Source of the DNA: Pseudomonadales bacterium
GTDB lineage: Bacteria > Pseudomonadota > Gammaproteobacteria > Pseudomonadales > Azotimanducaceae
NCBI GenBank assembly: GCA_965116165.1
Contig: OZ220484.1
Span: forward strand, 3,250,090 to 3,314,089
Direction: 5' to 3'
Length of the DNA stretch: 64,000 nt
In this document: one piece after another, positions 1 to 64,000 of the stretch
Layout of the letters: every line of letters begins with the position of its first letter
Position numbering within the stretch: the first letter of the stretch is position 1
Made by a program: the position numbers and the translations under genes
The notes under the pieces: generated by a model
Databases searched by the model: none
The model's input: the letters and a program-made list of their open reading frames with translations, nothing else
What the model was told of the DNA's origin: nothing

Positions 1-2
1 CC

Positions 3-74
3 GTGGATCGGCTGGACGCGCTATTTCGCGGGCTGGTCGGCAAGACCATCACCTTCGAGAAAGTCACCGCATGA
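3..74 (+). CDS. 3' end of an unidentified CDS entering from the window edge (partial)
   Basis: Open frame from the window edge (..VDRLDALFRGLVGKTITFEKVTA*). Its TGA (72-74) overlaps the ATG at 71 (ATGA), suggesting coupling to the next ORF. Too short to assign a family. Confidence 0.25.
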   Translation: MDRLDALFRGLVGKTITFEKVTA

Positions 75-478
75 GCGAAGCCACCGTATTCGACTTCGGT
101 ACGGAATCGGCGCTTAGTTTCCGCAACAAACAGTGGCGGGGTCATCCAATGATTCCGAGATGGGTCAATGTCGCCGATGTGGGCTTGGATCAATTCTTCA
201 CAAGACCCGACATCGCGGCATCCTGCCACGATGACCTGACATCCCGGATGGTGTCCGACCATGCGCCGCTTGATTCCTATACGTTCATAGAGCCGGGGGC
301 GGGCTATGGGGCATTCTATGACCTGTTGCCCAAGACAAGGCGCATAGGCTTGGATGTTGCCCCCGCCCGTCCCGATATTGAGATGGCCGATTTCCTTTCT
401 CCCTGCCGCTCTATCTCGTCGAACGATTGCCCGATCTGGTCAAGCGGCTACCGGACATTATCCCTGGGGAAGGTCTGA
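71..478 (+). pseudogene. SAM-dependent methyltransferase, N-terminal fragment (probably truncated)
   Basis: 135-aa ORF with 'DQFFTRPDIA' and a motif-I-like 'FIEPGAGYGAF' followed by 'GLDV'. No catalytic (D/N)PP(Y/F) motif follows. The reading frame decays and stops inside repeat C1 (467-567). Confidence 0.4.
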
Positions 479-567
479 ACAAGTCGAAAGAGCAACATTG
501 ATTCACTCGTAAACTATTGATCTTATTAACTAAGATGCCGAGACTACAGGATTAATCGGAGGTTCCC
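467..567 (+). repeat. Dispersed repeat family C, copy C1 (~100 bp)
   Basis: GGGGAAGGTCTGAACAAGTCGAAAGAGCA...CTATTGATCTTATTAAC...TACAGGATTAATCGGAGGTTCCC aligns by eye with copies at 26247-26304(-), 56804-56887(-) and 56994-57093(+). Confidence 0.8.
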
Positions 568-649
568 TGGCGGTGATGAGGGTGCCGCCAGTCAGCCTAT
601 CCGTTCGCAGGCCACACAGGCTTCATGACGGCTTCAGGATATCCCCAAG

Positions 650-2521
650 TCAGCCGTCTCCCTGAAATTGCAGTGCGTGCAGCCGGGCGTATAGACCATC
701 TTTGGCCAGCAATTCATCATGGGTGCCGAGTTCCTCGACACGCCCAAGATTCATCACGAGGATACGGTCCGCCTGCTGGATGGTTTGCAGGCGGTGGGCG
801 ATGAGGATGGAGGTGCGGCCGGCGGTCAGCTTGGCGAGCGCATCCTGAATCAACAATTCCGTTTCCGTGTCCACCGACGCGGTGGCCTCGTCGAGCACGA
901 GGATTTCCGGGTCGGCGGCCAGCACGCGCGCGAAGGCCAGCAATTGCCGCTGACCTTGGGAAAGGTTCTGTCCGCGCTCGGCCAATTCCGTATCGTAGCC
1001 GGCGGGCAACGCCGAGATAAATTCGTGCGCGTTCACGCGCTTGGCGGCGCGCCGCACGGCCTGGGCGGAAATGGCCGGGTCGCCGAGCGCGATATTGTCG
1101 GCAATCGAGCCTGAAAATATGTGGAAGTCCTGGAGTACAACACCGATGCGTCGGCGCAGGTCTTCGGTGCGGATGCGGTTGAGGTCGATGCCGTCGAGAA
1201 AGATGCCGCCGTCGTCGAAGTCGTAGAAGCGCCCGAGTAGCCGAATGAGGGTGCTTTTGCCGGATCCTGTGGGCCCAACGATGGCCAGTTTCTCGCCGGC
1301 GCGAATGCGCAGCGACAGGTCGCGCAGCACGGGAACCCCTGGTTCGTAGGCGAAATCGACCCGGCGGAATTCGATTTCGCCATTAAGCCGGGGCGGTAGT
1401 GCGGCCGGATGCGCCGGTTCCCGCACCCGCTCGTCCCAATCGAGGGCTTGGAAAATCCGCTCGCCGCTGGCCATCGCCCGAAACAGGATGTTCGTCTGTT
1501 CGCCGAGGGCGACAATGGGATGAAACAGCATATCGATGAACCGGGTGAACAGGATCACGCCGCCGAGCGACAGGCGGCCTTGAATCAGATCCCCCGCGCC
1601 GTAATACAAAACGACACCGATGGCGATGTGCGCCATGGTGTCGTTGAGGGCTCCGTACAGGGTCTCCCAGCGGGCCGAGTGGAGTTCGTTGCCCAGGTTG
1701 CGGCGATTGATGTCCGTGTAGCGGCTCAGGTTGAACGACTCCCGTCCGGAAAGTTGCACCACCTGCAGGCCGGCCAGGTTCTCCTGCATGTTCTGGTTGA
1801 GCGCCGACACCGACGCCCGCACCCGCCGAAACAATTCCCGGGTGTTGCGACGGAACCACCAAGTAAAGGCACCCATGATTGGCAGCATGAGCAGGAGTAT
1901 CAGCGTCAATTCGACATCGATGGTCAGCATGATGATGAGCGCCACCAGGAACGGCATCAGTTCGCCGATCAGGGTGCCGATGCCGCGCAACAGCTCGTAA
2001 AGCGCTTCGATGTCGTTGGTTACCCGGGTCATCACACGCCCCACGGCAACCCGGTCGTAGAAAGACGACGGGCACCTTTCCAGGTGGCTGAACAGGTCGA
2101 GACGCAGGTCGCGCAGGCCGTTGATCACGGAACTCGTCAACGTCAGCCGATGTGCGTGGCCCGTCGCCGCCCAGCAGAGGTGGATCAGGGCGTACAGCAG
2201 GCAGGCGACAGCCAGGGGATGCAGGCCCAGCATCGCCGCCATTGCATCGGTGAGTTGGATCATGCCGAAGTCCGGCGCGGCCTGCTCGGTTTCCCCGCGG
2301 ATGACGTGATCGATCACCACCAGCGACACGATGACCGGCAGCAAGACTTGAAACGTCGACGCGGCCAGGACGAGCACACCACTGGCGGCGAAGGTCAGCC
2401 GGTAGGGTTTCATCCACCGAAACAGGCGTTTTAGGAGGCGCGTATTGAGCACCGCGCCGGACAATTCGGCGTCGAACAGCGAGTGGTCGCGCCGCGTTTG
2501 AGTCTGCGTTGCCCCGGCCAT
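650..2521 (-). CDS. ABC transporter, fused permease/ATP-binding subunit (type I exporter half-transporter)
   Basis: 623-aa ORF with an N-terminal multi-TM exporter domain. Walker A 'GPTGSGKST', signature 'LSQGQRQ', Walker B 'ILVLDEATA'. Only 3 nt separate it from the upstream paralogue, implying a heterodimer. Confidence 0.9.
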   Translation of the reverse strand: MAGATQTQTRRDHSLFDAELSGAVLNTRLLKRLFRWMKPYRLTFAASGVLVLAASTFQVLLPVIVSLVVIDHVIRGETEQAAPDFGMIQLTDAMAAMLGLHPLAVACLLYALIHLCWAATGHAHRLTLTSSVINGLRDLRLDLFSHLERCPSSFYDRVAVGRVMTRVTNDIEALYELLRGIGTLIGELMPFLVALIIMLTIDVELTLILLLMLPIMGAFTWWFRRNTRELFRRVRASVSALNQNMQENLAGLQVVQLSGRESFNLSRYTDINRRNLGNELHSARWETLYGALNDTMAHIAIGVVLYYGAGDLIQGRLSLGGVILFTRFIDMLFHPIVALGEQTNILFRAMASGERIFQALDWDERVREPAHPAALPPRLNGEIEFRRVDFAYEPGVPVLRDLSLRIRAGEKLAIVGPTGSGKSTLIRLLGRFYDFDDGGIFLDGIDLNRIRTEDLRRRIGVVLQDFHIFSGSIADNIALGDPAISAQAVRRAAKRVNAHEFISALPAGYDTELAERGQNLSQGQRQLLAFARVLAADPEILVLDEATASVDTETELLIQDALAKLTAGRTSILIAHRLQTIQQADRILVMNLGRVEELGTHDELLAKDGLYARLHALQFQGDG

Positions 2522-2524
2522 CGT

Positions 2525-4378
2525 TCAATTTGCGGCTTGACGCGGCGCGGCGGTGCCGGGTTTGTCCATTGATCCGGCACCGCCGGCGCCTTCCCGCGAC
2601 TTCGTGGGCGTATCGGTCTTTGCGGTCCGCGTCCTGTCCATTGCCCCCGCGCCGCCGGCGCCTTCCCGCTGTATGCGTTCGAGTTCCACATACAGCCCGT
2701 TGCGCCGCATCAATTCGTCGTGGCTGCCGGCTTCGACGATGCGGCCGGCGTCAAGCACAACAATGCGGTCGCAGTGTCGGGCCGTGGAGACCCGATGCGA
2801 TACCAGGATGGTTGTTTTGCCCCGGCGTAGCCGGCGCAACCCTTTGAGGATGCGTTCCTCGGTTTCGGTGTCCACGCTCGAGAAACAATCGTCGAGCAAA
2901 AGCACCAGCGCATCGCGAATCAGCCCCCGCGCCAGGGCGGCGCGTTGGGCCTGCCCGCCGGACAGGGTCACACCGCGTTCGCCGACCACCGTATCCATGC
3001 CGTCCGGAAACGCCTCGATGGTTTCCTTCAATCCGGCCGCGTCGGCGGCGGCCCAGACGGTGTCGATGTCGCGGTTCGGGTCGTCGTAGGTTAGGTTGTC
3101 GCGCAGCGTTTGGCTGAATAGAAAGTTCACCTGGGGCACCAGCGCCACCTGGGTGCGCAATGCCCGGAGCGGATAGGCGCGGATGTCCCCGCCGTCGATA
3201 AAGACCTTGCCCGCCGGCGGGTCGGGCATGCGCGCGAATTGCTGGAGCAGCGTCGTCTTGCCGGACCCGACCCGGCCCATAATGGCGATGGATTCCCCCT
3301 GGCGAACAACAAGATGGATGCCGTTGAGTACGGGGGGCAAGGCCTCGCCGTATCGGAAAATCAGGTTTTTGACTTCAAGATCGCCGCGGATCGGTGCCGC
3401 CGATTGCCCCGCCGATCGATCCTCGATTTCCGGCGCCAGATCGAGCACTTCGAAGAGCCGGTCGCTGGCCACCGCCGCCCGCTGAAACAGGTTGACCATG
3501 AACCCGGCAACACGGAAGGGCTGCACAACCATGCTCACGTACATCAGAAAGGCCACCAATGCACCCGGCGTCATGTCGCCGTTCAATACCTGATAGCCGC
3601 CAAAGCCGATGATGACGATGGAACAGAGCGCCGCCAGACTCGGCATCCAAGCCATCATCAACGAGTTGATTCTCGCTTGCCGGTAGAAGGCATCCGCATA
3701 GGATTGGTTGGTGCGGGCGAAACGCGCGATCTCGTTGCTCTCCTGGGCCATGGCCTGAATGGTGCGGATGCCGGCAAGGTTCTCCTGCACCTGTGCGCCA
3801 AGGTCCGATAGCCGCTCCTGCATGTCCTTCGAGGCAACCCCCATTTGTCGGGAGGCGTGCTTGGCGTAATAATAGACGAAAGGCAGGGGCGGCAGCAGCA
3901 ACAGGGTGAGGGATGGCGAGTAGTAGAGCATGAAGCCGAACCCGACGACGGAGGCGTAGACGAGAATGATGAGCAGGATACTGCCCAGGGAAATGAGGCG
4001 CTGGATCAGGCTGATGTCGGCGACCGCCCGGGTCATCATGTCGCCGATCGTGTGCTTGGCGAAAAAGAGTACGCCCTGCGCCTGCAGGGCGTCGTACAGC
4101 GCCCCGCGCAAGTCGTAGGCGACCCGCATCCCGGTGCTGCGCACGGTGTAGCGGGCATAGGTGACGAAAACATAGCGCGCGGCGACCGCCCCGGCGATGC
4201 CGAGCACCTGCGCCCGCACATTGCCGTCACCGTCGGCCATCCTGTCGATACCCTGGGCGAGAAAGAACGGCACCAGCGCCTCGAAAAGCCGCGCCAGCCC
4301 GAAGCTGGCGACACCTCTGGCTAAACGCGGGCGGTACGGGAGCACAAAGGGCCCTAGGCGAAGCAGCGGGTCGAACAT
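2525..4378 (-). CDS. ABC transporter, fused permease/ATP-binding subunit (partner half-transporter)
   Basis: 617-aa ORF. Walker A 'GRVGSGKTT', signature 'LSGGQAQRAALAR', Walker B 'LLLLDDCFS'. The C-terminal tail carries an imperfect duplication (REGAGGAGAMD...REGAGGAGSMD). Confidence 0.9.
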   Translation of the reverse strand: MFDPLLRLGPFVLPYRPRLARGVASFGLARLFEALVPFFLAQGIDRMADGDGNVRAQVLGIAGAVAARYVFVTYARYTVRSTGMRVAYDLRGALYDALQAQGVLFFAKHTIGDMMTRAVADISLIQRLISLGSILLIILVYASVVGFGFMLYYSPSLTLLLLPPLPFVYYYAKHASRQMGVASKDMQERLSDLGAQVQENLAGIRTIQAMAQESNEIARFARTNQSYADAFYRQARINSLMMAWMPSLAALCSIVIIGFGGYQVLNGDMTPGALVAFLMYVSMVVQPFRVAGFMVNLFQRAAVASDRLFEVLDLAPEIEDRSAGQSAAPIRGDLEVKNLIFRYGEALPPVLNGIHLVVRQGESIAIMGRVGSGKTTLLQQFARMPDPPAGKVFIDGGDIRAYPLRALRTQVALVPQVNFLFSQTLRDNLTYDDPNRDIDTVWAAADAAGLKETIEAFPDGMDTVVGERGVTLSGGQAQRAALARGLIRDALVLLLDDCFSSVDTETEERILKGLRRLRRGKTTILVSHRVSTARHCDRIVVLDAGRIVEAGSHDELMRRNGLYVELERIQREGAGGAGAMDRTRTAKTDTPTKSREGAGGAGSMDKPGTAAPRQAAN

Positions 4379-4406
4379 GGCGGTGCAACCGAGAAAATGG
4401 GTCGGG

Positions 4407-5786
<1,380 letters not shown>

Positions 5787-6002
5787 CGATACTCCTTTCG
5801 GGAACCCCCTTCGTGCAAATGTCAAACTGCGATATTACCCAGCCTTGGGCGGCGTTGTTGATCTTACGATGCCTCGGGTGCCCATTCTTCCCGCGGTAGA
5901 GGTTACAATTCGGGGGATTTCGGCGCATCGAGTGCGCCGGAAAGCCGGTTGGCATCAATTATGCCTCAATGGATGCGGATTTCTGAGACAACGAGGAAAC
6001 CT

Positions 6003-6347
6003 ATGAAAGACGAGATGAAGGAACGGCTCACGCGCCGCCCCGTTTGGGTACGGGCACTGTTCATGGTGCTTTTCGCGGTTGCCTTCTACGTTATTGTGCA
6101 ATTGCTGGTTGGGGCTCTGGCGATCGTTCAGTTCCTGATTGTGCTGATTAGCGGCCGCGCCAACAAGCAGCTCTTGCGGTTCGGCAGCGACCTGAGCGCC
6201 TATGTGTATCAGATTCTCAGGTTTTTAACCTTCAATACGGAAGCTCAGCCCTTTCCATTCTCCGACTGGCCGAATGAGTCGGTCGGCGACAACCTTTGGA
6301 CGGACGAGTCGCATGCGCCGAAGCCTCCGGTGAGCGAGGAGGGCTAG
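6003..6347 (+). CDS. DUF4389-family small membrane protein
   Basis: 'RALFMVLFAVAFYVIVQLLVGALAIVQFLIVLISGRANKQLLRFGSDLSAYVYQILRFLTF' matches my memory of the DUF4389 consensus. ATG 6003 has AGGAA 6 nt upstream. The ORF-track start (TTG 5949) is less likely. Confidence 0.65.
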   Translation: MKDEMKERLTRRPVWVRALFMVLFAVAFYVIVQLLVGALAIVQFLIVLISGRANKQLLRFGSDLSAYVYQILRFLTFNTEAQPFPFSDWPNESVGDNLWTDESHAPKPPVSEEG

Positions 6348-6430
6348 TGTTCCATCCAACTGATGCGGCATTATCGGTTGGATGGAGGTAGCCCGACCTA
6401 TTCGTGAATGAACGTGGCGAGGCCGGCATC
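6344..6430 (+). repeat. Composite intergenic repeat: motif E copy 1 + 9-bp-stem hairpin + family B copy B1
   Basis: CTAGTGTTCCATCCAACTGAT (includes the TAG stop of the upstream CDS). Hairpin CCATCCAAC(6352-6360)/GTTGGATGG(6377-6385). Then TAGCCCGACCTATTCGTGAATGAACGTGGCGAGGCCGGCA, also seen at 50173-50217 and 56708-56751(-). Lies between convergent genes, so it may act as a bidirectional terminator. Confidence 0.75.
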
Positions 6431-6434
6431 GCCG

Positions 6435-7628
6435 CTACGGCTTGTTCCGGCCTTCGAGCCCTCGGATGCCGTCGAGTTGAGTGCCGGATTTGAACGGGCT
6501 GTGGTGTTCAATCCACTCGATGTCCTGCTGAACATGGTGTCGTTCTTCCCGCACGAACCGGGCCACCGCGTCGCACAGGCCCGCGTCGCGAATCCAGTGG
6601 GCGCTGTAGGTCGCCTCGGGTAGATAGCCGCGCGCCACCTTGTGCGGCCCCTGGGCACCGGCTTCCACCCGCGCCAGGCCGTGCGCGATGGCAAAGTCGA
6701 TGGCCTGGTAGTAACAGGCTTCGAAGTGCAGGAACCGGTGGTATTCAACGCATCCCCAATTGCGGCCGTAAAGTGTGTCGTCGCCAATAAAATTGAGTGC
6801 TCCGGCGATGTAGCGTCCCGCGCGTTTGCACAGAATGAGCAGCACCCGATCGGCCATTGACGCGCCCACCCGGCTGAAGAACTCCCGGGTCAAGTAGGGT
6901 GAGCCCCACTTTCTCGATCCGGTATCCGCATAGAATCGGTAGAAGGCATCCCAATGCTCTTCCCGCAGGTCGGAGCCAGTCACCCATTCCACGGTGACGC
7001 CGTTCGCCAGGGCGTCGCGTCGCTCGCGCTTTAGATTCTTGCGCTTTTTCGAGGACAGGTCGGCGAGGAACGCCTCGAAGCTGCCGTAGCCGGGGTTGTG
7101 CCAGTGGAACTGTTGATCCATGCGCCGCAGATAGCCGCTCTTGCCGGCCAGCCGCCATTGCCGTTCGGGCATAAAGGTAAAGTGCAGCGAGGATACGCCG
7201 GCCTGATCCGCCACCTGCGCGGCGGCGGCGAGCAGTGCGCTTTCAATTTCCGGGCTGGCGTTGGCGGTAAGCAGGCGGCGGCCGGTGGCCGGTGTGAACG
7301 GGACGCTGCCCTGCAATTTGGGATAGTACCTGCCGCCGGCCCGGTGCCATGCATCGGCCCAGGCATGGTCGAAGACATACTCACCCTGGGAGTGCCCCTT
7401 AACATACATCGGCACGACGCCGAGCACGGTGTCCCCTTCGTTGAGCACCAGATGGAAGGGCTGCCAACCGGTTTGGACGGTGGCGCTGCCGCTTTCCTCC
7501 AGTGCCTGTAAAAAATGATGGGCGAGGAATGGATTGCAAGGCTCGCCGGGAGGATTTGCGCACCGGTCCCATATTGCCGGTTCGATCTCTCCGATGCCGT
7601 GCAGGATGCGCGCCGTACGTGTCGCCAT
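6435..7628 (-). CDS. FemAB-like / DUF482 (COG3146) GNAT-fold acyltransferase family protein
   Basis: 397-aa ORF. 'NPFLAHHFLQALEESGSA', the overall length and the 'FEACYYQAIDFAI' region fit the DUF482/FemAB-like family as I remember it. Function unknown. Confidence 0.7.
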   Translation of the reverse strand: MATRTARILHGIGEIEPAIWDRCANPPGEPCNPFLAHHFLQALEESGSATVQTGWQPFHLVLNEGDTVLGVVPMYVKGHSQGEYVFDHAWADAWHRAGGRYYPKLQGSVPFTPATGRRLLTANASPEIESALLAAAAQVADQAGVSSLHFTFMPERQWRLAGKSGYLRRMDQQFHWHNPGYGSFEAFLADLSSKKRKNLKRERRDALANGVTVEWVTGSDLREEHWDAFYRFYADTGSRKWGSPYLTREFFSRVGASMADRVLLILCKRAGRYIAGALNFIGDDTLYGRNWGCVEYHRFLHFEACYYQAIDFAIAHGLARVEAGAQGPHKVARGYLPEATYSAHWIRDAGLCDAVARFVREERHHVQQDIEWIEHHSPFKSGTQLDGIRGLEGRNKP

Positions 7629-7892
7629 GATGGGAGCACACTAACACGACCGGTGCCGTATATTGATTGGCGGTCCGTGGTTCGCCCGGGCGAAGCGACT
7701 CCCGTCAAGTCTGGCGATACCCGGAAATTGGCGCCCGGCCAACGCGCCAATGATCGATGTCGTGCGGTATTCGGACCCAAACGAATAATCACGCAGCGTT
7801 GGCTGGACTTGCTGCCGGGCGATTGTGCCGTTGGGGTTTCAACCTATAATGCGCGGCGATGCGGCATCCCTCCGCAAACTCGAGGATTCCAA

Positions 7893-9362
7893 GTGGCCCT
7901 ACCCAGTCTTGACGACTATTTTCCCGATTGGAAAGAACGCGAAGCCTTGGCCGAGGCGATGATCCCCATCATCGGGCGCCTCTACCGCAAAAACGTGGTG
8001 ACCTATTGTTACGGTCGGGCGCTGTACAACCAAAGCGTTATCCAGATCATGAAAACGCACCGCTATGTGCGTCAGGTGGCGCACAACGAGTTGTCCGAGT
8101 TCGAGAGTTATCCGATTTGCGAGGCGCTCTCGCAGCTCGACCTCGGCCCGTCGCACATCGATGTCGGCAAGTTGGCCACGGGCTATATGGCGGAAACCGA
8201 GCAGAGCGGCATCACGCCGCTTGAGTTCGTTAAGCGCGAGTGCGCCCAGGTAATTGGCCGGCACGTGCCGCCGTTGCAAAAACCCCAGGACATCGTGCTG
8301 TTCGGCTTTGGCCGCATCGGTCGGTTGTTGGCGCGGCTGTTGGTCGAGAAGACCGGCGGCGGACATCAACTGCGGCTAAAGGCCGTGGTCGTGCGCAAGG
8401 CCGGCCCCAACGATCTGAACAAGCGCGCCGCCCTGTTGCGCCGCGATTCGGTGCACGGTGCCTTTCCCGGAACCCTCCGGGTGGATGAGGAGAACAGTTG
8501 CCTGATCGCCAACGGCAATGTCATCCGCGTGTTGTACGCCGACCGTCCCGACGGGATCAACTACGGGCGCTACGGCATCAACAATGCGATTGTCATAGAC
8601 AACACCGGGGCTTGGCGCGACGAAGAAGGTATGAGTCGGCACCTCGCATCCCGGGGCGCTGCCCGCGTGCTGCTCACGGCACCGGCGCGGGGCGACATCA
8701 AAAACATCGTCTCGGGCGTGAATTCCGCCGAAATTTGCCGGGACGATGTGTTGCTTGGCGCCGCATCCTGCACGACCAATGCGATTGTTCCGGTGCTCAA
8801 GGCGATGAACGCCGGCTTTGAGATTGTGCACGGCCACATGGAAACGGTGCACGCCTACACCAACGATCAGAACCTGATCGACAATTACCACAAAAAGAAC
8901 CGTCGCGGACGTAGCGCCCCGCTAAATATGGTGATTACAGAAACGGGCGCGTCATCCGCCGTGACCAAACTCTTGCCCGAGCTCGAGGGCAAGCTGACCG
9001 GCAACGCGATTCGGGTGCCGACACCAAATGTGTCGCTGGTGATTCTGAACCTAACGCTGTCCCGCACGGTGAGCGTTGCCCAGATCAACGACTTCCTGCG
9101 CAACGCCGCGCTGCACTCGGGCCTGCAACGGCAGATTGACTACACGGAGGCGCCGGATGTGGTGTCCTCGGATTTTGTCGGCAACCGCCACGCCTGCATT
9201 GTCGATGGCGGCGCCACACTCGCCAAGGATAACCGGGTTGTCCTTTACGTTTGGTACGACAACGAGTTTGGCTATGCCTGCCAGGTGATTCGGGTGGTGC
9301 AGAAGTGGGCGGGGATTTCCTACCCCCTCATTCCCCGTGATGTGGAGGAGCAGGGGTTCTGA
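7893..9362 (+). CDS. gap: Glyceraldehyde-3-phosphate dehydrogenase (long ~480-aa gammaproteobacterial class)
   Basis: Active-site 'ASCTTNAIVPVLK'. The N-terminus 'REALAEAMIPIIGRLYRKNVV' resembles the Pseudomonas PA3001-type GAPDH. The first 126 codons of the ORF-track call are Arg/Pro-rich, so the start is set at in-frame GTG 7893. Confidence 0.85.
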   Translation: MALPSLDDYFPDWKEREALAEAMIPIIGRLYRKNVVTYCYGRALYNQSVIQIMKTHRYVRQVAHNELSEFESYPICEALSQLDLGPSHIDVGKLATGYMAETEQSGITPLEFVKRECAQVIGRHVPPLQKPQDIVLFGFGRIGRLLARLLVEKTGGGHQLRLKAVVVRKAGPNDLNKRAALLRRDSVHGAFPGTLRVDEENSCLIANGNVIRVLYADRPDGINYGRYGINNAIVIDNTGAWRDEEGMSRHLASRGAARVLLTAPARGDIKNIVSGVNSAEICRDDVLLGAASCTTNAIVPVLKAMNAGFEIVHGHMETVHAYTNDQNLIDNYHKKNRRGRSAPLNMVITETGASSAVTKLLPELEGKLTGNAIRVPTPNVSLVILNLTLSRTVSVAQINDFLRNAALHSGLQRQIDYTEAPDVVSSDFVGNRHACIVDGGATLAKDNRVVLYVWYDNEFGYACQVIRVVQKWAGISYPLIPRDVEEQGF

Positions 9363-9390
9363 GCGCTGTGGATTTGCGGGCCGCGGAAAG

Positions 9391-9576
9391 TCAGGCGGCG
9401 TAGGAAATCAGCTCGGCAAGATGCTCGTCGATGATCGCCTGGGCGGATTCCCGACAGCAGCCGCAACTGACCCCGACCCCGAGCGATTCGCCCAAGGCTT
9501 CCAAATCGTGCAGGCCCTCGTTCGCCGCGTCGCGAATTTCGCTGTCGGTAATGGCTTTGCAGAGACATACATACAT
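9391..9576 (-). CDS. bfd: Bacterioferritin-associated ferredoxin
   Basis: 'MYVCLCKAITD...GVGVSCGCC' gives the four Cys of the BFD [2Fe-2S] motif. Divergent from bfr. Start at ATG 9576 (61 aa). Confidence 0.85.
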   Translation of the reverse strand: MYVCLCKAITDSEIRDAANEGLHDLEALGESLGVGVSCGCCRESAQAIIDEHLAELISYAA

Positions 9577-9659
9577 GGCGATGCGGAGTGTAAACAAAAA
9601 CAATTCTCGATAGCAAGGGCGCATGCATCACAATCGCCACTCTATGACGATTCGTATAG

Positions 9660-9678
9660 GAGAATAATTTTCATTAAA
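9660..9678. promoter_or_regulatory. Putative Fur box in the bfd-bfr divergent intergenic region
   Basis: GAGAATAATTTTCATTAAA matches 13 of 19 positions of the GATAATGATAATCATTATC consensus by eye. Its position upstream of bfd fits iron regulation. Confidence 0.35.
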
Positions 9679-9752
9679 AATCAATAAGTTAAAGTTGCAT
9701 TTTCCGAAGGGAGATGGCATTCTGCCAACAAACCGGAAATCTAGGAGCACTC

Positions 9753-10229
9753 ATGCAGCCGATGCACAAGGACATCAATGTCCATCTCAACAAGGTGCTC
9801 AAAAACGAGCTAACCGCCATCAACCAGTATTTTCTGCACGCCAAGATGCTCGAGGACTGGGGTATCAAGCGCCTTGCCCGCAAAGAGCGCGAAGAGTCCT
9901 TCGATGAGATGAAGCATGCCGAGATCCTCGCCGAGCGTATTTTGTTTCTTGAGGGCCTGCCTAACCTGCAGGATCTCGGCAAGCTTAGGATTGGCCAGGA
10001 CATCCGGGAGATACTGCAATGCGACTTGGAACTGGAATTGGAGGCTATGCCGACGCTTAGGCAGGCCATCGCCTTCTGCGAAGCGCAGGGCGATTATGTG
10101 TCCCGGCATCTCTTCCGTGGCATCCTGGATTCCGAAGAGGAGCATGTCGATTGGCTGGAAACCCAACTCGAGCTCGTCGGCAAGGTTGGACTCGAGAACT
10201 ACATCCAGTCGCAGATGCACGCTGATTGA
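9753..10229 (+). CDS. bfr: Bacterioferritin
   Basis: 'LNKVLKNELTAINQYFLHAKMLEDWG...EMKHAEILAERILFLEG...SEEEHVDWLETQL' carries the ferroxidase-centre residues and the haem-ligand Met context. AGGAG lies 5 nt upstream of ATG 9753. Confidence 0.92.
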   Translation: MQPMHKDINVHLNKVLKNELTAINQYFLHAKMLEDWGIKRLARKEREESFDEMKHAEILAERILFLEGLPNLQDLGKLRIGQDIREILQCDLELELEAMPTLRQAIAFCEAQGDYVSRHLFRGILDSEEEHVDWLETQLELVGKVGLENYIQSQMHAD

Positions 10230-10256
10230 CGGGGGTCGTGAAGTAACAAATCACAA

Positions 10257-11198
10257 CTACTCTCTCGGGCCCAGAAACCGCTCGCCATCGAAGTGGATCA
10301 GGTGGTCGGGCCTTTCACAGAGCCATACCTCCTCCGTCTCCCAGGCGATGTTTGTCATGTGCTGCCGGAATTCCCCAAAGTCTGGAAATGCGCTGACATA
10401 GACCGCGCCAGCCGGGCACGCCCTGAGCATGGTCTCTAGATCTACCATGCGTGTCGGAGTGACCGGACCATGGGACGTGACAACCTCGATCAGAAACAGC
10501 CAATTTCTGTTCGCGTCGTAGAGCACCACATCCGGCAGTTTGTCGTGCTCTGTGATCGGAATACTGAGATCGTTGAGACCTTTCCTGTCGACGAAAAGAT
10601 ACTTCTTGGCGGTGTCGCCCAGATAAAGCAGGCGCGACCCGGGGGCGAAACAGGGCGCAAACTGCTCGACGACCGCTCTCTGGACCTCATTGTGCCTGCC
10701 CGATGATAGCGAGAGCTCGAGCCCATCCGGAAGCGTGACCGGGATCATATTGCGATTGCGGCCTTGCGCATAACGCTCCACGAGTGCCCCCCGTTCCCGG
10801 CGGAACAGTTTTACGGCCGAGTCCCATTCGTCGTCGCCGTAGCGCCGAATGACATCCAGCGCGGCTTCCGTGACAGCGTAGTGGGTTTTCGGACTGTTGG
10901 TCGGAAGGTCCGGCTCGAACGGATTGTAGTCGGCAATGCTGCCTTGGACGAACTGATGGAGCACCTGACGTCGAAAAGTCTCGCGCGTATTCGGGGCATA
11001 ATCGGTTTGGTAGTGCTCTTTGAGATAATCCATGATGTCCTTGGTGACCGTACATCGCCGCCGCTCGGCGGTCGACCACGCGTCATTGGGCGTCAATCCA
11101 CAGAGCGCGATGAGCGTCATACCCGCCATCCGGTTGTACTGGGCAGGCGGCATCCCCAAGCCTTCGAGGATTTTCCGGGCCTCTTCGACATCAGCCAA
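10257..11198 (-). CDS. BsuBI/PstI-family type II restriction endonuclease
   Basis: 313 aa. N-terminal 'YAPNTRETFRRQVLHQF' and C-terminal 'KLPDVVLYDANRNWLFLIEVVTSHGPV' are as I recall for the BsuBI/PstI family. TTG start overlaps the methylase stop by 8 nt. Confidence 0.8.
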   Translation of the reverse strand: MADVEEARKILEGLGMPPAQYNRMAGMTLIALCGLTPNDAWSTAERRRCTVTKDIMDYLKEHYQTDYAPNTRETFRRQVLHQFVQGSIADYNPFEPDLPTNSPKTHYAVTEAALDVIRRYGDDEWDSAVKLFRRERGALVERYAQGRNRNMIPVTLPDGLELSLSSGRHNEVQRAVVEQFAPCFAPGSRLLYLGDTAKKYLFVDRKGLNDLSIPITEHDKLPDVVLYDANRNWLFLIEVVTSHGPVTPTRMVDLETMLRACPAGAVYVSAFPDFGEFRQHMTNIAWETEEVWLCERPDHLIHFDGERFLGPRE

Positions 11199-12842
11199 CG
11201 GTCGCTTCCGCCAACGCGAATGGAGCCATCATGCTTTCGACAAGCGCATCCAACTTGGCTACGGGGTCATCCAGACTTCTTGCCCGCCGTCCAAGTGTAC
11301 GGATCGTCTCGTGAGCCGGAAGCGGCATGGCGCGAAGCTCGGTGGCGCTTACCTGGGTGTTGCCGTTGACAGCGCGGAACCAAGTGTCGAGCAGACGGCT
11401 ATTGTAGAGCGCGGCAATGCCCCAGGCTTCATCCTCCGAGAGCGTGTCGCCGGGCCGGTGAACAAAATTGAGATGATTCTCTAGGCCGATGGCAGGAATT
11501 GCCGACTCCGCTGCAATCCAAGGAGCCGCCGTCAGCCGACGCGCTTCTTCCTTGGCGCTGAAGCGGCGCATGAGGACATAGTTTCTGTTGGGCACGAGAA
11601 GCGCTGCGGCACCGGCCCATTCGATGTACTCCGGTTTGTGCCGGCCGAGCGGCCAAGTCACCCGCATCGCACGCACATGGTTCATCCAGAGTAATGGCAC
11701 ATGGCTCTCCGGTACCCTACCTTCCTTGGCAACTCGTTCGATGGCCCGGAACGGCACAATCGGGCCGGTCGAGATATTCAGCCCCAAGCCGCCAAGAGTG
11801 GTCGGCCAGGAATCCACTAGGTCCAGAGCGCGGTCGTCTTCGTTGCAGACCGGCAGACGCAGAACCTTGTCTTTGGAAGCGAGATCAAGCATCAAGCTGG
11901 CGGGAAGCTCGCGCACCTCCGGCGCGTCGATATCCCCGACCCCAAGGCTCGACGAGATGACAACGCGTGAGCCAGCACCACGCTCGTGCCAGCGATCCAG
12001 ACGGATGCCGAGGAAAATTACATTCTCCTGAAGCACCTCGTCTCGGCGGAACGTGTCGCGCCGGGATGCGAATACATGGACGCGTCTCGGCAATATCTTG
12101 TCGAAGAATACGGTCCGGAAACGCCGGAAGTAGGGGCCAGAGGTGAAACTGCGCGGTGTGATGAAGACCAAGTCCCCGCCCGTCCGAAGCAGCGCCGCGC
12201 TAACCGCCATGAAGAGGGCGTAGATATTTGGCTGACCGTGCACTACCTTGGAAACGGCCACTGCCCGAGGATCGGATTTGGCGATCTTGAAGTAGGGGGG
12301 TTGGCGATGACGACATCGAAGGTTTCTTCCTCCGAACCAGAGGGGAACAGCCTGCTTGACTGCACCGCATCGGCGTTCGCGATGATGAAGTCCGTGGCTT
12401 CAATGCGAAAGTGGACAGGGACTCCGTGCCGTTTCTGGCACCACCCGGCGAGACAGTCGAGGACCGCCCACAGCGGCTTGATCAGGTCGCCGTCGACTTC
12501 GTAAGCGCTCAGATCGATTGCATTCGGCTTTGTCCGGCGAGACACGAGCGTCTCCACGGCCGCGCAGCACAGGATACCGGAGCCCGCGGCGGGGTCAAGA
12601 ATTCGCACCTTCCGTGCGACCGTCTTGACTTGCTCACTCATGAAGTCGGCGACGGGCACTGGTGTGAGGAACAGTCCACGGGCCTTCCTCTGCTGATCGG
12701 AAACCCGTGCGGCATACCACTCGCCAACCCGGCCCGCATAGTCGACTGGCCGCTCGTTTTCTCCGAACTCAGGTATATCGGAGCAACCCGGGACGGCTTT
12801 GGCCACCGGTGCCGTGCCCGCAACCTGGTTCAGGACAGGCAT
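11191..12842 (-). pseudogene. N6-adenine DNA methyltransferase (Eco57I/PstI-M type), split by a -1 frameshift at the NPPY motif
   Basis: ORF 12243-12842 has 'FLTPVPVADFM', 'ILDPAAGSGIL' and 'DVVIANPP'. ORF 11191-12261 continues as 'AVSKVVHGQPNIYALFM...FITPRSF'. The coding strand reads AAC CCC CCT ACT. One extra C in the C6 run (plus-strand G6 at 12295-12300) restores ANPPYFKIAKSDPRAVAVSKVV and a single ~550-aa protein. Confidence 0.8.
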
Positions 12843-13048
12843 CCTAATCCAATAATCTCTTTTTCCAGTTGCTTCACTAGGGTCAGGGGCGATTCGATCT
12901 GGGAGTTGTGTTCCAGCCCGAAGCGCTGCACTGCCTCACCCATGACAGAGACATGTCGCTCCTCAAGCGCCATGACCTCGACCTCGGCATAATCCGCCTT
13001 GTCGAGGCTCACCGTCAGCCCTGTCGTTTTGCTTCGGTGCTCAACCAT
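12830..13048 (-). CDS. Hypothetical small protein, possibly ribbon-helix-helix (CopG-like)
   Basis: 72 aa. 'GLTVSLDKADYAEVEVMALEERHVSVMGEAVQRF' resembles an RHH beta-strand plus two helices. Its 3' end overlaps the methylase start by 13 nt. Weak call. Confidence 0.3.
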   Translation of the reverse strand: MVEHRSKTTGLTVSLDKADYAEVEVMALEERHVSVMGEAVQRFGLEHNSQIESPLTLVKQLEKEIIGLGCLS

Positions 13049-13507
13049 CGCTTTCGGGTGGCTTCATTCAAGTGGGTGCACAAGGTACATCGGCATGCAC
13101 CGGCCAGCAACAAGGCGATGCACATTGAGTGGCCGCGGGACGGATTTGGTGGATACGCTGGATTTCTTCTCCCTGCCACAAAATAACCCGGTCCGTCAAG
13201 CGGATAATCTCGAAAAAATAGTGCATGTTCCCCTCGTCAGGACGATAATTCTTTGTCAAAATGCGCCCCCGAGACGGGGCTGCCAAGCTCCAGACCGAAT
13301 AATGGACGGTTTCGGGCGCGGAGGTCGCAACCTCCATCCCGCAATCAAAACGAGTGTTTAGGGAAGCCGTGCGCGGCCTGATAAGGCTGGCTCGGCAGCC
13401 GTGCGCGAAATAACCCGGCGGATAGGCGGACCCAAATCAAAGACAGGTTGCGGCTGGCGGGCCATGCCTCGCCGCCCGGTGCATGTCGGAGTGAGATGGA
13501 AAGATAG

Positions 13508-14899
13508 ATGGCATTTGCGATTGCGTTGATCGTTTTAATTGTCGGTTCGGTACTTTTTCATGTGCTGAGCCCCTGGTACCTGACGGAATTGGCGTCGAAT
13601 TGGAGCAGGATCGATTTTACGATTGATGTGACCTTCTGGGTTACGGGCTTCGTTTTCGTCGCCGTCAACGCCTTCATGGCCTATTGTGTCATCCGGTTCC
13701 GCTACAAAAAAAATCGGCGTTCCGAATACGCGCCGGAAAACAAGAAGCTGGAATTCTGGTTGACGGCGATTACAGCCGTCGGCGTCGCGGCCATGCTGGC
13801 GCCCGGGCTGATTGTGTGGGCCGATTTCGTCACGGTGCCGGAGGACGCCCACGAGGTCGAGGCAGTCGGCCAGCAGTGGCATTGGACCTATCGGCTGCCC
13901 GGCGACGACGGCAAGTTCGGCAATGTCGAAACAGGCTTTATCACCGATGACAACCCCTTCGGCATGGATCCGGAAGACCCCCACGGCCAGGACGACCGGC
14001 TGATCGAGAGCAACAGGCTGCACCTGCCGTTGAACAAACCCGTCAAATTCAATCTGCGCTCCAAGGATGTTCTGCACAACTTCACCGTCACCCAGTTCCG
14101 GGTAAAGATGGATCTCGTGCCCGGCCTCGTTTCCTACCTCTGGCTCACCCCCACCCGCACCGGTGAATTTGAAGTATTGTGCGAAGAGCTGTGTGGTATC
14201 GGCCACTTCGCCATGCGGGGCAAGGTGTTTGTGGATGAACAGAACGACTACGATGCCTGGTACGCAGCCCAACCGACCTATGCGGAGCTCGCCAATCGGC
14301 CCGAGGGTGATCCGGCGACGGGTCAGGCCCTCTATGCGATTTGCTCGACCTGCCACGGTCCGGCGGGGGCGGGCATGGTCGCCCTTAACGCGCCGAAGAT
14401 CTCGGGCCAGGAACCCTGGTATCTGCGTCGCCAGCTTCAATATTACAAATCCGGCGCGCGCGGCTCCCACCCCCAGGACATCTACGGGCAACAGATGGTG
14501 CCGATGATGGTCACGCTGACCAACGACCAGGCCATCGAGGATGTCATCGCCTATATCGGAACCTTCCCGGACGAGCCGGCCGAGGCCACCATTGCGGGCG
14601 ATGTCGAGCGCGGCCGCGACCTTTGGGTAACGTGCGGCGCCTGCCACGGCTATGAGGGCGAGGGCATTCAGGCGCTGAACGCCCCGCGCATGGCGGGCAT
14701 GACCGACTGGTACCTGAAGCGGCAACTGGAAAATTTCAAGGCGAACATTCGCGGCCGCCACCCCGACGACCTGCATGGATGGCAGATGGCCGAGATGTCC
14801 AGGGTTCTCAAGCACGACACCGCGCTGGACGATGTCGTCGCCTATATCAATACCTTTGGCCGCGGGGCGGCCGCCACGGATATTGGAGCGGAGGAATAG
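13508..14899 (+). CDS. coxB: Cytochrome c oxidase subunit II with C-terminal di-haem cytochrome c fusion
   Basis: Two N-terminal TM helices, CuA site 'CEELCGIGHFAM', then two haem-c motifs 'CSTCHG' and 'CGACHG'. Confidence 0.9.
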   Translation: MAFAIALIVLIVGSVLFHVLSPWYLTELASNWSRIDFTIDVTFWVTGFVFVAVNAFMAYCVIRFRYKKNRRSEYAPENKKLEFWLTAITAVGVAAMLAPGLIVWADFVTVPEDAHEVEAVGQQWHWTYRLPGDDGKFGNVETGFITDDNPFGMDPEDPHGQDDRLIESNRLHLPLNKPVKFNLRSKDVLHNFTVTQFRVKMDLVPGLVSYLWLTPTRTGEFEVLCEELCGIGHFAMRGKVFVDEQNDYDAWYAAQPTYAELANRPEGDPATGQALYAICSTCHGPAGAGMVALNAPKISGQEPWYLRRQLQYYKSGARGSHPQDIYGQQMVPMMVTLTNDQAIEDVIAYIGTFPDEPAEATIAGDVERGRDLWVTCGACHGYEGEGIQALNAPRMAGMTDWYLKRQLENFKANIRGRHPDDLHGWQMAEMSRVLKHDTALDDVVAYINTFGRGAAATDIGAEE

Positions 14900-14900
14900 C

Positions 14901-16679
14901 ATGGCTCAGGTTGCACACGACGCGGTCACGGATGCGGAACTAGGCCCGTTCGAGGTCGAGGATATCGAGCTTTACCACCCCAAAACCTTCATCGGCAAAT
15001 ACATCTGGAGCCAGGATGCCAAGGTAATCGCGATTCAATATGGGGTTACCGCCATCGGCATCGGCCTGGTGGCGTTGGCGCTCTCCATCCTCATGCGCCT
15101 GCAACTCGGCTGGCCGGATAGCTTTTCGGTGATCGACCCCGCCAACTATCTACAGTTCGTCACCATGCACGGCATGATCATGGTGATTTACCTGTTAACG
15201 GCCCTGTTTCTGGGGGGGTTCGGCAACTATCTGATTCCGCTGATGTGCGGGGCGCGGGACATGGTGTTCCCCTACGTCAATATGCTCAGCTATTGGGTGT
15301 ATCTGGCAGCGGTGCTTATTCTCGTGGCCAGCTTCTTCGTTCCGGGCGGCCCCACCGGGGCGGGCTGGACGCTTTATCCGCCGCAGTCGGTGGCCGCCGG
15401 CACGCCGGGTACCGGGGCCGGCATTATCCTTATGCTGATTTCTCTGTGCGTGTTCATCGTCGGGTTCACGATGGGTGGCCTGAATTATGTCGTCACCGTG
15501 CTCCAGGCGCGCACCCGGGGCATGACGCTGATGCGCATGCCGCTGACGGTCTGGGGTATTTTCATGGCGACGGTGCTGGCGCTGCTTGCCTTTCCGGCCC
15601 TGTTCGTAAGCTGCATCATGATGATTCTCGACAGCCTGATCGGCACGAGCTTCTTTATGCCCGCAACGGTGTCGATGGGCGAGCAGACCAGCCATGACGG
15701 TGGTAGCCCCATCCTGTTTCAGCACCTGTTCTGGTTCTTCGGGCATCCGGAAGTGTACATCGTGGCGCTGCCGGCCTTCGGCATTGTCTCCGACGTGCTG
15801 TCCACCCATGCCCGCAAGAACATCTTCGGATACCGCATGATGGTCTGGGCCATCGTCGCCATTGGAGCACTCAGCTTCATCGTCTGGGCGCACCATATGT
15901 ATGTGAGCGGCATGAATCCCTACTTCGGATTCTTCTTCGCGACCACCACGCTGATTATTGCCGTGCCCACGGCGATCAAGGTTTACAACTGGGTATTAAC
16001 CCTGTGGCGGGGCAATATCCAACTCACGGTGCCAATGCTGTTCGCCATCGGCTTCATATTCACCTTCATCAACGGCGGCCTGACCGGCCTCTTTCTCGGC
16101 AATGTCACCGTTGATCTGCCCCTGTCGGATACCTATTTCGTCGTCGCGCACTTCCATATGGTCATGGCGGTCTCGCCGGTACTCGTGGTATTTGGCGCGA
16201 TCTATCACTGGTATCCCAAGATCACCGGCAAGATGCTCGACGACACCCTGGGCAAGGTGCATTTCTGGATGACCTTCCTCGGCACCTACGCCATCTACTA
16301 CCCGATGCACTATCTGGGTTTCGAGGGCGTGCCCCGTCGTTACTACGCTTACGGGGAGACGGCCTTCATGTCCGAATCGGCGCAGGATCTGAACGCGGCC
16401 ATCTCCATTGCGGCGATCTTTGTGGCCGTGGCGCAGGTGATTTTTATCATCAATATCATCAAGAGCCTGAGAGACGGCAAAGAGGCCGGGCCAAACCCCT
16501 GGAACGCGACGACGCTGGAGTGGCAGACGCCGCATACGCCACCCAAGCACGGCAACTTCGACGAACTGCCGTCGGTGTATCGCTGGGCCTACGACTACGG
16601 GGTTCCGGGCGCCGAGAAGGACTTCATTCCCCAAAACGTGCCGTCGGAGGATATGGCCGGCGCCAAGGCGAAGTCCTAG
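14901..16679 (+). CDS. coxA: Cytochrome c oxidase subunit I
   Basis: 12-TM haem-copper oxidase ('WFFGHPEVYI', 'HHMY', 'VAHFHMV'). Start at ATG 14901, 2 nt after the coxB stop. The ORF-track start at 14775 overlaps coxB. Confidence 0.93.
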   Translation: MAQVAHDAVTDAELGPFEVEDIELYHPKTFIGKYIWSQDAKVIAIQYGVTAIGIGLVALALSILMRLQLGWPDSFSVIDPANYLQFVTMHGMIMVIYLLTALFLGGFGNYLIPLMCGARDMVFPYVNMLSYWVYLAAVLILVASFFVPGGPTGAGWTLYPPQSVAAGTPGTGAGIILMLISLCVFIVGFTMGGLNYVVTVLQARTRGMTLMRMPLTVWGIFMATVLALLAFPALFVSCIMMILDSLIGTSFFMPATVSMGEQTSHDGGSPILFQHLFWFFGHPEVYIVALPAFGIVSDVLSTHARKNIFGYRMMVWAIVAIGALSFIVWAHHMYVSGMNPYFGFFFATTTLIIAVPTAIKVYNWVLTLWRGNIQLTVPMLFAIGFIFTFINGGLTGLFLGNVTVDLPLSDTYFVVAHFHMVMAVSPVLVVFGAIYHWYPKITGKMLDDTLGKVHFWMTFLGTYAIYYPMHYLGFEGVPRRYYAYGETAFMSESAQDLNAAISIAAIFVAVAQVIFIINIIKSLRDGKEAGPNPWNATTLEWQTPHTPPKHGNFDELPSVYRWAYDYGVPGAEKDFIPQNVPSEDMAGAKAKS

Positions 16680-16696
16680 TGCTCCATCCGACTGAT
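16676..16696 (+). repeat. Motif E copy 2 (CTAGTGCTCCATCCGACTGAT)
   Basis: A 21-nt motif whose TAG is the coxA stop codon. One mismatch from the consensus of the four copies. Confidence 0.7.
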
Positions 16697-16850
16697 TTGG
16701 CTTTGCGAGCCCGTGCTTGTCCGCCGACAGGGCCCCTATTGATACACTGCCGAAATTCTCGGCTTGGGTTGACGGGTTTGTAGGCCTTACCCGACGCAAG
16801 CGATCTGGGGAATGCGTCGGGACGTGGCGGCTGTCGAACGAGTAGATTGA

Positions 16851-17510
16851 ATGACTGTAACCTTGGTTTTTCTCGCCGTCCTGATGGGCGTGGTGGTTTG
16901 GTGGCTGGTGCGACAGACCATCAACGTCAAACCCTGGGTGGCGAGCGCCCCGGTCGGTGCCCAGTCCGGTGTTGGCTTCCTGCCGCCCGTGAAAGTGGGG
17001 CTGGGCGTGTTGTTGGCCGCGATTACGTCACTGTTTGCCCTGTTCGTGAGCGCCTATGCGATTCGCATGGAGTACGACGACTGGCGACCGATGCCGGAAC
17101 CCACATTGCTTTGGCTCAACTCCGGCATCCTGTTCCTCGGCAGTGTCGGATTGCAGATGGCTTGGCGCGCCGCCGCCCGGGAGAATTGGGCGGGCATAAA
17201 ATTCGGGTTGCTGATTGGCGGTGGCTTTGCCGTTGCGTTTATGGTCGGCCAATCTTTGACGTGGCGGCAACTGATGGAGGCGGGCTACATCGTTTCCGGA
17301 AATCCGGCCAATGCATTTTTCTACACGCTCACCGCCCTGCATGTTTTGCATCTGCTCGGGGGCCTGGTGGCCTGGGCGCGAACGGTGGGTCAGGCCTGGG
17401 CGGGCCAATCGATGTCCAAGACTCGGCTTGGCGTGGAGCTTTGCGCCGTTTATTGGCACTTCCTATTCGTTGTCTGGCTGATTTTGTTCGGCCTGATGTT
17501 GTCCACTTGA
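16851..17510 (+). CDS. Haem-copper oxidase subunit III family protein (divergent paralogue, CoxO-like)
   Basis: 219 aa, multi-TM. 'FYTLTALHVLHLLGGL' and 'VELCAVYWHFLFVVWLILF' are subunit-III signatures. Confidence 0.75.
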   Translation: MTVTLVFLAVLMGVVVWWLVRQTINVKPWVASAPVGAQSGVGFLPPVKVGLGVLLAAITSLFALFVSAYAIRMEYDDWRPMPEPTLLWLNSGILFLGSVGLQMAWRAAARENWAGIKFGLLIGGGFAVAFMVGQSLTWRQLMEAGYIVSGNPANAFFYTLTALHVLHLLGGLVAWARTVGQAWAGQSMSKTRLGVELCAVYWHFLFVVWLILFGLMLST

Positions 17511-17527
17511 TTTAGGGTTGAAATACC

Positions 17528-18229
17528 GTGGCGGAATCCGTAGGCTTGGCTTCAGGCATTAAAGATATCGTTGACGACTGGTCTTCGGATCAGCGCGCAT
17601 TCAAGAAAGTGCCTTGGGGAAAGGCCATGATGTGGATCTTTCTCCTGAGCGACACCTTCATCTTTTCATGCTTCCTGGTCTCGTACATGACCGTGCGCAT
17701 GTCCACCACCGTGCCCTGGCCCAACTCCAGTGAGGTATTTGCCCTCACGCTGTTTGGTCAGAGCATTCCGCTCGTTCTTATCGCCATTATGACCTTTGTG
17801 CTCATCACGAGCAGTGGCACCATGGCCATGGCTGTGAAGTTCGGTTACGAGAAACGCAAGGTACCGACCTTCTTGCTGTTGATGGTCACCGCGATACTCG
17901 GTGCGACCTTTGTGGGCATGCAGGCATTCGAGTGGACGAAGCTGATCGTCGACGAACAGGTGCGTCCCTGGTCCAACCCAATGGGTGCGCCGCAGTTCGG
18001 TGCCGCCTTTTTTATGATTACCGGATTCCACGGTACGCATGTCTCCTTCGGGGTACTTTTTCTCGTTATCACCGCCATCAAGGTGATTCGCGGGGATCTC
18101 GACAAGGAAACGCCCGGCTTTATGACGGGCCGCAAGAACCGCTACGAAATCGTTGAAACGATGGGTCTATATTGGCACTTCGTCGATTTGGTTTGGGTAT
18201 TTATCTTCGCCTTCTTTTACCTCTGGTAG
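17528..18229 (+). CDS. coxC: Cytochrome c oxidase subunit III
   Basis: 'FFMITGFHGTHVSFGVLFL' and 'MGLYWHFVDLVWVFIFAFFYLW'. GTG start. Confidence 0.88.
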   Translation: MAESVGLASGIKDIVDDWSSDQRAFKKVPWGKAMMWIFLLSDTFIFSCFLVSYMTVRMSTTVPWPNSSEVFALTLFGQSIPLVLIAIMTFVLITSSGTMAMAVKFGYEKRKVPTFLLLMVTAILGATFVGMQAFEWTKLIVDEQVRPWSNPMGAPQFGAAFFMITGFHGTHVSFGVLFLVITAIKVIRGDLDKETPGFMTGRKNRYEIVETMGLYWHFVDLVWVFIFAFFYLW

Positions 18230-18416
18230 GCGATGGACGAAGCGATGATTCAGGTTCGCCAAAGGCGGTGGTGGCGCGTCGTACCCGCTCTCGGAGGGCG
18301 GGCGGCCCTTGGCAATGGAGCGGTCCGCGCCTTGCCGGAGACCCCGCGCTCGCGCACCGGTGCCGCAAAAACAGGCGTGACAGGACACTACTAGACAGGG
18401 CTTAAGGAAATTCAAG

Positions 18417-18740
18417 ATGTCCGACGAAGGTCAACAGCATCCCATTGCGATCTATTTCTGGGTTTGGGGGCTCCTGTTCGTATTGAGCGCGGCCTCCTAC
18501 ATGGTCGACTACATGCAGTTTCAGGGCTACCTCCGCTGGAGCCTCATCATCATATTCATGATGCTGAAGGCGGGCCTGATTGTGGCCGTATTCATGCATA
18601 TGATGTGGGAACGAATGGCGCTGATTTACGCCATCCTGGTGCCGCCGTTGGTGATTCTCGTGCTGATTGGCCTGATGGTGTGGGAGGCGGACTATACCTG
18701 GTTGACGCGGATGGAGTTTTTCTCCCAAGTGTGGAAGTAG
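18417..18740 (+). CDS. Prokaryotic cytochrome c oxidase subunit IV family protein
   Basis: 107 aa with 3 TM helices ('YFWVWGLLFVLSAASY', 'LKAGLIVAVFMHMMWE'). Last gene of the cox cluster. Confidence 0.75.
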   Translation: MSDEGQQHPIAIYFWVWGLLFVLSAASYMVDYMQFQGYLRWSLIIIFMMLKAGLIVAVFMHMMWERMALIYAILVPPLVILVLIGLMVWEADYTWLTRMEFFSQVWK

Positions 18741-18773
18741 GTTCGTTTGCGGCCCGCCGGGCTGCTCGATTAT

Positions 18774-19997
18774 ATGGCCGTTAATCTTCCCCCCCTAGGC
18801 GAATTGGCGCCGGTGGCGGGGGTACGCCTGGGTACCGCCCGTGCGGGCATCAAACAGTCCCAGCGCGACGACCTGACGCTTATCGAATTGATGCGGGGCA
18901 CCTCGGTGGCCGGGGTGTTCACGCGCAATGCGTTTCGCGCACCGCCGGTGATTTTGGCGGAGCGGCGTGTTCGCACCGGCCATCCGCGGGCGATGCTGAT
19001 CAATAGCGGCAATGCCAATGCCGCGACGGGCGTCGGTGGTTTCGAAGACGCCAATGTGCTCTGTGAGCATGCGGCGCACTGTTTGGGCGGCGAGTTTGAT
19101 GGTGCGTCGGTTTTGCCGTTTTCAACGGGGGTGATTGGCGAACGGTTGCCGGTGGACGGCATGCGTTCGGCTATCGAGCGCGCGGTGTCCGCCTTGTCGG
19201 CAACCGCGTGGGCCGCCGCCGCCAAGGCCATCATGACCACCGATACGGCACCGAAGGCCGAGAGCGGCCGGTGCGATCTGGGTGGCGGGGCGGTGACCAT
19301 CACCGGCATCGCCAAGGGCTCCGGCATGATCAAGCCGGATATGGCGACCATGCTGGCGTTTGTCTGTTGTGATGCCAAGGTCGCCAAACCCGCGTTGCGG
19401 CGCATGGTTGGTGAGATTGCCGAGCACTCGTTCAACCGTGTTACCGTCGATGGCGATACGTCCACCAACGATTCCTTCGTCCTGTGCGCCACCGGGTGCG
19501 CGGATCATGCGGAGGTCACGGGCTCCGGCCATGCCTATGAGGCGCTCAAGAACGGACTGCTCGGGGTTGCGACGGCATTGGCGGAACGCATTGTCAGGGA
19601 CGGCGAGGGGGCAACCAAGTTCGTCACCCTGCGGGTTCGCGGCGGCGCAACCGGGGCGGAGTGCCTGAAGGTTGCCTATACGGTGGCGGAATCGCCGCTT
19701 GTCAAGACGGCATTGTTCGCGGGCGATCCCAACTGGGGCCGTTTCTGCATGGCCATAGGTCGCGCCGGCGTTGCGCATTTGAACCCGGAGCGGGTCTCTT
19801 TGGCTCTCGACGACGTTATCGTTGCGCGTCACGGCCTTGTGGCGGACGACTACGACGAATCCGCCGCCGCGGCGGTATTGCGGCGAGACGAGTATTGCAT
19901 CGATATCGATCTCGGCAGAGGTTCCTGTGCCGAAGCCGTCTGGACCACCGACCTATCCTACGACTATATCCGTATCAATGCGGAATATCGAACCTGA
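18774..19997 (+). CDS. argJ: Bifunctional glutamate N-acetyltransferase / amino-acid acetyltransferase
   Basis: 'GIAKGSGMIKPDMATMLAFV' (autoprocessing ATML site) and 'DPNWGR'. Start at ATG 18774 rather than the TTG at 18747. Confidence 0.92.
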   Translation: MAVNLPPLGELAPVAGVRLGTARAGIKQSQRDDLTLIELMRGTSVAGVFTRNAFRAPPVILAERRVRTGHPRAMLINSGNANAATGVGGFEDANVLCEHAAHCLGGEFDGASVLPFSTGVIGERLPVDGMRSAIERAVSALSATAWAAAAKAIMTTDTAPKAESGRCDLGGGAVTITGIAKGSGMIKPDMATMLAFVCCDAKVAKPALRRMVGEIAEHSFNRVTVDGDTSTNDSFVLCATGCADHAEVTGSGHAYEALKNGLLGVATALAERIVRDGEGATKFVTLRVRGGATGAECLKVAYTVAESPLVKTALFAGDPNWGRFCMAIGRAGVAHLNPERVSLALDDVIVARHGLVADDYDESAAAAVLRRDEYCIDIDLGRGSCAEAVWTTDLSYDYIRINAEYRT

Positions 19998-20037
19998 ACC
20001 CTGGAGCCTTTATTGAGCTGCGATTCCACCCAGGGTT
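19997..20037. terminator. Possible bidirectional hairpin between convergent argJ and pilD
   Basis: AACCCTGG (19997-20004) pairs with CCAGGGTT (20030-20037) across a 25-nt loop. No clear U-tract, so this is weak. Confidence 0.2.
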
Positions 20038-20050
20038 GATCGGATGTTCC

Positions 20051-20893
20051 CTAACCCAGGACGAGACCGGCCCAGCCAGCCACGGCGAGGAATGGACCGA
20101 ACGGGATTGGTTGGTGGCGGGTGGTGCGACGAGTCAGGATACCGAACAATCCATAGGCAAGGCCGGCGACGGCGGCGAAGAGCACCACCAGCGGCAGCGC
20201 CGTCCAACCAAGCCAGGCGCCAATCGCGGCGAATAGTTTGAAGTCGCCGTATCCCATGCCCTCCCGGCGGGTTGTCCATTTGAATATCCAATAAACCAGC
20301 CAAAGAAACAGATAACCGCCCGCCGCGCCGATAATGGCCGTGGCGGCGTCGGGGGTGAAGCCACCGATGGTGTTGACGATGAGCCCGGCCCATAGCAACG
20401 GTAGTGTGAGCTGGTCGGGGAGCAGATGGGTTTCGAAATCAATACCCGCCAGCACGATCATCAGGCAGGAAAAAACGACGGCCGCGAGGGCCAACCAGGT
20501 CCAGCCGAAACTCGCCACAGCCACGAGTGGGGCCACGGCGGTAATGAGTTCCACCAGCGGATAGCGCGCGCCGATTGCCGTGCCGCACTGCGAGCATCGG
20601 CCACGCAAAACCAACCAGCTTAGGATGGGAATGTTCTCCACTATCCGTATTTGGTGGCCGCAGGCGCGGCATTGGGAACGGGGGACGAGCAGATTGAACG
20701 GCGCTTCCGCCGGAGCCGCGCTGTCGGTGTCCTTGATGTCGAGTTGTTGCCGCGCGGCCCGATTCCAGTGCCGGTCGAGCATAACAGGCAGGCGCGAGAT
20801 CACCACGTTCAGGAAACTGCCGATGACCAGACCGAAGATCATCACGCACAGGGCCGGGGACCAGCCGTGCGCCCAAGGCTCGCCTAGATCCAT
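20051..20893 (-). CDS. pilD: Prepilin peptidase / N-methyltransferase (A24 family)
   Basis: 'CRACGHQ...CSQCG' zinc motif and catalytic 'GMGYGDFKLFAAIGAWLG'. Downstream of pilC. Confidence 0.92.
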   Translation of the reverse strand: MDLGEPWAHGWSPALCVMIFGLVIGSFLNVVISRLPVMLDRHWNRAARQQLDIKDTDSAAPAEAPFNLLVPRSQCRACGHQIRIVENIPILSWLVLRGRCSQCGTAIGARYPLVELITAVAPLVAVASFGWTWLALAAVVFSCLMIVLAGIDFETHLLPDQLTLPLLWAGLIVNTIGGFTPDAATAIIGAAGGYLFLWLVYWIFKWTTRREGMGYGDFKLFAAIGAWLGWTALPLVVLFAAVAGLAYGLFGILTRRTTRHQPIPFGPFLAVAGWAGLVLG

Positions 20894-20947
20894 CGTTCCG
20901 GCCTCCGCGGACGAACCGCAACCCGGTTGAATGGGTAACGCATCCGG

Positions 20948-22084
20948 CTAGCCGCCCACTACGGCACCGAGTTGAAATATGGGTAGATACATGGCGACGA
21001 CAAGGCCTCCCACCACGAGCCCAAGCACCGCCATGATTGCGGGTTCGAGCAGAGACGTGAGGTTGTCCACCGCATTGTCGACCTGCTCCTCGTAATAGGC
21101 GGCCGATTTGGCCAGCATCTCATCGAGAGCGCCGGCCTCCTCGCCAACCGCGACCATCTGCACAATCAGGTTGGGGAATACGCTGGAGCGGCGCATGGAT
21201 ACGTAGAGTGGTTGCCCCCCGGCGACACTGTCGCGCAGCCCGGCCACCGCCTGTTGATACACCCTGTTGCCGGTTGCTCCCGCAACGGAGCGCAGGGCAT
21301 CGATCAGGGGTACACCGGCGGCGAAGGTGGTGGCCAGCGCGTGGGCGAAGCGGGCGACGACGGAATGTTCGACAATACGCCCGATGATCGGCAACCTTAG
21401 CACCAGCCAGTCGGCCATTTGCCGGAATTTCGGCGACCGACGGCGCAACGTAATCAACAGGGCAATGACTGCGGCCAGGGCGATGCAAATCAGCGGCCAG
21501 CCACCCTGCAGGGTTTCGGATAGGCGGACCACGAAGAGGGTGAATGGAGGCAGATCCGCGCCGAACCCGGAGAATATTTCCTGAAACTGCGGCACAACCT
21601 CAACAAGCAGAATAGCGCTGACGACCAGCGCAACTATGATCACGGCGGCGGGGTAGGTCAACGCCTTTCGCACCCGGGCTTTCAGCGATTGGGTCTTTTC
21701 CTGATAGGTCGCGATGCGATCGAGCATGGTTTCCAACGCACCGGCCTGTTCGCCGGCATTGACGAGGCTGCAATAAAGGGTGTCGAAGCTTTTCGGATGG
21801 GTGCGCAGGGCGCCGGCGAGACTTTCGCCAGCCGACACGTCGGTGCGCAGGGTGTGGATCAGGTCTTTCACCGCGGGCCGCTCGAAACCGTCCGCCACGA
21901 TGTCGAAGGACTGCACCAGGGGTACGCCGGCCCGCAGCATGGTTGTCATTTGTCGCGTAAAGAGAGCGATGTCGGCCGGCCTCGGTTTCCCCCCCTTGCC
22001 GAAGATCCGACCAGGCAACGTGATCATGTGCGGGCCAATGTCGCGCCAATGCGCCCCGGTGCCCGCCATGACGCTTCCAGCCAC
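20948..22084 (-). CDS. pilC: Type IV pilus platform protein (T2SS-F family)
   Basis: 378 aa with two T2SSF repeats ('FTRQMTTMLRAGVPLVQSF', 'FAHALATTFAAGVPLIDAL'). Somewhat shorter at the N-terminus than typical ~405-aa PilC. Confidence 0.88.
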   Translation of the reverse strand: MAGSVMAGTGAHWRDIGPHMITLPGRIFGKGGKPRPADIALFTRQMTTMLRAGVPLVQSFDIVADGFERPAVKDLIHTLRTDVSAGESLAGALRTHPKSFDTLYCSLVNAGEQAGALETMLDRIATYQEKTQSLKARVRKALTYPAAVIIVALVVSAILLVEVVPQFQEIFSGFGADLPPFTLFVVRLSETLQGGWPLICIALAAVIALLITLRRRSPKFRQMADWLVLRLPIIGRIVEHSVVARFAHALATTFAAGVPLIDALRSVAGATGNRVYQQAVAGLRDSVAGGQPLYVSMRRSSVFPNLIVQMVAVGEEAGALDEMLAKSAAYYEEQVDNAVDNLTSLLEPAIMAVLGLVVGGLVVAMYLPIFQLGAVVGG

Positions 22085-22127
22085 CCCAACGCCTGGGCTC
22101 GTTCCGGCAACATTGCTGTTGTTTCAA

Positions 22128-23783
22128 TCACAGGCCGACCCGGTGATGCCCTGTCGTGACGCGGTTGATTTCGGCGAGGCTGGTAACGCCTTCCAATACC
22201 TTGGCCAATCCGGATTGGCGCAAGTCCCGGAAACCTTCCTTGCGCGCATCCTCCGCCAGCCGCAGGGCATCCGCCTCCGCCATGATCAGCCTGGAGAGCG
22301 CGGGCGTGATCTTGACGACCTCATAGATGCCGATCCGCCCTCGGTAGCCGCTGTGGCAGCTCTCGCAGCCGCTTTCCCTGGCTCGGAAGAGTTGGCGGTC
22401 CGTAGCGATCCCCGCATCGGCGAATCCTTCCGCAACCAGGGTCTCCGGGGGCAGGGATACCGGCTCCCTACACCTGGGGCACAGACGCCGGGCGAGACGT
22501 TGGGCGACGATCAGATCCACGGATGTCGCCAGGTTGAATGCGGGGATACCCATGTTGCGCAACCGGGTGAGCGTTGCGGCGGCGGAGTTCGTATGCAGGG
22601 TGGAGAGCACGAGGTGCCCCGTTTGTGCCGCCTTGACCGCGATTTCGGCGGTTTCGAAATCGCGAATCTCGCCGACCATGACCACATCCGGATCCTGGCG
22701 CAGAAATGCCTTGAGCGCGGCCGCAAAATCCAGCCCGACCTTCGGATTAACGTTCACCTGATTTATGCCGTCGAGGTTGATCTCCACGGGGTCTTCGGCG
22801 GTGGCGATGTTTCTTTCCGGAAGATTGAGCAAATCCAGGCCGCTGTAGAGCGTCACCGTCTTACCGCTGCCGGTGGGGCCTGTTACCAAGATCATGCCTT
22901 GGGGCCGGCTCAGCGCCTCAAGGAAAAGTGCCTTCTGGTTGGCGTCGAAACCCAGGCCATCAATCCCCAGCTTGGTGCTTTCGGGATCGAGGAGGCGAAG
23001 CACCACCTTCTCTCCCCAGAGGGTGGGCAGGGTATTGACGCGAAAATCGATGGCGCGTGTTTTTGAAAGCCGCATCTTGATACGGCCGTCCTGGGGTACG
23101 CGGCGTTCGGAGATATCAAGCTTGGACATGACCTTGATTCGTGCGGCGAGACGCTTGCCCAGGTGGGCGGGTGGTTTTGACGCCTCGTGCAGGATGCCGT
23201 CGGTACGAAAGCGAACCCGGTAGCTCGACGTATAGGGCTCGAAGTGAATGTCGGAGACGCCGCGCTTGATGGCGTCCAGCAACATACGGTTGACGAAACG
23301 GACCACGGGGGTGTCGTCGATGGCACTGGTTGTTTCGTCTTCGTCTTCTTCGTTGTCATCGTCATCGAATGCGGCCATGTCGAAATCTTCGAGATCGCTG
23401 TCTTCGAGATCGTCCACTCCGAAATCTCCGGGCACTTGGGGTTCGGTGCCCGCGCACAGCCGGTCGATAGCCAGCATGAGTTTGTCGTGTTCGACCAGAA
23501 CCGGTTCGACATTGAGCCCGGTACGGAACCGGATGTCGTCGAGCGCCGGCAGGTTGGCCGGATCGGAGAGGGCCACGACGAGGTTGTTGCCGTCTTTCAG
23601 CAACGGCAGCAGGTGGTGTTCCCGCGCGGCCGCCTCGCTGAAATGGTCGCGGGGAACCTGGCCGAGGTCGAAGGCGGCGAGATCGAGGCGCGTAAGCCCG
23701 TACTCCGGCTCGCCCCCGGCCGTCTTGGTTTGCAGCCCGCCTGGACGCCTGTCCGGTGTGGCTGGTGGCGAAGAACTGTACAT
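22128..23783 (-). CDS. pilB: Type IV pilus assembly ATPase
   Basis: Walker A 'VTGPTGSGKT' and a tetracysteine 'CPRC...CESC'. The N-terminal T2SSE_N part aligns from 'LLPLLKDGNNLVVALSDPANL'. Start set at ATG 23783. The 169 upstream ORF-track codons are low-complexity and unlike PilB. Confidence 0.88.
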   Translation of the reverse strand: MYSSSPPATPDRRPGGLQTKTAGGEPEYGLTRLDLAAFDLGQVPRDHFSEAAAREHHLLPLLKDGNNLVVALSDPANLPALDDIRFRTGLNVEPVLVEHDKLMLAIDRLCAGTEPQVPGDFGVDDLEDSDLEDFDMAAFDDDDNEEDEDETTSAIDDTPVVRFVNRMLLDAIKRGVSDIHFEPYTSSYRVRFRTDGILHEASKPPAHLGKRLAARIKVMSKLDISERRVPQDGRIKMRLSKTRAIDFRVNTLPTLWGEKVVLRLLDPESTKLGIDGLGFDANQKALFLEALSRPQGMILVTGPTGSGKTVTLYSGLDLLNLPERNIATAEDPVEINLDGINQVNVNPKVGLDFAAALKAFLRQDPDVVMVGEIRDFETAEIAVKAAQTGHLVLSTLHTNSAAATLTRLRNMGIPAFNLATSVDLIVAQRLARRLCPRCREPVSLPPETLVAEGFADAGIATDRQLFRARESGCESCHSGYRGRIGIYEVVKITPALSRLIMAEADALRLAEDARKEGFRDLRQSGLAKVLEGVTSLAEINRVTTGHHRVGL

Positions 23784-24264
23784 GGATGTCGGCTCAACCG
23801 GGTTTGCTTTCGAAGGGTGGTGTTTGGAAGCGCCAAGTATTTGTGACACGGGGCCCTCGGCTCGGCAATCGGCGTTTGACGACAGTTTGTGTAAGCCATC
23901 GACGCTACCGGTGGCCTTCGGGGTATGCGCTCCGCCACTCGACAAACTTCTGCCGCCCGTAGGCGCGCCTGTCGTATCGGCCCCCGCCGGAACTGGCGAC
24001 CTAGCGATGCGGCCATTGCCTACAGCGCGAGCCTGCGATGGCTGAGGCCGATTGTGTCGTTTATCTGGCAGCCGATCCAAGTCGAGGTTGTTAACCTGTC
24101 TCTGGAGTAGGTTTTTCAGGCCAGTGTGCCGTTTTTCGAAACGGGGCACGAGCGGCGGTCGGCACCGCAAGTGGATCGACAATGTAATCAAGGAGTCGGA
24201 ACTGCAAATGAACAGCAAGGCGAACACGGCAAGGCGGCATAACAACGGCTTGGAGATATTGGCA

Positions 24265-24777
24265 ATGCGTTGGAGCGTATCGGTGGGCAATTCCCGTCCC
24301 CGACACAGGTATCACGGGTATGTTGCAGGGTTCACTCTAATCGAGGTAATGATCGTCATCGCAATTCTCGGCGTTTTGGCGGCCATTTCGATACCGTCCT
24401 ATCAGGACTATGTCGAGAACACCAATATGGCGAAGGTGACGACCCATTTCGAAGGGGGGGTCCGATTCGCGGAGATTGAATTGCGCAAGGTTCAAACGGA
24501 TATTTCGGTGGGCCGTTTTGCGAACCTTGCCGCTGCGGATGGTACGGGCAACTACACCCAGGCGGGCTTTGTCGCCTTGCTCAACGACAGCGGCGGCACC
24601 GCTCCGGGTGGCGGCGCACCCTATGTGGAAGGCAGTGGCAATACGACAACCGGTGCCATCGGTGTAACGGTGACCGGTACCTTGGCGGCGGGCACCTGGC
24701 AGGTTGCTTTCGAGCGCCCCAAAATTTACGGATTTGCCAGTGCCACGACCCGTGGGACGGGCTGGAGCGAGATTTGA
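24265..24777 (+). CDS. pilA: Type IV pilin (major-pilin candidate)
   Basis: Prepilin cleavage/N-methylation motif 'G|FTLIEVMIVIAILGVLAAISIPSYQDY'. Divergent from pilBCD. Leader length is uncertain (ATG 24265 gives 22 aa; ATG 24208 gives 41 aa). The mature protein has no Cys. Confidence 0.8.
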   Translation: MRWSVSVGNSRPRHRYHGYVAGFTLIEVMIVIAILGVLAAISIPSYQDYVENTNMAKVTTHFEGGVRFAEIELRKVQTDISVGRFANLAAADGTGNYTQAGFVALLNDSGGTAPGGGAPYVEGSGNTTTGAIGVTVTGTLAAGTWQVAFERPKIYGFASATTRGTGWSEI

Positions 24778-24836
24778 TTTTTCGGATTCCGTTGAGCCGA
24801 GGCTTGTGCGCTGTTCGATTCGTGCAAATGTCGCAC
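24769..24836 (+). repeat. MITE/REP-like family A, copy A1
   Basis: ..TTTGATTTTTCGGATTCCGTTGAGCCGAGGCTTGTGCGCTGTTCGATTCGTGCAAATGTCGCAC. Begins at the pilin stop codon. Aligns with A7 (53223-53308). Confidence 0.8.
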
Positions 24837-24868
24837 TTCGACGCAACCCGGCTTCGGGCTTGCCTGTG

Positions 24869-25303
24869 ATGCTTTCCACCGTTGCCCGTCCAGCATCCAA
24901 CTTGCGGCCTACACGGCTTTTTCCACGGTGGGTTGGGCTGCCATGCAGCTTCGGTTTCACACTGCTTGAACTGATGGTTGCCGTGGCGATCATTGCATTG
25001 ATTGTCACGGTGGCCGTTCCCGCCTACGAGGGGTATGTGCGCAGTTCCCGGGAAGGGGTGCTTGTCGCCAACATTGCCACCATGGAGGTGTTTCAGGAGG
25101 ATTACCGGCTGCGCACGGGCAGCTATCTGAGAGAGGCCGCCAATGGCGCGGCAATAAGGGACGCAATTGGCTGGCGGGCCAAATCGGACGACGGCACGGC
25201 GTACAGCATTGCAACGGGTGCGGGCGAGTCCTATCGTGTCGTGGCGGTCTCTGCCGAGGGGATTCGCGTGTGCGTGCGATACCCGGAAAAAACACGCTGT
25301 TGA
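24869..25303 (+). CDS. Type IV pilin-like protein (second pilin, PilE-like)
   Basis: 'G|FTLLELMVAVAIIALIVTVAVPAYEGY' and a C-terminal Cys pair (VCVRYPEKTRC). Start uncertain (ATG 24869 or TTG 24902). The upstream region is occupied by repeat A1. Confidence 0.7.
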   Translation: MLSTVARPASNLRPTRLFPRWVGLPCSFGFTLLELMVAVAIIALIVTVAVPAYEGYVRSSREGVLVANIATMEVFQEDYRLRTGSYLREAANGAAIRDAIGWRAKSDDGTAYSIATGAGESYRVVAVSAEGIRVCVRYPEKTRC

Positions 25304-25323
25304 ATCCGTTTTGGTCAACAGGA

Positions 25324-25344
25324 TTAGTGCTCCATCCAACTGAT
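25324..25344 (+). repeat. Motif E copy 3 (TTAGTGCTCCATCCAACTGAT)
   Basis: 21-nt motif lying 21 nt downstream of the second pilin stop, in the same sense orientation as the other copies. Confidence 0.65.
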
Positions 25345-25474
25345 GGGACGAACTGGAGGCCTTGCTGGCCGCCGCGCTCGCAGCGCGACAGGATCGTTCG
25401 CGCAAGCACCGGAGTGCAAAGTTCCCACCTTCCAGATCCATTGGAAAGAGGCTATTCTGCGTGGTCATCGCAGT

Positions 25475-25550
25475 GCCGGAATAGCTCAGTCGGTAGAGCG
25501 GCTGATTCGTAATCAGTAGGTCGGCGGTTCGAGTCCGCCTTCCGGCACCA
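25475..25550 (+). tRNA. tRNA-Thr (anticodon CGU)
   Basis: Hand-folded cloverleaf. Acceptor GCCGGAA/TTCCGGC, D arm GCTC-AGTCGGTA-GAGC, anticodon arm GCTGA-TTCGTAA-TCAGT (anticodon CGT), variable AGGTC, T arm GGCGG-TTCGAGT-CCGCC, encoded CCA. Confidence 0.93.
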
Positions 25551-25641
25551 ATAGAAAGGGAATTGTATACTTCCCAATCGATTGGCGCACCGTAAATCGA
25601 AGGTGAGCGTTCGGTGGTTTGCGGGGCCGATCAGAGGTTCC

Positions 25642-26064
25642 TTAGTCATGCTGAATCCGGTCGAGTACCAGTCCGTAGAAAAAATCGCCTTCCGTACCGG
25701 GCGCCGCACGGTCGAAATACCAGCCAAGATGCCGCTGGCATTCACCGCAGGCGGCAATACGCCATTGAAATCCCAGAAACCAGGTATCGGCCGCTTCCGG
25801 CGCACCGGCAATGGCGCAGCCGAGCGCGTCCCGGAAACAGCCGATATGGAATAGGAAACCGTATGGATTGGCGAAGCGATGGTCGTGGCTGCCGTCGACT
25901 TCGATGCGGTCGCCGTTGCGGCCGATAACCGCCGAGCAGGTTCCGCAATAGATGAAGTCTTTCTCCTCCTTCCGCTCTTGTTCAAGCAAATCCCGCAATT
26001 CGGGGTCGAGTGCCTCGCGTTCTGCGACAACACCTTCCGACGACGGCGATTGGTCTCTTTGCAT
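25642..26064 (-). CDS. Bacterial cereblon-family (CULT domain) protein
   Basis: 'FIYCGTCSAVIG...HRFANPYGFLFHIGCF...DTWFLGFQWRIAACGECQRHLGWYF'. Two CxxC pairs and an aromatic-rich pocket as in CULT/cereblon isoform proteins. Start at ATG 26064 (141 aa). The longer ORF-track N-terminus runs into repeat D1. Confidence 0.75.
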   Translation of the reverse strand: MQRDQSPSSEGVVAEREALDPELRDLLEQERKEEKDFIYCGTCSAVIGRNGDRIEVDGSHDHRFANPYGFLFHIGCFRDALGCAIAGAPEAADTWFLGFQWRIAACGECQRHLGWYFDRAAPGTEGDFFYGLVLDRIQHD

Positions 26065-26143
26065 AAAACCCCGGCTAGGGGTGTGCGCCGCAGAACATCT
26101 GTGAGCGTGAACTGTGGATGTTTGCAGCCTATTTAATAAAATC

Positions 26144-26249
26144 GATGGGGACTTATATACATAAGTTGACATGCCACTATATATTGAGGCTTTAGTGGCG
26201 GGAAACCACCACATGTTGGGCTTTGTCAACTAATCGATATAATTCCCAA
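26144..26249 (+). repeat. Structured repeat family D, copy D1 (~106 bp)
   Basis: GATGGGGACTTATATACATAAGTTGACATGCCACTATATATTGAGGCTTTAGTGGCGGGAAACCACCACATGTTGGGCTTTGTCAACTAATCGATATAATTCCCAA. About 90% identical to the reverse complement of 37922-38024. Confidence 0.85.
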
Positions 26250-26304
26250 TCAATAGGTTACCATAGCTCAATGCTGCTCTATCGAATCGTTCGGGCCTTC
26301 CCCG
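26247..26304 (-). repeat. Family C, partial copy C2 (left half), fused to D1
   Basis: Reverse complement GGGGAAGGCCCGAACGATTCGATAGAGCAGCATTGAGCTATGGTAACCTATTGATTG matches the first ~57 nt of C1/C3/C4, then continues directly into D1. Confidence 0.75.
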
Positions 26305-26316
26305 GGGCGCGGGCTC

Positions 26317-27519
26317 CTAAAGCAGGGATTTCAAGTCCGTTTCCGGGTTCGCCAGGGCTTCCGCGTTCACCTCCCGCCCGATGAGCCTGCGGCAGATCAT
26401 GAATTCCCTTGGGCTGTTGACCGCATCCACCGCGACGATTTTGCCATGTCTTAGATGGAATACGGCGAACTGGTTTTGAGCCGTGTTGCCGCGAAGCACC
26501 TCGGTATCGCCGTCGGCGGCAAATCCCACCATCTGTAGCTTGAGTTCGTATTGGTCGGACCAGAACCAGGGGACGGAGGCGTAAACCTTGTCTCCCCCAC
26601 ACATATTCGCGGCGGCGATGCGGGCCTGCTCCATGGCATTGGGTACCGATTCGAGGCGCAGGCGGCGGCCGAGCAGGGGGCTGGGGTGATTGGTGCAGTC
26701 GCCGGCGGCGTAGATATTCTGGTCGCTGGTTCGGCAATGGTCGTCGACGACAATGCCGTCGTCGCAGGCGAGCCCCGCTTCTTGCGCCAATTCCACGTTG
26801 GGGACAATGCCGATGCCGACAATCACAATATCCGCGTTGAAGCTCGTATTGCCGCACAAGACTTGGCGAACACGATCACCACCCACCAGTCCCGTCACCG
26901 TTGTTCCGGTATGCAGGCACACCCCCCGGTTACTGTGCAGTTGGTGGTAAAACTCGGACATCGCCGGTGTGGCAACACGTTGCAGGATGCGGCTTTCCAT
27001 TTCCAGAACACGAACCTTCAGGCCCGCGTCGATACATACGGAGGCCACCTCGAGGCCGATATAACCACCACCGACCACTACGACCCCGAGGCCCGGCGAC
27101 ATCTCCGCCCTGATGGCGTCCACATCCGCGATGGTGCGCAGATAGTGCACGCCGGACAGGTCGCCGCCAGTGAGTTGCAGATGCCGAGGACGGCTGCCGG
27201 TGGCGAGCAACAGTTTTTCGTAGGAAAGGGTCTCGCCATCCGCGGTGGCCACCGTTTGGGCGGTTGGATCAATCGATGCAACGCGCGCACCGGATTTGAT
27301 GGATATGTTGCGGTCCGCGTAAAACTTCTCGGGCCGCAGGTAAACGCGTTCCAGACCGTGTTCGCCCGCGAGGTATTGCTTCGATAGCGGGGGGCGTTGA
27401 TAGGGAATGTGCGGCTCGTCGCCGATGATGACGATTTCTCCGTCGTAACCCTCCTGCCGCAGGCTGGCCGCCGCCTGACTGCCCGCCTGGCCGGCTCCCA
27501 CGATGATCATTGCCGACAC
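26317..27519 (-). CDS. FAD-dependent pyridine nucleotide-disulfide oxidoreductase, ferredoxin/rubredoxin reductase type
   Basis: 400 aa. FAD motif 'IIVGAGQAGSQAA', 'PYQRPPLSK', NAD motif 'VVVGGGYIGLEVAS', 'YAAGDC'. The start may be ATG 27510 instead of GTG 27519. Confidence 0.88.
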   Translation of the reverse strand: MSAMIIVGAGQAGSQAAASLRQEGYDGEIVIIGDEPHIPYQRPPLSKQYLAGEHGLERVYLRPEKFYADRNISIKSGARVASIDPTAQTVATADGETLSYEKLLLATGSRPRHLQLTGGDLSGVHYLRTIADVDAIRAEMSPGLGVVVVGGGYIGLEVASVCIDAGLKVRVLEMESRILQRVATPAMSEFYHQLHSNRGVCLHTGTTVTGLVGGDRVRQVLCGNTSFNADIVIVGIGIVPNVELAQEAGLACDDGIVVDDHCRTSDQNIYAAGDCTNHPSPLLGRRLRLESVPNAMEQARIAAANMCGGDKVYASVPWFWSDQYELKLQMVGFAADGDTEVLRGNTAQNQFAVFHLRHGKIVAVDAVNSPREFMICRRLIGREVNAEALANPETDLKSLL

Positions 27520-28049
27520 AAGCTAACCCCATCCGTCAAAACGCGGATTGTATCTATGACCTGTCTTGAAAATACCCATACCATGCAACGGTATTGTATC
27601 AATCCGAAGGGATTGATATACATGGCTATGCGGTGATCGCTGTTACCGCTGTCGCATGCCTTTCCGTGTCCCGCCCGGTATTCCGGCGACAGGGCGTACG
27701 CGCCCGGCGAGCTGGTCCAGGTCGACCACATGACGTACCGCCGCGACGGCTAGGTTCCCAGGGAGTTCCGCGCCGTCCGCCCAACAACCAGGCACAGGGT
27801 CGCCCGGGTGTTCTCGCGGGCCACGGCCGGCAACGCCGGGTGCTTCCTGGCCGCCATGGTCGAGACCATGCCGTTCCCCGTCGCCGCGAATCCGGCACGC
27901 CCGATTGGATGACTTTAGGATGGCCCTGCCCGAGCCAATACATTTGTTCTCAGCAGTCCGTTATAATGAATGTGGTGAATTAATCAGGGTTTCCCTAGGA
28001 TGGGAGAGCGAGACCATGACAAGGACAAGCACGAAGACGAAGGACGATC

Positions 28050-31000
28050 TTGCGGCGCGCGGCCTGCCGCGGCTGTCCGGGCGGGGCGCGAGCGCCTCGC
28101 GCGCGAACCCCTTGCCCCGTGTGCCCCCCCCCCCCCCCCCCCCCGAACGAATCCGGGCGCGGGGCTGAGCCGGTGGGCGCCCCCGGGAGAGCCGCCCGCC
28201 GCCTGAAGGCGGGACTCGCCGCTGCTCTTCTGCCGACCTTCGTCGCCACCCTCGCGCCCCAGGACGCGCAGGCGCAGGCCCCCACTCTTACCGCAACGCC
28301 GGGCGACGGGCAGGTCACGCTCAGTTGGACTCTGTCCAGCACCGGTGTGGGAACCAAGTGGGGGTACAAGATCAATGGCGGCGGATTTACCTGGGCTGGG
28401 ACGCCCCTCGCTATTCCAGGTTCCAACGCCGGCACCAGAGGCCACACGGTAACAGGCCTGACGAACGGAACCTCTTATCAGTTCATTGTCTACTTGCAGA
28501 CTGCGACCAATGCGGCGTACCGTCAAAGCAACCAGGTGAGCGCCACGCCGAATCCACCCACCGCCGGGGTGACGCTTTCGAAGACATCGCTGACGATGAA
28601 TGAGGGGAGCAGCGACACCTACACGGTGAAGCTGGACAAGGCGCCCACGGTGAACGTGACGATCACGGTGAGCGGCGCTTCGGGCGACGTGTCGGTGATG
28701 GGTTCGCCGCTGACCTTCACGCCGAGCAACTTCGGCACGGCGCAGACGATCACGGTGAGCGCGGCCCGCGACGGGGACACGACGGACGACACGGCAACGC
28801 TGACGCACGCGGCGTCGAGCACCGACACGGCCTACGGCGCCTCGCTCGAAATCGACGATGTGGACGTGACGGTGACCGACACGACGCCGACCTTCCAGCT
28901 GCTGACCGACCCGGCGGCGGTGACCGAGGGCACGGACATCAGTCTGACGGTGACCTCCGACAGGTCGATATTCGGCAACTGGCCGGTGCGCCTGACGCTG
29001 GCGGCCCGGAGTTCGAGCACTTTCACGGCGGCGGACATTGCCGGCACGCTGGGGCCGCGCGAGTTCACTGCGAACTTCGGCAGCACCAGCGCCTTCGGCT
29101 CCCCCGTCCCCGGCACGACGGGCACGGTGACCATCCCGACCAGCACCGACTCGGCCACCGAGGGCGCGGAGGCCTACCGGATCACGCTGAGCCAGAGGAC
29201 CACCTTCGTCAGCTACGCGGTCGGCACCGATGCGACCGCCGACGGCACCCTGAACGATGCGGCGGCGACCGGGCCGACCATCACTCTCACCGCCGCGCCG
29301 GGGGACGGGCAGGTGACGTTGTCCTGGACCTATACCAACGACGACGGGGAGGCTTTTGATCACTGGCGGTACGCGCAGAAGAAAGGCGGCGGAAGCTACA
29401 GCGGCCTGGGCGATGAGATTCCCGGCGGCAAGGCCATCCGAACGCACACCGTGACAGGTCTGGAAAACGGCGCCGCATACACTTTCAAGGTCACACGCGG
29501 AGTCACAAGCCCCCCACCTGTGAGGATCCAGACAACAGCACCTCCTTACTCCAACGAAGTCACCGCGACGCCGACGGCCGCTTCCGTTCCCGCCAGGCCG
29601 TCGGGGTTGTCGGCAACGGCGGGCAACGGGCAGGTGACGCTGACGTGGACCGACCCGGAGGACGATTCGATCACGAGGTATCAGGTGCGGCGGAGGAAGG
29701 GCAGCGACGCCTGGGGCGGCTGGACCGCCATCTCCGGCTCCGACGCCGACACCACGGCCCACACGGTGACGGGGCTGGACAACGACAGCGAATACCGCTT
29801 CCGCATCCGGGCGAGGAACGATTCCGGCTTCGGCGCGCAGTCGGCGGTGGTGACGGCCACGCCGACGGAGCCTGCCGGCACGGCGCCCGCCAAGCCGACG
29901 GGCTTTGGCGCGACGAAGGGCGACACGTGGATCTACTTGACCTGGACCAATCCGAACGACGCCAGCATCACCCGCTGGGAATACCAGCAGAAGACTGGGA
30001 GCGAGAACTACGGTTCATGGACACGGATGACGGGTTCCGGCGCGACCACGGTGAAGCATCAGATTACCGGTCTGACCAACGGCACGGTCTACAAATTCAA
30101 GATTCGTGCGGTGAACGGCAACGGCGACGGCGCGGCGTCGGACGAGGTGACGGCGACGCCGAATCCACCGACGGCGCCGGTGTTGACGGCAGCCACTTCG
30201 ACGACCAACCGGAATCTCACGCTCACCTGGACCCATGCCGGCTCGACCGCGGTCGATTACGTCGACGGCGGGGGCGCCAGCGCCCGCACCTGGTGGCAAA
30301 CGGGGCACCGGCTGAAGGGGTCCACCACCTGGACGGCGTACGGCGGGAACGTATCCACCGCGGGCGGCAATTCCCGGCGCACATCGTCGGCGACCCTCGG
30401 CCCCGCCACCTACCCGAACGGAGCATCGGTGGAGGTGGCGATTCGGGCATCGGCCGATTCCGATTTGCTGAACAGGGAGGGTGTCAAGGGCCCCTGGTCG
30501 AACGTGCGGACGGTCACCTACATGGACACCAACACCGCCGCGCTGACGTTTACCGGTTCGCCGGTGACGGTGGCGCCCGGTTCCACGGCCACCTACACGG
30601 TGGCGCTGACGAAGGCGTATGCGGGGACGCTGTCGATCGCGAGCGACGACACGTCGGCGGCGACGGTGAGTCCGCCGAGCCTGGCCTTCACCACCACCAA
30701 CTACAACACGGCGAAGACGGTGACGGTGACCGGGGTGGGCAACGGCACGGCGACGATCGACCACGCCTTCCGGCTGACGGGGGCCGCGGTGGATGCGATA
30801 CCGGACGCCGGCACGGTGGACGTGACGGTGGCCGCCGTGCCGGGCGTGACGGTCTCGCCGACCTCGCTGACGATCGACGAGGGCGGCAGCGGCGCCTACA
30901 CCCTGAGGCTGAACACGGCGCCGGCGGCGAACGTGACGGTGACGGTGGGCGGCGCCTCGGGCGAGGTGACGGTGGCGGGCTCGCCGCTGACGTTCACGCC

Positions 31001-32813
31001 GGCCAACCACGGCACGGCGCAGACGGTGACGGTCGGCGCCGGAGCCGACGCCGACACGGCCAACGACAGGGCGACCCTGACGCACACATCGGCCAGCACC
31101 GACAACGACTACGGCGCCGCGCTCGCCATCGACAGCGTCTCCGTGACGGTGAGGGACACGACGCCGGGCGCCCGGGGGACGGATCCGGCGGAGTCGCCGA
31201 CGGGCGGCATGACCTATCAGCAACTGGACGGCGCCGGCGGCCTGGCGCCCGAGCCGGTGGAGTACGCCCGGGAGCTGGTCGTGGTTCCGGCCGGCAAGAC
31301 GACCGTCAACATCAAGAGCCCGGTGGCCGCGGTGGCCACCGCCACCCGGCACCGGGTGGCGGCGGCGCTCGGGCGGCGCATCCTGGTGGACGAGTCGGTC
31401 CATGTCCGCCTGGCGCTGGGCGGGGGGATGGTGTTCGCCGAGGGGAAGAATGTCGGCGACATCGGGTGGCGCTGGTCCGCGAACCCCCTGAGGCCGCCCT
31501 CGTCGTGCACGATGGAGAATGGCGCGGCGTTCATCAATCCGGACCACGTCACGTCGGCGGGCAAGGCGATCGGGACATCCCTCGTCGCGGGGCGGGCGGG
31601 GGAAAGCGTCGCGGTCTTCCGGCTCGAAACGGGCGCGGACGACGATTTCGGCCTGGACCTCCCGAGCCGGGACGGGGGCAGACACCTTCCCCCCGAGGCG
31701 CGCGCCGTCGCCGGCGGCGGCCCGAAGTGCGGCACCCCCAATGAGCCCACGAGGATATTCGCCGACATCGCCGACCACCTGGCGGTGCCGGCGGGCGGGG
31801 GCGCGTACACGGCGGGCATCTCGCTGCACGGCGACGCGGACGACGCCCTGGCGGGCCGCAACGCGTCCGTGGCTCTGGGCGGCGCGGCCACCATCGTGCG
31901 GGTCGTCGACGGTCTGGACGCCGGGGTGGAGGCGGCGACCCAACCCGTTGTCGCGCACGTGGGCACCTCCCCGCAACCGTTCCTGTGGTTCCGGGACGCG
32001 GCCGCGGCCGGCGGCGTGACGGGCGCGGCGGTTCTGGGCTCGGCCAGGGCGACGATCGCGGGGAACAACCTCCACAATCCCACCACCGGCGGGATCGCCA
32101 CGGGGAGCGACCTGCTGCCCGACGGCAGCGTCAACCTCGCGGTTGAGGGGGACTTCTCGATCGGGGCGTTCAGCCTGGGGATTCCCGCGGACGCGGCGGA
32201 CCCGTCGGGGGTCTGCCCGGCGGCCGGCGCCGCGGGGTCGCCGGCGACGGGCAACCTGGCGCCGGCGGCCGGCGGCCCGCCGGACAGGGCGACGCTCGGG
32301 GGGCGGAACGCGGGGACGCACCATCTGTGCGTTCGGGTGGCCGCCGCGAACGGGGCCCCGATTCCGGCCGGGCTGTACCGCGGGACGGTCAGCCGCACCG
32401 GGGTCGGCGACGCCGACGAGACGCTGGCGACGGGTGTGATCGGCCGGATCCGGCGCAACGGGACGACGGCCCGGCTGACCTATCTGACCGCGTCGGGGAA
32501 GTACAACCAGCGCCTGATCATCGTCAACGAGGGGGCGCGCGACGCGAGGTACGACCTGGGCTCGCTGGTGACGGAGGCGGGGACGCGGGCGACGCCGACG
32601 GCGGCGGCGGTCGGCACGGTCCCGGCGGGCGGTCAGGTGGTGCTGCGGGTTTCGGACCTGGTCGAGTTCGCGGGTCCGCGTCGGCGGGCGTCGGCGACGC
32701 TGAGCGTGGTCGCGGCGCCGGGGGACATCCGGGTGGCGACGACCCAGGTGAACCTGCTGGACGGCAGCACGGACACGCTCCACATCCCGGTGCGCGGCGC
32801 CACGGTCAACTAG
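28050..32813 (+). CDS. Very large secreted/surface repeat protein (5 FN3-like domains, two Ig/Calx-beta-like ~105-aa modules, ~520-aa uncharacterised C-terminal region)
   Basis: Single 4.7-kb ORF with a Sec-type signal 'RRLKAGLAAALLPTFVATLAPQDAQA'. FN3-like units open with 'GDGQVTLSWT' (x2), 'GNGQVTLTWT', 'TWIYLTWT' and 'NLTLTWT', and contain 'HTVTGLxNGxxYxF'. Two similar modules lie at aa ~170-277 and ~930-1040. Start uncertain: TTG 28050 (reads through the C tract as Pro7) or GTG 28173 just before the signal peptide. Confidence 0.85.
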   Translation: MRRAACRGCPGGARAPRARTPCPVCPPPPPPPNESGRGAEPVGAPGRAARRLKAGLAAALLPTFVATLAPQDAQAQAPTLTATPGDGQVTLSWTLSSTGVGTKWGYKINGGGFTWAGTPLAIPGSNAGTRGHTVTGLTNGTSYQFIVYLQTATNAAYRQSNQVSATPNPPTAGVTLSKTSLTMNEGSSDTYTVKLDKAPTVNVTITVSGASGDVSVMGSPLTFTPSNFGTAQTITVSAARDGDTTDDTATLTHAASSTDTAYGASLEIDDVDVTVTDTTPTFQLLTDPAAVTEGTDISLTVTSDRSIFGNWPVRLTLAARSSSTFTAADIAGTLGPREFTANFGSTSAFGSPVPGTTGTVTIPTSTDSATEGAEAYRITLSQRTTFVSYAVGTDATADGTLNDAAATGPTITLTAAPGDGQVTLSWTYTNDDGEAFDHWRYAQKKGGGSYSGLGDEIPGGKAIRTHTVTGLENGAAYTFKVTRGVTSPPPVRIQTTAPPYSNEVTATPTAASVPARPSGLSATAGNGQVTLTWTDPEDDSITRYQVRRRKGSDAWGGWTAISGSDADTTAHTVTGLDNDSEYRFRIRARNDSGFGAQSAVVTATPTEPAGTAPAKPTGFGATKGDTWIYLTWTNPNDASITRWEYQQKTGSENYGSWTRMTGSGATTVKHQITGLTNGTVYKFKIRAVNGNGDGAASDEVTATPNPPTAPVLTAATSTTNRNLTLTWTHAGSTAVDYVDGGGASARTWWQTGHRLKGSTTWTAYGGNVSTAGGNSRRTSSATLGPATYPNGASVEVAIRASADSDLLNREGVKGPWSNVRTVTYMDTNTAALTFTGSPVTVAPGSTATYTVALTKAYAGTLSIASDDTSAATVSPPSLAFTTTNYNTAKTVTVTGVGNGTATIDHAFRLTGAAVDAIPDAGTVDVTVAAVPGVTVSPTSLTIDEGGSGAYTLRLNTAPAANVTVTVGGASGEVTVAGSPLTFTPANHGTAQTVTVGAGADADTANDRATLTHTSASTDNDYGAALAIDSVSVTVRDTTPGARGTDPAESPTGGMTYQQLDGAGGLAPEPVEYARELVVVPAGKTTVNIKSPVAAVATATRHRVAAALGRRILVDESVHVRLALGGGMVFAEGKNVGDIGWRWSANPLRPPSSCTMENGAAFINPDHVTSAGKAIGTSLVAGRAGESVAVFRLETGADDDFGLDLPSRDGGRHLPPEARAVAGGGPKCGTPNEPTRIFADIADHLAVPAGGGAYTAGISLHGDADDALAGRNASVALGGAATIVRVVDGLDAGVEAATQPVVAHVGTSPQPFLWFRDAAAAGGVTGAAVLGSARATIAGNNLHNPTTGGIATGSDLLPDGSVNLAVEGDFSIGAFSLGIPADAADPSGVCPAAGAAGSPATGNLAPAAGGPPDRATLGGRNAGTHHLCVRVAAANGAPIPAGLYRGTVSRTGVGDADETLATGVIGRIRRNGTTARLTYLTASGKYNQRLIIVNEGARDARYDLGSLVTEAGTRATPTAAAVGTVPAGGQVVLRVSDLVEFAGPRRRASATLSVVAAPGDIRVATTQVNLLDGSTDTLHIPVRGATVN
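28124..28144 (+). repeat. Homopolymeric tract, 21 consecutive C
   Basis: Counted directly: 7 C at 28124-28130, 10 C at 28131-28140 and 4 C at 28141-28144. By far the longest homopolymer I saw in the window (others are <=8 nt). Confidence 0.95.
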
Positions 32814-32875
32814 CGGATTCGCCGGACCAAGGCCCGCGCACTGTCCGGCTCGTGCGAATGTCGAACCGATACACC
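32813..32875 (+). repeat. MITE/REP-like family A, partial copy A2
   Basis: GCGGATTCGCCGGACCAAGGCCCGCGCACTGTCCGGCTCGTGCGAATGTCGAACCGATACACC. Starts at the stop codon of the giant gene and lacks the left terminal TTTGAC arm. Confidence 0.75.
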
Positions 32876-32907
32876 GCCATTCGACTTGCGCGCAGGATCG
32901 CAATGGA

Positions 32908-34191
32908 TCAATTTTGTTCCAAATCCTGCGCAAGGTATTTCCCCGCCACCCAATAGTGGTAGGCGGACCATATCTCCACCAGTCCACAAATCACCAGCGC
33001 ATAGCGCACGGATTCGTTGCCGAATCGGCCGCTCAGCAGGTCGGCGAAGAAGCCCACCGCAAAGGGGCCGAGGCCCAGGCCGATGATGTTGAGAATGAAC
33101 AGCAGCACCGCGGCGGCCAACGCCCGCATGCGCAACTCGACCAATCCCTGGGTTTGGGAAAAGGTTGTGGCTTGGTAGAAATTGCCGAACATGACCGGCA
33201 AGATCATGAGAATGAGCGCCCAGTAGGGGTTCGGCAGGAATAGGAGCAGCATGGAAAACGGCGTGATGGCCCCCAGTGCCACTGCCGCGACCCAGAGATA
33301 CCAGCGGCTGTCCCGCGCACCCAGGCGGTCTGCCAGATAACCGCCCCAGGCGATGCCTATGGCGCCGGGAATGCCCAACATCAAACCCAGCCAGGTACCG
33401 AGTTCGCCGGTTTGCATGTCGTGGATGCGGATGAAGAAAACGGGTATCCAGGCGATGAAGCCATAGCCGACGAAGGCGGTCAGCGCCCCCCCAAACGCCA
33501 TGTGCCGGAAGGTGCGTTTGCGCCACAGCAACGCAAAGGTGGCGAGGGCGGAAGGCATCTCGCCGGAATCCCGCCTACCCTCCGCGAACCCCCTGGTCGG
33601 TTCCCGCAACGTGAAGCGCACGACCAGCGCCAGCAACAGGCCTGGAATGCCCACGACGAAAAAGGCGGCACGCCAGCCGAAGAATTCGTTCATCCAGCCG
33701 CCGGCCACGAATCCGAAAAGGATGCCGAGGGGAATGCCCAGGGAATAGATGCCGAGCGCCGTGGCGCGCCGCTCCGGGGGATAGTGGTCGGCGATCATCG
33801 AGTGCGCGGGCGGGCTGCATCCGGCTTCGCCAACACCGACACCGATGCGCGCCAGCAGGAGATGCCAGAAATTGAGCGCCAGCCCGGATATTGCCGTCAT
33901 CGTGCTCCAGACGGCGACCGCCAGCGCGATCAGGTTGCGGCGGCTATGACGGTCCGCCCAGCGGGCGATGGGAATACCCAGGGTCGCGTAAAAGAGTGCG
34001 AAGGCGAAACCGCTCAGGAGGCCGAGTTGGGTGTCGCTGAGCCCGAGATCCAGCTTGATGGACTCCATCAGGATGGAGAGTATCTGGCGGTCGACGAAGT
34101 TGAAGGTATAGACCACCACCAGCACGCCCAGCGCATAGGCGCGGAATGACGGGGGTGCGCCGGTCTCGGTGCGATGCGCAACTTTTACCAC
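32908..34191 (-). CDS. MFS transporter (spinster-like subfamily)
   Basis: 427 aa, ~12 TM. 'VVYTFNFVDRQILSILMESIKLDLGLSDTQLGLLSGFAFALFYATLGIPIARWADR' is typical of the MFS_1/spinster-like N-terminus. Confidence 0.85.
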   Translation of the reverse strand: MVKVAHRTETGAPPSFRAYALGVLVVVYTFNFVDRQILSILMESIKLDLGLSDTQLGLLSGFAFALFYATLGIPIARWADRHSRRNLIALAVAVWSTMTAISGLALNFWHLLLARIGVGVGEAGCSPPAHSMIADHYPPERRATALGIYSLGIPLGILFGFVAGGWMNEFFGWRAAFFVVGIPGLLLALVVRFTLREPTRGFAEGRRDSGEMPSALATFALLWRKRTFRHMAFGGALTAFVGYGFIAWIPVFFIRIHDMQTGELGTWLGLMLGIPGAIGIAWGGYLADRLGARDSRWYLWVAAVALGAITPFSMLLLFLPNPYWALILMILPVMFGNFYQATTFSQTQGLVELRMRALAAAVLLFILNIIGLGLGPFAVGFFADLLSGRFGNESVRYALVICGLVEIWSAYHYWVAGKYLAQDLEQN

Positions 34192-34223
34192 GGGTTGCTG
34201 GCGCTTACACCCTGGGCGGACGG

Positions 34224-34559
34224 CTACTTCTTGCCCCTATCGCCCGGAACCGGCATCGGGAAGGGCGTGACGTTCCCGCCTGTGGTTTCGGTGACCTTGG
34301 CGATGCCTTCCTTCTCCACCTCGTCGATGCGAATCACGGCATGCATTGGGATAAAGCTGCGCTGCACCCCCTCGAACTCGGTGCGCAGCTTGTCTTCGCT
34401 GGGGTCGATAACGACCTTGGTGCGCTTGCCGAAGATGTAGTCCTCCACCTCGATGAACCCGTAGAGGTCGCTGGAGTAGATGTTGTGGGCATAGACCTCG
34501 TAGATCTGGCCCATGCAGTGGAACAGCACCTTGTAGATATGGGTTTGATTGTCGCTCAT
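34224..34559 (-). CDS. DUF1820 family protein
   Basis: 'YKVLFHCMGQIYEVYAHNIYSSDLYGFIEVEDYIFGKRTKVVIDPSEDKLRTEFEGVQRSFIPMHAVIRIDEVEKEG' closely matches my memory of the DUF1820 consensus. Confidence 0.8.
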   Translation of the reverse strand: MSDNQTHIYKVLFHCMGQIYEVYAHNIYSSDLYGFIEVEDYIFGKRTKVVIDPSEDKLRTEFEGVQRSFIPMHAVIRIDEVEKEGIAKVTETTGGNVTPFPMPVPGDRGKK

Positions 34560-34672
34560 GGGCTCTATATAGGTGCAACGGCACGGGGTTGCAACCCGTT
34601 GTGCGAGCTTAGGGGATGTGAGATTAGGAGGGTAGTCCCCGATTGTTTAACGAAGCAAAGCCGCCAAGCCAG

Positions 34673-36064
34673 TCAGCCCAAGGCCCTCGACAACAGCTTC
34701 GACAACCTCGGTTTGTAGTCGCTGTGGCGAGTCACGATATCCGCACAATCAACGTTTTTGATGTTCAGCGCCCCACATTCGATTGGACCGGAGCCGATGG
34801 CTTCGCCGAACCAAGGGTTGGCGACACGATACGGCTTGCGCAGTATCTGGTCGTTGCGCGAATAAAAGTTCCATATCGTACCGGATACCGCGGACGCCGC
34901 CTTTTCCCATTCCTCGGCGTTGCGGCGATCAACCGCCCCGCCGAACAGGAACACATCCTTGATGGACCCTGTCTTGGGTTTTTCTGCAAGATTCAGGAGA
35001 GTGATAAAAATTGTCCGGGCACCCAGGGAATGCCCCATCAAGGTCACAGCTTCTGCGTCGTAGCGAGCTAGCATATCGGCATTCATTGCACCGACCTCAC
35101 TGGCCTTGCGCAGGGCGATGTGCCAAGGGTTTTCGAATGGTATTTTCAGTACTTTGGTTATAGCGACAGCATCGCGAGGATTCTTTGGTGCCAAAATCTC
35201 AAACAACCTCGACATGTTTTTCTCGCCCGAGAGAAATTTTTCCACTTTGGAACGGCGTCCGCTTTCCCAAGTCACGCCGTAAGCGCTCGAATTCGGGAAG
35301 TATCCCGATGTTCCTCGCCGCCAATCATCGAATTTGTCGTCGTCCTGTTGACGAAAGCCATTTACAAACAACAAGCTGTCCTGCTTACCTTCACGCAGCC
35401 TATTGATTGCGTAATCCTTGACGGTGCCGAAATATGCCTGGGCCACCGATCCGCCAATATCGCTCCCGAGAGCCGCCCCGGTCACCCCTATGACTCCCAA
35501 ACCGCGCAACACAGCGCCGCCGCCCGCAGCGACGGCCCCTCCACCGATATAGGCGAGCGATGCGCTTTTCAGCGCCGCTCCGCTCAGCGTACGTATTGCT
35601 GTGCCGGTTGACGCGGTCCCCAACAGACCCATTGCTCCCAGCCTGGCGGCCAAAGCGGGCGCCAAGGGGAATGCCAGGGCAACTGGCACGGAAGCCAAGG
35701 CTAGAAATACAAGGATACGCTTGGACAGCTTCCGCATGTCTCTGGTTTCCCGTGTGAAGAACTCGTTCCATTCAACAAGGTCTCGTAGTCGGACAGCCAA
35801 TTTCTCGAATGATCGAATTTCACCTCCGTGCTCCGCACACCACATTTTTGCCGTAAGGCGGTTTTCATCTTTCTTCTTCCTCTTTGGAAAAACTGCCATG
35901 TGGAGGCACCCCGGGACACAGCAACGCACCGTGGACGCCGAGCAATGTGTGCATTGGTGCTTCTTCCTACCGGGCTTTCTGAAAATCCCGTTTCTGTCAT
36001 CAATGGCTTGATGGACTGTCTTGAGCAAGCATTTGGAGCAATAAGCGGTAATCTCGTTGTTCAT
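34673..36064 (-). CDS. Zn-ribbon / glycine-zipper TM / DUF726 (TMCO4-like) alpha-beta serine hydrolase
   Basis: 463 aa. N-terminal Cys clusters (CSKC..CTHC..CCVPGC..C..H). Gly/Ala-rich TM region ('GGGAVAAGGGAVLRGLGVIGVTGAALGSDIGG'). Nucleophile elbow 'LMGHSLGAR', then 'NFYSRNDQIL' and 'KNVDCADIVTRHSDY', mirroring the Ser/Asp/His blocks I recall for DUF726/TMCO4. Confidence 0.75.
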   Translation of the reverse strand: MNNEITAYCSKCLLKTVHQAIDDRNGIFRKPGRKKHQCTHCSASTVRCCVPGCLHMAVFPKRKKKDENRLTAKMWCAEHGGEIRSFEKLAVRLRDLVEWNEFFTRETRDMRKLSKRILVFLALASVPVALAFPLAPALAARLGAMGLLGTASTGTAIRTLSGAALKSASLAYIGGGAVAAGGGAVLRGLGVIGVTGAALGSDIGGSVAQAYFGTVKDYAINRLREGKQDSLLFVNGFRQQDDDKFDDWRRGTSGYFPNSSAYGVTWESGRRSKVEKFLSGEKNMSRLFEILAPKNPRDAVAITKVLKIPFENPWHIALRKASEVGAMNADMLARYDAEAVTLMGHSLGARTIFITLLNLAEKPKTGSIKDVFLFGGAVDRRNAEEWEKAASAVSGTIWNFYSRNDQILRKPYRVANPWFGEAIGSGPIECGALNIKNVDCADIVTRHSDYKPRLSKLLSRALG

Positions 36065-36167
36065 GTTGTTTGCTATCCGATTATCAACACAATTGGGGCC
36101 GTACTATCGGTCAATGCCGTTGTGGTGCGCTTGTGGAGAAAAAATAAAGTGTGGATAGGCGGGTAAC

Positions 36168-37736
36168 TCACGGTGCCTGCCGATGGGTCCGCTTGGACAC
36201 ACCGGCGGAAAACGATCCGCCGGACACGCCCGATTCGTCGCCATCGCTGTTGTTCTCCAGACGCTTGTCGGGCCACGCGAACGCTGGCCAGGCACCGCGC
36301 GGCGTGGCTCCGCCGATGTCCGGCGCACCCGCGTCCGCGCCCGCCTCAACTAGCGCTTGGGCCAGATCGACCCATTGGCACTCTGCGGCAATGTGCAGGG
36401 GCGTCCGTCCTAGGGCATCCCTCGCCTCAAGATCGGATCCGGCGGCCATCAGGCGTCTCAGGTCATCAACTTGTCCGAGGGTTGCCGCAGTGTGCAGGCC
36501 GGGGTCTTGCATCGCCCTGACGGCGGCGTACCGAACTAGTGATGGAATCGGGCAGTCGCAATGCCATCCCCGGCTTTGCAATTGCAGAAATCCCAGTTCG
36601 ATCAGGGCGTCGCGCAACGTTTTTGACGCCCGTTCGTCCGCCGGGCCCGCCTCGCCGATGATCCGGATGGCGTCGCCTGGTCTGACAGGGCTGGCCGCGT
36701 CGATGGCGGCCATGGCGCGTCCCACCCATTGGTCATGGTCCAGCACGACCCCCTGGTAGCGCCCCCCGTAGTAGGAATCTCGCGTCTTGGCCGCCACCCG
36801 CCGCACGGCGTCGATATCCACTCCTTCGAGCGAAGCCGGATTTCTGGACACGGCGAGCGCCTCGGCCAGAGCGCCAAGAAATCCGTTGGTGTGCATCGGC
36901 CAGCCCTGGGTATCGAGGATCAGTGCGTCGGACCATGGTTCCCCGAGGGCATCGGGCGCGTCCACCCCGAAATGTCGCAGCCAACTGTCAGACAGGTCTC
37001 GGCACTCGGCGGGGGAAAGACGCTCCAGGACATGAATGCACTTTGCCTCGTTCGAGTAGCGGGAGATGTTGATGCCCTCCCGCTGCAAATGGCTTTGTAG
37101 ATAACCGAGACCCGCGAACACGGGCAGGATGGGGATATCGCCGACACGGCCCAGATGCAGGGACCGCAGAGCGTTGGCCGGCGGGGTGGACGGTTCCACC
37201 ATTTGCGCCTCGTCGACCATCACGATGATCGGGGCTGGAAACGCAGCCGCCCGGTCCTGCCGCAGAAGCCTCCGCGACCCCGCGACGGTCGCCTGCTCCG
37301 CATCCTCGCCGATAGCCTGATCACCTCCCGACAGATAGGTGGCGAGGGCACGAATGATGGCACCGCCCCATTTCTCCAAGGCGGATTCTGGCAGCGTCTG
37401 GCGAATGACCCTGCCTAGGCTCTCGACGTTGCCCAGCGCATCGACATTGAGGTTGACGCAGATCGGATTGTGCGGTCCGGGCGTGCCGCTCCCCCATTTT
37501 TCCTGAAGATGCCTGAGCAGCGCGGTTTTACCCGCCCCCGGTGCCCCCTGCACCAGGCGGGTCAGACCGGGGTCGTTCGCGTCGATGTCGCCGGACAGCC
37601 ACATCTGGTGGGCGAGCGTGGCGGCATTGCCGATGTCTTGGATAACCGCGTTCCGTCCGACAAAAACCGGAGGTTGGGCGCGTGCTCCCTTGTTGGCATA
37701 TTGGGTCAGGGATACGCGCCGCTCCTCATCGTTCAT
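36168..37736 (-). CDS. ORC/STAND-like P-loop NTPase with C-terminal ankyrin repeats
   Basis: 'FVGRNAVIQDI', Walker A 'GAPGAGKTALL', Walker B 'IIVMVDEAQ', 'LERLSPAECRDL' (AAA_16/Arch_ATPase-like layout). C-terminal ANK repeats 'GLHTAATLGQVDDLRRLMAAGSDLEARDALGRTPLHIAAECQWVDLAQALVEAGAD'. Start set at ATG 37736. Confidence 0.75.
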   Translation of the reverse strand: MNDEERRVSLTQYANKGARAQPPVFVGRNAVIQDIGNAATLAHQMWLSGDIDANDPGLTRLVQGAPGAGKTALLRHLQEKWGSGTPGPHNPICVNLNVDALGNVESLGRVIRQTLPESALEKWGGAIIRALATYLSGGDQAIGEDAEQATVAGSRRLLRQDRAAAFPAPIIVMVDEAQMVEPSTPPANALRSLHLGRVGDIPILPVFAGLGYLQSHLQREGINISRYSNEAKCIHVLERLSPAECRDLSDSWLRHFGVDAPDALGEPWSDALILDTQGWPMHTNGFLGALAEALAVSRNPASLEGVDIDAVRRVAAKTRDSYYGGRYQGVVLDHDQWVGRAMAAIDAASPVRPGDAIRIIGEAGPADERASKTLRDALIELGFLQLQSRGWHCDCPIPSLVRYAAVRAMQDPGLHTAATLGQVDDLRRLMAAGSDLEARDALGRTPLHIAAECQWVDLAQALVEAGADAGAPDIGGATPRGAWPAFAWPDKRLENNSDGDESGVSGGSFSAGVSKRTHRQAP

Positions 37737-37834
37737 CGTCGAGCTCCCTCCCGCGGGCCTTGGGTTCTTGCGAGCACCGTGGCGTGCTAGGGAAGCGGCC
37801 AGTGCGGATTCATTCTTGATCGGTAGTGTCGCCG

Positions 37835-37910
37835 CTTGACATTTGCATGAACCGAACATTGTGCGAGCCCCGGCTCGGCGGCATTCGAAAAGTCAAATTG
37901 ATGCAACACC
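37835..37910 (-). repeat. MITE/REP-like family A, copy A3
   Basis: CTTGACATTTGCATGAACCGAACATTGTGCGAGCCCCGGCTCGGCGGCATTCGAAAAGTCAAATTGATGCAACACC is the reverse orientation of A7. Confidence 0.8.
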
Positions 37911-37921
37911 TCTTGATCCAT

Positions 37922-38024
37922 TTGGGAATTATATCCATTAGTTGACAAAACCCAACATGTGGTGATTTCCCGCCACTAAATCCTCAATATATAGTGGTAT
38001 GCTAACTTATGTATAAGTCCCATC
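37922..38024 (-). repeat. Structured repeat family D, copy D2 (inverted relative to D1)
   Basis: TTGGGAATTATATCCATTAGTTGACAAAACCCAACATGTGGTGATTTCCCGCCACTAAATCCTCAATATATAGTGGTATGCTAACTTATGTATAAGTCCCATC. Its reverse complement aligns with D1 with about 8 mismatches and 3 gap positions. Confidence 0.85.
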
Positions 38025-38481
38025 CATTTTCGTGTTTGGAAGCCAGCAAATGAATAATATGCCCGTTGGCTTTGCAACACACGCCCAATGCCCAACAGCG
38101 GGCCGCCGTTTATCTGGTTCCGACACATTTGGCTCTGCGCAACCGACCCTTCCACTGCCCCATGAGTCTCACTAGTGCGCCGTCTGAAAAATACGCATAC
38201 GATTCATCCTGTTCGCGTCAGATCGTAATCATTTAATTTTAATGGGTATTTTTGCATATAGATCAATGCCGATTGGGCGGCGAGTTAATCGGACGGTACA
38301 ATAGATCCGCGTCTGAAAGACCCCGGTCGAGTGCCTTCAAACAATCGAAGATGGCCCCTCTTGGTCTCAGATCCCCCAGCAGGTCGCGGGACTTTTGCCC
38401 CAGACCACCAAACCCGCACATCAACTTTTATATCCCACTGTAGTAAATTTCGGCCGACCGAAACCCCGAGAGGCCCAACCG

Positions 38482-39834
38482 TTGTCAAAACACGGCCGCA
38501 ACCGTCTTTTCATTAAGACCCACGGATGCCAGATGAACGAGTACGATTCGGCGCGCATGGCGGATGCGCTGCGGGAGACCCATGGTTACGAGTTGGTCGA
38601 GTCGGCGGCCGAAGCCGATCTGATATTGCTGAACACCTGCTCGATTCGGGACAAGGCGCAGGCCAAGGTATTTGATCAGTTGGGCCGTTGGCGGCCGCTA
38701 AAGAAACGCAATCCGGAGCTCTTGGTCGGTGTCGGCGGTTGCGTGGCGAGTCAGGAAGGAGCCGCGCTCACCGATCGCGCACCCTTTGTCGATATCGTCT
38801 TCGGGCCGCAGACGCTGCACCGTCTGCCGGAGCTGGTTGAGCGGGCCAGGGTGCGCATTGCCGGCCCGGTGGTCGATGTCAGTTTTCCGGAAATCGAGAA
38901 GTTCGACCGGCTGCCGCCGCCCGGTGCCGATGGCCCGAGTGCGTTTGTTTCGGTCATGGAGGGTTGCAGCAGGTACTGTACTTTCTGCGTGGTGCCCTAT
39001 ACGCGCGGCGAGGAGATGAGTCGGCCCGTTGCCGATGTCCTGCGCGAAGTCGAGCAACTCGCGGCCCAGGGTGTTCGGGAGGTGAACCTGCTCGGCCAAA
39101 ACGTCAACGCCTATCGGGGGCCGATCGAGGGCGACACGGCGGATTTGGCGGAGTTGATTCACTATGTCGCCGCTATCGACGGCATCGAGCGCATCCGCTA
39201 TACCACCTCGCACCCGGTGGAATTCAACGAAAACCTGATACGGGCCTATGCCGATGTGCCGGCGCTGGTCGATCACCTGCACCTGCCGGTGCAATCCGGT
39301 TCGGACCGCATCCTGGCGGCCATGAAGCGCGGGCACACGGTGCTCGAATACAGGTCGAAGATTCGCAAGCTGCGCGCGGTGCGCCCCAACATCAGTATCT
39401 CCTCGGATTTCATCGTTGGCTTTCCGGGTGAAACCGACGCGGATTTCAATGCCACCCTGGCCTTGATCGAGGAAATCGGTTTCGACCTATCATTCTCCTT
39501 TATCTACAGCCCGCGGCCCGGCACGCCCGCGGCGAGTATGCCGGACCCGACCGAGTTGACCGTCAAGAAACACCGTCTCGCCATTTTGCAGAGCCGTTTG
39601 CGCAAGCAGGCCGCCGCGATTGCCGAAGGTATGGTGGGCAGTCGCCAGCGCGTGTTGGTGACCGGCCGGTCAAAGCGGGGTGAGGGGCAACTGCAAGGAC
39701 GCACCGAGAATAATCGAGTGGTCAATTTCCCGGGCGACGACAAAAGCCTGGTCAATGCCTTCGCCAGGGTGCGGATTACCGAGGCCCTGCCGAATTCCCT
39801 GCGCGGCGAGCTTGATCGAGTGTCGGGGGGTTGA
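38482..39834 (+). CDS. miaB: tRNA-2-methylthio-N6-dimethylallyladenosine synthase
   Basis: '[15 protein letters not shown]', radical-SAM '[15 protein letters not shown]', C-terminal TRAM. Start proposed at TTG 38482 (GAGG upstream). The ORF-track TTG at 38395 adds 29 non-conserved codons. Confidence 0.9.
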
Positions 39835-39837
39835 CGA

Positions 39838-39900
39838 GGTGCGAACCGAACGGTACGCGAGTCTCGGCTCGGCGGAATTCGGGAAGTCAAATTGATACAA
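39838..39900 (-). repeat. MITE/REP-like family A, partial copy A4
   Basis: GGTGCGAACCGAACGGTACGCGAGTCTCGGCTCGGCGGAATTCGGGAAGTCAAATTGATACAA. Starts 4 nt after the miaB stop. Confidence 0.75.
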
Positions 39901-39909
39901 TTCCCGTCA

Positions 39910-40239
39910 ATGATGAGCGATAATTCGTCTGGGTCCGAATATCCACCGAAATGGGGCATTGCCTGCCAAGGCTGTGCGCTTCGGTTTGCGGCGCGGAACT
40001 TTTGCCACGGGCCACCGGGTGATGACCCCCCCGGGCGGCGGCTGAATCTGGTATCGGGTCTGTGCCTGGGCATGCCGCTTGCCGCGTTGCTGGTTGGTGG
40101 CTGGATGGCCGAGACGCTGGTTGGTGGCGCCTGGTGGGCTATTGGCGGTTTTCTTGGCGCCTCGGCCGCCGTGTTCGGTATGCGGCGTCGCATGGATCTC
40201 TGGTTGCGAGAAGAAGTTGAAGTGAGGGCTAGGCTATGA
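39910..40239 (+). CDS. Hypothetical 2-TM membrane protein, possibly a truncated RseC/MucC-like protein
   Basis: 109 aa. 'CQGC' followed by two Gly-rich TM helices ending 'GGFLGASAAVFGMRRR', reminiscent of the RseC C-terminal half. Its stop overlaps the degP start (ATGA). Weak call. Confidence 0.35.
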   Translation: MMSDNSSGSEYPPKWGIACQGCALRFAARNFCHGPPGDDPPGRRLNLVSGLCLGMPLAALLVGGWMAETLVGGAWWAIGGFLGASAAVFGMRRRMDLWLREEVEVRARL

Positions 40240-41594
40240 AAACCACCTGGACTGCATGGGTGGTATTGATGCTGGCGGGCACCGTCGCGCAGGCGGCGGA
40301 GTTGCCGGACTTTACCGAATTGGTGGATGCCCATTCCGCCTCCGTCGTCAACATCAGCTCGGAGCGTCCGGCGCGGGAGCAGTCGCGGCGCTCCGACGAA
40401 TTCAACGACCTGTTTCGTCGATTCTTCCCGAACCCCAACCCTCCGTCGCCCAAGGGGCCGCGGCGCTCGCAAGGTTCCGGCTTCATCATCGACAGCGATG
40501 GCTACATCCTGACGAACAATCATGTTGTGGGGGAAGCCGACAGGGTGGTGGTGCGTCTGAAGGACCGGCGCGAGCTCAACGCCGATGTGGTGGGCACCGA
40601 CCCCGGGTCCGATTTGGCGCTGCTGAAGGTGGAGGCGGAAGACCTGCAACCCGTACTGCTTGGCCGGTCGGCGACACTCGAAGTGGGTGAGTGGGTACTC
40701 GCTATCGGCTCGCCCTTCGGTTTCGAATACTCCGCCACCGCCGGTATCGTGAGCGGCAAGGGACGCAGCCTGCGCAACGAGAACTACGTGCCCTTCATTC
40801 AGTCGGATGTCGCCATCAACCCCGGCAATTCCGGCGGGCCGCTGTTCAATCTAGACGGTGAAGTCGTGGGCATCAATTCGCAGATTTATTCCAATTCCGG
40901 CGGCTATATGGGCATGTCCTTCGCCGTTCCCATCGATGTGGCGATGGAGGTTGCCGAGCAGCTCAGGCAGTCCGGGCGTGTGGCGAGAGGTTGGCTGGGG
41001 GTTGAGATCCAGCAGGTGAACCGCGAATTGGCGGAGAGCTTCGGCTTGAAACAGCCCCGGGGCGCGTTGATTACCCGGGTATTCCCGGACAGCCCGGGAG
41101 ACAAGGGCGGTTTGCGGGCCGGCGACATTATCACCGAGTTCAACGACCGGGCCATCGACCGTTGGGACGAGTTGCCGCACTATGTTGGCCGGGTGGCGCC
41201 GGGCAGCGAAGCCAATGTCGGCCTGATGCGCGAGGGCAAGAAAATGGAATTGGAAATCGAGATTGGCGAGTTGCCGAGCGATAGCCTGGCGCAACGCGGC
41301 CAAACCGGCTCCGACGAGCTCTCCGTGCTTGGGCTCGCGGTCAAAGAGTTGCCGGAGGGCACGTCAGAGCGCCTGAACATTGATGGCGGCGTGGTGGTGG
41401 TGCATTCCGAAGGCCCCGCCTCGGAAGCCGGCATCCACGCCCGCGACATCATTACCCGACTGCACAATAAGCCGGTGGTTGACCTCGACAGTTTTCGTGA
41501 AATCTCCAGTTCCCTACCCAGGGGACGGAGTGTTTCGGTATTGATCGTGCGCGGCGAAAGGCCTCTGTTTGTTGCGCTTAGGGTTCCCGAATAG
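40236..41594 (+). CDS. degP: Do/DegP/MucD-family periplasmic serine endoprotease (two PDZ domains)
   Basis: Signal peptide, catalytic 'ILTNNHVV', 'DLALLKV', 'GNSGGPLFNLDGEVVGINS', and two PDZ regions. Confidence 0.9.
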   Translation: MKTTWTAWVVLMLAGTVAQAAELPDFTELVDAHSASVVNISSERPAREQSRRSDEFNDLFRRFFPNPNPPSPKGPRRSQGSGFIIDSDGYILTNNHVVGEADRVVVRLKDRRELNADVVGTDPGSDLALLKVEAEDLQPVLLGRSATLEVGEWVLAIGSPFGFEYSATAGIVSGKGRSLRNENYVPFIQSDVAINPGNSGGPLFNLDGEVVGINSQIYSNSGGYMGMSFAVPIDVAMEVAEQLRQSGRVARGWLGVEIQQVNRELAESFGLKQPRGALITRVFPDSPGDKGGLRAGDIITEFNDRAIDRWDELPHYVGRVAPGSEANVGLMREGKKMELEIEIGELPSDSLAQRGQTGSDELSVLGLAVKELPEGTSERLNIDGGVVVVHSEGPASEAGIHARDIITRLHNKPVVDLDSFREISSSLPRGRSVSVLIVRGERPLFVALRVPE

Positions 41595-41652
41595 CCGGCC
41601 GGCATAGGCTTTTCACTACACTCGCCGCCGCTTTTCCGACGGCCCACCGCAC

Positions 41653-43443
41653 TTGCAGAGCCTCGACCACATTCGCAACTTCTCCATCATTGCGCACATC
41701 GATCATGGCAAATCGACCCTGTCGGACCGCCTGATTCAGCATTGCGGAGGATTGAGCGAACGGGAAATGGCCGACCAGGTTCTTGATTCCATGGACTTGG
41801 AGCGGGAACGGGGCATTACCATCAAGGCGCAAAGCGTGACGCTCGACTATGAGGCGGCGAACGGCGGGCTGTTCCGACTCAATTTCATCGACACGCCAGG
41901 CCATGTGGATTTCAGCTACGAGGTATCGCGGTCGTTGGCCGCCTGCGAGGGGGCCCTATTGGTGGTCGATGCCGCCCAGGGCGTGGAGGCGCAATCCGTT
42001 GCCAACTGCTACACCGCCATCGACAACGGACTGGAGGTTCTGCCGGTTCTGAACAAGGTTGACCTGCCGCAGGCCGAACCCGGCCGGGTCGCCCGGGAGA
42101 TAGAGGACATCATCGGATTGCCCACCGACGCGGCGCTTGAGGTCAGCGCCAAGACGGGGGAGGGCGTGCCCGCCTTGCTCGAACAAATCATCGAACGGGT
42201 GCCATCGCCACAGACCGATCCGGCTGCACCGCTCAGGGCGTTGATCATCGACTCCTGGTTCGACAACTATCTCGGTATTGTCTCCCTGGTGCGTGTGATG
42301 TCCGGCGGCGTCGCCAAGGGCGACCGCATCGTATTGAAGTCGACGGGCAAGATCCATCCGGTCGACGAGGTTGGCTGTTTCCGTCCGAAACGAACCGCCA
42401 CGGAGAGGCTCGGCGCCGGCGAGGTCGGTTATGTCATCGCCGGCATCAAGGAAATTCGTGGGGCGCCGGTGGGCGATACCCTGGTGTCGGCACACCACAG
42501 CGAGGTATCCGCGCTGCCGGGCTTCGCCAAGGCCAAGCCGCAGGTATACGCCGGCCTCTTCCCCCTCAACTCGGAGCGGTTCGACGACTTTCGGGCGGCG
42601 CTGGAAAAACTCAGGCTCAACGACGCATCGCTATTCTATGAACCGGAGTCGTCCGATGCGCTCGGTTTTGGCTTCCGCTGTGGATTCCTCGGCCTGTTGC
42701 ACATGGAGATTGTGCAGCAGCGGCTGGAGCGGGAGTACGGCTTGGATTTGATTACCTCCGCCCCCACGGTGATTTATCAGGCGGAGTTGCCGGACGGTTC
42801 GCTGGTGGAGGTGGACAATCCCTCGGCGCTGCCGGAGCGCTACCTGTCGCTGCGCGAACCGATTGCGGAGGTCAACATATTGGTGCCCCAGGAGTTTGTC
42901 GGCAATGTGATCAACCTCTGTGTGGAGCGGCGCGGTGTCCAGAAGGATATGCACTTCTCGGCCGGCCAGGTCTCAATGACCTGGGAGATGCCCATGAACG
43001 AGGTGGTCATGGATTTTTTTGACCGGCTCAAATCGGTAAGTCGCGGTTTCGGTTCGCTGGATTACGCCTTCCATCGCTACGTGGTCTCGAACCTGGTCAG
43101 GCTGGACATCCTCATCAACGGCGAGCGGGTCGATGCCCTGGCCGTGATCGTGCATCGCGACAACGCGCAGCGGCGCGGCAGGCAATTGGTGGAGACCATA
43201 CGGGAACTGGTGCCGCGGCAACTGTTCGCCGTGGCGATTCAGGCGGCCATAGGCGGAAAGATCATCGCCCGCAAAACGGTGGGCGCCCTGCGCAAAAACG
43301 TTACCGCCAAGTGCTACGGCGGGGATGTAACGCGCAAGAAAAAACTGCTTGAGAAACAGAAGGCGGGCAAGAAGCGTATGAAACAGGTCGGCAGTGTGGA
43401 GATCCCGAAGGAAGCCTTTTTGGCGGCGTTGAAGCTCGACTGA
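41653..43443 (+). CDS. lepA: Elongation factor 4
   Basis: '[17 protein letters not shown]', 'DTPGHVDF', 'NKVDL' and the LepA C-terminal domain. TTG start. Confidence 0.93.
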
Positions 43444-43616
43444 TCCACCCGGCGCGATTGTCGGCCGCATTGCGTATAGGCCTCGCGACACGAATGCAGG
43501 TGAGTTCACCGCGCCTCGCTTCGACCACTATAATCGGCCTTCACGAATAGGCGTGGCTGGGCGGGAATTGCTTTGTTTCCCGTTTTATCCGGTGGGCTGG
43601 CGAGTCGGGGAACCGC

Positions 43617-44372
43617 ATGGACATTGACTATCCACTTCTACTTACTTGGGCGGTGCTGATTAGCGGCGGCATTTGGCTGTTCGACGTTCTTGTGTTGAAG
43701 CCGCGTCGGGAGGAAGGTCGGCCGGTGCCCACCCTCGTTGAGTATGCGCGCTCGTTCTTCCCGGTTTTGGTATTTGTACTGGCGCTGCGCAGCTTTTTGG
43801 GGGAGCCCTATCAGATTCCGTCGGAGTCCATGGTGCCAACGCTCGAGGTCGGCGATTTCATACTGGTCAACAAGTACGCCTACGGTATTCGCCTGCCGGT
43901 TTTGGGCACCAAGATCTTCGCGGTCGGGGTACCGGAGCGGGGCGACATCATGGTGTTCATCCCGCCGCACGATTCGCGCTACTTCATCAAACGGGTGATC
44001 GGGCTGCCGGGCGACCACATCCGCTACGAGAACAAGACGCTCTATATCAACGGCCAGCGGGCACGCTACGAATTTGTTCGCGAGTTCCACGACGTCATCG
44101 GCCGCAATACAGTGCCGGTTCGGGAGTATCTGGAAACCCTGGCCGACAAGCCACACACCACCTACCGCTACCCGACGCAGGAACGGGCCGGGGAGTGGGT
44201 GGTTCCCCAGGATTCCTACTTCGTCATGGGAGACAACCGGGACCGGAGCGACGACAGCCGCCGTTGGAAGTTCGTTTCCGAATCGAAAATCGTCGGCAAG
44301 GCGGTCGCGATCTGGGTGCATAAGGAGCCGGGGCTTCATTGGCCGACATTTGCGCGCAATCGCTGGATTTGA
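43617..44372 (+). CDS. lepB: Signal peptidase I
   Basis: 'IPSESMVPTL' (catalytic Ser), 'IKRVIGLPGD' (Lys), 'GDNRDRSDDSR'. Confidence 0.92.
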   Translation: MDIDYPLLLTWAVLISGGIWLFDVLVLKPRREEGRPVPTLVEYARSFFPVLVFVLALRSFLGEPYQIPSESMVPTLEVGDFILVNKYAYGIRLPVLGTKIFAVGVPERGDIMVFIPPHDSRYFIKRVIGLPGDHIRYENKTLYINGQRARYEFVREFHDVIGRNTVPVREYLETLADKPHTTYRYPTQERAGEWVVPQDSYFVMGDNRDRSDDSRRWKFVSESKIVGKAVAIWVHKEPGLHWPTFARNRWI

Positions 44373-44490
44373 CGGGCGCAACGGATAAGCCCGCCTTCCG
44401 GCGGATGGGTTGGTGTCCTGTCTTGCGAATACGCATACTATGTGGCCTGTGCGAACTGAACCCTAGCCGATTCGGCGGCGGACCAACAGG

Positions 44491-45192
44491 ATGGAACACT
44501 GGTTAGTGGGCGAAGACAACCGCCTGTCGGCATTGCAAAAGAAGCTTGGCTATCGCTTCGGGGACGAGCAGCTGCTTCGCCGTTCGTTGACCCACAGAAG
44601 CGCGGCCGGCCCACACAACGAACGCCTTGAGTTTCTCGGTGACGCGGTGCTCGGATATGTCGTGGGGGATTACCTGCATCGCACCCGGCGCAATCAACAG
44701 GAGGATTCGCTCACCCTGCTGCGCTCGGCCATCATCAAAAAGAAAACGCTCGCGGCGTTGGCCCGGGAGATTCGCTTGGGCGAGCATCTGTTCCTCGGCG
44801 TTGGCGAGCGACGCTCCGGGGCCTGGCAGAGGGATTCATTGCTTGCCGATGCGTTGGAAGCCGTCATTGGGGCCGTACACGAAGACGGCGGCATCGAGGC
44901 GGCGCGCGCGCTCATCCTGCGCCTGTTTGGCAAGAAACTGGACAATCTTGCGGAAGACGCCGAAAAAGATCCCAAGAGCGTTTTGCAGGAGCGCCTGCAG
45001 GCCCGCGCATACCCGCTCCCGGAATACCGCACCGTGACGACGGCCGGGCAACCCCATCGGCGCACCTTCAACATCGCCTGCGAACTGCCGGAAGTCGGCC
45101 TCTCCGTGTCGGCCTCCGCGCAGAGTCGCAAGGAGGCGGAAACACGGGCGGCCGCGCTCATGCTTGGCGAGTTGGAAAAGCGGGGCCTGTGA
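44491..45192 (+). CDS. rnc: Ribonuclease III
   Basis: 'NERLEFLGDAVLG' signature and a C-terminal dsRBD. Confidence 0.93.
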   Translation: MEHWLVGEDNRLSALQKKLGYRFGDEQLLRRSLTHRSAAGPHNERLEFLGDAVLGYVVGDYLHRTRRNQQEDSLTLLRSAIIKKKTLAALAREIRLGEHLFLGVGERRSGAWQRDSLLADALEAVIGAVHEDGGIEAARALILRLFGKKLDNLAEDAEKDPKSVLQERLQARAYPLPEYRTVTTAGQPHRRTFNIACELPEVGLSVSASAQSRKEAETRAAALMLGELEKRGL

Positions 45193-46082
45193 GCGACGCA
45201 CCGCAACGCTGTGGCTATGTGGCCATTGTCGGTCGTCCGAACGTGGGCAAATCGACACTGTTGAACGCCGTGCTGCGGCAAAAGATCAGCATCACCTCGC
45301 GCAAGCCCCAAACCACGCGCCACAATTTGCTGGGCATCGATACCCGGGGGCCGTGCCAGGCCGTCTATGTGGATACGCCGGGCATCCACGCCGGCGCGCA
45401 CCGGGAGATGAACCGGCTCATGGTGCGCGCCGCGGCTTCGATGGTGGCGGATGTGGATCTCGTCGCCATGTTGGTTGATGGCGACAAGTGGACCGACCAG
45501 GACCATTTGGTATTGAAATACGTGCGGCGCTCCGGTACCCCGGCCTTTGCGGTCATCAATAAGGTGGATCGGCTGACCGGGCGGGAAGCGGTTCTTCCCG
45601 TGATGGCAAGGCTGGCCTCCCTGGATGCCTTCGCGGAAATTCTGCCGATCTCGGCTCTGAAGCGCGATGGGGTCGAGGCGTTCCGCACGGCCGTATTTGC
45701 CTGCCTGCCGGAACAGGCGCATCTCTTTCCGCCGGATCAATTGACCGACCGCAGCGAGCGCTTTCTGGTCGGCGAAGCTATCCGCGAGAAGATCGTGCGG
45801 CGCTTGGGCGATGAAATACCGCACCGCGCGGCCGTGCTCATCGAGGCTTTCGAAACCACCCCGGATTTGGTGGAAATCCACGCCGATATTGTCGTGGAGC
45901 GCGCCGGACAAAAGCGCATCGTCATTGGTCGGCGGGGCGCCAGGTTGAAATCCATCGGCACCGAGGCGCGGCTCGATATCGAACGGTTGCTCGGACGCAA
46001 GGTCATGCTGCATCTGTGGGTAAAGATCCGCGCCGGCTGGACGGATGATCGTGCCGGCCTCGTGCGCATGGGCTATGAGTGA
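45189..46082 (+). CDS. era: GTPase Era
   Basis: 'GRPNVGKSTLLN', 'DTPG', 'NKVD', KH domain. GTG start overlaps the rnc stop (GTGA). Confidence 0.93.
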   Translation: MSDAPQRCGYVAIVGRPNVGKSTLLNAVLRQKISITSRKPQTTRHNLLGIDTRGPCQAVYVDTPGIHAGAHREMNRLMVRAAASMVADVDLVAMLVDGDKWTDQDHLVLKYVRRSGTPAFAVINKVDRLTGREAVLPVMARLASLDAFAEILPISALKRDGVEAFRTAVFACLPEQAHLFPPDQLTDRSERFLVGEAIREKIVRRLGDEIPHRAAVLIEAFETTPDLVEIHADIVVERAGQKRIVIGRRGARLKSIGTEARLDIERLLGRKVMLHLWVKIRAGWTDDRAGLVRMGYE

Positions 46083-46097
46083 TCGCTGCCCAGTGTA

Positions 46098-46787
46098 ATG
46101 TACCCGAACGCGACCGACCAGCCCGCCGTCGTTCTGCATGCCCGCGCCTATCGGGAAACCAGCCTGCTCGTCAATCTGCTGACCCCCGACCACGGTCGCG
46201 TGGCCGTGGTCGCCAGAGGCGCGCGCAACGCCAGGCGCGGCCACGGATTGCAGCCGTTCTACGAGGGCAATGTCAGTTGGCGCGGTCGCGGCAGCTTGAT
46301 GACCCTGACCCGCTACGATGTGGTCGAAGGCCGCTGGTTGACCGGCAACGCCGTGGCATCCGCCTACTATGTGGCGGAACTCATCATGCGCTTGACTCGG
46401 GAGTGGGAGCCACACCCGCGCCTGTTTGCGGGTGTGCAATGGGTTTTGCGGGGAATCGGCGACAACGCGGGAAACGTGGCATTGGCATCGAGCCTGCGGC
46501 AATTCGAAAAGTTGCTGCTTGAGGAAATCGGGTATGGGTTCGACTTCGTCCGCGATGCGGTAAGCGGCGCGGCCATCGATGCGGCGACCTGGTACCGGTT
46601 GGAACCGGAACGGGGCTTCATCGGTACGGCTCCGAACGAGGGTTTCCGCGGCGGAACACTGCTTGCCATCGACCGGGCCCACTACACCGACCCGGAAACA
46701 CGCCGCGCCGCCCGCCGGATTTTTCGGGACGCACTCGCCACCCGCCTGGGCTCACAACCCTTGCTGAGCCGTCGCTTGCTCCGTTGA
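46098..46787 (+). CDS. recO: DNA repair protein RecO
   Basis: 229 aa at the conserved position after era. N-terminal OB-fold 'AVVLHARAYRETSLLVNLLT'. Confidence 0.85.
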   Translation: MYPNATDQPAVVLHARAYRETSLLVNLLTPDHGRVAVVARGARNARRGHGLQPFYEGNVSWRGRGSLMTLTRYDVVEGRWLTGNAVASAYYVAELIMRLTREWEPHPRLFAGVQWVLRGIGDNAGNVALASSLRQFEKLLLEEIGYGFDFVRDAVSGAAIDAATWYRLEPERGFIGTAPNEGFRGGTLLAIDRAHYTDPETRRAARRIFRDALATRLGSQPLLSRRLLR

Positions 46788-46842
46788 TGCGGGGAGCGCC
46801 GGTTCTCCTCCGATGCGTGACCGCGCACTGATGGGGCGTCAC

Positions 46843-46955
46843 GGTTTGACATTTTAGAAATTCGCCCGCGATGGGCCGAAAAGAAAATATCAAAGTGTTC
46901 TACGGCGTAGACCCCCCAACTCGGCGGAATCCGAAAAATCAAATTAATACAGCAC
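46843..46955 (-). repeat. MITE/REP-like family A, expanded copy A5
   Basis: GGTTTGACATTTT... and ...ACTCGGCGGAATCCGAAAAATCAAATTAATACAGCAC are the two family-A arms, separated by a longer, divergent middle. Confidence 0.6.
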
Positions 46956-47181
46956 CGCGCATTCGCGGCGGATGAGTTTCGCCCGTCGGATCGGTATCAT
47001 CCCCTCTCCACCGTAGGAAAGTCCTGTGGACGTACAACCCACTACGGATCACCTTCGGCACAAAATGGTGAATAAATTGGTACATCAATCCCACATTGAC
47101 GGCGCTTTCATTGGAATTTCGGCGGCGAATATCCACCTTTCGCGCCTACAAGTGCTGTCGGGCTAGGGAGCTTATCGCAAG

Positions 47182-49371
47182 ATGCGCACAGACGCCCCGC
47201 CACAGGTGCCCGTCGATGCGGACGGCGGGGTCGATCCGCAAGCATGGGTGGATAGCCTGTGCGCCGGGCGCAACCATCTTGATCGCCCACGGATTTTGGC
47301 GGCGGCAACGCGTCTACGCGACGACTTCACCGAAAGCCACTTCCATAGTGGGCGGCAATTGGCCGAACTCGTCGCCAGCATGACATTGGATACCGCCTCC
47401 GTGTTGGCGGCGCTTTTCTACTGGCCGGCGCGTCGGGATGCCATCCACGGAGAGCGATTGACGGCGGCGATTGGCGGGGAGGCGGCCAACCTGTGCACCA
47501 CCGTAAACCGACTGGCGGACATCAGCCTGCTCGACTTGACCAGTTCCCGCATGTTGGCCAGCGAGGCCAAGGATCAAACCGCCAATATCCGCCGCATGCT
47601 GGTTGCCCTGATCGACGATGTTCGCGTCGCCGTGCTCAAACTCTCCGAGCGCGTGGTGGCGTTGCGGCTGGCCAAGAACAGCGTTGAGGAACGCAAGACC
47701 CGCATCGCCACGGAAGCCATGACCGTCTTCGTGCCGCTGGCGGAGCGACTCGGCATCTGGCGTTTGAAGTGGGAATTGGAAGACCTCTCGCTGCGCTATC
47801 TTGAGGCGGATGCCTACAAGCGTATCGCCCGACAACTTGATGGACGCCGCAGCGAGCGGGAGGCGAAGGTAAACCAACTCGTCAAAGACCTGCGGGCGAT
47901 GTTCGAGCAACGCGGCATCGACGCTCGGGTGGAGGGTCGCGCCAAACATATCTACAGTGTTTGGCGGAAGATGCGCGTCAAGCATATCCCTATTGACGAA
48001 ATCTACGACGCGCTCGCGGTGCGGGTCATCGTGGCGGATGTGGACCAGTGCTACCTGGTGTTGGGCAAAATTCACACCCGCTGGCGGCATGTTCGCCAGG
48101 AGTTCGACGACTATATCGCGGCGCCCAAGGACAACGGCTACCGGTCGATTCACACCGCGGTGATTGGCGATGCGGGGGAAGTTTTTGAAGTCCAGATCAG
48201 AACCCGGGAGATGCATGACGCCGCGGAACTCGGTGTGTGCGCGCATTGGACCTACAAGGGCCGCGACCAGGAAGACGGCTTTTACGCCGAAAAGGTGGCT
48301 TGGCTGCGCAAGGTGCTGGACTGGCAGGACAGCCTTGGCGGGACGCTGGCCGAGCATTTGACGGCGAATGTGCGGGAAGAACGCATCTTCGTACACACGC
48401 CTAGAGGCCATGTGGTCGATCTGTCCGCGGGCGCCACGCCCCTGGACTTCGCCTATCGTGTCCATACCGAGGTTGGCCACCACTGCGTCGGTGCGCGTGT
48501 CGATGGACATAGGGCACCGCTCAACACGCGGCTCAAGACCGGCCAGTTGGTGCAGATTCAGCGCGACGCCCGCGCCGAGCCCCGCCGCGTCTGGCTCGAC
48601 CCGGCACTCGGCTATGTGCATACCGCGCGGGCGAGAAGCAAGATCCGCAATTGGCTGCGCGTGCGCGGCCCGGAGGTCAATGTGGCGGAGGGCCGGCGTG
48701 AGCTCGAGGGGATGGTGTCCGCCCTCGGGATAGCTCCGCTCTCCGAGAAAGAGGTGTGCGAGGCGGCGGCGGCCCTGCAACTCGATGGTTCGGAGGCTTT
48801 GTATTTTGCGCTGGGCGCCGCGGATTTGTGGATCGTTGACGTTGTGGATCGTTATTTGGTGGGCCGCTTGCGCGGCGCCGGGCGGCAATGCCCGCGGGAA
48901 GCCGCGGAATGGCATGCTTCCGATTCACGCTCGCCGTTTTCGGAAGCCCCGCATACGGGCTTGGCGGACCCCGAGGCGGCGCGCACTGGCCCTGTGGTGG
49001 CCCGGCCTTCGGATTCGGCGGGATCCAGCCCGTTGTCCGCCGGGCCGCTGGTTGTGAAATCCCGCGGCCGGGGTTCGGCAAGTGCGGAATCGATGCATAG
49101 GGCGCAGCGGTATGTTTTGGAGATCAAGGCCGAAGACCGGGAGGGGTTGTGGCGTGATGTCGTCGGCATTCTGAGCGCGCGGGGGCTGTCGCTGGTGGCC
49201 AATGCCGGCCGCGTCGAACCGGGCAGCGGTGTCGCCACACTTGTAATGGAACTTGAATTGCGCCACCTGACCGAGGTGGCGAGGTTGATCATTCAGGTGC
49301 GCGAGGTTGACACTGTCCGCTCCGTGCGCCTCGTTGTTGACCCACAAACGAACGGTGGTGTATCAGTTTGA
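47182..49371 (+). CDS. relA: RelA/SpoT-family (p)ppGpp synthetase
   Basis: Synthetase domain 'DYIAAPKDNGYRSIHTAV', TGS 'VHTPRGHVVDLSAGATPLDFAY', C-terminal ACT. The last five codons and the stop lie inside repeat A6. Confidence 0.88.
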   Translation: MRTDAPPQVPVDADGGVDPQAWVDSLCAGRNHLDRPRILAAATRLRDDFTESHFHSGRQLAELVASMTLDTASVLAALFYWPARRDAIHGERLTAAIGGEAANLCTTVNRLADISLLDLTSSRMLASEAKDQTANIRRMLVALIDDVRVAVLKLSERVVALRLAKNSVEERKTRIATEAMTVFVPLAERLGIWRLKWELEDLSLRYLEADAYKRIARQLDGRRSEREAKVNQLVKDLRAMFEQRGIDARVEGRAKHIYSVWRKMRVKHIPIDEIYDALAVRVIVADVDQCYLVLGKIHTRWRHVRQEFDDYIAAPKDNGYRSIHTAVIGDAGEVFEVQIRTREMHDAAELGVCAHWTYKGRDQEDGFYAEKVAWLRKVLDWQDSLGGTLAEHLTANVREERIFVHTPRGHVVDLSAGATPLDFAYRVHTEVGHHCVGARVDGHRAPLNTRLKTGQLVQIQRDARAEPRRVWLDPALGYVHTARARSKIRNWLRVRGPEVNVAEGRRELEGMVSALGIAPLSEKEVCEAAAALQLDGSEALYFALGAADLWIVDVVDRYLVGRLRGAGRQCPREAAEWHASDSRSPFSEAPHTGLADPEAARTGPVVARPSDSAGSSPLSAGPLVVKSRGRGSASAESMHRAQRYVLEIKAEDREGLWRDVVGILSARGLSLVANAGRVEPGSGVATLVMELELRHLTEVARLIIQVREVDTVRSVRLVVDPQTNGGVSV

Positions 49372-49439
49372 CATTTGCGCGAACCCAACGGTACCTAGGT
49401 CTTGGCTCGGCGGAATCTGAAAAGTCAAAGTGATACACC
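49357..49439 (-). repeat. MITE/REP-like family A, full copy A6
   Basis: GGTGTATCAGTTTGACATTTGCGCGAACCCAACGGTACCTAGGTCTTGGCTCGGCGGAATCTGAAAAGTCAAAGTGATACACC. Imperfect terminal inverted repeats GGTGTATCAnTTTGAC. Overlaps the relA 3' end. Confidence 0.85.
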
Positions 49440-49473
49440 GCCAAACGAACGGCGCATGGGGGGTGGGGGACGC

Positions 49474-50145
49474 ATGAGAATCATACTGCTCGGCCCGCCG
49501 GGCGCCGGCAAGGGCACCCAGGCGGAGGCAATTTGCGCGGCCTTCGCCATACCCCAGATTTCCACCGGGGACATGCTGCGCGCCGCGGTCAATGGGGGAA
49601 CCGAACTCGGCAAGCGGGTGCGGGCCGTGATGGACCGGGGTGATTTGGTTTCCGACGACATCATGATTCGGCTCGTCGAGGAGCGTATTGCCTGTAGCGA
49701 TTGCGGCGGCGGTTTTCTATTCGATGGTTTCCCCCGCACGATAGCCCAGGCGGAAGCGCTTGACGCGGCGGGGGTCGCTGTCGATGCCGTGGTCGAGGTT
49801 GCGGTGCCGGACGAAGAGGTGGTGCGGCGCATTAGCGGGCGGCGTGTGCATCCAGGCAGCGGACGCGTTTACCACATTGCGTTCAATCCCCCCCAAACGC
49901 CCGATATTGACGATGAGACGGGCGAGCCGCTCCTGCAACGGGACGATGATCGAGAGCAAACCGTTCGCGACCGCCTCGCCGTCTACCGGAAGCAAACCCA
50001 TCCGTTGATGGCGCTTTACAAGGCGCGTTCGGGACGGGGCGGCGACAACGCCGCGCCGCGCTATATCGAAGTGGATGGGCTCGGTGCGATGGCCGATGTG
50101 CGGAACAATATTATGAGAGAACTGCGGCGGACGGTCTCTTTATAA
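49474..50145 (+). CDS. adk: Adenylate kinase
   Basis: '[17 protein letters not shown]', '[10 protein letters not shown]'. Start at ATG 49474. The ORF-track N-terminus lies within repeat A6. Confidence 0.93.
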
Positions 50146-50172
50146 GGAACAGCCGAGCAACCCCGAATTTGC

Positions 50173-50323
50173 TAGCCCGACCTATTCGTGAATGAACGTG
50201 GCGAGGTCGGCAAGGGCGGTGAAAGCACTGGATGCGCGGGGTAAGAGCGCGCGGCGGGAGCACACCCGGTGATTTCTCGGTGCTATTGACGGCCGCAGTA
50301 GTTCATTCATTGAATAGGTCGGG
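50173..50323. repeat. Family B copy B2 with inverted terminal partner (MITE-like, ~150 bp)
   Basis: Left arm TAGCCCGACCTATTCGTGAATGAACGTGGCGAGGTCGGCAAGGGC. Right arm TTCATTCATTGAATAGGTCGGG (50302-50323) is its inverted complement. Fills the adk/moeA convergent gap. Confidence 0.75.
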
Positions 50324-51538
50324 TTAGAGCAGGCCCGTAAACGGGAGTACTTCGACCTGGACACCGGGCTTCAGATCGCCGCTTTCTTTTGGAATTCGGA
50401 TCAGGCAGTTGGCTTCGGTGAACGTGCTCATGCGATTGGAGCCCTGGTTGCCGGTGGTCCTGGCCCAGACCGAGCCCCCGGCATGGGTCGCGATGCCCCG
50501 CTGAAATTCCTCCCGTCCCGGCTTGTGTGCAATGGCCTCCGTCAATTCCGCGCCCACCGCAACGGGTTGCGAGGGCGGCATGCCGCAAAGCGCCTCAATG
50601 GCGGGTCGCGCGATCAGCAGGAAAGTGACGATGGTCGAAACAGGGTTGCCGGGCAGCCCGAGAAAGGCGGCATCGCCCAACCGACCAAAGGCCAGGGGTT
50701 TGCCGGGCTTGAGATTGAGTCGCCAGAAGTCCAGTTCGCCGAGCGTCTCCAGGGTGCCCTTCACCAAATCCGCATCACCCACGGACACGCCGCCGCTGGT
50801 CAGTATCAGACGGCAGCCCCGGCTCGCCCCGGTCAGCGCCTCGGCGACGGCTTCCGCGTCGTCCGGCAAGACGCCCAGATTCGCAACCGTCACGGGCAGG
50901 CGTGCGAGCATGGCCGCCACAGCGAACCGGTTGGAGTCGTAGATTTCCCCGAATCGCAACCCATCACCCGGCTGCCGCAGCTCGTCGCCGGTTGAGAACA
51001 CCGCAATGCGCGGCCGTTTCCATACCGATATGCGGTCGCAACCGCAGGCGGCCAGGGTACCGATGTCAAAAGGATGCAATCGTCGGCCCCGCCGCGCCAC
51101 CACATCGCCCCGGCGCAGATCGTTGCCGGTGGGGCGCACATTGGCACCGATTGGTGGAACCTCCGAGAATCGCACCGCCTTGCCGTGACGCCCGCAGTCC
51201 TCTTGAACGATGACCGTATCGCAACCCTCGGGCAGCGGAGCACCGGTGGTGATGCGCACACACCCCCCCGCGCCAACAGCTTCCTCATAGGGATGGCCGG
51301 CTAAGCTTGAGCCCTGCAAGGTGAGGGATACGCTGTTGGGCCGCCATTGGAACGCAAAACCGTCCATCGCCGACGCCGGGAAGGGCGGCAGGTCCGTGGT
51401 GGAGCGCGCGGGCTCCGCAACCACGCGACCGCAGGCATCGGCCAGGTCGACGGATTCGACCCCCTCCGGGGGCGGCATCCGTGCAATGATCCGGTCCAGG
51501 GCTTCGTCGAGATCAAGTGCTGCCACGGGTTCGATCAT
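50324..51538 (-). CDS. moeA: Molybdopterin molybdotransferase
   Basis: 405 aa from ATG 51538. 'SAMDGFAF', 'TTGAPLPEGCDTVI', 'GGVSVGDADLV', 'LPGNPVS'. Confidence 0.9.
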   Translation of the reverse strand: MIEPVAALDLDEALDRIIARMPPPEGVESVDLADACGRVVAEPARSTTDLPPFPASAMDGFAFQWRPNSVSLTLQGSSLAGHPYEEAVGAGGCVRITTGAPLPEGCDTVIVQEDCGRHGKAVRFSEVPPIGANVRPTGNDLRRGDVVARRGRRLHPFDIGTLAACGCDRISVWKRPRIAVFSTGDELRQPGDGLRFGEIYDSNRFAVAAMLARLPVTVANLGVLPDDAEAVAEALTGASRGCRLILTSGGVSVGDADLVKGTLETLGELDFWRLNLKPGKPLAFGRLGDAAFLGLPGNPVSTIVTFLLIARPAIEALCGMPPSQPVAVGAELTEAIAHKPGREEFQRGIATHAGGSVWARTTGNQGSNRMSTFTEANCLIRIPKESGDLKPGVQVEVLPFTGLL

Positions 51539-51835
51539 ATTCTCGCAAAGTACAGGAACCCGGAACAATCGCCAAGCGGCCAATGTATGGTCCGGCGGCA
51601 ATTCCCGCCAAGCGTGGCAATGCCTGAAAATGGACGCCCAACCAATGCCCGAATGGTCAACTTCGCCGGGCGTTCGCACCCAAACGAATGATCACGCATC
51701 GCTGGCGGGGATTGCTGATGGTCCGGCAATAGGCTTGACGCGACAGCGGATTGCAAGGTGCGCCCGGGCGTTGGGTTCCCTGCATGGATAGATGGCGCAT
51801 AATGCCGGTGTGATGAAATGGGGACGACCGGCGGG

Positions 51836-52516
51836 ATGTCTCGCATTCTAGGCATTGAAACGTCACGCCACCTTTGCTCGGCGGCGGTATTCGTCGACGG
51901 CGTGGTGAGTGGGCGCACTCGTGAGATGCAAAGGGCGCACAACGAACACATTCTTGCGTTGCTTGATGAGACGATGGCCGCGCGGGGGTTGGTTGCGAGC
52001 GACCTCGACGGAGTGGCTTTCGGGTGCGGACCCGGGTCGTTCACCGGTATCCGCATTGCGGCCTCGGTGGCGCAGGCGGTGGCGGTCGGCGCCGACGCTT
52101 TGATATTGCCCATCTCGTCCACATTGGCGTTGGCGAGCGCGGCGTTGGAACGGGAACCAACCATGGGCAACGGCATTGTGGCGAGTATTCGCTCGCGTCG
52201 GGATGCCTGGTATCTCGCCGCATTCACGGTCGCCGACGGCGGGCTGCGCCCGCATCGTCCCGACTGCCTCGCTCAAGCGCATCCCGCCTGGCCCGAAATC
52301 GGCGGTGGCTGGCTGTTCGTGGGCGACCGCCCCGTCTGGCTGCCCGCCGACATTGCCTGCCGCGAGGATGAATGCGCCGACGCCGGCCTAATTGCGCGCC
52401 TGGGCGCGGCGGCCTTTGCCCGGGCAGAGGGTGTTGCGCCCGAGTTCGGCCTGCCGGTTTACTTGGCGCAGGACTCGCCCTGGCGGAAAACGGGCGGAGG
52501 TTCTAGGCGGTTATAG
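51836..52516 (+). CDS. tsaB: tRNA threonylcarbamoyladenosine biosynthesis protein TsaB
   Basis: 'ILGIETS', 'GVAFGCGPGSFTGIRIAASVAQ'. Confidence 0.88.
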   Translation: MSRILGIETSRHLCSAAVFVDGVVSGRTREMQRAHNEHILALLDETMAARGLVASDLDGVAFGCGPGSFTGIRIAASVAQAVAVGADALILPISSTLALASAALEREPTMGNGIVASIRSRRDAWYLAAFTVADGGLRPHRPDCLAQAHPAWPEIGGGWLFVGDRPVWLPADIACREDECADAGLIARLGAAAFARAEGVAPEFGLPVYLAQDSPWRKTGGGSRRL

Positions 52517-52571
52517 GTTGAAACCCTCGCTCTTTCATCTGCCGGGTTTGCCGACGCGCCGCTATGCGGCA

Positions 52572-53210
52572 ATGTTCGAATTGCGCCCGCTGCCGGAACC
52601 GCCGCGGCTGCCGGGCCATCATTTGTGGCTTGATGCGGATGGATTGCGGCTTTGCGACGCAAAGGGCGAATCCAGTGTGGAACTGAACGGGCGGGAGCTC
52701 GCAAGCCGCTCTCGGCAAGCCCTGTTGTTGCACCGGGCGTGCGATGCCTCGAACCGGCCCGAAATCGCCGATCTCATGGCAGGATGGGGTACCGACGGCC
52801 TGTCGTTGGCGATGCGCGGCTGCAAGGTCACACTGGTGGAACGCGCGCCGGTTGTTTGGGCCTTGCTCGACGACTTTGCTGCCCGACTGAGCCTTTCCGC
52901 CACCGTGGTCTTTGCCAGTGCCGAACACTGGTGCCGTACACATCGTCGATCTGTGGATGTCGCCTACCTGGATCCGATGTTTCCGTCGCGCCAGAAAACC
53001 GCTCTGCCCGAGAAACGGTTGCAGGTGCTCCGCGACCTGGCTTGGCGCGGCGGCACCAGCCTTGCCGAACTAATCGACTTGGCCCGCCTGGCCGCACGCC
53101 ACCGGGTGGTGGTCAAGCGACGCGCCAAAGACCCCCCCTGCGGCACCCCGGCCTGGCGGGTTCGTGGCAAGCGGATTCGTTTTGATGTGTACCCGTCCCA
53201 TGTCAAGTAG
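52572..53210 (+). CDS. rsmJ: 16S rRNA (guanine1516-N2)-methyltransferase
   Basis: 'ADLMAGWGTDGLSLAMRGCKVTLVERAPVV', 'VDVAYLDPMFP', 'RVVVKRRAKDP' resemble E. coli RsmJ/YhiQ blocks. Start uncertain (ATG 52572 or TTG 52518). Confidence 0.8.
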   Translation: MFELRPLPEPPRLPGHHLWLDADGLRLCDAKGESSVELNGRELASRSRQALLLHRACDASNRPEIADLMAGWGTDGLSLAMRGCKVTLVERAPVVWALLDDFAARLSLSATVVFASAEHWCRTHRRSVDVAYLDPMFPSRQKTALPEKRLQVLRDLAWRGGTSLAELIDLARLAARHRVVVKRRAKDPPCGTPAWRVRGKRIRFDVYPSHVK

Positions 53211-53222
53211 ATCGGCAATCAT

Positions 53223-53308
53223 GGTGTTGTATCAATTTGACTTTTCGGATTCCGCCGAGCCGAGGCCCGCGCACTGTTCGGTTCGTGCAAATGTCAAACC
53301 GGTACACC
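53223..53308 (+). repeat. MITE/REP-like family A, full copy A7 (reference copy)
   Basis: GGTGTTGTATCAATTTGACTTTTCGGATTCCGCCGAGCCGAGGCCCGCGCACTGTTCGGTTCGTGCAAATGTCAAACCGGTACACC. Confidence 0.85.
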
Positions 53309-53401
53309 ACCGCAATTCCCACTTGAACTGGCGCGGCAGGAAAAGGACACTACAACTTGGTTGTAAACTCGAATGAGAGGTTCCCCAACAGGGAGGCGCA
53401 T

Positions 53402-54103
53402 ATGATGGGCGACATTTATTGGTTGACTTTCCTTTCCGTCCTGTTCGTGGCGCAGCACCTGGGCGTGACCAGCACAGGCCTGCGCGACCGATTGGTGGCA
53501 ATGATCGGCGAGCGTATCTATGTGGCGGTTTACTCCGTGGTTTCGATAGTGGTGCTGGTGTTGTTGGTGCGTACCTACAACACGGCAACGGTTTCGGCGC
53601 TGCTCTGGCCGACCACGGAGGCGCTCCGGCTGGTGCCGCTTATTCTGATGCCGCTGGCGCTGCTGCTGGTGGTCGGCGGCATCCTGACACGCAATCCCAC
53701 ATCGCTCGGCGTGGTGCTTGAGGATGGCGCGGAAGTGCCGGTGGTGGGTGTGATGCGCATCACGCGCCACCCGGTGCAGTGCGGCATTCTGATCTGGTCG
53801 CTAAGCCATTTGCTGGCCAACGGCGATTTGCCGTCGCTGCTCTTCTTCGGTTCCCTCGCGCTGATTTCGGGCTACGGGATGGTGTTGATCGACAAGCGCA
53901 AGGAGCGGGTTTTCGGCGCGGGTTGGGCGGCGTTTTGCGGTGTCACTTCCCTGGTGCCGTTTGCCGCGATCATCGGCGGCCGCCAATCGCTCAATCTTGG
54001 CGAGATTGGTTGGCTGGCGCCGCTGTTGACCGTTGCGCTATTCCTGCTGCTGTGGTGGGGCCATGTTTGGGTGTCGGGGGTGTCGGTCGGGATGGGCTGG
54101 TGA
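53402..54103 (+). CDS. NnrU family membrane protein
   Basis: 'ITRHPVQCGILIWSLSHLLANGD' is a hallmark of NnrU. GGGAGG lies 5 nt upstream of ATG 53402. Confidence 0.8.
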   Translation: MMGDIYWLTFLSVLFVAQHLGVTSTGLRDRLVAMIGERIYVAVYSVVSIVVLVLLVRTYNTATVSALLWPTTEALRLVPLILMPLALLLVVGGILTRNPTSLGVVLEDGAEVPVVGVMRITRHPVQCGILIWSLSHLLANGDLPSLLFFGSLALISGYGMVLIDKRKERVFGAGWAAFCGVTSLVPFAAIIGGRQSLNLGEIGWLAPLLTVALFLLLWWGHVWVSGVSVGMGW

Positions 54104-54248
54104 TGCGGGAGGGCGTGCTTGGGTTGACGCAAGCCAGCCGGCGAGGTCGGGGGTGCTGGTTGGGATGGGCTGGTGATGCAGGATAGAGGCAGCGTCGGCA
54201 AGCCTGTTGCACTGGCGCCTGCGAATCCGCGCGTGCCGGGTGATGGGC

Positions 54249-56663
54249 TCAATCGCCGAGTAGCGCATAACGAACCTCGGCGTCGATGACGCGTTCCGCC
54301 GCGCGCAGCACATCGGCGACAAGCGCGGTTCCGGTCAGGTTGCCGTTCCCGCTCTTGATGACCGCGCCATCCTCCAACAGTTTGTCTAGGAATCCATCGA
54401 ACAGCCGCTTGTCGAAGAATTCCGGCGCATTGATGCCCTGTATGCGGGCCACCCGGTGCGCGATACGTTGGCTTTCCCCAAGCAATTCGGGCCGGCCGAT
54501 GGCCGAGCGGCTACCGGCGAGCAGGCTCAGCACGATGTAGTTGCGCTCTAGGAAGGGCCGCGCAATGCCGGCGAGCAAATGCAGGCGATAGTGTTCCGCC
54601 GCTTGGCCGGGCGGCGGTGCCAGGCGATCGTCCGCTGCGCGGATGAGGCCCGCATCCACCAGATGTCGGATCCAGCGCGGCGTATCGGTGCTGTTGACGC
54701 GAGCGTGCAGCTCGCGGGCCAGATAGGGAAACACAGTCTCGACCATGCGCTCCAGGGATGCCTGCGCCAGGGGACGCTGTCGTGTTTCGAGCAGACAGGC
54801 GATCAATGAGGGCAACGCCAGCGCATGGGCCACATTGTTGCGGTACCAAGTCATTAAAACAGCCGATGCGGGCGGCAATGCCAGTACGTTGCCGAAGTGC
54901 TGCTTCTCCCGGTTCAGCATGCCAAGCCGGGTCGCATGCTCAATGACCGCGCCGCCGTCCATTGCGGTGACTCGATAGTCGTGATGGGCGTGGTCGCGGC
55001 GCAGCAGACCAAGGTAACAGTCGATCTGCCTCGCGAGCAGTGGCTCGGTGATGGCCAATCGCGGTGTGCACAGCATCACCAGAGCCACCAGGTTCACCGG
55101 ATTGATCGAAGCCGCATCATTGACCCGCGTCAATATCTCTCGACCGAGTTGCCTCGCCGCCCCGCGGGTGCCCGTCTGCCCCGCAACCCATTCATCAAGC
55201 AGCAGCGGTGCTCCGAAATTGACCGCAACGCGCCCGAAATTTTGGCGGATCAGCCTGAGGCTGTGCAGGATATCCATGATCGATTCGCGCCGCTTCCGTG
55301 CGCCCCGCAACTCCTTGAGATACGCCGCCGCCTCAATCAGCCTTTCGTAGCCAAAGTAGACGGGAACCAGGGCGAGCGGGCGCGGCAAGCCACGCCGCGC
55401 ATGGACGATGGTCATCTCAAGCAGGCCGGTGCGGGCCGGTAAAAGCCGGCCGGTGCGCGACCGGCCGCCCTCGACGAAGAACTCCACGGAATGCCCGCGT
55501 CGATACACCTGATAAAGGTATTCCGAAAACAGCGCGGTACGCACGGGTTTGCCCCGGAAGCTGCGCGGCATGTAGAAGGCGCCGCCCTGCTTGAGCAGGT
55601 TGCCGAGCAAGGGCATGTTCATGTTATCCCCGGCGGCGATGTGCGGGAGCATCAGCCCCTTCCGGAACAACAAATAGGAAAGCAGCAGGTAGTCGATGTG
55701 GCTGCGGTGGCAGGGCAGGTAGACCAGCGTATGGGTTCTGCCGAGGGTGGCGATGCGCGCCAGCCCGCTCACCTCGATGCCGTCGTAGATGTGTCGCCAG
55801 AACCAGGAAAGCACACGCAAGGTGAAAAAGACGGTGGGGTAGGAGAGGTTCGCGGCCATTCGCAGTGCCACGCGTTGTGCCCGTTTGTGCTCGATGCGTC
55901 TGAATACCGCCACATCGCCCTCGTTTTGCGCGGCGGCTCGCGCCTCCTTGTCGATGGTGTCCCGCACGGCGCCGCTTTCCAGAACCTGCCGAACCAGGGT
56001 GCGGCGATGCGAAAAGTCCGGCCCGAGCACGGCCTCTTTTTGTTGTCGCAGCCGCACGCGCAACAACCGTGCCGCCCGTCGTGCCCGTCGCTCGGCCCCA
56101 CCCTTGGCGGCTTCCCTCAACGGTACGGGCTCGCCGAAGTCGACGACGATGTGCCGGCGCGAAATCAACAGGTTTACGAAGCGCCGCAACCCTGAGGTGG
56201 CGGCCCAATGTTCGGTGAACAGGAGCCGTACCAGAGACCGCTCGCGGCTCGTGGTACGGCCCCAAAACACCTGTACGGGCAACAAGGCGGCATTGCTGCT
56301 CGCGGCGGCGGGGTCGTCGAGCAGGCGCGTTAGACGACGGGGCACCGTGCGCATGGTGTTGCGGCCCCAGGCACCGGCCGGACGGTTTAGAACAAGGAAT
56401 CGTTGGGATTCCGCGAGGGCGCCAAGGCGCAGGCTTGATACGGGACTTGGCCAGTCCTGGTCCGCGCAGACCAGATCGAGTACAGCTAGGTCGGACAGCG
56501 ATTGCTGCGCCAATACGTATATCGGCTCATCGGGCAGGGGTTCCGTGGGCACCCGTGCCGGGCGCGGCCGCGACAGCAAACGGATGGTGGCGCGAATCAG
56601 GGGATATCCGTAGCGATGGACCATCGGGTGCGGCTGCTTGCGCTCGTTTGCCGATAACGACAT
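54249..56663 (-). CDS. plsB: Glycerol-3-phosphate 1-O-acyltransferase
   Basis: ~804 aa. HX4D acyltransferase motif 'CHRSHIDYLLLSY', 'FVEGGRSRTGRLL'. Start at ATG 56663. Confidence 0.92.
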   Translation of the reverse strand: MSLSANERKQPHPMVHRYGYPLIRATIRLLSRPRPARVPTEPLPDEPIYVLAQQSLSDLAVLDLVCADQDWPSPVSSLRLGALAESQRFLVLNRPAGAWGRNTMRTVPRRLTRLLDDPAAASSNAALLPVQVFWGRTTSRERSLVRLLFTEHWAATSGLRRFVNLLISRRHIVVDFGEPVPLREAAKGGAERRARRAARLLRVRLRQQKEAVLGPDFSHRRTLVRQVLESGAVRDTIDKEARAAAQNEGDVAVFRRIEHKRAQRVALRMAANLSYPTVFFTLRVLSWFWRHIYDGIEVSGLARIATLGRTHTLVYLPCHRSHIDYLLLSYLLFRKGLMLPHIAAGDNMNMPLLGNLLKQGGAFYMPRSFRGKPVRTALFSEYLYQVYRRGHSVEFFVEGGRSRTGRLLPARTGLLEMTIVHARRGLPRPLALVPVYFGYERLIEAAAYLKELRGARKRRESIMDILHSLRLIRQNFGRVAVNFGAPLLLDEWVAGQTGTRGAARQLGREILTRVNDAASINPVNLVALVMLCTPRLAITEPLLARQIDCYLGLLRRDHAHHDYRVTAMDGGAVIEHATRLGMLNREKQHFGNVLALPPASAVLMTWYRNNVAHALALPSLIACLLETRQRPLAQASLERMVETVFPYLARELHARVNSTDTPRWIRHLVDAGLIRAADDRLAPPPGQAAEHYRLHLLAGIARPFLERNYIVLSLLAGSRSAIGRPELLGESQRIAHRVARIQGINAPEFFDKRLFDGFLDKLLEDGAVIKSGNGNLTGTALVADVLRAAERVIDAEVRYALLGD

Positions 56664-56707
56664 TGTATTTGAGCCTTCTTCCGGGCAGGAATCCACCTCG
56701 GATGTTG

Positions 56708-56751
56708 GCCCTTGCCGGCCTCGCCACCTTCATGCACGAATAGGTCGGGCT
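56708..56751 (-). repeat. Family B copy B3
   Basis: Reverse complement AGCCCGACCTATTCGTGCATGAAGGTGGCGAGGCCGGCAAGGGC. Matches B1 and B2. Confidence 0.8.
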
Positions 56752-56803
56752 GGCAGCCTGTCGGACTTAGCCGTGCAGAATATCCTAAGGAAACTCTGAT
56801 TAA

Positions 56804-56887
56804 TCCTGTAGTCGGGACATACGGCTTAATAAAATCAATAGGTTACGAATAGATAAATGCTGCTCTATCGAATTGTTCAGACCTTCC
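56804..56887 (-). repeat. Family C copy C3
   Basis: Reverse complement GGAAGGTCTGAACAATTCGATAGAGCAGCATTTATCTATTCGTAACCTATTGATTTTATTAAGCCGTATGTCCCGACTACAGGATTAATCAGAG. Confidence 0.85.
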
Positions 56888-56993
56888 TTAATAGATAGTT
56901 AAGAAATTTGTTCGCGATAGGCTGAAGAGAAAATATCAAATTTCATCAACATGTTATGAAATTAAGAGCCATAAAGTCCGACGGGCTGCTGGG

Positions 56994-57093
56994 CAAGGTC
57001 TGAACAAGTCGATAGAGCGGCGTTGATATGATCGTAACCCATTGATTTTATTAACTCATATGCCGCGAATACAGGGCTAATCAGGGGTTTCCC
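56994..57093 (+). repeat. Family C copy C4 (inverted relative to C3; overlaps the gspD 3' end)
   Basis: CAAGGTCTGAACAAGTCGATAGAGCGGCGTTGATATGATCGTAACCCATTGATTTTATTAACTCATATGCCGCGAATACAGGGCTAATCAGGGGTTTCCC. The last ~5 codons and the stop of gspD (..RETPD*) are encoded by its terminal TAATCAGGGGTTTCCC. Confidence 0.85.
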
Positions 57094-59059
57094 GAGGCTC
57101 GGATGCGGGCACCTCTTCGTTTGGCCTGGAGGACCGCCCCTCGAACAACCCGTCGATGCGGTCTGCGACCGGTGTCGTGATCTCGACCTCCCAGATATCC
57201 CGGTATTTGCGCTCGGTGGCATCGTCGGCGGCGTCTTTGGAATGGATGATGGTTGGGCGCAGAAAGATCAGTAGGTTGGTTTTGTCGTTGGTGGTGGTGG
57301 TGGAGCGAAACAGAAAACCAAGACCCGGAACGTTCCCAAGTAGGGGTACTTTTCGCTTTGTTTCGGTGAGGTTGTCCTGAATCAGCCCGCCGAGCACGAT
57401 GATTTGCCGGTCGTCGGCAAGCACCGTTGTTTCGATTTCGCGCTTTGAGGTGACGACATCGGCGAACCCGGCGCTGCCGATCGGCGAATCCACCACGTTG
57501 GTGATCTGTTGGGCGATTTCCAGGCGCACAGATGTACCGTCGTGGACATGGGGGGTCACGGTGAGTTGCAGGCCCACATCCTCCCGCTGCACGGTGGTGA
57601 ATGGATTGCTTACGCCGTCGGCTTGGGTGGTGAAGGAGCCGGTGCGGAACGGCACCTCGTTGCCAACGACGATTTTTGCCTCTTGGTTGTCGAGGGTCAT
57701 GACACTCGGCGTGGAAAGCAGGTTGGCGTCGCTGGCCGTGCCGAGCGCGGTGATGATGCTGCCGAAGGAGAAGCCATCCGGGTTTATACGGGCCACCGCC
57801 AGGGTGGGGCTGGAAATACTGGCCAGCCCCGCGAGCACGTCCGCGTCGATTTGATTGCCGTCCTGATCGACGCTCAGGTTTTTCAACAGGTTGGCTATAA
57901 CACCGTCCAGCGCCGTGCTGGCTAGCGGCGAGGTGTTGCCCCTGGCATCGGCAACGGCGGTTTCGGCACCGATGCTGCGCTTGTCCATGATGCGCACTTC
58001 CACAACGGCCGCCTCGATCAGTACCTGGGTGCGGCGGATATCGAGTTGGGCGAGAATGTCGAGAATTTCGCCCATGGTGCTTGGCGTGGCGCGAATGATG
58101 ATGGCGTTCAGCGTTTCATCGGGCTGAATGGCCGCCTTCTGCGAATCCTCGCCGGAGGCGTGCTGTTCCAAGGTGCCGCGCAGCACCTCCGCGACCGTCG
58201 CCGCGTCGGCGTATTTCAAATGGACCACCCGCACCCCGCCGGTCGCGGTGGCCGGCTGATCGATCATCTCCACAATCTTTAGTATTTCGGACACCGGTCG
58301 CGGCTTGCCGCGCACGATCATCGAATTGTTGCGCTTGTTGGCGATGATCTGAATGCTTTGCGGCCCCGATGCCCCGGAGCCGATTTGGGAGGGTGCGAGG
58401 CGTTCCAGCAATTCCACCACCGTTTCCACCCAAGCCTCCTTGAGGGGCACCAGCACGGTTTCGTCCTCTTCGGCGACATCGATCTGCTCGATGATGCGCA
58501 TCAATCGCAGGATGTTGTCCGCGTGGTCGCCGATGATGACGATATTGGGCTCGGCCACGGCGGCGATGTGGCCGTATTGCGGGATGAGGGGGCGCAGAAT
58601 TTTCACCAATTCGGTGGATTCCACGTTTTGGGCGGCGATCACGCGGGTCACGAGTTCTTCCGGCGCCACTTGGGTAAGCCCGTCCTCGGTGCCGGGGGAC
58701 TGCTTGCCGATGGCGCTTTGCTGAATGCGAATGACATCCCCCGCCGGACTGGCGGTGAAGCCGTGTACGCGCAGGACGGAGAGAAACAGTTCGTAGATGC
58801 CGTTCGCGTTCAGCGGCGTGGTGGAGATGACGGTGACATCGCCTTTAAGGCGCGGGTCGACCACGAAGGTCTGGCCGGTAATTTCGGCGACTTGGGTGAC
58901 GAATTCGCGGATATCCGCGTTCTTGATGTTGATCGTCCAGGTTTGCTCCTGGGGGACGGCGGACACCACCGCGGGCGGAATCGGCAGCAGCAGGCAAAGT
59001 GTTGCGCCGAGTATGTTGCGGATGACTTTCAGGTTGTGGGGCATCTGGGGTTGCATCAA
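57077..59059 (-). CDS. gspD: Type II secretion system secretin
   Basis: 660 aa. Signal peptide, N0-N3 domains ('INIKNADIREFVTQVAEITGQTFVVDP'), secretin domain ('VPLLGNVPGLGFLFR'). Confidence 0.9.
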   Translation of the reverse strand: MMQPQMPHNLKVIRNILGATLCLLLPIPPAVVSAVPQEQTWTINIKNADIREFVTQVAEITGQTFVVDPRLKGDVTVISTTPLNANGIYELFLSVLRVHGFTASPAGDVIRIQQSAIGKQSPGTEDGLTQVAPEELVTRVIAAQNVESTELVKILRPLIPQYGHIAAVAEPNIVIIGDHADNILRLMRIIEQIDVAEEDETVLVPLKEAWVETVVELLERLAPSQIGSGASGPQSIQIIANKRNNSMIVRGKPRPVSEILKIVEMIDQPATATGGVRVVHLKYADAATVAEVLRGTLEQHASGEDSQKAAIQPDETLNAIIIRATPSTMGEILDILAQLDIRRTQVLIEAAVVEVRIMDKRSIGAETAVADARGNTSPLASTALDGVIANLLKNLSVDQDGNQIDADVLAGLASISSPTLAVARINPDGFSFGSIITALGTASDANLLSTPSVMTLDNQEAKIVVGNEVPFRTGSFTTQADGVSNPFTTVQREDVGLQLTVTPHVHDGTSVRLEIAQQITNVVDSPIGSAGFADVVTSKREIETTVLADDRQIIVLGGLIQDNLTETKRKVPLLGNVPGLGFLFRSTTTTNDKTNLLIFLRPTIIHSKDAADDATERKYRDIWEVEITTPVADRIDGLFEGRSSRPNEEVPASEPRETPD

Positions 59060-59105
59060 TTCCGCGTCGCTACCCTGCCCGTGGCTGGGCTCGGAGTGCG
59101 CATGA

Positions 59106-59126
59106 GATAGTTCGATGGAGCACTAG
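59106..59126 (-). repeat. Motif E copy 4 (CTAGTGCTCCATCGAACTATC on the minus strand)
   Basis: Located between the gspC stop and the gspD start, in the sense orientation of that operon. 17 of 21 positions match the consensus. Confidence 0.55.
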
Positions 59127-59141
59127 TCAACCCCGCGACGG

Positions 59142-60113
59142 TTATTTATTCGTTAATAGTTCCGGGTAGCGTGCGTCGAGGGTCGCGGTGATGAAAAACC
59201 GCCGCTGGCCGCGCTGCACCTCCAGCCGCGCCGCGCCCTGCGCAAGTACATTGTCGAGCTCCAGTCGGTCGCGATCCACATCGCCCACGGGCTGCCCGTT
59301 GATGGAGAGGATTACATCGCCGGACCGCAGGCCAGTTTGGCGCAGATAGGGAGATTGGGCAAGGCGGTCGAGGCGGTAGCCGGCGGGTCCATCGCCGCGG
59401 ACAGGGGTTAGGCCGAGTTCGCCCAGGACCTGCTGCGGGTCTTCCCCGAGCCTGTCCTCATAGCGCCGCACCAGTTCCGCTGGAGATGCCCCTTGCCGGT
59501 TGGGACGCGCCGCCTCCGGAGAGGCGGGCTTGGCGGGCCGCTGATTTTCCGGGTGCCCCGTCCCGGAAGCGCGGGCGCTGGTCACTGTCGGGGCTTCTTG
59601 CGGGGCGCTGGGCGTGGCTAGGCGTGTGTCGGGGTTGGGAAATGTCAGCCGTTCCCGGGAACGGCCGCGCCGCAGCAGAACGTGGTCGAGACGCACGGCC
59701 TCCAGGGTTGCGTTGCCGGGTACCTGGTCGCCGATGTGGTACACCGCTTCGGAACGCCCCTGGCGCGCCAAAATGGCGGTGGACGTCTCTGGATCATCCG
59801 CGACGAAAACGCCGTGCAGCACTAGGGGCAGGCGCGTTTCCACGAGGTTTTCACTGTCGGCCGCCGCCTGCTCGACGGCGTTGGCGTGGGCCATGCCAAA
59901 TAGGTTGGCACCTAGGATGCTGTCCAGGTCGGTGGCGGGGCGCGGCCTGTCGACGGTGCCCGCCACCGGTTGCGAGGGCTGTGCCGAATCTGTCTCCCGC
60001 GGTGTTGCGATGAACAATACCGTGCCGGCCAGCGTATAGGCCATGCCCAGCACGATGAGCCATTTGGCCGGTGTGGCGGTGTGCGCGACGAATGTTCTTG
60101 GCAGCGATTCCAT
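59142..60113 (-). CDS. gspC: Type II secretion system protein C
   Basis: N-terminal TM 'WLIVLGMAYTLAGTVLFIA', HR domain, Pro/Ala-rich linker, C-terminal PDZ 'LRSGDVILSINGQPV'. Immediately upstream of gspD. Confidence 0.8.
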   Translation of the reverse strand: MESLPRTFVAHTATPAKWLIVLGMAYTLAGTVLFIATPRETDSAQPSQPVAGTVDRPRPATDLDSILGANLFGMAHANAVEQAAADSENLVETRLPLVLHGVFVADDPETSTAILARQGRSEAVYHIGDQVPGNATLEAVRLDHVLLRRGRSRERLTFPNPDTRLATPSAPQEAPTVTSARASGTGHPENQRPAKPASPEAARPNRQGASPAELVRRYEDRLGEDPQQVLGELGLTPVRGDGPAGYRLDRLAQSPYLRQTGLRSGDVILSINGQPVGDVDRDRLELDNVLAQGAARLEVQRGQRRFFITATLDARYPELLTNK

Positions 60114-60242
60114 ATTTGCGCCGGTCACTATTCCACATGATGCGACCGGACACCAACAATGGCGCGACGGGCCGCCGACTCAAAGACCAAACTCATGGGC
60201 CCGGATTTGCCCAACCAATACGTTGGCCCGTCTCGATAGGCA

Positions 60243-60590
60243 CTGTCGGCGATGCGCCAAGCGGAAATTGCGTGCCTGTCGCCCCCGAGGCGGGCGCTCT
60301 GGCTGCTCCGTGTCACCAAGCAGTTTGACGCTTCGAATGTGGGACATCGCTTTCCAAGGCGCATTGTCTCATTGAACGCTTTTCGGAAGACATTCATCTC
60401 GCAATGTTGGCCAAGGTGTGAGTCAGTGTGCGACCTTTATCCCTTCCGTCATGGAAAATCAATGAGTTAGCACGCCGATTGGCGTCCTTCCCTGGTCCCG
60501 AATTGGAGCTGTTCCCTGCCTGTCCGTGCCGCGCAGCGGTGGGACGTGTTCCTTGAGCATCGGATGTTCGGGCAGTGACTGTGCAGACAT
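60243..60590 (-). pseudogene. Fused remnants: 5' end of a carotenoid-oxygenase paralogue + 3' end of a DUF4143-ATPase paralogue
   Basis: 60551-60590 is about 90% identical to 62822-62861 (start of the oxygenase gene; encodes MSAQSLPEHPML vs MSVQSLPEHPML). 60243-60345 is about 85% identical to 63342-63446. Its translation (..LVTRSSQSARLGGDRHAISAWRIADSAY) parallels the DUF4143 C-terminus (..LVTRGSQSALLGDSKRAISAWRIADIAY*). Confidence 0.7.
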
Positions 60591-60638
60591 TGGGCCAAGA
60601 CTCATGATATCGCATATGATGTGATAAGCTCACAATCC

Positions 60639-61064
60639 ATGTACAAATTTGTGTTGGACACGGATGTAGTCGTGGCAGCTATGCGTAGCCCTAGTGGCGC
60701 ATCTGCAGCCTTGTTGACCGCTGCACTAGACCGACGACTGGTAGTGCTAGCAAGCGTACCTCTGTTCATTGAGTATGAGGCAAAATGCACATCTTCAGTG
60801 CATTGGGAAGCTGCCAGCTTAACCCATGAGCAATCACTGACATTTGTTGACGGCTTGGCGGCTCTTGTTTCGCCGGTAAAGGTCCATTACTTGTGGCGTC
60901 CTACTTTGAAGGATCCAAATGACGAGATGGTGCTGGAAGCTGCTGTCAATGGAGGCGCAGAGGCTATTGTGACGTTTAACCAACGGGACTTTGGGTCCAT
61001 CCCCAACCAATTCAATGTTGAAGTTCTAACACCGACTATAGCAATAGGGAAAAGTGAGAGATGA
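60639..61064 (+). CDS. PIN-domain toxin (PIN_3 / TIGR00305-like)
   Basis: 'MYKFVLDTDVVVAAM', 'DPNDEMVLEAAVNGGAEAIVTFNQRDF' give the acidic PIN residues in the expected order. The stop overlaps the next ORF's start (ATGA). Confidence 0.8.
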   Translation: MYKFVLDTDVVVAAMRSPSGASAALLTAALDRRLVVLASVPLFIEYEAKCTSSVHWEAASLTHEQSLTFVDGLAALVSPVKVHYLWRPTLKDPNDEMVLEAAVNGGAEAIVTFNQRDFGSIPNQFNVEVLTPTIAIGKSER

Positions 61065-61312
61065 GTGAGACTTCGATTTATTCCTTGAGGCTACCAAAGT
61101 CATTGAAAAAGGAAGTGGCCATAGTCGCTAAGCGTGATGGCACCAGTATCAACCAGTTTATCTCTATTGCTGTTGCCGAAAAAATATCGGCTCTGGAAAC
61201 TGAGGAGTTCTTTGCGAACCGTACCAATGCCGCGGATATGAATGCCTTTAAGGCAATTCTAAACCGAGACGGCGGCGAACCACCGCGAGTTGGCGACGAA
61301 GTAGCGAGCTAG
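61061..61312 (+). CDS. Ribbon-helix-helix antitoxin (Arc/HicB-C-like)
   Basis: 'YSLRLPKSLKKEVAIVAKRDGTSINQFISIAVAEKI' is a typical RHH fold sequence. Toxin-first gene order, as in PIN_3 modules. Confidence 0.75.
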   Translation: MSETSIYSLRLPKSLKKEVAIVAKRDGTSINQFISIAVAEKISALETEEFFANRTNAADMNAFKAILNRDGGEPPRVGDEVAS

Positions 61313-61397
61313 GAGCCTGCGCCGTCCACCGAACAATTGGAGATGGACCGCCGCCACCCCGCGCCGCAGATCGTCACGGTGGGCGCAAACCAAGCCG

Positions 61398-62861
61398 CTA
61401 AGCGTTTCGCCAATTCCCATGCGGCGTGAATGGCACCCGATGCGGCAGCGCGATGGTGGCAAGCGGCCCGCTCGACAGGTTTTCCGCATCAAGTATCACG
61501 TAGTCCGACTTGTCCTCGTTGAACTTGTAGACATTCAGCATCAAGTAGCCTTCGCCCTCCGGGCCGTTCTCGCGCTTGGGGACGAAGACCGCCTCCGACA
61601 GATGGCAACCCGCTGGCAGTGCATGTTGTTCGGTGCTTGCGCCGGAGTGCAGGTCGTAGCGAATGACGTTGGTGAAGCCCTCGTAGATCTGGCCTGAAGC
61701 GTCGCTGGATCCAATGTCGAACAGGTACCGCGCATCGCGCCCCAATTGCCGCTCGTCGATGCGCGGGAACTCCACGCTGCGATCGTCGAGCCGCTCCTTG
61801 GACATCTCCCCGGAGTCAAGGTCGAGCGTCCATCGCGTCAGCACGGCCTTCTGGAATTCCTGCCAGGTGTTCTCAAGGCCGTCCGCGGGGAATGCGGCCA
61901 CCGGGAACTCCGGCGATACGCAGACAATCCGGTTGTTCTCGGCATGCGCGTTGCCCGTGTGCAGCACATAGCATGGGTCGCCCTCGAACCACTTCACTGC
62001 ACCGCCGCTTCTGGGCATCACGGCGACATGTGTGCCCAAGTCGGGCTCCCATCCCATGATGCAACGCCCCCGCTCAACGCGCCCATGCCTGAATGTTGTT
62101 GGAAACAAGGGAATGACCACATGGGTCTCGGTCAACAGCATGTCATGAACATAAGCGGGAAAGGGCGCGTCGATATCCTGCCTTAGGGTGAGTTCCCCGT
62201 CAGCCGAAACGACGTAGAAGGTCAGGTAAGGCTCCTCGGTGCTGAACCCGTAGCCGAACATTTCCCCGGTCACGGGATCGATCTTCGGGTGGGCGCAGAA
62301 GAACCCATCCTCCGAATTGACGCGCGGCGTCACGCCGTCGCCGAGCCGGTTTGACCAGTTCACGATGCCGGTCGTTTCCAGGGACTCGGGATCCAAAACC
62401 AACGGCGCGACCGCATCCTCGCCCATGGCCAACAATTGGTTGCCGTGCCAAACGATGTTGGTGTTCGCGACGCCCGCGGGAACGCCTTCGTTTTCCGGGG
62501 AGCGCAGAATCCGCTCCCAGCCCATGTTGCGATGATCGGGGAAGCCGCCTTCCCACTCGAAGGCGCCCCGGCCCAGTGAATCCTCAAGCGTGAGCTTGGG
62601 GGTTTTGACCCATCGGTTCCTGAAGTGTGCCCTTCCGTTTTCGAGATAGAGGCCGTAGGCCATGCCGTCACCCATGTGGAAGCCGTAAACCCCCTGCCGT
62701 GGCCGGTACTTCGGGTTGGGGCCAATCCGATAGTAGGCGCCGGAGATGTCGCGGGGGATCTCGCCTTGCACGACCGGCAGGTTATGGAGCTCGTGCTCGA
62801 CGCGCAGTGGTTGGAACGGCCCCTGGAGCATCGGATGTTCAGGCAGTGACTGTACAGACAT
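61398..62861 (-). CDS. Carotenoid cleavage oxygenase family protein
   Basis: Four conserved His contexts: 'FCAHPKIDPVTGEM', 'YVHDMLLTETHVV', 'VLHTGNAHAEN', 'RVPFTPHGNW'. Start at ATG 62861. Confidence 0.88.
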   Translation of the reverse strand: MSVQSLPEHPMLQGPFQPLRVEHELHNLPVVQGEIPRDISGAYYRIGPNPKYRPRQGVYGFHMGDGMAYGLYLENGRAHFRNRWVKTPKLTLEDSLGRGAFEWEGGFPDHRNMGWERILRSPENEGVPAGVANTNIVWHGNQLLAMGEDAVAPLVLDPESLETTGIVNWSNRLGDGVTPRVNSEDGFFCAHPKIDPVTGEMFGYGFSTEEPYLTFYVVSADGELTLRQDIDAPFPAYVHDMLLTETHVVIPLFPTTFRHGRVERGRCIMGWEPDLGTHVAVMPRSGGAVKWFEGDPCYVLHTGNAHAENNRIVCVSPEFPVAAFPADGLENTWQEFQKAVLTRWTLDLDSGEMSKERLDDRSVEFPRIDERQLGRDARYLFDIGSSDASGQIYEGFTNVIRYDLHSGASTEQHALPAGCHLSEAVFVPKRENGPEGEGYLMLNVYKFNEDKSDYVILDAENLSSGPLATIALPHRVPFTPHGNWRNA

Positions 62862-63050
62862 GGGGTTCCTCGCTGTTGATGCCATGTTCACTAAAGGTGT
62901 TGACCACACCGCTTCTACACACAACCGGAAATTATGCCAATAATTTTAATCGAACGCCGAACGCTATGATTTGATCATATTGACATCGACTGCATCCCTA
63001 TACGATTGGCTCCAGAGTCTGCGATACAGCCGACATCATCAGCGTCGAGA

Positions 63051-63245
63051 TCAGAGTCTGTAGTCAAGCGACACACGCGACGTCAGCTCATCGAATTTCT
63101 TGTCCGCATCCTGTGGTGTGACCACCACGGGAATGCCACCTATGGCAAACACCGTTGTGTCTCCATATCGCTCCCGATCATCCTCCGTGTAACGCAATCC
63201 AGCAGTCAATTCCAGGTGGTCACTCAAATCAAAGGCGCTATGCGG
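63051..63245 (-). pseudogene. TonB-dependent receptor internal fragment (remnant)
   Basis: No Met-initiated ORF. Hand translation of the minus strand gives PHSAFDLSDHLELTAGLRYTEDDRERYGDTTVFAIGGIPVVVTPQDADKKFDELTSRVSLDYRL*. 'LTAGLRYT..' and 'F..LTSRVSLDY' resemble TBDR barrel strands. Bounded by stops on both sides. Confidence 0.45.
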
Positions 63246-63331
63246 TCAACCGCCCCATAAGGATCGCGGCGACTTCGTTCTGGGCCGCTCTCTGCCCCTT
63301 GGCCCGCGCCCTCGGCGCCTCGTGCGCCGCC

Positions 63332-64000
63332 CTAGTACGCAATGTCGGCGATGCGCCAAGCCGAAATTGCGCGCTTGCTGTCGCCGAGGAGGGCGCTCTG
63401 GCTGCCCCGCGTCACCAAGGCCAGTTCGACGCTTCGAATGTCGGGGCTTGCGCCCAGTGTGCGGGCGATTTTCTTGAGCGGCGTAAAGGCCGAATTCGAT
63501 GCCGTCTCAGACCACTTGGCATCCGCCAGCCGGATGTGGTCGAAAGGCCCTTGAATGAGGAAGTCGGCTTCACGGTTTTGCTGGTCTCGATAAAACCACA
63601 GGCTCCATGACGGTTGGTTTAGTGCCAGGTGCGTGCGCAACTCCGAGAACACCAGGTTCTCCCACAGGCGGCCGGTGAGCGGCGAGGTCTCGATGGCCAG
63701 ATCGTCCATGCCCAGCAGAAAGCACAGCAGGCCGGTATCCGCGAAGTAGAGCTTTGGGGATTTGACCAGTCGCTTGCCCAGATTGGCGAACCAGGGTTCC
63801 AGAAGAACGACCTGATTGCCGGCCCGAAGCGCCGAGAGCCACTCATTCGCGGTTGAATGGGAGATGCCGACATCGCGCGCGAGCTCGGAGCGGTTGAGCA
63901 GGTTGCCGGCCCGCGCCGCGCAGGCCCGGACGAACCGCTCGAAGTCGCGCAGGCTGCCGACCCGGATCAACTGTCGAAGGTCGCGCTCCAGATAGGTGCC
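63332..64000 (-). CDS. AAA+ ATPase with C-terminal DUF4143 domain (COG1373-like), 5'-truncated by the window edge
   Basis: 'TYLERDLRQLIRVGSLRDFERFVRACAARAGNLLNRSELARDVGISHSTANEWLSAL...VKSPKLYFADTGLLCFLLG' matches the DUF4143 family layout. The reading frame is open to the window end. Confidence 0.8.
   Translation of the reverse strand, partial: GTYLERDLRQLIRVGSLRDFERFVRACAARAGNLLNRSELARDVGISHSTANEWLSALRAGNQVVLLEPWFANLGKRLVKSPKLYFADTGLLCFLLGMDDLAIETSPLTGRLWENLVFSELRTHLALNQPSWSLWFYRDQQNREADFLIQGPFDHIRLADAKWSETASNSAFTPLKKIARTLGASPDIRSVELALVTRGSQSALLGDSKRAISAWRIADIAY

Follow-up and report, generated by a model that had tools for sequence, protein, structure and literature searches.

The 21-nucleotide poly-C tract at the 5' end of a giant surface-protein gene (28124..28144, + strand) probably forms the hypermutable core of a conserved 5' expression cassette, where it would act as a slipped-strand contingency switch. 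This reading comes from the sequence of the window (the whole 64-kb stretch of DNA that was analysed) and of the loci related to it. Most likely, the cassette is a slippage-prone on/off switch that moves between species together with genes for giant adhesins. The initial annotation had proposed tract-length-dependent phase variation, and this proposal is supported by the fixed position of the tract within the cassette, by three near-equal frame outcomes (four, five, and five loci), and by a frame flip caused by one C between paralogues. The same annotation had presented the tract as a feature of a single gene; instead, the tract is the hallmark of a horizontally shared multigene family found at 14 loci.

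The tract, proposed here to be both a hypermutable element and a mosaic junction, is far beyond chance, since about 3e-6 C or G runs of at least 21 nucleotides are expected in 64 kb from the composition of the window (C = 0.297, G = 0.318) and the longest other run has 8 nucleotides. The claim that all remaining homopolymers are 8 nucleotides or shorter was reproduced: the runner-up in the window is A8 at 13706-13713, followed by runs of 7. Runs of 9 or more are nearly absent from about 210 kb of retrieved sequence outside the cassette tracts. The tract encodes proline whichever frame is read. Because CCC accounts for only 26 of the 91 Pro codons of the giant ORF and the tract lengths are not multiples of three, the proline run is a DNA homopolymer rather than a selected proline linker.

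Whether the tract could be an assembly or polishing artefact had been raised at the outset. Long-read consensus sequences err mainly in long homopolymers, and the contig names (ctgNNNNc, ctgNNNNl) point to assemblies of long metagenomic reads. Consensus errors could in that case lie behind homopolymer lengths, among them the difference of 14 versus 15 C described below. However, a tract occupies the same place in the cassette at the 14 loci, on at least seven separately assembled chromosomes or contigs, and proline runs are also present in many independently called proteins. An artefactual tract is therefore extremely improbable. The count alone can be wrong, and the exact figure of 21 may be off by one base or more, but the existence of the tract cannot.

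Upstream of the tract, a Shine-Dalgarno-like (SD) GGGAGAG (28002..28008, + strand) lies 7 nt 5' of the leader ATG. The leader ORF (MTRTSTKTKDDLAARGLPRLSGRGASASRANPLPRVPPPPPPPERIRARG, then a stop; 28016..28168, + strand) starts at ATG 28016, reads through the tract, which lies about 110 nt 3' of the SD-ATG, and ends at TGA 28166-28168. A gap of 4 nt separates this stop from GTG 28173, which is the geometry of translational coupling, and the GTG is about 28-29 nt 3' of the last C of the tract. A conserved leader box (GTCCGGGCGGGGCGCGAGCGCCTCGCGCGCGAACCCC, 28075..28111, + strand) occurs once in the window. The most conserved part of the cassette is the junction box CCGGGCGCGGGGCTGAGCCGGTG (28153..28175, + strand), which holds both the leader-frame TGA and the GTG (28173-28175). 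A third-frame TGA inside CGC CTG AAG (28204..28206, + strand), kept in 12 of the 12 aligned cassettes, ends the leader ORF if the tract gains one C. In the window, ATG 28000, ATG 28016, and TTG 28050 together occupy all three frames upstream of the tract. The leader ORF thus agrees with the initial annotation, as do TTG 28050, an in-frame start from which the tract is read as Pro7 and at which the public gene call P0001 begins, and GTG 28173 closely downstream of the tract, which is followed by a good Sec signal (GAPGRAARRLKAGLAAALLPTFVATLAPQDAQA).

Tracts of 15-26 C were simulated, and three outcomes only were obtained: fusion, a stop 4 nt 5' of the GTG, and a stop 31 nt 3' of the GTG. With 20 or 23 C, ATG 28016 is fused in frame to the giant ORF; with 21 C, the window state, the leader stops just 5' of the GTG; and with 22 C, the leader runs on and terminates 31 nt into the giant ORF, which confirms the frame arithmetic proposed earlier for 20 to 23 C. 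The fusion product would carry about 50-55 residues ahead of the signal peptide, an unusually long extension. No flanking inverted repeats or invertible element were found in 27300-28500, and the region has the hallmarks of neither an invertible promoter nor a shufflon.

The promoter claim finds support only in a loose conservation of the hexamer. The hexamer TATAAT, suggested as the -10 element, is present in the sequence at 27961..27966 (+ strand) as an unverified candidate, and its columns across 12 aligned cassettes, where TATAAA, TATAAG, TACAGG, and TATGGA also occur, are loosely conserved as TAnAnn. A promoter and terminator scan gave no match, and its sigma-70 consensus search found no complete promoter at this hexamer. 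The stretch between the tract and the GTG is GC-rich and has no -10-like hexamer, and the tract does not have the Bordetella-type placement between an activator site or -35 and a -10.

The giant ORF encodes a secreted Fn3-repeat protein (28173..32813, + strand; 1,546 codons from the GTG and 1,587 from TTG 28050), and its product is 100% identical to P0001. Pfam fn3 (PF00041) scored 111 bits against a gathering cut-off of 25 (E = 2.5e-32), and NCBIfam gave no match for the whole protein. The GC content of the ORF is 66-77%, against a window mean of 61.5%. The Sec-type signal peptide region (VGAPGRAARRLKAGLAAALLPTFVATLAPQDAQA, 28173..28274, + strand), recognized by inspection from a basic n-region, a hydrophobic core, and an AxA motif, is probably cleaved after AQA. 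The N-terminus MGALGRTARRLKAG..APQDAQA occurs in 28 of 120 homologues. Cassette-type N-termini were found in 45 of the 120, with 28 called from the GTG and 16 opening upstream through P3-P8. The homologue MAGs Aphanocapsa feldmannii 277cV and Synechococcus sp. SB0675_bin_7 are presumably sponge-associated. At the other end of the protein, a C-terminal domain of about 590 aa (31040..32810, + strand) is specific to the window genome and nearly identical in its four paralogues (P0001, P0002, P0254, and P0004). This domain had no Pfam, NCBIfam, or PDB sequence match (the PDB search covered the C-terminal 546 aa), and in blastn the nucleotide homology that the window gene shares with the other loci does not extend past about 31040.

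The neighbouring genes encode a reductase and an MFS transporter. The best non-self match of the reductase in a homology search was 83% identical, and the searched collections contain no close relative of the window genome. Exact-protein look-ups with the reductase, P0001, P0002, and P0004 gave no match. As for the hallmarks of a genomic island, a tRNA-Thr, which alone reached the gathering score in an Rfam 15 search across the window, lies 2.6 kb upstream, but no integrase was found.

The cassette, composed of the SD, the ATG, a short leader ORF, poly-C, CCGGGCGCGGGGCTGAGCCGGTG, and the signal peptide, heads giant Fn3-repeat proteins at all 14 loci. Besides the window genome, which is probably that of a gammaproteobacterium, the chromosomes that carry it are labelled Candidatus Binatia, Pseudohongiella, and Alphaproteobacteria. 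Thirteen loci have tracts of 9, 9, 14, 14, 15, 15, 16, 17, 17, 18, 19, 19, and 21 C, and the remaining one (L012) has an interrupted remnant. A conserved position combined with a length of 9-21 C is what a phase-variation switch predicts. An SD-like purine run followed 6-9 nt later by a start codon was found in 11 of 12 aligned cassettes, the exception being L012 with a weak GGGGGA, and L015 keeps its SD and start codon although the rest of its leader is unrelated. In every copy, the leader frame stays open from its ATG up to the tract. The 26-nt core of the leader box, searched with three two-fold degenerate positions allowed, occurs in chromosomes labelled Binatia, Pseudohongiella, and Alphaproteobacteria and is exact in five copies. 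As read from the 12-cassette alignment, the leader peptide appears not to be conserved as a protein, since substitutions show no bias to third codon positions. In the same alignment, each of the two alternative frames has a conserved stop.

Most loci have retained the TGA 7 nt upstream of the GTG, also where the bases around it have changed (TTGAACC in L018); among the aligned cassettes, L002 alone deviates, with a TAG and one extra base. The leader is fused to the giant ORF in four loci, stops 4 nt 5' of the GTG in five (including the window), and stops 31 nt past the GTG in five; the giant ORFs are intact in all loci, regardless of the leader frame. The GTG is kept in 13 of the 14 loci. The remaining locus, L017, has AAG at this position yet retains an intact ORF of 2,662 codons (8 kb), so its translation must enter through the tract. 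A scan of JGI contigs with the junction box gave no matches. Twenty-five JGI matches to the signal-peptide box were rejected as chance GC-rich matches, none of them with a cassette, and L013 (Limnocylindria), from the genome scan, was also a chance match.

The effect of a single C can be seen in two loci of the same chromosome. Between L001 and L008, identity is 99.6% in 250 nt upstream of the tract and 100% in 1,150 nt downstream, and over about 1.4 kb the two differ by one substitution and by 14 versus 15 C. The extra C turns a 65-codon leader ORF into a 1,846-codon fusion. Such comparisons of tract length are between paralogues or xenologues, not of one locus in different strains. As in contingency loci, the homopolymer is over-long, a one-unit change alters the frame, and the length is polymorphic between conserved flanks.

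If the tract works as a switch, ribosomes would initiate at the well-placed SD-ATG (28002-28018) and translate the short leader into the tract, and slipped-strand mispairing at replication would add or remove C, choosing one of three outcomes. In one outcome, the leader ATG would be in frame with the giant ORF, and the product would have an N-terminal extension before the signal peptide. In the window state, the leader would end at the conserved TGA 4 nt 5' of GTG 28173, which would permit coupled re-initiation. In the last outcome, the leader would end at the conserved TGA 31 nt past the GTG, and expression would probably be low or off, since ribosomes translating the leader would pass over the GTG start. 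Either the fusion or the coupled restart at the GTG could be the ON state, or both could be; the identity of the ON frames, like the hypermutability of the tract and the reversibility of its changes, is what we infer from this arrangement. Family members would switch independently and heritably, and a clonal population would show changing subsets of surface proteins. In Bordetella, Neisseria, and Campylobacter, phase variation is driven by hypervariable C or G tracts of such length (PMC1891110; PMC2831843). Against the switch, the leader peptide appears not to be conserved, the N-terminal extension of a fusion would be unusually long, a near-equal split of frames is also expected from neutral drift if the GTG start is independent of the leader, and slippage of RNA polymerase or ribosomes on so long a tract may occur, which would blur a binary switch.

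Neutral drift would make the tract a passenger: the protein would always start from GTG 28173, the leader would have no effect, and the tract would persist because mutation is biased towards expansion and because it hitch-hikes with a cassette that has spread recently. The about even split of the frames fits this account, as do the retention of the GTG in all loci but L017, its choice by gene callers in 28 homologues, and the intactness of every giant ORF. The cassette copies are also recent (85-100% nucleotide identity), which leaves little time for tract decay. Decay nevertheless happens, as the interrupted tract of L012 and the lost tract of P0009 indicate, yet most copies keep at least 14 pure C. 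Moreover, the GTG is preceded by a weak SD-like GGGG/GAG alone, whereas the leader ATG has a strong SD, and L017 retains its 8-kb ORF without the GTG; we consider the passenger account improbable. It is also unlikely that the cassette is a fixed cis-regulatory leader without heritable switching, in which the tract would act on RNA or translation in all cells alike and keep expression low or conditional. This could happen by an EF-P-dependent poly-proline stall, by polymerase or ribosome slippage feeding a constant small fraction of ribosomes into the giant ORF, or by a C-rich Rho-loading site shielded by leader translation. The conserved SD-ATG has ribosomes translating the tract in all copies, the tract always gives 3-7 or more consecutive prolines, and transcript realignment is expected on a homopolymer longer than the RNA-DNA hybrid. 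However, a fixed leader should have a preferred length, and the actual lengths span 9-21 C, with unequal tracts in near-identical paralogues. The leader RNA folds no better than shuffled controls (z = 0.32), and Rfam 15 gave no match at E <= 1 in 27850-28300. Rho-dependent attenuation at sites shielded by a uORF is an established mechanism (tnaC, speFL, and cruR; PMC12360218), and such attenuators are C-rich, G-poor, and unstructured over about 30-90 nt, with Rut sites being C>G regions of optimally 60-90 nt (PMC12360218). Here, the C-rich part is only 21 nt, and its flanks are G-rich.

Several homology breaks at or near the tract would fit a different role, in which its main function is that of a junction, a joint prone to breakage or poor in homology where 5' cassettes and gene bodies are swapped by recombination between paralogues and species, with an incidental effect on expression. 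In blastn, the homology of the window gene to L001, L008, and L015 starts exactly at 28144, the last C, and the homology to the L003 leader ends at 28104. L015 and L001 are 98.8% identical 3' of the tract and unrelated 5' of it; in L015, C21 and C17 tracts flank an IS-like gene beside the cassette. A gene in a chromosome labelled Binatia matches the first kb of the window gene at 97.6% identity. The break at the tract is, however, partly a method artefact, because blastn cannot align through low-complexity sequence. A junction would also leave the conserved SD-ATG, the open leader frame, and the conserved stops in the alternative frames unexplained, and the roles of switch and junction can coexist; as the main function, a junction is quite unlikely. 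Tentatively, both roles may be joined in a self-contained, horizontally mobile switch module (promoter region, SD-ATG leader, poly-C, TGA/GTG junction, and signal peptide) common to bacteria of different phyla that live together in a single host-associated community. In such a module, the poly-C would be both a stochastic switch and a recombination joint for cassettes and adhesin bodies, and the C-terminal anchoring domain would be added per lineage. We regard this fuller reading as possible, although not as the expected one.

The slipped-strand contingency switch thus remains the probable reading, and its consequences concern both biology and annotation. Simple-repeat phase variation is textbook biology of mucosal pathogens, and to our knowledge it is essentially undescribed in uncultured host-associated environmental symbionts. 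Provided that the switch functions, clonal populations of symbionts would keep varying the giant adhesin-like proteins that they display, which would bear on persistence in a host that feeds by phagocytosis. Should the mobile module also be real, it would represent a community-wide shared system varying giant Fn3 surface proteins in symbionts rather than in pathogens. The near-identical cassette and the gene bodies up to 97.6% identical across phylum labels would record a traceable recent inter-phylum exchange of a regulated surface-protein module. As a practical warning for annotating cassette-headed giant Fn3 genes, gene callers use three different starts depending on the tract length, and the annotations and protein clusters of this family are consequently inconsistent.

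Among known systems, the translational contingency loci of Neisseria (pilC, hmbR, and hpuA), Campylobacter jejuni, and Bordetella (tcfA and bapC) resemble the window in that the gene of a surface or secreted protein carries a G or C tract shortly 3' of a start codon, either ahead of the signal-peptide region or inside it. A one-base change likewise shifts the frame, and several loci occur per genome. The tracts of the Bordetella autotransporter genes vary within single cultures (PMC1891110). Unlike in these loci, the window tract sits in a separate leader ORF with its own SD-ATG, 5' of a second potential start (the GTG), and the stops in the two other frames make for three outcomes in place of ON/OFF. 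Those examples come from pathogens, whereas the organisms here are uncultured and apparently host-associated, and their cassette is known from sequence alone. Bordetella fim2, fim3, fimX, and fimN are also paralogous surface-structure genes with a conserved upstream long poly-C that differs between copies, from C7 to C22 across species and from 10 to 18 among B. pertussis strains (PMC1891110). The fim tract, however, is a transcriptional element placed between the activator site and the -10 box, whereas the window tract is 3' of the SD-ATG with no -10-like sequence after it. In Haemophilus influenzae lic1 and lic2A, the repeat number selects strong, weak, or no expression through start codons in different frames, and the window similarly has potential starts in all three frames 5' of the tract; the lic genes differ in their tetranucleotide repeats, in having no separate downstream start with coupling geometry, and in having no cross-phylum cassette. 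The tpr genes of Treponema pallidum are paralogous surface-protein genes with an upstream poly-G of variable length in a conserved 5' region. Their tracts are reportedly transcriptional, and, unlike the window family, they belong to a single species and to far smaller genes. Fn3-rich eukaryotic-like proteins are a recognised signature of sponge symbiont genomes, and our literature search found no paper linking sponge-type symbionts or these proteins to homopolymeric tracts or phase variation. In architecture, these sponge-symbiont proteins resemble the window family, as they are giant secreted arrays of Fn3 and Ig-like domains.

Sequence inspection and a homopolymer count across the window reproduced the 21 uninterrupted C residues at 28124-28144 that the initial annotation had proposed as a slipped-strand phase-variation switch. 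The runner-up was one A8, followed by several 7-nt runs, and on its composition (61.5% G+C) the window should contain about 3e-6 C or G runs of length 21 in its 64 kb. The last C lies 28 nt before GTG 28173, which directly precedes what by inspection is a typical Sec-type signal sequence (GAPGRAARRLKAGLAAALLPTFVATLAPQDAQA); downstream of it lies an ORF of 1,546 codons with Fn3 domains, hereafter the giant ORF. The coding signals described around the tract were also found as annotated. The ORF starting at TTG 28050 is open across the tract, and an SD-like GGGAGAG (28002-28008) is followed 7 nt further on by ATG 28016, whose ORF terminates at TGA 28166-28168, 4 nt ahead of the GTG. Simulation of 15-26 C gave the same frame arithmetic: 20 or 23 C fuse ATG 28016 to the giant ORF, 21 C end its frame just upstream of GTG, and 22 C end it at a TGA 31 nt within the giant ORF. 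Each of the three frames upstream of the tract holds one start (ATG 28000, ATG 28016, and TTG 28050), and in the simulation one of them was in frame with the giant ORF whatever the tract length; of these, ATG 28016 alone is preceded by an SD at good spacing. Leaders of the L001 type also hold an out-of-frame ATG pair (GGATGAGATCATG). As for the suggested -10 element, the TATAAT hexamer is present at 27961-27966, but a consensus scan found no complete sigma-70 promoter there. The prolines reflect a homopolymer at the DNA level, since CCC accounts for only 26 of the 91 Pro codons of the giant ORF and tract length does not go in multiples of three.

Database entry P0001, encoded on a contig of 3,650,170 bp, has exactly the sequence of the giant protein, and many homologues are sited on other megabase contigs. 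The DNA of several homologues and a scan of the species-representative genome collection with a 26-nt leader pattern together provided 14 loci with the same 5' architecture as the window gene (L-numbers denote loci from other chromosomes or contigs, with coordinates in the retrieved stretch). This cassette opens with an upstream region of loose conservation and an SD-like run of purines; then come the start codon and leader ORF (7 to 45 codons), a box (GGCGGGGCGCGAGCGCCTCGCGCGCG) present in most copies, the poly-C tract, 25 to 66 nt of which the final part is CCGGGCGCGGGGCTGAGCCGGTG, and the signal peptide. By record title, contigs are labelled Candidatus Binatia (OZ219754.1, with at least five copies), Pseudohongiella (OZ220475.1), and Alphaproteobacteria (OZ220465.1, OZ219788.1, and OZ219790.1). 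Several of the cassette-bearing contigs (ctg6941c, ctg6925c, ctg6950c, and ctg6933c) come from a single ENA assembly, ERZ24894574, as separate circles; it also contains ctg6879l, the carrier of L017, with the suffix 'l' taken to mean linear. At least four members of the family (P0001, P0002, P0254, and P0004) belong to the window genome. The cassette is globally rare; the 51-aa N-terminal stretch had 17 matches among 1.84 billion representative proteins, and no cassette was found in JGI metagenome contigs.

The N-terminus of the giant protein occurs in 45 of the 120 best homologues. The gene-call start is GTG in 28 of these 45, while 16 are open upstream via 3-8 prolines and one is open without a proline run; one further relative has 11 prolines. 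Public gene calls for the family use three start types, namely the ATG of the leader, an arbitrary codon ahead of the tract in the same frame, and GTG (P0001, P0010, P0065, and P0107 versus P0003, P0011, and others). Because these calls vary with tract length, the protein lengths and clusters of the family are inconsistent.

Comparing the tract among relatives, as the initial annotation advised, revealed differing lengths and frames, with counts that could be wrong in exact length. The leader frame ends 4 nt before GTG in the window (21 C), L015 (19 C), L003 (15 C), L010 (9 C), and L012, which has an interrupted remnant (CCCCCTCCCTC). It ends 31 nt past GTG in L006 (19 C, then A and four C), L002 (17 C), L001 (14 C), and L011 (9 C), and 31 nt past the GTG position in L017 (16 C). 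The leader is fused to the giant ORF in L016 (18 C), L004 (17 C), L008 (15 C), and L018 (14 C). The giant ORFs are intact at every locus, irrespective of leader frame. The stops of both non-fusion frames are conserved in the cassette alignment, and L018 retains the TGA before GTG despite changed neighboring bases. L001 and L008, on the same chromosome, share 97.5% identity across 6.6 kb, with 99.6% over the 250 nt upstream and 100% over the 1,150 nt downstream of the tract; the step from 14 C to 15 C turns a 65-codon leader ORF into a 1,846-codon fusion. L017 (1544-1590) has AAG at the position of the GTG start of all others, and with C16 the leader ATG does not share the frame of the giant ORF, yet its 2,662-codon ORF is intact, so translation must enter via the tract in this copy. 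L014, outside the 14 scored loci, is a truncated or orphan cassette of an alphaproteobacterial chromosome, with 9 C, ending after GGGCTA in unrelated sequence without a giant ORF (760-830). In L011, also from an alphaproteobacterial chromosome, a C11 run lies in an unrelated, intergenic-looking context (7504-7514).

By blastn, the window gene is 90-94% identical to L001, L008, and L015 from 28144, the last C, to about 31035 (L001 2973-5858), reaching 97.6% with L001 in the first kb past the cassette. L015 and L001 share 98.8% identity downstream of the tract and none upstream, and the leader match of L003 to the window is limited to 27998-28104 (blastn). Nothing in the other loci corresponds to the C-terminal 1.8 kb of the window gene. 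This part includes a domain of about 590 aa (31040-32810) that is nearly identical in P0001, P0002, P0254, and P0004, is absent from the copies of other genomes, and had no Pfam, NCBIfam, or PDB sequence match. The C-terminal parts seem to be anchoring modules, particular to each lineage, attached to common passenger regions, and the homology pattern indicates a family whose members share the 5' cassette, have Fn3 bodies that can be exchanged, and differ by lineage in their C-terminal domains. The ctg6925c copy (P0011) has an apparent autotransporter-type beta-barrel at its end, with W as the last residue.

The surroundings are those of an ordinary chromosome (pilB, pilC, argJ, ctaD, gap, relA, plsB, gspD, and lepA). 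A tRNA-Thr (25475-25550) and a ferredoxin-reductase-type gene (26317-27519, minus strand) precede the giant gene, an MFS transporter lies downstream, and no integrase or invertible element was found close to it. The giant gene has a G+C content of 66-77%, well over its surroundings. The reductase is 72-75% identical to its named relatives, which are MAGs of Pseudomonadales or Gammaproteobacteria, and, itself aside, no relative above 83% was found in the collections searched, so the organism is probably a gammaproteobacterium with no close sequenced relative among them. Because the gene body is 90-94% identical to Candidatus Binatia-labelled and other copies while this adjacent housekeeping gene reaches at most 83%, the comparison points to a recent inter-phylum transfer or recombination of the body.

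Several further features were observed at these loci. In L015 (583-1951), a 350-aa IS-like gene with transposase-like sequence and weak matches to HTH_29 and HTH_32 lies immediately upstream of the cassette, whose own C19 is at 1933-1951. The 5' coding region of this gene contains a G/C tract of 17 nt (1574-1590), which apparently divides the HTH between two frames, and another tract, of 21 nt (586-606), is located at the 3' end; long C/G tracts in that genome thus extend beyond the adhesin family. L003 has a partial second junction box (CTCCGGGCGCGGGGCTGATCCGGTG, 2914-2937) upstream of the leader SD-ATG, apparently left behind when the cassette was rearranged earlier. A second leader-like segment of L008 (734-1097), located within the same 8 kb but past the first gene and 84% identical to L001 2366-2714, suggests neighboring family members or cassette remnants. 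In the window, the minus strand at 36168-37859 encodes a protein of 563 aa that combines ankyrin repeats with an AAA/NACHT-like NTPase region, a further 'eukaryotic-like' protein of a kind common in host-associated bacteria.

We consider it probable, though well short of certain, that the tract is a slipped-strand contingency switch with three outcomes. Ribosomes would translate from the leader start into the tract, the length of which would then select fusion, coupled restart at GTG, or read-over of GTG, each family member being switched on its own. This reading relies on the strong conserved SD-ATG, the always-open leader frame, the stops kept in both alternative frames, and the GTG-less copy. 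L017 argues that the fusion state is productive, and the TGA-GCCG-GTG geometry with the near-universal GTG argues likewise for coupled restart, the state in which the window copy would be if 21 is the true count. The comparative evidence thus supports, short of demonstration, the annotated proposal that expression or the N-terminal form depends on tract length.

The translated tract would also suit a fixed leader element, acting through stalling on poly-proline, through slippage of the transcript or the ribosome, or through the loading of Rho; the broad range of tract lengths speaks against it, the tract and its flanks are unlike a rut site, and we regard it as unlikely. Slightly less probable is a pure recombination junction, which the homology breakpoints favor but which leaves the translational signals unexplained; such a role can coexist with the switch. 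A neutral passenger, with GTG acting alone, is more doubtful still: the even split of frames agrees with it, but L017 and the 14-21 pure C kept although decayed tracts exist (L012 and the homologue P0009) fit it badly. An assembly artefact is hardly credible, being excluded for the existence of the tract, although its exact length remains exposed, as the contig names suggest long-read assemblies. The switch remains our preferred reading.

The closest functional parallels of such a switch are the poly-G/C tracts within the 5' coding regions of Neisseria, Campylobacter, and Bordetella surface-protein genes. The Bordetella fim genes likewise form a family with a conserved upstream C-stretch, with tracts of up to C22 (PMC1891110). 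A fim-type promoter element was rejected for the present tract because of its position downstream of the start signals. We found no description of homopolymer-based phase variation in such symbionts or their Fn3 proteins in the literature. Unlike the classical cases, this system has a separate leader ORF with a second start downstream, a three-frame design, and a cassette that recurs almost unchanged in chromosomes from different phyla of one community. The kind of mechanism is thus already known, whereas its architectural and ecological setting is new.

Follow-up and report, generated by a model that had tools for sequence, protein, structure and literature searches.

STAND NTPases, as Leipe et al. 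are said to have defined them in 2004, carry an hhGRExE-like motif upstream of the P-loop, a Walker A and a Walker B motif. The STAND/ORC-Cdc6-like proteins (Pfam AAA_16, ATPase_2), among them PAB2304 (2qen), SSO1545 (2fna), ORC2 (1w5t), CED-4 and the plant NLRs, combine an FVGR-type motif and the Walker motifs with a helical and winged-helix extension and C-terminal repeats. Anti-phage STAND/NLR-like systems (Avs, bNACHT) and two-gene sensor-effector systems follow a general logic in which an NTPase with a repeat sensor stands beside a membrane- or lipid-directed enzyme. DUF726 proteins are known best from eukaryotes (PMC11878206). The yeast member Mil1 is a predicted lipase with a GxSxG Ser-Asp-His triad, and its catalytic Ser is required (PMC4751606). 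In archaea, the secreted alpha/beta hydrolase Cinquedea carries a DUF726 domain (Pfam assigns its homologues to DUF900 or DUF726) and is reported to be a bactericidal phospholipase (bioRxiv 10.64898/2026.06.10.730825). A literature search for the bacterial DUF726 family found no experimental work.

In a 64,000-nucleotide stretch of a Pseudomonadales genome (the window), an earlier note had described a cassette of two genes inserted between a DUF1820 gene and miaB, and had proposed, on this general logic, that an ankyrin-tailed NTPase and a DUF726 hydrolase form a sensor-plus-effector module. The ORF list contained both genes, gene 1 (36168-37736) and gene 2 (34673-36064); they are both encoded on the minus strand, with 103 nt between them.

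Domain structure of the two proteins

Gene 1 codes for a 522-aa P-loop NTPase of the STAND/ORC-like type that also has a winged-helix region and, C-terminally, ankyrin repeats, as assigned by ORF analysis, Pfam, alignment, AlphaFold and Foldseek. Its start at 37736 agrees with the family alignment. The NTPase core (about aa 20-240; 37017-37679), delimited by alignment and the AlphaFold model, contains FVGR at residue 25, the Walker A sequence GAPGAGKT at 64 and the Walker B sequence IIVMVDEAQ at 170 (VMVDEAQ at 172), thus all three elements of the STAND definition. Residues G67, G69, K70, D175, E176 and G278-W-P-M-H282 were invariant in a 22-sequence alignment of the family. The GWPMH sequence lies in the helical lid and winged-helix-like region (about aa 241-405; 36522-37016), where the model places it at the start of helix 280-295; its GWP part is GxP-like in sequence and may correspond to the GxP motif of STAND NTPases. 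Two ankyrin repeats (about aa 410-482; 36291-36509) precede a disordered tail. Residues 414-478 matched Pfam Ank (E=4.8e-8) and Ank_2 above threshold, whereas AAA_16, AAA_22 and NACHT scored just below theirs (AAA_16 28.1 vs 32.6, NACHT 22.3 vs 26.7).

The AlphaFold model of gene 1 (pLDDT 87) comprises the ATPase core, the helical/winged-helix part and the two ankyrin repeats, with helices at 413-464 and a tail at 494-522 of pLDDT below 50. Its top Foldseek matches were PAB2304, SSO1545, ORC/Cdc6 proteins, CED-4 and NLR resistosomes. The matches to 1w5t, 2v1u and human ORC4 (E about 1e-5 to 1e-6) had TM-scores of 0.3-0.5 and high rmsd, and as modelled the protein resembles ORC/Cdc6-type AAA+ proteins (core, lid and C-terminal winged helix) in fold only. 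Unlike the described STAND/ORC-Cdc6 NTPases, gene 1 stays under the AAA_16 and NACHT thresholds and has only two ankyrin repeats, and neither Pfam nor AlphaFold revealed an effector domain fused within its 522 residues. It differs from Avs and bNACHT in the same lack of a fused effector and in having no Avs or NACHT match among the PADLOC profiles, which gave only a weak match to mad8 (E=1.7e-6, P-loop region) and one to PDC-M72A (ankyrin region). Gene 1 is most likely a nucleotide-dependent switch that would bind a macromolecular partner through its winged-helix and ankyrin parts.

Gene 2 codes for a 463-aa protein in which a zinc-ribbon, a Gly-zipper hydrophobic region and a DUF726 alpha/beta serine hydrolase follow one another (ORF analysis, Pfam, alignment, AlphaFold, Foldseek). 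In the N-terminal Cys/His region (aa 1-80; 35825-36064) the ligands C9, C12, H18, C38, C41, C48, C53, C76 and H79 were invariant in 33 homologues, and the beta-strands were modelled at pLDDT 86-94. The hydrophobic segment with its Gly/Ala-rich zipper (aa 113-210; 35435-35728) has a Kyte-Doolittle peak of 2.46 centred on residues 121-139, and glycines G143, G146, G154, G162 and G174 were invariant in the 33-sequence alignment. The hydrolase core (34676-35422) carries GHSLGAR at 344, YSRNDQIL at 401 and RHSDY at 446. S346 of GHSLG, D405 and H447, which form the triad, were likewise invariant across the 33 sequences. Residues 166-460 align to positions 31-339 of the 343 of the PF05277 (DUF726) profile, with E=4.6e-39 and 134.8 bits vs a cut-off of 22.6. 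The AlphaFold model has a pLDDT of 75, with residues 130-202 modelled at low confidence, and its Foldseek matches were esterases and lipases.

These results, which uphold the domain assignments made earlier for both proteins, identify gene 2 as a canonical, full-length member of a widespread bacterial DUF726 family. The order of zinc-ribbon, Gly-zipper and hydrolase is that of the Vibrio, Burkholderia and metagenome homologues, from which gene 2 does not differ in any essential respect. With the N-terminal 215 residues as query, 930 representatives were matched; among ten that were checked, all seven Pfam-positive proteins carry DUF726 and the three others (about 320 aa) were Pfam-negative. 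The eukaryotic proteins TMCO4 and Mil1 are without the bacterial zinc-ribbon, but the Ser-Asp-His triad of Mil1 is also present in gene 2 (PMC4751606).

A probably cytoplasmic zinc-ribbon precedes a strongly hydrophobic helix; this helix and the Gly/Ala-zipper would anchor the protein in the inner membrane and may also mediate its oligomerisation. The Ser346-Asp405-His447 hydrolase most likely cuts ester bonds of membrane lipids, as an esterase or (phospho)lipase, because triad and zinc ligands are invariant, the fold is that of esterases and lipases, and both Mil1 and the archaeal DUF726 hydrolase point the same way. The bactericidal activity reported for Cinquedea shows that the DUF726 type of hydrolase is able to attack membranes, although Cinquedea is secreted, archaeal and without zinc-ribbon or Gly-zipper, and is likened to gene 2 by the shared domain name.

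The membrane module is shared with a PADLOC candidate. Residues 85-207 of gene 2, covering the helical and Gly-zipper part, matched the PADLOC profile PDC-M09A with E=1.3e-16; the match spans profile positions 110-225 of 330, about a third, and thus falls short of full length. Two small proteins (P0411 and P0435) matched the profile nearly over its full length, and PDC-M09A-like proteins have no hydrolase. PDC systems are unpublished candidates (PMC11811056), and a literature search for PDC-M09 found nothing.

The slot between miaB and the DUF1820 gene

The pair is flanked on the left by the conserved DUF1820 gene (34224-34559, minus strand; Pfam E=1.5e-41) and on the right by the conserved miaB (38395-39834, plus strand; Pfam UPF0004, Radical_SAM and TRAM), which is divergent from the cassette. 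In blastn synteny comparisons with five relatives (L168-L172), miaB was 76-78% identical at the nucleotide level, starting at 38499, and the DUF1820 gene was 87% identical to that of L170-172. The segment between them (34597-38498) was absent from all five, as judged from synteny and gene maps. The slot is empty in L170-172, where miaB and the DUF1820 gene are direct divergent neighbours 117 bp apart; in L168 and L169, which include the closest relative, it is occupied by another gene, of 269 aa. The slot is variable and holds an insertion here, as the earlier note had supposed.

The intergenic region between gene 1 and miaB (37737-38394) is AT-rich (about 49-51% GC), and its minus strand carries a single weak sigma-70-like site (38015-37986). 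The repeats previously noticed upstream of gene 1 are present in this region (37836-37910 and 37922-38015) and have further copies elsewhere in the window, but they do not form a repeat pair bounding the cassette; no direct or inverted repeats flanking it were detected. In the 103-nt spacer between the genes (36065-36167), neither a terminator-like nor a promoter-like site was found on the minus strand. The Rfam search of the spacers returned no family except tRNA-Thr. No integrase or transposase ORF was found between 34560 and 38400, and the sole tRNA of the window lies at 25475. Without integrase, adjoining tRNA or bounding repeats, a tRNA- or integrase-flanked island or classical integrative element was ruled out. 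The window also contains a 1587-aa ORF (28050-32813) whose repeats look fibronectin-III-like by eye.

Distribution and contexts of the two families

Relatives of gene 1 came nearly all from sponge-associated MAGs (for the origin of such assemblies see PMC12859430). The source contig contains three NTPase-ANK paralogues and only one DUF726 match. The NTPase paralogues are 65-90% identical, with similarity reaching only about 100 bp beyond the ORF, and no associated transposase emerged from the neighbour analyses; on these grounds an origin as an IS/transposon helper ATPase (IstB/TnsC-like) was rejected. The multi-copy dispersal argues against a role as replication initiator. Gene 1 belongs, as one of several paralogues, to a dispersed, diverging and multi-copy STAND/ORC-like ATPase family that is lineage-specific and typical of sponge-associated bacteria. 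Homologues at 40-58% identity stood in unrelated contexts, their neighbours being an AAA_35 gene (MmeI is found a few genes further on), an S15 peptidase gene, Cmr genes, SoFic-like and UvrD-like genes, a transposase or a TonB receptor gene; in the Pfam/PADLOC census the neighbours of the family were mostly metabolic genes. No plasmid-borne NTPase was found.

The bacterial DUF726 family is broad, occurring in Vibrio, Burkholderia and actinobacteria. Homologues 63-67% identical to gene 2 were compared in context: one adjoins transposase and toxin-antitoxin genes (L083), others a tyrosine-recombinase trio with KfrA (L084/85), one lies amid unknown genes (L082) and one on a conjugative Vibrio plasmid (L086). 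On plasmids the family was seen in Vibrio, Rhodococcus and haloarchaea. The gene moves horizontally by itself, as a single-gene unit. A phage-borne origin of either gene was rejected: DUF726 had no match in INPHARED phages or IMG/VR, and the NTPase gave only ankyrin matches in viral collections, in a giant-virus MAG and likewise in PHROGs.

Since such lone-gene moves lead into mobile and variable regions, gene 2 might be a defence, addiction or toxin element in its own right, such as a lipase that acts in abortive infection and is kept inactive by the zinc-ribbon; gene 1 would then be irrelevant to it. Among the genes next to it are five for NERD/UvrD helicases, others for DNA methyltransferases and some with Z1 and PLD domains, the membrane module is shared with candidate PDC-M09A, and the archaeal hydrolase with a DUF726 domain is reported to kill bacteria through its phospholipase activity. 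However, defence-type genes are a minority of the neighbours (roughly 10% of 142, a raw count without background correction), PDC-M09 is itself a candidate, matched over 116 of 330 profile positions, and no match in phage or viral collections points to an arms race. We therefore regard this explanation as rather unlikely.

The sponge association of the NTPase relatives brings in another possibility, namely that both proteins are 'eukaryote-like' host-interaction factors of a sponge symbiont, acting on host cell processes. The ankyrin repeats of gene 1, the eukaryotic prominence of DUF726 (PMC11878206) and the fibronectin-III-like ORF of the window would be in keeping with it. In both proteins, however, signal peptides and other recognisable secretion signals are absent, the N-terminal zinc-ribbon and internal hydrophobic helices of gene 2 fit a resident membrane protein, and the broad bacterial DUF726 family is not confined to symbionts. 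Such a role appears highly improbable.

Relationship between the two genes

No DUF726 gene was found within 10 kb of the NTPase family at any of 81 loci (tblastn with 16 DUF726 queries; flanks up to 10 kb), nor the ATPase family at any of 86 DUF726 loci (40 NTPase-family queries), 44 of which have at least 1.5 kb of upstream sequence; ankyrin-only matches occurred at one of the 86. The sample was thin for very close relatives, and the source genome with its two NTPase paralogues (P0121, P0122, P0128) lay outside it. All-against-all clustering gave no conserved neighbour of either family, and the Pfam/PADLOC censuses gave none among 142 plus 148 immediate neighbours. The NTPase family thus has no fixed partner, unlike the STAND/ORC-Cdc6 NTPases, and the pair is not conserved, unlike Avs and bNACHT. 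As the two families were co-localised at none of the 81 and none of the 86 loci, the reading as a sensor-plus-effector system fails the test that the earlier note had set for it.

DNA homology pointed in the same direction. Relatives with DUF726 were homologous over 34662-36115 only and those with the NTPase over 36267-37737 only; homology stops at the edges of each ORF, indicating two separate single-gene units with separate histories. The difference in GC content seen by the earlier note was confirmed: the DUF726 gene has a GC of 0.547 and a GC3 of 0.62, the NTPase gene 0.651 and 0.74, and the flanking genes have GC3 values of 0.74-0.90. In four of four relatives checked, the DUF726 gene was below the GC of its locus. 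With the closest homologues being single-gene units in unrelated flanks, the alternative that the note itself had offered, two unrelated proteins merely side by side, is better supported: the 'cassette' probably consists of two accessory genes, each an independent single-gene unit, that came incidentally to lie side by side in the variable slot between two housekeeping genes.

Against a juxtaposition stand the co-orientation and the 103-nt gap without a recognisable terminator, which would permit co-transcription in the source genome. Moreover, in 5 of about 10 NTPase-ANK contexts a co-oriented gene follows within about 300 nt (DUF726, S15 peptidase, SoFic-like, UvrD-like helicase and a 97-aa unknown), the SoFic-like gene of L004 overlapping the NTPase-ANK gene by 20 nt, which might mean that the NTPase is a sensor with exchangeable effectors. 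DUF726 is in turn linked to other NTPases, being fused or adjacent to a LeoA-like GTPase (P0323) and to a sigma-54-type AAA+ protein (P0418); three MMR_HSR1 GTPases were among its neighbours, and in L090 two ankyrin proteins lie immediately upstream of it.

Together with the PDC-M09A match of the Gly-zipper module, these observations would suit a lineage-specific two-gene module, in which a trigger such as a phage or host protein, bound by the ankyrin repeats, would set off a nucleotide-state switch and the activated, membrane-anchored DUF726 hydrolase would cause abortive-infection-like membrane damage; in a broader version the effector could be any downstream product (DUF726, Fic, UvrD-like, peptidase). 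But co-occurrence was zero in 167 loci, the downstream genes are inconsistent and missing in L003, L005 and L174, SoFic itself is a stand-alone defence gene, and the NTPase neighbours are for the most part metabolic. Composition and homology units differ between the genes, and neither protein matched a validated defence family in PADLOC. The module, in its trigger and switch as well as in its broader form, is therefore quite unlikely. Lineage-specific functional coupling of gene 1 and gene 2 is very unlikely. It is equally unlikely that the NTPase-ANK proteins form a diversifying, sponge-symbiont-specific set of solo NLR-like sensors, each working with the enzyme encoded directly downstream of it, and that in this genome one has recruited a horizontally acquired, membrane-anchored DUF726 lipase as killing effector.

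If the pair did work together, it would represent a novel module for defence or host interaction, restricted to this lineage and built on a sensor-effector combination that is itself new, and it would provide the first assigned role for bacterial DUF726 proteins. As it stands, the juxtaposition illustrates that two accessory genes sharing one variable slot can mimic a "system". Two by-products appear worth pursuing: the behaviour of the bacterial zinc-ribbon/Gly-zipper/DUF726 hydrolase as a single-gene mobile unit, found frequently in the vicinity of mobile and defence-type genes, and the strong expansion and divergence of a STAND/ORC-like ATPase family in sponge-associated bacteria.

Architecture of the two encoded proteins

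The two ORFs described in the earlier note were found at the positions it had assigned; both are encoded on the minus strand, with a 103-nt gap between them. Gene 1 (36168-37736, minus strand) encodes 522 aa, and its start at 37736 is backed by an alignment of 22 related sequences. The protein contains FVGR at residue 25, the Walker A motif GAPGAGKT at residue 64 and the Walker B motif IIVMVDEAQ at residue 170. G67, G69, K70, D175, E176 and a GWPMH motif (residues 278-282) were invariant in the alignment. Ankyrin repeats at residues 414-478 exceeded the Pfam threshold, and the scores for AAA_16, AAA_22 and NACHT lay slightly under theirs. In a confident AlphaFold model (pLDDT 87, pTM 0.85) the ATPase core is followed by a part made up of helices and a winged helix, then by two ankyrin repeats, and the tail is disordered. 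Two archaeal Walker ATPases, PAB2304 and SSO1545, were among the top PDB matches, together with ORC/Cdc6 proteins, CED-4 and resistosomes of plant NLRs. From the motifs, Pfam scores, alignment, model and PDB matches, gene 1 can fairly be described as a STAND/ORC-like NTPase with an ankyrin tail. Such a protein would act as a nucleotide-dependent switch whose tail might bind a protein partner.

Gene 2 (34673-36064, minus strand) encodes 463 aa and matched DUF726 in Pfam with E=4.6e-39. When 33 full-length homologues were aligned, nine Cys/His ligands within residues 1-80 as well as Ser346 (in GHSLGAR), Asp405 and His447 proved invariant, and a Gly/Ala-rich hydrophobic stretch was visible. Hydropathy analysis placed a single strong hydrophobic segment at 121-139 (centre), with a weaker Gly-zipper region extending to about residue 205. 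In the structural model the zinc-ribbon region forms beta-strands, confidence is low at residues 130-202, and the alpha/beta hydrolase core resembles dienelactone hydrolases, monoacylglycerol lipase and CalB. The public entry of this protein (P0001) is 354 aa long and lacks the N-terminus; the DUF726 gene in two homologous loci (L084/85) was called as 377 aa with the same truncation. Alignments of both protein and DNA show conservation of the zinc-ribbon, which is within the 463-aa ORF.

The N-terminal 215 residues retrieved 930 representative proteins. Ten of these were checked; all seven with a Pfam match carried DUF726, and the remaining three (about 320 aa) gave no Pfam match. Gene 2 belongs, as an ordinary member, to a broad bacterial family that already goes by the name "DUF726 domain-containing protein". 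With the PADLOC candidate PDC-M09A it shares the Gly-zipper module alone. Yeast Mil1 is a predicted lipase whose catalytic serine is required (PMC4751606). By analogy with Mil1, gene 2 is most likely a membrane-associated esterase or (phospho)lipase, in agreement with a secreted archaeal DUF726-containing hydrolase reported to be a bactericidal phospholipase (bioRxiv 10.64898/2026.06.10.730825).

The slot between miaB and DUF1820

The earlier note had regarded the two genes as an insertion between the DUF1820 gene (34224-34559, minus strand) and miaB (38395-39834, plus strand), and comparison with relatives (loci L168-172) upheld this. Homologues of the DUF1820 protein were found at 91-93% identity. 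In L170-172 miaB and DUF1820 are divergent direct neighbours separated by 117 bp. The closest relative (L168/169), which has a downstream MFS gene in common with the window, carries a different, 269-aa gene in the slot (L168:7132-7941), from which it follows that the slot takes different cargo. The product of that gene has no Pfam match and by eye resembles an outer-membrane beta-barrel (C-terminal ...GVELSW). In blastn comparisons with L168-172, window positions 32930-34596 and 38499-39812 aligned, and nothing between them did. The slot is thus empty or otherwise filled in these relatives, and the gene pair occupies a variable slot.

The two genes in the slot have no integrase, tRNA or bounding pair of repeats with them. 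The 660-bp AT-rich region 5' of gene 1 holds two dispersed intergenic repeats, further copies of which occur in the window. They belong to two families (75-94 nt, 87-93% identical), with copies, some inverted, at 37836-37910, 37922-38015, 26156-26249, 53223-53297, 39865-39896 and 49404-49434. These repeats are probably REP/MITE-like and are presumably those already remarked on in the earlier note. The sole sigma-70-like site upstream of gene 1 falls within one of them. Synteny ends directly after miaB (39835-40235), where a partial repeat copy is located; the relatives continue with phoH-ybeY(-lnt), the window with a DegP-like protease and lepA.

Separate occurrence of the two families

A sensor-effector module, as the earlier note had proposed, was not borne out by the distribution of the families. 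Scanning a genome collection with the NTPase alignment gave 80 loci with flanks of up to 10 kb and a look-up added one; none of the 81 contained a DUF726 relative. Conversely, the NTPase domain was absent from all 86 DUF726 loci collected from look-ups, plasmids and a metagenome scan, which extended at least 1.5 kb upstream in 44 cases and at least 1.5 kb downstream in 45. The only cross-match, in L090, was ankyrin-only. There, two tandem 355-aa ankyrin-repeat proteins are encoded immediately upstream of the DUF726 gene in the same orientation (L090:3853-7531), the sole other ankyrin/DUF726 adjacency among the loci examined. No conserved partner emerged for either family when neighbouring ORFs were clustered, nor when 142 and 148 immediate neighbours were surveyed with Pfam and PADLOC.

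Nucleotide similarity to relatives was confined to 34662-36115 for the DUF726 gene and to 36267-37737 for the NTPase gene. GC3 was 0.62 for the former and 0.74 for the latter (flanking genes, 0.74-0.90). Gene 1 and gene 2 are two separate single-gene units. A functional coupling restricted to this lineage is improbable, even if the two genes may be co-transcribed and an enzymatic gene lies directly downstream of several NTPase-ANK homologues. In one of these (L004:2394-4974) the NTPase-ANK gene and a downstream SoFic-like Fic gene overlap by 20 nt, a possible operon.

Some DUF726 hydrolases are linked to other NTPases. P0323 is a fusion of a LeoA/dynamin-like GTPase, Zn-ribbon, Gly-zipper and DUF726, in P0418 DUF726 is fused to a sigma-54/RtcR-type AAA+ domain, and MMR_HSR1 small GTPases made up 3 of the 142 DUF726 neighbours (loci L082-L167). 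These fusions and neighbours hint that some DUF726 hydrolases are NTPase-regulated.

Genomic contexts of the homologues

The gene 1 family is confined almost wholly to sponge-associated MAGs, where a genome has many diverged copies (L008-L081, e.g. L011:4439-18064 and L047:9989-12674; window member, 36168-37736), now and then in tandem arrays. OZ220471.1 (2.76 Mb) contains at least six loci, OY729418.1 and OZ241882.1 five each, and arrays reach three copies in 21 kb. The source contig appears to carry three NTPase-ANK paralogues versus only one DUF726 gene. Paralogues are 65-90% identical in DNA, with similarity limited to the ORF and about 100 bp. Because the copies are alike only within the ORF, a transposable-element nature was rejected. 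The family is dispersed and diverging, has no conserved partner gene, and has the look of solo STAND/ORC-like ATPases that expanded in a lineage-specific manner.

The closest NTPase-ANK homologues adjoin an AAA_35 gene (MmeI lies a few genes off), an S15 peptidase, Cmr genes, a SoFic-like gene, a UvrD-like helicase, a transposase or a TonB receptor. NTPase neighbours are mainly metabolic, with three methyltransferases, two SoFic-like genes and two DruA besides; PADLOC gave two strong SoFic matches (best E=1.6e-106). SoFic is already known to act in defence as a single gene.

The DUF726 homologues nearest to gene 2 (63-67% identity) occur in four kinds of context: adjoining transposases and toxin-antitoxin genes, adjoining a tyrosine-recombinase trio with KfrA, amid unknown genes, and on a conjugative Vibrio plasmid. 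Defence- or mobile-type genes (five NERD/UvrD helicases, methyltransferases, Z1, PLD, a DDE transposase) form a minority of DUF726 neighbours. That the DUF726 gene is by itself a defence or toxin element is rather doubtful, and would be compatible with two unrelated genes. The only defence-type genes noticed in the window are ORFs resembling restriction-modification genes by eye (10257-12842, minus strand; Eco57I-type methyltransferase-like sequence), about 22 kb from the pair.

The separate homology units, differing GC3 and unrelated contexts favour the alternative that the earlier note had allowed for: two unrelated proteins side by side by chance fit best. Both are of known kinds.
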